DNA from: Parageobacillus caldoxylosilyticus NBRC 107762
Lineage (GTDB): Bacteria > Bacillota > Bacilli > Bacillales > Anoxybacillaceae
NCBI RefSeq assembly: GCF_000632715.1
Contig: NZ_BAWO01000048.1
Coordinates: 6,835 to 30,834, forward strand
DNA length: 24,000 bases
Direction of reading: 5' to 3'
Positions 1 to 24,000 of this stretch are shown in pieces (the first letter of the stretch is position 1; each line of letters starts with the position of its first letter). Position numbers and translations under genes: made by a program. The notes beneath the pieces were generated by a model, which saw nothing but the letters and a program-made list of their open reading frames with translations, made no database searches and was not told where the DNA came from.

Positions 1-1535
1 ACGATAAACACAAAATGCGGGGAAAACCGTTTTTTCTCTTTTTCCTCATCGAGATCGCGTTCCCGCAATATCTCGTAAATGGACGACAACAATTGGTCAC
101 GTGTCTGTTCGTTATAAATAAATCCTTTCGCGAAAGAATTGGGCAGTTGAAAATGCGGGAGCCATTTCATCCATTCCCAATCCTTATAATCCTTTTCAGC
201 AAAGATGGCAACAAACCGTACATCGTGGTAACTGTGGAAAAAGGCGATTTGCCCTACAAGCTGCTGAATTTCATGATTGACGATCGAAGCTTTCCCGATC
301 ATTCCCATTGCCCCGCTTGACAAATCAATCGTAAGCGGCACATTTTTTACGGTTTGATAAACTTGCGCCATCTGTTGAGCTTGCTCCAATAAATCATCGA
401 TTTCCCGATTGGCTAAATCACTCATACTCACCGACACTTCATAGGTAGACGGAACATCCGCTTTTCCGATCCGAAGATGGAGGAAATCGTCGCTTTCCAT
501 CGTTCGTTCCCAAATACGGTCGCTAATTTGCAATGCGAACGATTTCATCTTTTCAAATGACGGAAAGTGGTAATATAGCACGTTTCTTTGTTTCTCGTAT
601 AGTGCGTGAAGCTCTTCCCGTTTTTGTTCCAAGTAATTCGTATAAATGCGCCGTCGTTTCTCTTTCCGTGCTTTGCGATTCTTTCTTTCCCGAAAATATT
701 GCACGGTCGATGTCACTAACGTGGTCGCAAACATCACGATCGAAATGAGGATAAAGATGCCCCGTGGTTGAATTAAAGCAATAACCCCCATAACAAGAAG
801 CATCATCAACGGCGGTAAAATCATTAGCCATAAACCGCGCTGATCCCCATCTCCTTCTTGGCTTGGAAATGAAACCGTGACCTTTTCTCTTGGCGGTTCA
901 TAAATCATGCGCGGTGTCCGGTGATAAACAGGATATTTTTTTTTCATTTCTGAAACCGGCGGCAATGTTTCCGTCAGCAAAGATGTTATCTCTTGGCTGC
1001 TCGTGACCGCTAATAAATCATCCTCTAAAAAAACAAATTGTACATACGGACATAGGATCACGTCCCCGTTTTGTAAAGGTGCCATGTTAGATATTTTCGC
1101 TCCATTGAGAAACAGAGGTGATTCATGGTTTGGAGCAACCAACCATTCTCCTTGCTGCTTGACAAACGATACCCTCGCTGTTTTGGTTTGAATGTCTGCT
1201 TGTAGATCAGGCGCCACCATCAGTTCGGTTTTATTGCCGACGTAATAAATGTGCGTTTTTATTTCCTTGTCCATCCACACGACCGTAATCGTTTGTCCAT
1301 CGTCATCCACCGTAAAGGGAGTATACGGCTTCAATTCCCCAATTGGTTTATCTCCTTGCAGCACCGTCATGGCGGAAGCATCTGTTTGTTTGATTTCTAT
1401 ATATCCGTTACGAAATAAAAAGGATGGGATGGTGATATGATGCTCCAGTTTATTTCCGATAGAAATGCAACCCTCTTGTCCTGTCAGTGGGAATAGCTGG
1501 CAAGTATCCTTATAAAAAATCCATAATTGACTCAT
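1..1535 (-). CDS. essC: Type VIIb secretion FtsK/SpoIIIE-family ATPase EssC/YukB, N-terminal ~511 codons (the rest lies beyond the left edge)
   Basis: Manual minus-strand translation from ATG 1535..1533 (RBS AGGAGAGG 5 nt upstream) gives MSQLWIFYKDTCQLFPLTGQEGCISIGNKLEHHITIPSFLFRNGYIEIKQ... The same frame later reads ...RGLWLMILPPLMMLLVMGVIALIQPRGIFILISIVMFATTLVTSTVQYFRERKNRK... (two TM helices) and ...FFHSYHDVRFVAIFAEKDYKDWEWMKWLPHFQLP... This is colinear with remembered B. subtilis YukB (MSLLWVFY..., WEWMKWLPQF). The frame stays open to position 1, which explains its absence from the ORF track. Confidence 0.9.
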   Translation of the reverse strand, partial: MSQLWIFYKDTCQLFPLTGQEGCISIGNKLEHHITIPSFLFRNGYIEIKQTDASAMTVLQGDKPIGELKPYTPFTVDDDGQTITVVWMDKEIKTHIYYVGNKTELMVAPDLQADIQTKTARVSFVKQQGEWLVAPNHESPLFLNGAKISNMAPLQNGDVILCPYVQFVFLEDDLLAVTSSQEITSLLTETLPPVSEMKKKYPVYHRTPRMIYEPPREKVTVSFPSQEGDGDQRGLWLMILPPLMMLLVMGVIALIQPRGIFILISIVMFATTLVTSTVQYFRERKNRKARKEKRRRIYTNYLEQKREELHALYEKQRNVLYYHFPSFEKMKSFALQISDRIWERTMESDDFLHLRIGKADVPSTYEVSVSMSDLANREIDDLLEQAQQMAQVYQTVKNVPLTIDLSSGAMGMIGKASIVNHEIQQLVGQIAFFHSYHDVRFVAIFAEKDYKDWEWMKWLPHFQLPNSFAKGFIYNEQTRDQLLSSIYEILRERDLDEEKEKKRFSPHFVFI

Positions 1536-1577
1536 ATAATCCTCTCCTATGATGCTCGTTGCTGCGCTTTCTTCCAT

Positions 1578-2912
1578 TTATTTTTTCGTTTCCGCATTGT
1601 TTGGCTTCGCGCTATTAGATGCAGGCGGCTTATGATTAGGCGCCGGTGTGTTGGACTGTTGTTTTGGCGCCGTCGAAGCCGGAGGGCTGGTTGCCGGCTG
1701 CTGTACCGGGGGTTGCTGCTGGCTTGTCTCCTCTTGCTGCTTTTCTTTCAATTGCTTTTCCTGCTCCTCTCTTTCTTTCTCATATTCTTCTATCTCTCTA
1801 TCAATCTCTTCTAATTTTTGCTGCTTTTCCTCTCCGGACAACTCTTCGTCCGCCTTTATTTCTTCACGGTATTTTAACAAACCGTACATAATCAGCTCCC
1901 TATCTTCCATCGCTCTCGCCAATTCAAGCGCGTCCTCGCTTCTTCCCCGGCCGATATAAATCCAATACAGCAAATACTGCGGGTCTGTTTTCAACGTAAT
2001 ATTATTTAATACCACTTTCTGCTGCTCTTCCGTAAGCGACTCTGTCATGACATAGGAAGAAGCAAGTTCATATTGCACTACATACGGCATTTTTTCTGGA
2101 GGATAATTTTCTAATGTCGTAATCACGTCGCTATATTTATTTTGTAAAAACAGCTCGGTACTTTGGATATATGCTTCTTGTTTTGGCTGCAAAAAAAAGA
2201 AGGAATAAAACGTATAAATCATAGCAGGAATTAACAAACCAACTGTCGAAAAGAATATATATCGTTGCATAGTCCATTTTCGTTTTGGAATATGTACAGA
2301 CGCTCGTTCTTTTGCTTCTTCCTCATCCATCCATCGTTCTAAAATGGACAAAAGCGCTTCTAGGTTTTCTGCTTGCAACATTTCCTTAGCGATATCGGAA
2401 CATTTTAATGTTTCATGAAATTTAAAGTATTCTTCAAAACGGTGTTGCCCGTCTGTCAATGCTAGCACCGTCGCTTTTACTTCTTGAAGGAGACGTGCTT
2501 CATCCGGTTCATACGGCGGCAGGCTCTCCTTTATTCCGACATGAAGGAAAAAAGGTTCCAATCCATGATCAAACACAAGGTTTTCCGGGCATATAATAAG
2601 GATAAACCGACGAAGAGAGTGATTTTTCACTTTTGTGACGAGTTGATATGCCGCTCTTAGCCGGGAAAGCAGCGATTTTTTCCGTACAGCTGGAAACGAA
2701 AAAAACGATGCGGGTGGAGTGATGGTGATCTTCACTTCATCCTCAGACACGTCAATATCCCGTAACAAATAAGGATCGATTTCCTTTATGATCTGTAATT
2801 CTAGCGGATGCTGCATTTTTAATTTCGCACGCTGGAAGACAATCGTGTAATGTTTATCTTTGGTCATTACGGCATCGATTTGCGTTTCCAAATAGGTCTT
2901 TTTCTCTTCCAT
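1578..2912 (-). CDS. essB: T7SSb membrane component EssB/YukC (pseudokinase-like N-domain, one TM, extracellular C-domain with low-complexity tail)
   Basis: ORF 1578..2972. I prefer the internal ATG at 2912 (MEEKKTYLETQIDAVMTKDKHYTIVFQRAKL...). It aligns with the B. subtilis YukC N-terminus (MSGEQKSYLENQLEAV...) and removes the overlap with yukD. Conserved blocks include LIICPENLVFDHGLEPFFLHVGIKESLPPYE, HIPKRKWTMQRYI and the TM FFSTVGLLIPAMIYTFYSFFFL. The start could alternatively be 2972. Confidence 0.88.
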   Translation of the reverse strand: MEEKKTYLETQIDAVMTKDKHYTIVFQRAKLKMQHPLELQIIKEIDPYLLRDIDVSEDEVKITITPPASFFSFPAVRKKSLLSRLRAAYQLVTKVKNHSLRRFILIICPENLVFDHGLEPFFLHVGIKESLPPYEPDEARLLQEVKATVLALTDGQHRFEEYFKFHETLKCSDIAKEMLQAENLEALLSILERWMDEEEAKERASVHIPKRKWTMQRYIFFSTVGLLIPAMIYTFYSFFFLQPKQEAYIQSTELFLQNKYSDVITTLENYPPEKMPYVVQYELASSYVMTESLTEEQQKVVLNNITLKTDPQYLLYWIYIGRGRSEDALELARAMEDRELIMYGLLKYREEIKADEELSGEEKQQKLEEIDREIEEYEKEREEQEKQLKEKQQEETSQQQPPVQQPATSPPASTAPKQQSNTPAPNHKPPASNSAKPNNAETKK

Positions 2913-2946
2913 AATAAAATAGAACTCCTTTTCTCTTTCTCGATGG

Positions 2947-3186
2947 CTACAATATAACGATGCGGTCTCCATCCGTAATTCCGCTGTCCTTTAATGTAAA
3001 ATAGCCCGGGCAGACCATTTGTTTATTGTCTACCCGCACCCAGTAGCCTTCTCTTGGCGGCGCCGATATGTTTTTTAACTGCCAAACAATATCGATGAGT
3101 TTTTTGATCGAATAAAAATTGGACAGACGAAGATCAAATACATCCTCTGTATAATGCCGGAGATCGATTGTGACTTGAATGTACAT
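2947..3186 (-). CDS. yukD: Ubiquitin-like T7SSb accessory protein YukD/EsaB (79 aa)
   Basis: ORF 2947..3255 trimmed to ATG 3186 (RBS GGGGG 8 nt upstream). MYIQVTIDLRHYTEDVFDLRLSNFYSIKKLIDIVWQLKNISAPPREGYWVRVDNKQMV...GITDGDRIVIL is colinear over its full length with the remembered 79-aa B. subtilis YukD (MYIDITIDLKHYNGSVFDLRLS...PPREGHWIRV...GITNGDRLEIL). Confidence 0.9.
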   Translation of the reverse strand: MYIQVTIDLRHYTEDVFDLRLSNFYSIKKLIDIVWQLKNISAPPREGYWVRVDNKQMVCPGYFTLKDSGITDGDRIVIL

Positions 3187-3263
3187 GAGATAAGCCCCCA
3201 ATATAGAAAAAAGCGCCATAATCTTTCTTAGATTTGTAGCGCTTTTTTCGAACATGTCACTCT

Positions 3264-3557
3264 TTATCCACGGATTTGGCTGGCGATTTGCTGATCTGTT
3301 TCTTCCAAAATCGTAGCGGAATTGTGCAATTGTTGCGCAATTTCGTTTAATAGTACAGCCATTTTTTCAAACGATGGGCGCAACTCGTGATACTGCTGGA
3401 TAAATGCTTGACTGGAAGCACCTTCCCAAATTCCTTGCAGCATATTGCTCATTTGATCCAATCGTGAAACCAATTCCGTGACATTAGAGCTTTCTGTATT
3501 ATATTGTCTTGCGACTCCACGCAATTCTTCCGGTGTTAAACGAATAACGCCTGACAT
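3264..3557 (-). CDS. esxA: WXG100 secreted substrate EsxA/YukE (97 aa)
   Basis: ORF 3264..3578 trimmed to ATG 3557 (RBS GGGGGAG 5 nt upstream). MSGVIRLTPEELRGVARQY...LQGIWEGASSQAF...ETDQQIASQIRG has a central W-E-G motif. It is colinear with B. subtilis YukE (MAGLIRVTPEELRAMAKQY...MWEGASSEAF...STDQDIANQIRG). Confidence 0.93.
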   Translation of the reverse strand: MSGVIRLTPEELRGVARQYNTESSNVTELVSRLDQMSNMLQGIWEGASSQAFIQQYHELRPSFEKMAVLLNEIAQQLHNSATILEETDQQIASQIRG

Positions 3558-3590
3558 AGTTTCTCCCCCTATAGCCATATTTTCCCTTTT

Positions 3591-3620
3591 ATTTTAATGA
3601 AGATGACAAGCAGCGGTCAA
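3591..3620 (-). promoter_or_regulatory. Putative sigmaA-type promoter of the esxA-yukD-essB-essC operon
   Basis: The minus strand reads TTGACC (3620..3615), an 18-nt spacer, then TAAAAT (3596..3591). This lies about 35 nt upstream of the esxA start codon. Confidence 0.5.
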
Positions 3621-3803
3621 CAATATATAACCATTTCTTTTAAAATAAGGAAAAAGTAGTATTTTTCCCTGATTGTCCAATGATTTTGTGCCATTTTTCT
3701 CATTACGATAGATACTTTCTTACTATTCATGGAATTAAAAGAAGACGGAGTATAGGAGGAGTGTACGGGGATAGGCGGGGCTGATGTTCATTAACCCCCT
3801 CAT

Positions 3804-4136
3804 TTATCTTTTCTTTTCCCGAATAATGACATCATAATACAAGGTGATATTTTGTCCTCTCATCTCATTAATCATGTCTGTGTATAGCGAAGCGACGTAT
3901 CTCATGTCGTCCCTGAACGTATAATTAATCGATAGGTTATTTTCTTGATACTGTTTTATCGCTTCATTGGTTTTGTCGATGATTTGCCCACTGCCATATT
4001 TCATTTCATGATGAATCAAATGAACCAATTCCTCATCCAATTCACTCATTCTATTTAATTGTTGAATAAAAGTGTTCGCTTTATACGTAAAATCCTGCTC
4101 TAGACCAAAATTATAGAGCATATTCAGTTGTCCCAT
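3804..4136 (-). CDS. 110-aa helix-turn-helix (WXG100-like, but Y-G-S-G instead of W-x-G) protein; candidate T7SS effector partner/chaperone
   Basis: ORF 3804..4376 trimmed to ATG 4136, because the upstream 240 nt overlap the lipase gene in another frame. The RBS AAGGAGGGG spans the lipase stop codon (4153-4155). In MGQLNMLYNFGLEQDFTYKANTFIQQLNRMSELDEELVHLIHHEMKYGSGQIIDKTNEAIKQYQENNLSINYTFRDDMRYVASLYTDMINEMRG..., two long amphipathic segments flank a central KYGSGQ turn at residues 46-51. Function is inferred from size, shape and context only. Confidence 0.6.
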   Translation of the reverse strand: MGQLNMLYNFGLEQDFTYKANTFIQQLNRMSELDEELVHLIHHEMKYGSGQIIDKTNEAIKQYQENNLSINYTFRDDMRYVASLYTDMINEMRGQNITLYYDVIIREKKR

Positions 4137-4152
4137 ACAAAATATCCCCTCC

Positions 4153-6075
4153 TTATCCATATCGCAAATCAAATATTTTGGACACATTTTGGTCCTGCTC
4201 AAAAAACTCCTCAAACGATTTTTTAATGGTTTCAATGAGTTCTTTTCCTCTAGAAATTTCATGTTCATAATACGAAAACATCGATTCTTCAAAGATATAC
4301 GGAATCCTCCGATCCAACGGTGGAATAGACTCATGGACATCAATGCGGCGTAACACATACACTTGTTTTGCATCATCGGTAAAATGCCCCAATAAATGCT
4401 GATAAGCCCAGGGATTTTGTTCCATGTCCTCGATTTTCTTCATCAGTTCTCGTTTTTGTGTTTCAAAATCCTCTACATATTCATGTAAATAGCTCTGCTT
4501 CATCTCATTCAATACCGCTTCTTTTTCTTCCATAATTTGCAGTCCCTTTAGATATATTCTTACGGCGGAGGAAAGATTCATCCGGATTTCACGTTCTCCC
4601 ACCTTCTTGATTAAAATCAAATTTCCATTCTCATCATACGTTCTGCCTTTGGAACGGGCGAGAGCATTGATGACTTCGTTCAAGGAATGGGCATTCACGC
4701 TTGTGGTGATAGCATTTTGAAGATTCTTCGTATTTTCTTGGATGATTTGAAGACGTTTTTCAATGTCCAATACCTTATCCCGAATTTGGAATAACGTCTC
4801 AATGCATTGAAGAATATCAACAGGATTTAAGAGAACGATCCCATTCCATAGTTCATGAAGCAGCTGTTGTATCAATGTGACATCTTTTTCAATTCCCTTG
4901 ACTTCTCTCAACACTGTGTTCTTTTCCTCTACCGTCATGTAGCCTAATTGCACGAATACACTCAACATCGGGTCCAGATTTTTATACAGTATTCCGATGT
5001 GCTTGAGCAGCACTGGAATCTTCTCACTCATTTCATCGTACATATGATCGATTTTAGAAAGAATGTCTTTTGCATGCATCACATAGTCTATGGCATCATA
5101 GCCCTGAAGCGACTCAATAAAGGCGATATCGACCCCCGTCATCGCCTGAACGACCCCATCAAATCCTTTTTCATTATAAACATCTGAATATTGCGACAAA
5201 TATACTTGAATGGCTTTTACATCTTTATCGGATATTTTCGCAATCAAATCTTTGATACTAGTAAAATCCTTGTTCGTATCAATGACCTGGCGGCTTCCGA
5301 TATCGATGAACCCCCGCACCCCGCTCACCGCATACAATAGATCCTCCTGGGCGGTCAGATGATGAATCGAACGCTCGTCGATTTGCTTTTTATAATATTC
5401 TTCCGCAAAGGCCTTGAGCTCGGAAGGGGGGAGGGAGTAAATTTCTTCATAATGATCAAAATTTAAATTGAATTTTTTTACTAATTGGCCCCAGAAGTAC
5501 TCATCAATCGTTGCTAATTGATAAAAACTGGGCGGTGCATCGTTAATAACATATACTTTTTCATATCTCTTTTCAGTGAGTTGTATTGTCTCGTTTAAGT
5601 TCCCACCCAATGAATGTCCCAGTCCGATTTTCTTTAGTTTGATTTTGTTATCACTGCGTCCAACTTTTTCATTAATTTTCTGTGTCACAATCTGGTCAAA
5701 TCGCAATGCAGCATCGTATTGACTCCTATTTTGTCCAACGAAAATCCCGAAAACATTGTAAGTCCAATCAAGGGGCTTCCAAGTGTCTTTTTCCGGCGCT
5801 TCGCTTCCCCTTGTAATGGTATATAATTGATTGATTCCCTTTTCCTCGTCATAAAAATGAATTGCTGTTCCATCAAAACCAGAATCAATATGACTGAAAT
5901 CTTTAAAATCATCAGAGCGATAAATCGTAATGTGAGCGGGCGGCTCTTTTCCTGTTTCTTCGATATAAATTCTTTTGATTTCTCTTTTGATTTCATCAAT
6001 GGTCAGATTTTGATATTCTACATTCATAATCCGCGCACGCAATATATCCGTATTTAGCACTTCTTCATTTGACAC
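4153..6075 (-). CDS. 640-aa alpha/beta-hydrolase (lipase-like, GHSLGG nucleophile elbow) with a long C-terminal helical domain; candidate T7SSb-secreted lipase toxin
   Basis: Uninterrupted 640-codon ORF with GTG start 6075..6073 and RBS GGGAGGTGA 7 nt upstream. There is no signal peptide or TM segment. The N-terminal part reads YTITRGSE..WKPLDWTYN..LKKIGLGHSLGGN, with G-H-S155-L-G-G encoded at 5602..5619. Residues ~260-640 are E/K/L/I/Q-rich with long Pro-free stretches, suggesting coiled helices. It sits in the same orientation 596 bp upstream of esxA. CDS reality is high; the toxin role is inference. Confidence 0.75.
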   Translation of the reverse strand: MSNEEVLNTDILRARIMNVEYQNLTIDEIKREIKRIYIEETGKEPPAHITIYRSDDFKDFSHIDSGFDGTAIHFYDEEKGINQLYTITRGSEAPEKDTWKPLDWTYNVFGIFVGQNRSQYDAALRFDQIVTQKINEKVGRSDNKIKLKKIGLGHSLGGNLNETIQLTEKRYEKVYVINDAPPSFYQLATIDEYFWGQLVKKFNLNFDHYEEIYSLPPSELKAFAEEYYKKQIDERSIHHLTAQEDLLYAVSGVRGFIDIGSRQVIDTNKDFTSIKDLIAKISDKDVKAIQVYLSQYSDVYNEKGFDGVVQAMTGVDIAFIESLQGYDAIDYVMHAKDILSKIDHMYDEMSEKIPVLLKHIGILYKNLDPMLSVFVQLGYMTVEEKNTVLREVKGIEKDVTLIQQLLHELWNGIVLLNPVDILQCIETLFQIRDKVLDIEKRLQIIQENTKNLQNAITTSVNAHSLNEVINALARSKGRTYDENGNLILIKKVGEREIRMNLSSAVRIYLKGLQIMEEKEAVLNEMKQSYLHEYVEDFETQKRELMKKIEDMEQNPWAYQHLLGHFTDDAKQVYVLRRIDVHESIPPLDRRIPYIFEESMFSYYEHEISRGKELIETIKKSFEEFFEQDQNVSKIFDLRYG

Positions 6076-6099
6076 AAAATCTTCACCTCCCTCTCTCCA

Positions 6100-6741
6100 T
6101 CAATACTGAAATTTTATCGATTTCATAAACATTTTTGCCCGTTCTTCTTCTTTCTGTACATCCATGTTACACTTCTGGTTTGCGTCCTTACAAGTGACTG
6201 CATATATAAATCGGACTGCTTGATAGCTGTGATTCGACTTTACATAGCTGAAAAAATAATAAATAATATCATTATTGGAAATATGTTGTTCATTCTTACC
6301 AAAGTAAATCGTGTTGTTATTAGATTCAAATTTTGTATATTTGCCATTATAGTGGACATAGGTAGATAATAAATCAAGGTTTACATCAATGTTTTCCGTT
6401 ATTTTTGCATTTTCATATGTCATTCTGATATAGTTAGATATATTTTCTTTTTCTCTTCCCCCTCCCAAATGTATAGATTCATAATATTTTTTATGCTTTT
6501 CATAAAACATGCGGTCTATTTTTGCATTTTTCGGATACAGCATCGTAAAGCCGCCGGTTTTCGACTTGAATAAGTAATATCCTTCTTTCACTTCTTTTGG
6601 CGAGACCATAAATTCCCGAGTAAACTTGTCTTGAAATGCCACCGTGTCCGGCAACTTCTCCGGTTGAGCCTTTGAATCCATCTCACACCCTCCGATCCAT
6701 ATCAACATCAATAGCAGCAAATTTCTCCATCGCTTAAGCAA
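6100..6741 (-). CDS. Lipoprotein of unknown family (213 aa); candidate extracytoplasmic immunity protein for the adjacent lipase
   Basis: ORF 6100..6789 re-started at TTG 6741..6739, with RBS GAAAGGAGA 7 nt upstream. This gives MLKRWRNLLLLMLIWIGGC-EMDSKAQPEK..., with a positively charged n-region, hydrophobic core and lipobox I-G-G-C. The ATG at 6789 has no SD. The stop at 6100 is 24 nt from the lipase GTG, with the lipase RBS in between. The gene is very AT-rich; the 60-nt line starting at 6301 has 15 G+C. Confidence 0.7.
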   Translation of the reverse strand: MLKRWRNLLLLMLIWIGGCEMDSKAQPEKLPDTVAFQDKFTREFMVSPKEVKEGYYLFKSKTGGFTMLYPKNAKIDRMFYEKHKKYYESIHLGGGREKENISNYIRMTYENAKITENIDVNLDLLSTYVHYNGKYTKFESNNNTIYFGKNEQHISNNDIIYYFFSYVKSNHSYQAVRFIYAVTCKDANQKCNMDVQKEEERAKMFMKSIKFQY

Positions 6742-6971
6742 AGGACAGTCTCCTTTCCCAATTATCTCCATTCTCTCTATACGTATCATATGATCACGGT
6801 GTGATCAATAAAAAATGTTATTATATCCAAATTCAAGAAAAAAGAACTATAGCTTTAAGAGGAAATGTAGGCGACTTATGACTTTAGACCTTATTGATGA
6901 ATCAGAGAAATGAAAAGAAAATGGGGGGCTTGTCTTGCATGTCCTTTGAGGGGATTTTTGAAAGAGGTACC

Positions 6972-7385
6972 TGACATACACTTGGTCAAATCGATGTGCA
7001 GTGAGTTGGATCATTTCGACATGGTTCCCGCCCAGCGAATGACCCACAATCCGATTTTTTTCAGTTCGATTGTTTGACCGTTCCTCTTTAATTCTTCGGT
7101 AATGATTTGTGTCACTTTCCGGTCAAATTCCAATGCATCTCTATATTGACTTCTGCTTTGCCCGACGAAAATTCCAAAAGCATTGTAAGCCCAGTCGAGC
7201 GGCTTCCAAGTATCGTTTTCCTGCATTTCACTTCCCCGTGCAATGGTATACATTTGATTGATTCCTTTTTCCTCATCGTATAGATGAATCACCGTGCCAT
7301 CAAAACCGGAATCGATGTCGTTCAAATTTTTAAAGTCGTCCGAATGGTACACGCGGATATGGGCGGGAGGCTCGCTGCCTGTCCC
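6972..7385 (-). pseudogene. Truncated, frameshifted paralogue of the lipase N-terminal domain (corresponds to about aa 41-177 of the 640-aa protein)
   Basis: Two track ORFs (7011..7352 and 6847..7047) in different frames together read TGSEPPAHIRVYHSDDFKNLNDIDSGFDGTVIHLYDEEKGINQMYTIARGSE..WKPLDWAYNAFGIFVGQSRSQY...ELKKIGL / GHSLGGNHVEMIQLTAHRFDQVYV. The intact gene has TGKEPPAHITIYRSDDFKDFSHIDSGFDGTAIHFYDEEKGINQLYTITRGSE..WKPLDWTYNVFGIFVGQNRSQY...KLKKIGLGHSLGGNLNETIQLTEKRYEKVYV. The frames are offset by a 2-nt length difference just before the GHSLGG codons: ggattgtgggtcat versus ggactgggacat. Similarity is lost upstream of ~7385 and downstream of ~6972, so there is no N-terminus and no helical domain. 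Confidence 0.85.
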
Positions 7386-7543
7386 TTTTGATTTCCTCTG
7401 CGGGAAGATAAAAAATCAATAAGAGAACACAAAACTTACTTTATTTAATATCAAGACGAATTTATGAAATTTAAAGATATCAAGTATTATATATATAAAT
7501 AATGATAAAGGTTTTTTATTGGAAGGAAAGGTGCTATATTATG

Positions 7544-7569
7544 AAAAAAGACCGGCATCATGCCGGCTC
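7544..7569 (-). terminator. Rho-independent terminator of the LysM/3D gene
   Basis: The minus strand reads GAGCCGGCatgatGCCGGTC followed by TTTTTT, 6 nt after the stop codon at 7575. Confidence 0.8.
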
Positions 7570-7574
7570 CTTGA

Positions 7575-8138
7575 TTATTTATATACTTTAACTTTTACTG
7601 TTCTGACACCCCATTGGATAGCTTTTGCTTTTGTAGGCATGAGTACGTCAATTTTATAGCCTCTGATTCCGCTTCCTTTATCAGCTGCAACCGCATAGCC
7701 GTAACCTTCCACATAAACTTTTGAACCTAACGGAATTACCTTTGGATCAACGGCAATTACTTTCATCGAAGGGTTTTTCTTTAAATTTAAGCCTGTAGCC
7801 GTTATTCCGCGGCAGCCTTTACAGTTTACTGTATAAGCATATGCTTTAACGGTGATTGTTTTGTACGCTGCTGTTTTGGCTGCTGCTTTTTTTACTGTAG
7901 TTTTAGCAGCCGCTTTGGTTACTGGTCCTGAAATCTTTAAAACCTGCTTTGGTTTGATCAAATCGCTTTTAAGGTTATTCCATCTCTTTAGCTGGCTGAC
8001 AGTCACTTTATACTTTTTAGCTATACCCCAAAGAGTGTCACCACTTTTTACCTGATATGTACCGGCTGCCGATGCAGCTCCTGAAAATCCGAATGCTAGA
8101 AAGATTGATGAAGTAATATATAATAGTAATTTTTTCAA
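7575..8138 (-). CDS. Secreted LysM + 3D (MltA-like/Sps) domain cell-wall-binding protein, YocH-like
   Basis: TTG start 8138 with RBS AAGGGGGG 8 nt upstream. The signal peptide is MKKLLLYITSSIFLAFGFSGAASA/AG. The LysM block is YQVKSGDTLWGIAKKYKVTVSQLKRWNNLKSDLIKPKQVLKI, followed by an A/K/T-rich linker. The C-terminal 3D-type block is ITATGLNLKKNPSMKVIAVDPKVIPLGSKVYVEGYGYAVAADKGSGIRGYKIDVLM. Confidence 0.85.
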   Translation of the reverse strand: MKKLLLYITSSIFLAFGFSGAASAAGTYQVKSGDTLWGIAKKYKVTVSQLKRWNNLKSDLIKPKQVLKISGPVTKAAAKTTVKKAAAKTAAYKTITVKAYAYTVNCKGCRGITATGLNLKKNPSMKVIAVDPKVIPLGSKVYVEGYGYAVAADKGSGIRGYKIDVLMPTKAKAIQWGVRTVKVKVYK

Positions 8139-8187
8139 GATAATAACCCCCCTTGCTTACATTCGTAACAATAGAATATCAATAAAA

Positions 8188-8204
8188 TGTAACAATTATG
8201 TTTC
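8188..8204 (+). promoter_or_regulatory. WalR(YycF)-like direct repeat upstream of the YocH-like gene
   Basis: TGTAAC-aatta-TGTTTC matches 11 of 12 specified positions of the published B. subtilis WalR consensus TGT(A/T)A(A/T/C)-N5-TGT(A/T)A(A/T/C). It lies 50-66 nt upstream of the TTG start. Additional TGTWAC-type hexamers occur at 8221-8226 and, with one mismatch, at 8165-8170. B. subtilis yocH is a known WalRK regulon member. Confidence 0.4.
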
Positions 8205-8494
8205 ATAGAATTAGTAATTATGTTACAAAATGAAGACATAATTGTATCATCTTGTTTTTTCTTGACTTTTAGTTCCTCCATCATCAGATAGACCGTAATG
8301 AACCCCTCCCACCTTCATTCCATGAAGAGGTGGGAGTTTCTTACCATCTCCATCGAAGAAGCTTCTGCTCGGAAGAAGGCGGTCTTCTTCCGCTCGATGA
8401 ATGCATCGGAAGCCTTCTTGATGGATCCAGTAAGCAACATCGGCATCACACCGATGGGGCGGTCCAACCCTTCTACTACTTCTTGCTTACGCAT

Positions 8495-8524
8495 AAAAAA
8501 GGTGCACTTCCTATCAAGTGCACC
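8495..8524 (-). terminator. Second (tandem) rho-independent terminator downstream of ssrA
   Basis: The minus strand reads GGTGCACTTgataggAAGTGCACC, a 9-bp perfect stem, followed by TTTTTTAT. Confidence 0.65.
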
Positions 8525-8548
8525 CCAACAATTGACATAGAACCAATG

Positions 8549-8581
8549 AAAAAACGGACTTGCCATTATCGGCAAATCCGT
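8549..8581 (-). terminator. Rho-independent terminator of ssrA
   Basis: The minus strand reads ACGGATTTGCCgataatGGCAAGTCCGT, an 11-bp stem with one G-U pair, followed by TTTTTT. It starts about 30 nt after the tmRNA 3' end. Confidence 0.8.
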
Positions 8582-8613
8582 TGATTTATTTTTTAAGCAT
8601 ATGATTAAGTATA

Positions 8614-8964
8614 TGGAGACGGTGGGAGTCGAACCCACGTCCAGAGATATCGCCACTTAAGCATCTACGAGCGTAGTCGGTATATTTGGTTTCGCTGCAT
8701 CTTCCGCCTACCGACAGGCCTCCGAGCAGCTAGCCTGGTTCGTCTCTTCCCTCGTCCTCAGGCGGCGGACTCGGGCGTAGCCCACTCGCTATGAGCCCCT
8801 GAACCGCCACGTGGGCGATGGCGGGAGGAGCTAGCTGCGTTTAATTAGGCAGCTAAAGCGTAGTTTTCTTTGCCAGTTATCTTTAGGTGACGTTTTTTAC
8901 GAGGACGATCCCCTCGGCTCGCAGCTTAAGCTCGATCTATCCCTGTCGAATCCGTATCGTCCCC
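8614..8964 (-). ncRNA. ssrA: tmRNA (SsrA), tag reading frame (A)GKENYALAA
   Basis: The minus-strand 5' end is GGGGACGATACGGATTCGACAGGG (from 8964). The 3' end is GGACGTGGGTTCGACTCCCACCGTCTCCA (to 8614). The acceptor stem has the G3:U70 pair, and the CCA tail is not encoded. The tag ORF GGC AAA GAA AAC TAC GCT TTA GCT GCC TAA spans 8874..8845, preceded by AAAGATAACT as in B. subtilis (AATATAACTGGCAAA...). Confidence 0.97.
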
Positions 8965-9025
8965 GTGATGGAGAAACGATGACGAATAAGCTTAAGCTTT
9001 GGATAACTGGCCATCGGCATTATTT

Positions 9026-9053
9026 ATTATAGCATAATGCATATAAAATTCAA
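9026..9053 (-). promoter_or_regulatory. Putative sigmaA promoter for ssrA (extended -10)
   Basis: The minus strand reads TTGAAT (9053..9048), a 16-nt spacer, then TGcTATAAT (-10 hexamer at 9031..9026). This lies between the smpB stop and the tmRNA 5' end and implies a leader of about 55 nt removed by processing. Confidence 0.55.
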
Positions 9054-9069
9054 TTGTGAAGTTTTGGAA

Positions 9070-9537
9070 TTAGAGTTTTTGCCGTTCGCGAAACGCGCGT
9101 TCGATTTCCCGTTGTGCTTCTCTTCGTTTCATATCTTCGCGTTTATCATATTTTTTCTTTCCTTTGCCGACACCTAACAACACTTTGGCAAAACCGTTCT
9201 TAATATATAGCTTTAACGGAACGAGCGTATAGCCTTGTTCCTTGGTGTAGCCAATCAGCTTATTAATTTCACGGCGATGAAGAAGCAGCTTTCTTGTCCG
9301 CAATGGGTCATGGTTATAACGGTTCCCTTGTTCATATGGGCTAATATGCATATTATGAAGAAATACTTCTCCTTTTTCGACTTTGGCAAATGAATCTTTT
9401 AAGTTCACTTTTCCAGCACGGATCGATTTAATTTCCGTTCCTTGCAGGACAATCCCTGCTTCATACGTTTCTTCGATAAAATAATCGTGATGCGCTTTTT
9501 TGTTTTGCGCAATCAGTTTCCCTTCACCTTTCGGCAT
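9070..9537 (-). CDS. smpB: SsrA-binding protein SmpB
   Basis: The 155-aa product [91 protein letters not shown]... is near-colinear with remembered B. subtilis SmpB. Confidence 0.97.
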
Positions 9538-9579
9538 ACCGCGCTCTTCCTCCTCTTATAGCGACAACTATAATTTTAG

Positions 9580-9624
9580 CAAAAAACGATAAGAAGGAAA
9601 AGTCTCCTCCTATCGAGACTTTTC
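9580..9624 (-). terminator. Stem-loop directly after the rnr stop (possible partial terminator/processing structure before smpB)
   Basis: The minus strand reads GGAAAAGTCTCgataggagGAGACTTTTCC, an 11-bp perfect stem (9596-9624), followed by TTCTTATCGTTTTTT. The T-run is not immediately adjacent, so read-through into smpB-ssrA is likely. Confidence 0.4.
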
Positions 9625-9625
9625 C

Positions 9626-11902
9626 TTATCTTTTCTTTTTCTTCTTTTTTGCTTTTAGCTGCGGAACGTCTTCATAAAACTTCTTCGTTTTTCCATTTTG
9701 TTTATTTGTTTTTTTCTGCTTTTTCCCTTCGATCACGACAGGAGCACTTTTTGCCTTTGGAGAGCGGCGGCCTTTCATACCGACAATTTCAAAATCAACG
9801 ATCCGCTCGTCTTTATTCACGTTAATGACGCGGACGGTAATCTCGTCGCCGATACGGTATACTTTTCCCGTTCGTTCGCCGACCATGGCGTAATGCCGCT
9901 CATCATAACGGTAATAGTCATCCGTTAAGTAGCTGACATGAACGAGCCCTTCGATGGTGTTCGGCAGCTCGACAAATAGACCGAAATTCGTAACGGAGCT
10001 AATAATTCCGTCAAACTCCATGCCAATCTTATCTTCCATAAACTCCGTTTTCTTCAAATCGTCTGTTTCCCGCTCGGCTTCCACCGCACGCCGTTCCATA
10101 TTGGAGGCATGTTCGGCGATATCCGGAAGTTTTTCCGCCCATTTTTGTTGCGTCTTTTCATCCATTTGCCCGTTGATCAAGTACGTGCGGATGAGACGAT
10201 GCACGATCAAGTCCGGATAACGGCGGATTGGAGAGGTAAAGTGCGTATAAAAATCGGTTGATAATCCATAGTGGCCGAGACTTTCCGCATCATAGCGAGC
10301 CTGCTTCATCGAACGAAGCATGACCGTCGAGATGACCATTTCTTCCGGCTCGCCGCGCACCGCCTCTAAAATTTCTTGGAGCGCGCGCGGATGAATTTGG
10401 TTTCCTGTTCCTTTCACGACATAGCCGAAATTCGTAATAAACTCCAGAAAGCGCTGCAGCTTTTCCGGTTTTGGATCTTCGTGCACGCGATAAATAAACG
10501 GAACGTTCAGCCAGTGGAAATGTTCAGCGACCGTTTCGTTCGCCACAAGCATAAATTCTTCAATAAGCCGTTCCGCCACCGAACGTTCGCGCAGCACGAC
10601 ATCATACGGCTTCCCGTTTTCATCGACAAGCACTTTTGCTTCTTTAAAATCGAAATCAATCGCACCGCGTTTCATCCGTTTATTGCGCAAAATTTCCGCC
10701 AGTTCCGCCATCAATTCAAACATAGGCACAAGCGGTTCGTATTTTTTTCGTAATTCTTCGTCTTTATCGACGAGAATTTTGTTCACATCCGAATACGTCA
10801 TCCGTTCCGTTGTGCGAATGACGCTTGGGAAAATTTCGTAGCTGACGACTTCTCCGCGTTCGTTAATTTCCATTTCACACGAAAGTGTCAAGCGGTCCAC
10901 TTTCGGATTTAAGGAGCAAATGCCGTTCGATAAACGGTGCGGAATCATCGGAATGACGCGGTCGACCAAATAGACGCTTGTCCCGCGTTCATATGCCTCA
11001 CGATCTATCGGCGATCCTTCTTCCACATAGTAGCTGACATCGGCGATGTGGACGCCAAGCTTGTAATTTCCATTCTCGAGCCTGGTGACCGTTACAGCGT
11101 CATCTAAATCTTTCGCGTCTTCGCCGTCAATCGTGACAATCATCTGGTCGCGCAAATCGCGGCGGCCTTGCAGGTCCTTTTCCGTAATCGTATCGGAAAT
11201 ACGGTTGGCGTGTTCGATAACTTCTTCTGGAAATTGCAAAGGAAGGCCGTATTTATGAATGATCGATAAAATATCGACACCAGGGTCATTTTTATGGCCA
11301 AGAATTTTAATGACTTCTCCTTCGGCGCTCATTCGCCCTTGCGGGTACGAGGTGAGCCGCACGACTACTTTGTGGCCTTCCACGGCGCCGTTTGCCGCAT
11401 GTTTCGGGATGAAAATATCGTTGACAATTTTCTTATCATCGGGTATGACAAAACCGAAATACTTGCTTTCCGTATAAGTTCCGACCACTTCGGTGACGCC
11501 GCGCTCTAAAATGCGCACGATCGTTCCTTCTCTGCGCGCACCTGAGGAGTCGGCATGCACGCGCACTAATACGGTATCCCCATGCATCGCATTTTTCATT
11601 TCCGACGGCGGGATGAAGATGTCATCCAGCGTCGGATCTTCCGGCACGACGAAAGCGAACCCTTTCGCGTGTCCGGACACTTTTCCGCGCACTAAGTTCA
11701 TTTTTTCCGGTACACCGTAACGATTGCTTCTCGTGCGTACGACTAGTCCTTGTTCTTCCATCGCCACCAGCGTTTTGACAAACTCTTTAAATTGTGCGGC
11801 ATCGGTAATGGCAAAAGCATTTTCCAGCTCCTGGACGGTTAACGGTTTGTATGCCTCGTCCCTCATAAACGTTAAAATTCGTTCCGCTAATGATGAATCC
11901 AT
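9626..11902 (-). CDS. rnr: Ribonuclease R (3'-5' exoribonuclease, RNB + S1 domains, K-rich tail)
   Basis: The long ORF ...[17 protein letters not shown]...[14 protein letters not shown]...[24 protein letters not shown]...[15 protein letters not shown]...[21 protein letters not shown]... is colinear with B. subtilis RNase R. The track start (TTG 11920) lies inside the RBS AAAGGAGGG. The tandem ATGs at 11905 and 11902 are the plausible starts, and I chose 11902 for its 7-nt spacing. Confidence 0.95.
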
Positions 11903-11923
11903 CATTCTCCCTCCTTTCAACGG

Positions 11924-12664
11924 TTACCAATCTAACGATTCCAAAAACTCATAAATATCCTCATGCAGCTGTTCTTTTTCTTTATCTAGCGTAATGACAT
12001 GGCCCGACTCTTCATACCATTTGATTTTTTTCACTGGTGATTCAATGCCGTTATAAATAATATTTGCACTATCGGGATTAATCATGTCATCATGCCGCGC
12101 CTGCACGACAAATGTCGGCGCATAAATTAAATCAATATGATCGCGGACGTCGGCAATCAGCTCCTGTAGTGCTTTCAATGTACGCATCGGCGTCTTTTTA
12201 AACTCTTCCATTTCTTTTTCAATTTGCTCCGCTGTTTTTCCTTCCCGCTTTTTATATTCGCGCGCATACTCCAACACGCCTTGATACATCCTTTCCTCGC
12301 TTTTAATATACATCGGCGCGCACATTGAAATAATTCCTACTACAGGTACAGTGTAACCTAATTTCAGGGAAAATACGCCGCCAAGCGATAATCCTGCGAC
12401 CGCAATTTTTTCGTACCCTTTATTTTTTAAAAATTCATAGGCATTCATCACATCTTGCCACCAATCGTCCGGCCCAGTATGTACAAGCTCTTCCGGCGGC
12501 ACGCCGTGTCCTTTATAAATCGGTGCATGGCATGTATATCCTTTCGATTCAAGAAAACGGCCTAACATTCTGACATCCGCTGAATTTCCGGTAAAACCGT
12601 GCAGCAATAACACGGCACGCTCCCCTGCTTCAAAGAAAAATGGCTTTGGTGGAACAATCTTCAT
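11924..12664 (-). CDS. est: Carboxylesterase, Est30/YvaK family (alpha/beta hydrolase, GLSLGG)
   Basis: The 246-aa product [72 protein letters not shown]...AVAGLSLGG... is nearly identical over long stretches to remembered Geobacillus stearothermophilus Est30. Confidence 0.95.
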
Positions 12665-12743
12665 GATGCATAACTCCTTTCATTTTATAACAAATAGAAA
12701 AGGCAGCCCGAATCAATTGATGGACCGCCCCATTGTTTTTCCA

Positions 12744-12977
12744 TTAAAGTTGCACATACGTTACAGCAATCGTCAAGGCAAAAAACAATACTGCCAATAC
12801 TACGGTAATGCGCTGAAACACCGCATCCAGCCCGCGCGCTTTTTGCTTCCCGAACAGTTGTTCAGCGCCGCCAGTAATCGCGCCGGAAAGCCCCGCGCTT
12901 CTTCCTGATTGCAACAAAACGATCACGATAAGCGCAATCGAAACAATGACTAACAAAGTGACAAGCAACGTATGCAT
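12744..12977 (-). CDS. secG: Preprotein translocase subunit SecG (77 aa)
   Basis: ORF 12744..13064 trimmed to ATG 12977 (RBS AAAGGAGGAG 6 nt upstream). [77 protein letters not shown] has the typical two-TM SecG layout with the GGAEQLFG loop. Confidence 0.93.
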
Positions 12978-13069
12978 GCCTACTCCTCCTTTAAAACACG
13001 CCCTACAATGCTTCCAGTTTATCACAAACGCGGGACTTGCACAATAGGGATAAGGAGCACGCATTATTT

Positions 13070-13078
13070 ATTATAGCA
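13070..13078 (-). promoter_or_regulatory. Extended -10 element (TGcTATAAT) of a putative secG promoter
   Basis: The minus strand reads TGCTATAAT about 90 nt upstream of the secG ATG. The -35 is poor (TTTTGG/TTTGGT) but is preceded by a T-run. The 18-nt core TGCTATAATAAATAATGC is identical to the ssrA promoter core (see findings). Confidence 0.45.
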
Positions 13079-13155
13079 AAATTGTTCTTAAACCAAAAAA
13101 ATATAGCCTTCCTTTATCTCTCATATAGGATAGGACGGTTTTTTGGTCATGAAAA

Positions 13156-14658
13156 TCAATTTTGCTTTCCTTTCTCCCAAACATCTCTTTCTTTGCCGAA
13201 CGGATCGGCTTCGACGCGGCTTGACGTGCCAAAAATCATTGCTGCTCTCTTGTTAAAGTCATAAACCGGCCATTCTTCCGGTAGCTGATCATGATTAGGA
13301 TTTCCATTGCGCGCAAACGAAATCCATGCATCATGCATCTGTTTACTGATCTGTTCTCGTTCCGGCAAATCTCCTGTAAAATGCGTGATTCCTGGCTGAT
13401 GAAGGTTGCCGAACACAAATGGCAATTCAAGCGCATGGCATGCTTTCAATTTGCCGCCCATGATTGGCGTTTCATAATCAAAGCGATACATCCAGACGTT
13501 TGCCCCTTGTTCCACTTGATAATCAGCAGTGCGTAACATGCCATTGGTAAATACGCGGTAAGTCATGATGCGCAGCAGTTTTTGCCATATTGGCTCCGCT
13601 TCATCTCCTTGATGCAGATAATAATCGACAACCTCGCGTGGAACGGGACCGACTTCTTTGTTGATGCGCTTGAGAAGCTCTTGTTCGCTAAGCGCAGTCC
13701 ATGAAGGGTCTGTCAGTGTAAACAAGTTATATTCGTCTTTCGTGACGCCAATGATCATCGAAATATCGCGTGCCGCTCCTTCTTTCAGCGCTTCAATCGG
13801 ATGATTTGGCAATGTTTTTCCGTCTATCACCGGTCCGTAAGACACTTGCGGGCCAAGCGACAGCGCGGCTTGAAGCAGCTCTTCTGCCGGAATCGTTAGC
13901 AATCGGTCACGATCCCCGGGGCGAATGCCGGCTTGATGAAGCACTTTCTCTGCCTTTTCACTCGCCTTGGCAGCAGAATTCAACAAAAGCGCTCCTGAAC
14001 CGCTTTGTAAAATCGCTTGTTGAAATAAGCCTTTTGCCTCAGGCATGGCTAACAACGTTCCAACGCTTGCAGCTCCTGCCGATTCGCCAAAAATCGTAAC
14101 TTGTTTTGGATCGCCTCCAAACGCCTCAATATTTTCTTGCACCCATCGCAATGCCGCTATTTGGTCAAGAATGCCGCAATTTCCGGAAGCAGTGTAGTCT
14201 TCCCCAAATAAATCCGCCAAATGCAGAAAGCCAAATACGTTCAACCGGTAATTGATCGTTACGACAACAACATCACCGTTAGCGGCAAAAGCCGTTCCGT
14301 CATACCAAGGAGTCGACCCTGAACCAAACAAAAACGCTCCTCCATGAATCCACACCATTACGGGACGTTTCTTGCCGTCCGCCCCCGGAGACCAAATGTT
14401 AAGGAACAAACAATCTTCGCTTTTAGGTTCCGTGGTGCGTCCCAATACCCCCCCAAACAGCAAACCATCTGGCTGCATCGCAACTGCACCAAACGTTGTG
14501 GCGTCGCGCACTCCCGTCCAAGGCTCAGGCGGCTGCGGCGGCTGGAAGCGAAGTTCTCCTACCGGCGCTTTTGCGTACGGAACTCCTTTCCAATAGTAAA
14601 CGCTTTCATTTTTGCCCCCTTGCAATTTTCCATAGCGCGTTTCGACTATGGTGTTCAT
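13156..14658 (-). CDS. pnbA: Type-B carboxylesterase (Est55/PnbA-like)
   Basis: The product MNTIVETRYGKLQG...WKGVPYAKAPVGELRF...EDCLFLNIWSP...VMVWIHGGAFLFGSG...TIFGESAGAASV... carries the carboxylesterase type-B signatures (nucleophile GESAG). It is colinear with remembered G. stearothermophilus Est55. ATG 14658 is preferred over the track TTG 14661, with RBS GAGGTGGA 6 nt upstream. Confidence 0.93.
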   Translation of the reverse strand: MNTIVETRYGKLQGGKNESVYYWKGVPYAKAPVGELRFQPPQPPEPWTGVRDATTFGAVAMQPDGLLFGGVLGRTTEPKSEDCLFLNIWSPGADGKKRPVMVWIHGGAFLFGSGSTPWYDGTAFAANGDVVVVTINYRLNVFGFLHLADLFGEDYTASGNCGILDQIAALRWVQENIEAFGGDPKQVTIFGESAGAASVGTLLAMPEAKGLFQQAILQSGSGALLLNSAAKASEKAEKVLHQAGIRPGDRDRLLTIPAEELLQAALSLGPQVSYGPVIDGKTLPNHPIEALKEGAARDISMIIGVTKDEYNLFTLTDPSWTALSEQELLKRINKEVGPVPREVVDYYLHQGDEAEPIWQKLLRIMTYRVFTNGMLRTADYQVEQGANVWMYRFDYETPIMGGKLKACHALELPFVFGNLHQPGITHFTGDLPEREQISKQMHDAWISFARNGNPNHDQLPEEWPVYDFNKRAAMIFGTSSRVEADPFGKERDVWEKGKQN

Positions 14659-14751
14659 CAACGATCCACCTCTTTTCCCAATTATTAGAATGTTCTTAAA
14701 AAATATAAACGAAGCAAGACATGGCCGTCAAATTTTCTGCTTTCTTCATAT

Positions 14752-14785
14752 AAAAAAGCACCTAGCGATCACTCGGTTAGGTGCT
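14752..14785 (-). terminator. Rho-independent terminator downstream of the YjdF-family gene
   Basis: The minus strand reads AGCACCTAaccgagtgatcgcTAGGTGCT followed by TTTTTTATAT. Two further short hairpins (GTTTGCCatcttGGCAAAC and CAAACAGatgtCTGTTTG on the plus strand, 14788-14820) lie between it and the stop at 14826. Confidence 0.65.
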
Positions 14786-14825
14786 TGGTTTGCCATCTTG
14801 GCAAACAGATGTCTGTTTGATTTGA

Positions 14826-15236
14826 TTATTTTCCGCGGTGTTTCGCTTTTGCTTTAAGGCGCTTAAGCTCTCTTTTTCGCTCCATAAGAGCTTGGCGTTG
14901 TTCCTTTCGCAATACCTTTCTCTCTTTTTTACGATGTTCCAATTCTAGCTTAAGGGCGGTTTGTGCGTAGGTGGAAAACGACCGCTCTTTTATTTCTTTT
15001 GCCGCTTCTCGCTGTATCCGTTTCGGGTTTTTACGCCGTTGCAGTTGTGCAGGGATAACAGCGGCTGTATGGCATTGGTTCAATAACGCGAGCATCGGTC
15101 CATTGACAAACGCCAACACTTCTTCCGATTTCGGTTCAGAACCAAACACGTAGCGGACCGCTTTTAAGGTCTCATTTTCCTTCTGTTCCACCACCCCAAC
15201 CCAAAATTGGCCATCGTAAAAAACCGTCAGCTTCAT
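14826..15236 (-). CDS. yjdF: YjdF-family (DUF2992-like) small basic protein
   Basis: The 136-aa product is MKLTVFYDGQFWVGVVEQKENETLKAVRYVFGSEPKSEEVLAFVNGPM... with a K/R/E-rich C-terminal half ending KAKAKHRGK. The RBS AAAGGAGGGA lies 6 nt upstream. The N-terminal MKLT..YDGQFWVG..FGSEP pattern is what I remember for B. subtilis YjdF-type proteins. The family assignment is from memory, not a search. Confidence 0.7.
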   Translation of the reverse strand: MKLTVFYDGQFWVGVVEQKENETLKAVRYVFGSEPKSEEVLAFVNGPMLALLNQCHTAAVIPAQLQRRKNPKRIQREAAKEIKERSFSTYAQTALKLELEHRKKERKVLRKEQRQALMERKRELKRLKAKAKHRGK

Positions 15237-15356
15237 GAAAGGTCCCTCCTTTAGAAATTGCCAACAGCGATGGACATCCCAAGGAGGGGAAGATTACTGA
15301 CACTCGTTTCCGAGTGCGCCCGGACTACCAACCGGGACTGTGTTTTTACGCTGTCT
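15237..15356 (-). promoter_or_regulatory. Structured 5' leader with an RBS-sequestering helix; candidate yjdF-class riboswitch
   Basis: On the minus strand, downstream of a perfect TATAAT (15368..15363), I see an outer helix ACAGCG...CGCTGT. Inside it are the local hairpins CCCGGttggtagtCCGGG and CACTCGgaaaCGAGTG (GAAA loop). The segment CCCTCCTT is perfectly complementary to the RBS AAGGAGGG of the downstream gene. Confidence 0.5.
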
Positions 15357-15416
15357 ACGTTTATTATACGTACTGCATCCACTCATATGGAAGCCGTTCT
15401 TTGCTATTTTCTATCG

Positions 15417-15449
15417 AAAAAAGACCTAACCGCTCACCGGTTAGGTCTT
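15417..15449 (-). terminator. Rho-independent terminator of eno (symmetrical, potentially bidirectional)
   Basis: The minus strand reads AAGACCTAACCGgtgagCGGTTAGGTCTT, a 12-bp perfect stem (15421-15449), followed by TTTTTTCG. It starts 7 nt after the eno stop. Confidence 0.88.
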
Positions 15450-15455
15450 ACTTCA

Positions 15456-20277
<4,822 letters not shown>

Positions 20278-20361
20278 GGCCCTATGCCCCCTTTTTGATG
20301 ATATCATTCCCACAAACGAAGAGGAGTGGGGATCATTCCCCCGCTCCCCCTCCACCATCCT

Positions 20362-20391
20362 ATTATAGACTTGACCGAGCGTGAAAAACAA
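20362..20391 (-). promoter_or_regulatory. Putative internal sigmaA promoter upstream of pgk
   Basis: The minus strand reads TTGTTT (20391..20386), an 18-nt spacer, then a perfect TATAAT (20367..20362) in the 123-nt gapA-pgk gap. In B. subtilis a constitutive internal promoter drives pgk-tpiA-pgm-eno. Confidence 0.5.
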
Positions 20392-20400
20392 CGATTATCC

Positions 20401-22471
<2,071 letters not shown>

Positions 22472-22504
22472 CGAACCCTTCTCCTTAGCTATGGATATTA
22501 TATG

Positions 22505-22540
22505 GACATTAATTGTCCCAGTGTGACTTATTATGTCCCA
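22505..22540 (-). promoter_or_regulatory. CggR operator (tandem direct repeat)
   Basis: The minus strand reads TGGGAC-ataata-AGTC-acac-TGGGAC-aattaa-TGTC. It has the same spacing as the published B. subtilis operator CGGGAC-N6-TGTC-N4-CGGGAC-N6-TGTC and matches 17 of 20 specified positions. It ends 2 nt upstream of a TATAAT hexamer (22502..22497), so it would cover the -35/spacer region. Confidence 0.8.
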
Positions 22541-22547
22541 CCATGGC

Positions 22548-22591
22548 AAAAAAAATTCCTCCCGCGTCAATTCTATTGTAACAGGAGGAAT
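22548..22591 (-). terminator. Rho-independent terminator after the glutaredoxin-like gene
   Basis: The minus strand reads ATTCCTCC-(21-nt loop)-GGAGGAAT followed by TTTTTTTT. It starts 9 nt after the stop at 22600. The large loop lowers confidence. Confidence 0.55.
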
Positions 22592-22599
22592 ACGATTAT

Positions 22600-22845
22600 T
22601 CAACTTCTTTTCGCCTCCAGTAAGCGCTTTCTTATGACATCTTTTTGAACCATCCCAAAATCTATTTCTTCCCCATCGATCTCGACTACAGGAATCATTA
22701 ATTGATATTTTTCGAGCAGCTTGTCGTCATGATAAATGTCGATTTCATTGATTTGAAAGGAGAATTCGTTTTGCAGCTCTTGCAAGACTTGTTTCGCTTT
22801 ATCGCATAACGGACAGTTCGTTTTGGAATATAAATTGATCTTCAT
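22600..22845 (-). CDS. Small glutaredoxin/thioredoxin-fold protein (C-P-L-C motif)
   Basis: The 81-aa product MKINLYSKTNCPLCDKAKQVLQEL...IPVVEIDGEEI has a CxxC in the position typical of glutaredoxin-like proteins. The RBS GGAAGGGA lies 14 nt after the sigL stop. Confidence 0.75.
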   Translation of the reverse strand: MKINLYSKTNCPLCDKAKQVLQELQNEFSFQINEIDIYHDDKLLEKYQLMIPVVEIDGEEIDFGMVQKDVIRKRLLEAKRS

Positions 22846-22859
22846 TGTTTGTCCCTTCC

Positions 22860-24000
22860 TTATCCATACTGCTTTCGCTTTGCCGATGATGGAATATGTA
22901 GCTGCTCACGGTATTTGGCGACCGTTCTCCGCGAAACGGCGATGCCATATTGCTCCTGTAACAAATCAGCAAGCTTTTGGTCAGAGAGAGGCTGTTTTTT
23001 GTCTTCCGCCTCTATGAATTGCTTAATCATCATTTTTACTTTTACCGAAGAAGCAGCATCCTCCTCTGTGTAAGCGGAAGAAACAGAACTGGAGAAAAAG
23101 CGGCGCAGTTCCACGGTGCCAAACGGTGTCTGCACATATTTATTTTTCACCGCACGGCTGACAGTAGATTCATGAATGCCTAGTTCCTCAGCCACTTCAC
23201 GCATCGTAAGGGGCTTTAACGCAGCAAATCCCGCTTCCAAACATGGCAGCTGTTTATCGACAATAACGGCCATAATATTTAACAACGTTCGTTTGCGCTG
23301 CTCTAAGCTTTTGGCAAGCCATAAAAACTGCCGATATTTATCTTTGACGAAGCCGTGGACTTGACTGTCGCGATAATGGGTCATTTGCTGTTCATACGTC
23401 CGATTCCAGACCAGTTCCGGATGCACATCGTCGTTAAAGAAAATGCACCATTGGCCTTCCGGGCCGCGTTCGACAATCAGATCGGGGATGATAAAATGCG
23501 GCATCTCCTTTGTATAATGAATGCCAGGACGCGGTTCGAGCGTGCGGATTAAATCCCAAACACGCTGCAACGAAGCGATATCGACCCCAAGCTGCTTCGC
23601 CAGCGTTTTCCATGATTTTTCAGCAAATAAAGAAAAATGATGCTTGATGATTTGTTCGGCGAATTCATCCCGCTCTGGCAAACGCTGCAGCTGCAAATAT
23701 AAACATTCTTCCAAGCTGCGTGCGCCCACGCCAGCCGGCTCTAATGACTGCACGATTTCAAGCGCCTTTTCCGCTTTCTCCCTTGAAATAGCTAATTGAT
23801 CAGCAATTTCCTCCAGCTCGATCCGCAAATAGCCGTCTTCATCAAGGGAAGCGATGAGGTAACGCACGACGCGTTCTTCCTGTTTTGCAAGCGAAAGCGC
23901 CGGCAGCTGCGCCATTAAATGCGCCGAAAGCGTTTCTGAACGTGTGCTCATATTTTCCAACCATTGCTGTTTGTCTTTCTCCGATAAGCGGCGCCCGCTT
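22860..24000 (-). CDS. sigL: RNA polymerase sigma-54 factor SigL/RpoN, C-terminal ~380 codons (N-terminus beyond the right edge)
   Basis: The product ...LEPAGVGARSLEECLYLQLQRL...KPLTMREVAEELGIHESTVSRAVKNKYVQTPFGTVELRRFFS...LSDQKLADLLQEQYGIAVSRRTVAKYREQLHIPSSAKRKQYG carries the sigma-54 HTH and RpoN box (ARRTVAKYR-like). The frame remains open upstream of the track start through position 24000 (...SGRRLSEKDKQQWLEN...). Confidence 0.95.
   Translation of the reverse strand, partial: SGRRLSEKDKQQWLENMSTRSETLSAHLMAQLPALSLAKQEERVVRYLIASLDEDGYLRIELEEIADQLAISREKAEKALEIVQSLEPAGVGARSLEECLYLQLQRLPERDEFAEQIIKHHFSLFAEKSWKTLAKQLGVDIASLQRVWDLIRTLEPRPGIHYTKEMPHFIIPDLIVERGPEGQWCIFFNDDVHPELVWNRTYEQQMTHYRDSQVHGFVKDKYRQFLWLAKSLEQRKRTLLNIMAVIVDKQLPCLEAGFAALKPLTMREVAEELGIHESTVSRAVKNKYVQTPFGTVELRRFFSSSVSSAYTEEDAASSVKVKMMIKQFIEAEDKKQPLSDQKLADLLQEQYGIAVSRRTVAKYREQLHIPSSAKRKQYG

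Follow-up and report, generated by a model that had tools for sequence, protein, structure and literature searches.

A DUF6792 alpha/beta hydrolase gene preceding the type VII secretion genes of Parageobacillus caldoxylosilyticus is part of a candidate polymorphic toxin cassette

According to a 2026 paper, only two families of toxins with reverse architecture are known. TslA (Tsl1) of S. aureus is, like the 640-aa protein described here, a signal-less N-terminal GXSXG hydrolase with a helical C-terminal part (Garrett et al., 2023; PMC10730906). TslM (Tsl2) has the same reverse arrangement and one small partner (Higginson et al., 2026; PMC13560087), which was reported to bind the C-terminal helical domain (PMC13560087). 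LXG toxins, e.g., B. subtilis YxiD and YeeF and S. intermedius TelA-C, combine a constant trafficking part with a variable toxin part, a logic that also applies to the present locus. The hydrolase family concerned, DUF6792, has itself been surveyed (PMC11878206). In that survey, strand beta8 and the catalytic His were described as separated by an inserted helical bundle, some lipases were found to share only a strand permutation with DUF6792, and the family was reported to co-occur with PsbP/Mog1p-like proteins, its function being left open.

The window analyzed here is a 24,000-nucleotide stretch of P. caldoxylosilyticus DNA, in which a DUF6792 gene lies close to genes of a T7SSb. In the direction of transcription, the features are as follows:

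7551 to 7567, minus strand: terminator-like hairpin 3' of the upstream LysM-3D gene (7-bp stem with 5 GC pairs, T-run)
6847 to 7352, minus strand: relic left by a second toxin allele of the DUF6792 family, covering about aa 52-176 (two PF20591 ORF pieces)
6100 to 6789, minus strand: YvcA-type lipoprotein, candidate immunity protein (NCBIfam YvcA match, lipobox)
4153 to 6075 including the stop codon, minus strand: 640-aa DUF6792 alpha/beta hydrolase, candidate toxin (GTG start)
5332 to 6018, minus strand: hydrolase core, matching PF20591 over aa 20-248 (282 bits)
5602 to 5619, minus strand: nucleophile elbow G153-H-S155-L-G-G158 (homologue alignment)
4690 to 5073, minus strand: middle helical bundle, aa 335-462 (AF2 helices)
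4687 to 4689, minus strand: His463, candidate catalytic His (conservation)
4156 to 4575, minus strand: C-terminal long-helix pair, aa 501-640 (AF2 helices 501-553 and 590-625)
3804 to 4136, minus strand: 110-aa small protein, candidate export partner (RBS GGAGGGG)
3591 to 3620, minus strand: promoter-like site before esxA (TTGACC-18-TAAAAT, 10/12 matches)
3264 to 3557, minus strand: esxA, WXG100, 97 aa (PF06013, 1.2e-20; TIGR03930, 2.5e-25)
2947 to 3255, minus strand: yukD, ubiquitin-like T7SSb component (PF08817, 1.2e-13)
1578 to 2972, minus strand: essB/yukC (PF10140, 1.1e-124; TIGR03926, 3.1e-143)
1 to 1535, minus strand: 5' part of essC, first 512 codons, continuing past the window edge (tblastn)

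The hydrolase ORF was intact, as stated in a preliminary description of this DNA, with 640 codons, a GTG start and a strong RBS (GGGAGGTGA, 8 nt 5' of the GTG). Its co-orientation with esxA-yukD-essB-essC likewise held, with the addition that the whole set lies on the minus strand, on which that description was silent. The hydrolase stop codon at 4153 and the esxA start codon, read from the sequence as the ATG at 3557, are separated by 596 nt as described, and a sequence scan again found no terminator-like site between them on the minus strand. As esxA has a promoter-like site of its own, co-transcription with the DUF6792 gene is not required. The 5' part of essC was identified by tblastn alignment with aa 1-512 of EssC from another locus (L002), at 93% identity in a single HSP. 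The hairpin at 7551 to 7567 marks the upstream boundary of the cassette, and a tmRNA gene is present about 2.5 kb upstream. PADLOC and PHROGs searches gave no informative match, and an origin from a known defence system or phage was rejected.

The 640-aa protein matched PF20591 (DUF6792, AB_hydrolase clan) with 282.3 bits against a cut-off of 25, over aa 20-248 and profile positions 1-220 of 220. All 36 aligned homologues also matched this family. The motifs noted earlier were located at residues 85-92 (YTITRGSE), 101-104 (PLDW) and 153-158 (GHSLGG). Within an alignment of 119 homologues, G153, H154, S155, G157, G158 and D103 were invariant, and L156 of the nucleophile elbow was conserved in at least 90% of sequences. 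The N-terminal region had been described as a class-3-lipase-type alpha/beta hydrolase; the alpha/beta hydrolase assignment stands, but class-3 lipase membership was rejected, PF20591 being the sole match and Lipase_3 giving no match at E<1 in any of the 36 DUF6792 members. The reported absence of a signal peptide and TM segment was confirmed, with no N-terminal hydrophobic region or TM-grade segment detected (maximum Kyte-Doolittle 19-mer, 1.43). A sequence search of the whole protein against the PDB returned no match, and Foldseek comparison of the full model with the PDB returned weak matches to generic alpha/beta hydrolases (E about 0.01-0.1). We take the protein to be a serine alpha/beta hydrolase, and probably an esterase or (phospho)lipase acting on the cell envelope, with a lipid as its presumptive substrate.

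Structure prediction with AF2 (pLDDT 85.5, pTM 0.76) agreed with the long helical C-terminal part that had been proposed: the region after the hydrolase core consisted largely of helices, apart from a small beta unit at 478-500. Helices cover residues 283-462, the long middle ones being 335-376, 382-414 and 418-447. The bundle formed by aa 335-462 was the least conserved region of the protein (mean consensus frequency 0.37) and is much shorter in a subfamily of about 535 aa. Next to it lies His463, the sole invariant His outside the GHS motif among the 119 homologues, which was also kept in the P. megaterium and B. tequilensis proteins. Within aa 1-300, no invariant His was found beyond the GHS motif, and H239 and H240 were replaced in some members. 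His463 lies beyond a helical insertion of about 200 residues. By its profile score, the window protein is a full-length member of the surveyed family, for which a helical insert before the catalytic His has already been described (PMC11878206). [quoted passage not shown] Judging by the placement of this residue in the sequence, the enzyme probably includes the helical region, which may be an enzyme cap rather than a targeting domain. An architecture search of 1.84 billion representatives yielded full-length proteins (about 600-710 aa), the subfamily of about 535 aa and fragments among the best 150 of 316 matches; in these 150, neither the hydrolase nor the C-terminal helices were fused to other domains.

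We then consider the C-terminal region, for which LXG-likeness had been proposed in the preliminary description. A profile of aa 497-640 gave only chance-level matches to the PDB and Pfam, and hhalign alignment of the region with EsxA gave a probability below 1%. LXG (PF04740) had no match at E<1 in the protein, the N-terminus of which is the hydrolase. A separate model of residues 271-640 retrieved generic four-helix bundles by Foldseek (FAT domain, designed bundles; best E 0.18), with no T7SS substrate among the top 50; on the basis of this model, the comparison gives no support to LXG-likeness and indicates no particular non-secretion fold either. The checks by Pfam, structure prediction and Foldseek that were suggested with the proposal bore out a helical C-terminal half but not similarity to LXG or WXG100 proteins, which was absent by Pfam, PDB profile, hhalign and Foldseek. 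An L564-L-G566 motif lies between the two long helices and is not conserved across the family. By eye, no consistently conserved FxxxD- or YxxxD/E-type export motif was found at the C-terminus of either the hydrolase or the small protein. Residues 501-640 form a constant region, which is a candidate for the partner-binding and export-targeting part of the protein.

The 110-aa protein encoded downstream is Pro-free and helical, with an invariant central Gly50, no Trp, and a C-terminal motif, Q-x-[IL]-T-[LIV]-Y-Y-[DE]. Its homologues are all annotated as hypothetical, none with a Pfam domain. The protein itself had no PF06013 or TIGR03930 match in Pfam and NCBIfam, none of 26 small-protein homologues matched WXG100 in Pfam or gave anything consistent from that database, and hhalign alignment of the partner family with EsxA gave a probability of 0.6%. 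A homologous small ORF was present 3' of the toxin gene at every locus examined. The single downstream partner proposed earlier is consistent with this one small helical ORF, an arrangement that resembles that of TslM.

On the other side of the hydrolase gene, the lipoprotein matched NCBIfam YvcA (NF058635) with E 5.5e-29 and 101.6 bits, under the equivalog cut-off of 285 bits, and is thus a YvcA homologue rather than the B. subtilis equivalog. Its true start is probably the TTG at 6741 (RBS AAAGGAG), which gives the signal peptide MLKRWRNLLLLMLIWIGG|C with the lipobox IGGC at residues 32-35. Lipoprotein homologues at other loci carried precomputed PF27181 (YvcA_Mog1p) assignments, and a lipobox-like motif was found in 106 of 111 lipoprotein paralogues.

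To compare gene order, we used 47 species-level loci at which the DUF6792 gene was full-length and was followed by 3 kb of sequence or more. The three-gene cassette was found at all loci examined. The previously noted linkage to the T7SSb core genes extended to 25 of the 47, in which esxA-yukD-essB-essC followed on the same strand in the kept order of lipoprotein(s), DUF6792 gene, ORF of about 110 aa and esxA-yukD-essB-essC. In 24 of these 25 linked loci, esxA began 484-733 bp past the DUF6792 stop codon, a spacing into which the small ORF alone fits. Linked loci were found in Parageobacillus-type thermophiles, Geobacillus, Metabacillus, Fictibacillus, Neobacillus, Cytobacillus, Sutcliffiella and Mesobacillus; protein identity across these genera was only 35-45%, and upstream neighbours varied, with rnr-smpB present in four loci only (L001-L004). 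Shared synteny within the Bacillaceae may partly reflect common descent. Priestia megaterium plasmids carry a divergent 537-aa version 300 bp from a WXG100 gene. The remaining 22 loci did not adjoin T7SS genes. No WXG100 gene was found within 10 kb of the unlinked chromosomal cassettes, and the unlinked islands had transposase, methylase or HNH neighbours.

In several respects, the cassette shows the marks of a polymorphic toxin-immunity locus. One to 11 tandem lipoprotein paralogues lie upstream of the hydrolase gene (11, 8 and 7 at loci L015, L019 and L010, respectively), and truncated relics of the DUF6792 N-terminus occur at no fewer than nine loci in addition to the window. The relic in the window lacks both ends and has a frameshift at the GHSLGG codons, its pieces matching PF20591 at 1.8e-33 and 6.5e-05; it is 84-89% identical to other Parageobacillus N-terminal alleles, versus only 70% to the intact gene beside it. 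Parageobacillus DUF6792 alleles are mosaics, with the hydrolase core (aa 20-248) being one of two regions that vary between alleles. Geobacillus icigianus has four tandem toxin-immunity pairs and one common partner gene. Its toxin paralogues share 50-75% identity over aa 1-200, as against 86-100% over aa 300-640, and its immunity proteins are 59-84% identical, the top value belonging to the pair with near-identical toxin N-termini. Across 61 close pairs, lipoprotein divergence went with that of the hydrolase core (rho 0.80) but not with that of the C-terminus (0.19), whereas small-ORF divergence went with that of the C-terminus (rho 0.93) but not with that of the core (0.26). This co-variation is weak evidence, because linkage alone, with the immunity gene 5' and the partner gene 3' of the toxin gene, predicts the same pattern.

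The yvcA-yvcB-119-aa ORF locus of B. tequilensis is the same cassette, and in the B. subtilis group the locus is single-copy, unlinked to T7SS genes and situated among housekeeping genes. In B. subtilis, the yvcA promoter is activated by DegU~P and yvcA is required for complex colony formation (PMC3033389), while yvcB deletion gives misshapen spores (PMC7426031); the authors of these studies read both phenotypes as developmental. The yukE operon and four LXG operons of B. subtilis are also DegU~P-activated (PMC8321402), and we count this shared control in favour of a T7SS toxin.

We consider it reasonably likely that the window carries, before the T7SSb operon, a three-gene polymorphic toxin cassette encoding a toxin, a lipoprotein immunity protein and an export partner. 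TslA, with its lipoprotein immunity and small partners, and TslM, with its one partner, provide precedent for this reading. What the analysis shows is the gene content, the conserved synteny, the polymorphic behaviour of the locus, the pattern of conservation and a predicted fold; T7SS export, partner binding, toxicity, a lipid substrate and immunity we infer. The 640-aa protein probably acts as an antibacterial hydrolase that the T7SSb exports and against which a YvcA-type lipoprotein gives immunity. The hydrolase would be made without a signal peptide and would bind the 110-aa protein through its C-terminal helices (about aa 501-640, possibly with the middle bundle). The complex would be recognised and exported by EssC/EssB/YukD/EsxA, and the exported enzyme would attack neighbouring bacteria, the producer being shielded by the YvcA-type lipoprotein on the outer face of its own membrane. 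The hydrolase core and middle bundle would diversify together with the immunity protein, with the constant C-terminus retaining the common partner.

Alternatively, a toxin-immunity cassette could leave the cell by a non-T7SS exit (lysis, vesicles or an unknown partner-dependent path), with its place before esxA reflecting a common variable island downstream of ssrA. The 22 loci without T7SS linkage or a nearby WXG100 gene, the lack of detectable LXG/WXG100 similarity, the transposase, methylase or HNH genes beside the unlinked islands and the tmRNA about 2.5 kb upstream all fit such an exit. We nevertheless judge it improbable, given that order, strand and spacing are constant across genera despite differing upstream neighbours, that the plasmid copy is paired with a WXG100 gene, that the hydrolase has no alternative export signal, and that known T7SSb toxins (LXG, TslA, TslM) are often away from the ess locus too.

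Self-directed action is a further reading, in which YvcB and YvcA remodel the membrane or wall in biofilms and spores and the lipoprotein is a cofactor or regulator. The colony role and DegU control of yvcA, the misshapen spores of yvcB mutants, the single-copy, T7SS-unlinked B. subtilis-group locus among housekeeping genes, and a function left open by PMC11878206 agree with a developmental envelope enzyme. Such an enzyme does not explain up to 11 lipoprotein paralogues, relics, tandem pairs and mosaic alleles, or the recurrent place before esxA; moreover, these phenotypes could arise simply from losing an immunity gene or a DegU-controlled toxin, and we hold this reading to be distinctly improbable. 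An accessory part of the T7SSb machine, e.g., a hydrolase aiding assembly or envelope passage, would account for the fixed position, heading the ess/yuk operon, at which about half of the species carry the gene. However, the other half lack it there, among them the B. subtilis group, in which the T7SS functions without it at the locus, and allelic polymorphism and immunity-like arrays would be unexpected in a machine part, making this very unlikely.

Within the exported-toxin reading, it is conceivable, though we think it unlikely, that the DUF6792 catalytic triad is split by the export apparatus, such that the enzyme becomes active only after secretion and release of the partner. His463 would then have the helical bundle on one side and the partner-binding helices on the other, and the active site would be incomplete while these helices hold the partner or extend for export. 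If true, this would constitute a secretion-coupled safety catch of a kind not known for TslA/TslM or LXG toxins, and B. subtilis yvcA-yvcB-(yvzA) would be re-defined as a T7SS toxin system.

Confirmation of the toxin cassette would add to the two families of reverse type VII toxins a third, built on an unrelated hydrolase and bringing its own immunity proteins (YvcA/Mog1p-like lipoproteins) and its own partner family. The DUF6792 family is widespread in Bacillaceae, often heading the ess/yuk operon, and confirmation would assign it a function, give a testable account of the yvcA colony and yvcB spore phenotypes of B. subtilis, and provide a tractable system for T7SSb recognition of C-terminal signals without WXG/LXG motifs. 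Besides B. subtilis, Parageobacillus thermoglucosidasius is genetically tractable.

The links of DUF6792 to T7SS genes, immunity arrays and partner genes are new in this analysis and are absent from the family survey (PMC11878206). We found no DUF6792-T7SS link in the literature searched, in keeping with the earlier statement that no such effector was known to have been characterised in a thermophilic Bacillaceae.

The 640-aa protein is analogous to TslA and TslM but belongs to neither family. Likeness to TslA was judged from its published description. The preliminary description held that gene order here differs from that in S. aureus, which was wrong: tslA, too, follows a tandem array of lipoprotein genes at its 3' end and precedes its small helical partner genes (PMC10730906). 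As here, the copy number of TslA immunity genes varies, and neither system has any of the WXG, LXG or PE motifs. The proposal of a TslA-like effector is supported for the cassette layout and the signal-less hydrolase but not for the hydrolase family, and the searches gave no support for an LXG-like domain. TslA has a complete Ser-Asp-His triad within its N-terminal domain (S164/D224/H251, contiguous), whereas DUF6792 proteins have no invariant His there beyond the GHS motif, and their invariant His463 follows the helical insertion. The hydrolase is of the DUF6792 family without a class-3 lipase Pfam match, unlike TslA; immunity proteins are of the YvcA_Mog1p type rather than DUF576; one unannotated partner takes the place of TlaA1/TlaA2; and, in contrast to TslA, the 640-aa protein adjoins the ess/yuk locus directly in about half of the species.

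TslM likewise has multiple paralogues and orphan immunity genes, and its S. caledonicus copy adjoins T7SS genes (PMC13560087). Its partner, TlaM, is a WXG100 protein, whereas neither Pfam nor hhalign gave a WXG100 signal for the 110-aa partner. Til2 immunity proteins are divergently encoded DUF1433 membrane proteins, in contrast to the co-oriented lipoprotein found here; Tsl2 homologues from Bacillus and Listeria have a length of about 400 aa, as compared with 640 aa; and TslM has an unstructured linker where the present protein has a confidently predicted helical bundle. With LXG toxins, the cassette shares adjacent cognate immunity, small helical partners, recombination-driven diversity and DegSU control in B. 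subtilis. The DUF6792 protein carries no PF04740 or other LXG signal, and the LXG polarity is mirrored, with the enzyme variable and N-terminal and the constant helices C-terminal.

To define the setting of the candidate toxin gene, we mapped the features around the ORF on its own strand, where a lipoprotein gene, the DUF6792 hydrolase gene and a small ORF form a three-gene cassette upstream of the T7SSb genes:

minus strand, rnr and smpB, 5' of the tmRNA in the reading order of the cassette strand
8964..8611, minus strand, tmRNA (216 bits)
minus strand, LysM-3D gene, between the tmRNA and the DUF6792 fragment
7567..7551, minus strand, terminator-like hairpin 3' of the LysM-3D gene
7352..6847, minus strand, broken DUF6792 fragment
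6789..6100, minus strand, lipoprotein ORF, 229 aa
4153..6075, minus strand, DUF6792 hydrolase ORF, 640 aa, GTG start 8 nt after GGGAGGTGA
4136..3804, minus strand, small ORF, 110 aa, with its own RBS
3557..3264, minus strand, esxA, followed on the same strand by yukD and essB
minus strand, first 512 codons of essC, running off the window; 93% identical to EssC of a relative

The 640-aa ORF of the preliminary description is real, and its 596-nt distance to esxA was borne out. A strand scan for promoter- and terminator-like sites found no terminator-like site on the cassette strand between the hydrolase stop and esxA, and a promoter-like site in front of esxA. Two terminator-like hairpins accompany the tmRNA (region 7551-8582), and the toxin/T7SS block begins approximately 1 kb downstream of it, past the LysM-3D gene; regions adjacent to ssrA are frequent island insertion sites. 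Elsewhere in the window, an azaaromatic (yjdF) riboswitch (15254-15359, minus strand, 82.6 bits) lies immediately 5' of a 136-aa ORF (14826-15236) and is unrelated to the cassette.

Assignment of the protein to the class-3 lipases did not hold: DUF6792 (PF20591, AB_hydrolase clan; aa 20-248, 282 bits) was its only Pfam match, and class-3 lipase models matched 0/36 homologues at E<1. The homologues are Bacillaceae proteins of 600-720 aa annotated as DUF6792 only, apart from stray spurious names, e.g., FlgN. As previously claimed, neither a signal peptide nor a TM-grade segment was found. Residues invariant in 119 sequences include G153, H154, S155, G157, G158, D103, N178, D283, G511 and H463, the last being the one histidine in this set besides H154; H239 and H240 are substituted in some members, and position 245 is acidic in every aligned member. 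A confident AF2 model (pLDDT 85.5, pTM 0.76) predicted a mixed alpha/beta core to approximately residue 265, helices at 275-474, three of them long and within 335-447, a small beta unit at 478-500, and helices of 53 (501-553) and 36 residues (590-625). This layout agrees with the sole paper found to mention DUF6792: it places an inserted helical bundle directly ahead of the catalytic His, notes co-occurring PsbP-like proteins and gives the function as unknown (PMC11878206). Conservation is lowest in the middle bundle (aa 335-462; 4690-5073; consensus frequency 0.37). It recombines separately from the hydrolase core, is mostly deleted in a ~535-aa subfamily, and may serve as a lid, as an immunity interface or in targeting.

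The lipoprotein is homologous to YvcA of B. subtilis (NCBIfam E 5.5e-29, under the equivalog cut-off), and its relatives carry precomputed Pfam matches to PF27181 (YvcA_Mog1p). Its lipobox, IGGC, occupies residues 32-35. The ORF as listed begins at ATG 6789; an alternative TTG at 6741, with the RBS AAAGGAG, is probably the true start, and would yield a signal peptide of classic lipoprotein type (MLKRWRNLLLLMLIWIGG/C). Proline is absent from the 110-aa protein; a Gly at the centre is invariant across its family, and the C-terminus carries the conserved motif Q-x-[IL]-T-x-Y-Y-[DE]. Its database homologues, the best being 98% identical and from Saccharococcus (Parageobacillus) caldoxylosilyticus, are all 'hypothetical' and carry no Pfam domains.

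A scan covering one genome per species gave 55 loci, which we searched with the window's proteins. Of these, 47 had a full-length DUF6792 gene with 3 kb or more of downstream sequence. In 25/47, esxA-yukD-essB-essC followed on the same strand, and in 24 of these 25 the distance from the DUF6792 stop to the esxA start was 484-733 bp. The exception, from Aquibacillus rhizosphaerae (L017, 2950-8316), has 5.7 kb between cassette and esxA, containing a sortase, a HAD hydrolase and two ORFs that match no Pfam family. Linked loci span many genera, with protein identities of 35-45% and differing upstream neighbours, and all loci examined had a homologous small ORF after the hydrolase gene, also where tblastn had missed it. 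No WXG100 gene was found within 10 kb of the 22 unlinked stand-alone islands, some of which have transposase, methylase or HNH neighbours. Priestia megaterium plasmids encode a divergent 537-aa version (hhalign probability 100%) that keeps GHSLGG, the His and the C-terminal helices, with a much shorter middle bundle; it is flanked by 228-aa and 120-aa ORFs, with a WXG100 gene 300 bp away. At one such short cassette (plasmid pC, L058, 4735-8472) the adjoining WXG100 gene is divergently transcribed and is followed by an ankyrin-repeat gene, whose product could be a second immunity protein.

Several features were typical of polymorphic toxins. Upstream lipoprotein arrays reach 11 paralogues (L015), with a lipobox-like motif in 106 of the 111 paralogues. 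Runs of 6-11 consecutive YvcA-type genes before a single toxin gene (L015, L019, L010, L032) resemble immunity islands and may be likened to the DUF576 clusters of S. aureus. Truncated N-terminal DUF6792 fragments are common across loci. The window's own (6847-7352, minus strand) covers aa 52-176, is truncated at both ends and has a frameshift precisely at the GHSLGG codons. Its identity to alleles of other Parageobacillus strains is 84-89%, against only 70% to the intact neighbour, and it is therefore regarded as the remnant of a displaced allele; its sequence suggests toxin replacement through recombination. Geobacillus icigianus (L005, 6564-17207) has four tandem lipoprotein-hydrolase pairs, one small ORF after the last, and then esxA; the third toxin is cut short at 533 aa. 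Identity among these hydrolases is 50-75% over aa 1-200 versus 86-100% over aa 300-640; among the lipoproteins it is 59-84%, the top value belonging to the pair with nearly identical hydrolase N-termini. Parageobacillus alleles are mosaics in which two modules vary (aa 1-240 and 321-440) and the segments 241-320 and 441-640 are conserved. Among 61 close pairs, lipoprotein divergence tracked the hydrolase core (rho 0.80) but not the C-terminus (0.19), while small-ORF divergence tracked the C-terminus (0.93) but not the core (0.26); we count this as weak support, because physical linkage alone could produce the same pattern. Taken together, the cassette is a mirror image of an LXG toxin: the N-terminal enzyme varies and has cognate immunity, and the helical C-terminus is constant and has a shared partner.

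In the Bacillus subtilis group, B. tequilensis and B. vallismortis encode a 635-aa DUF6792 protein that shares 29% identity with the window protein along its entire length, keeps the His and has the nucleophile elbow GHSLA, not GHSLGG. The B. tequilensis locus reads hisHAFI ... YvcA_Mog1p, DUF6792, 119-aa ORF, ABC transporter, TPR, NlpC/P60, TrxB-like, which we take to be the yvcA-yvcB-(yvzA)-bmrA-yvcD-cwlO-trxB region of B. subtilis. By hhalign (97.6%), the 119-aa ORF is a member of the partner family, and the yvcA-yvcB locus (L059, 5283-8282) is the same three-gene cassette, here in single copy among housekeeping genes. DegU~P activates the yvcA promoter, and complex colonies require yvcA (PMC3033389); yvcB deletion gives misshapen spores (PMC7426031). 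DegS-DegU also activates the yukE operon and four LXG operons (PMC8321402). A developmental role and a toxin are both compatible with these observations.

The most likely reading, which we consider reasonably probable, is that the cassette encodes a polymorphic hydrolase toxin of reverse polarity, exported by T7SSb and accompanied by YvcA-type lipoprotein immunity and by a small helical partner of its own. Of these elements, its toxin-immunity nature has the stronger support; synteny and analogy underlie the T7SS dependence, and a lipid substrate is guessed from the GXSXG hydrolase fold and from the immunity protein being extracytoplasmic. The proposed LXG-like C-terminal domain was not recovered: no LXG/WXG100 link was detected for the C-terminal region by profile search against PDB, for this region or the partner against Pfam or an EsxA alignment (hhalign), or by Foldseek with residues 271-640 modelled separately (pLDDT 78), which matched generic four-helix bundles at E 0.18 at best.

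The literature searched yielded no tie of DUF6792, PF27181 or yvcB to T7SS. In a Neobacillus and a Paenibacillus, 'reverse lipases' are mentioned at T7SSe and T7SSg loci (Garrett and Palmer, PMC11217815), and the authors of the TslM study recognize just two reverse families (PMC13560087). The preliminary description held that the gene order differs from that of S. aureus; in fact, tslA also sits 3'-most in a tandem cluster of lipoprotein (DUF576) genes, before two small helical partners (PMC10730906), the same order as here. TslM likewise has a single partner, a WXG100 protein in its case, and has divergently encoded DUF1433 membrane immunity proteins (PMC13560087). The TslA triad (S164/D224/H251) lies wholly inside the N-terminal domain (PMC10730906), whereas the candidate catalytic His of the DUF6792 protein is displaced. 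The hydrolase, immunity and partner families all differ. By analogy, the cassette would function like TslA and TslM, and it belongs to neither family.
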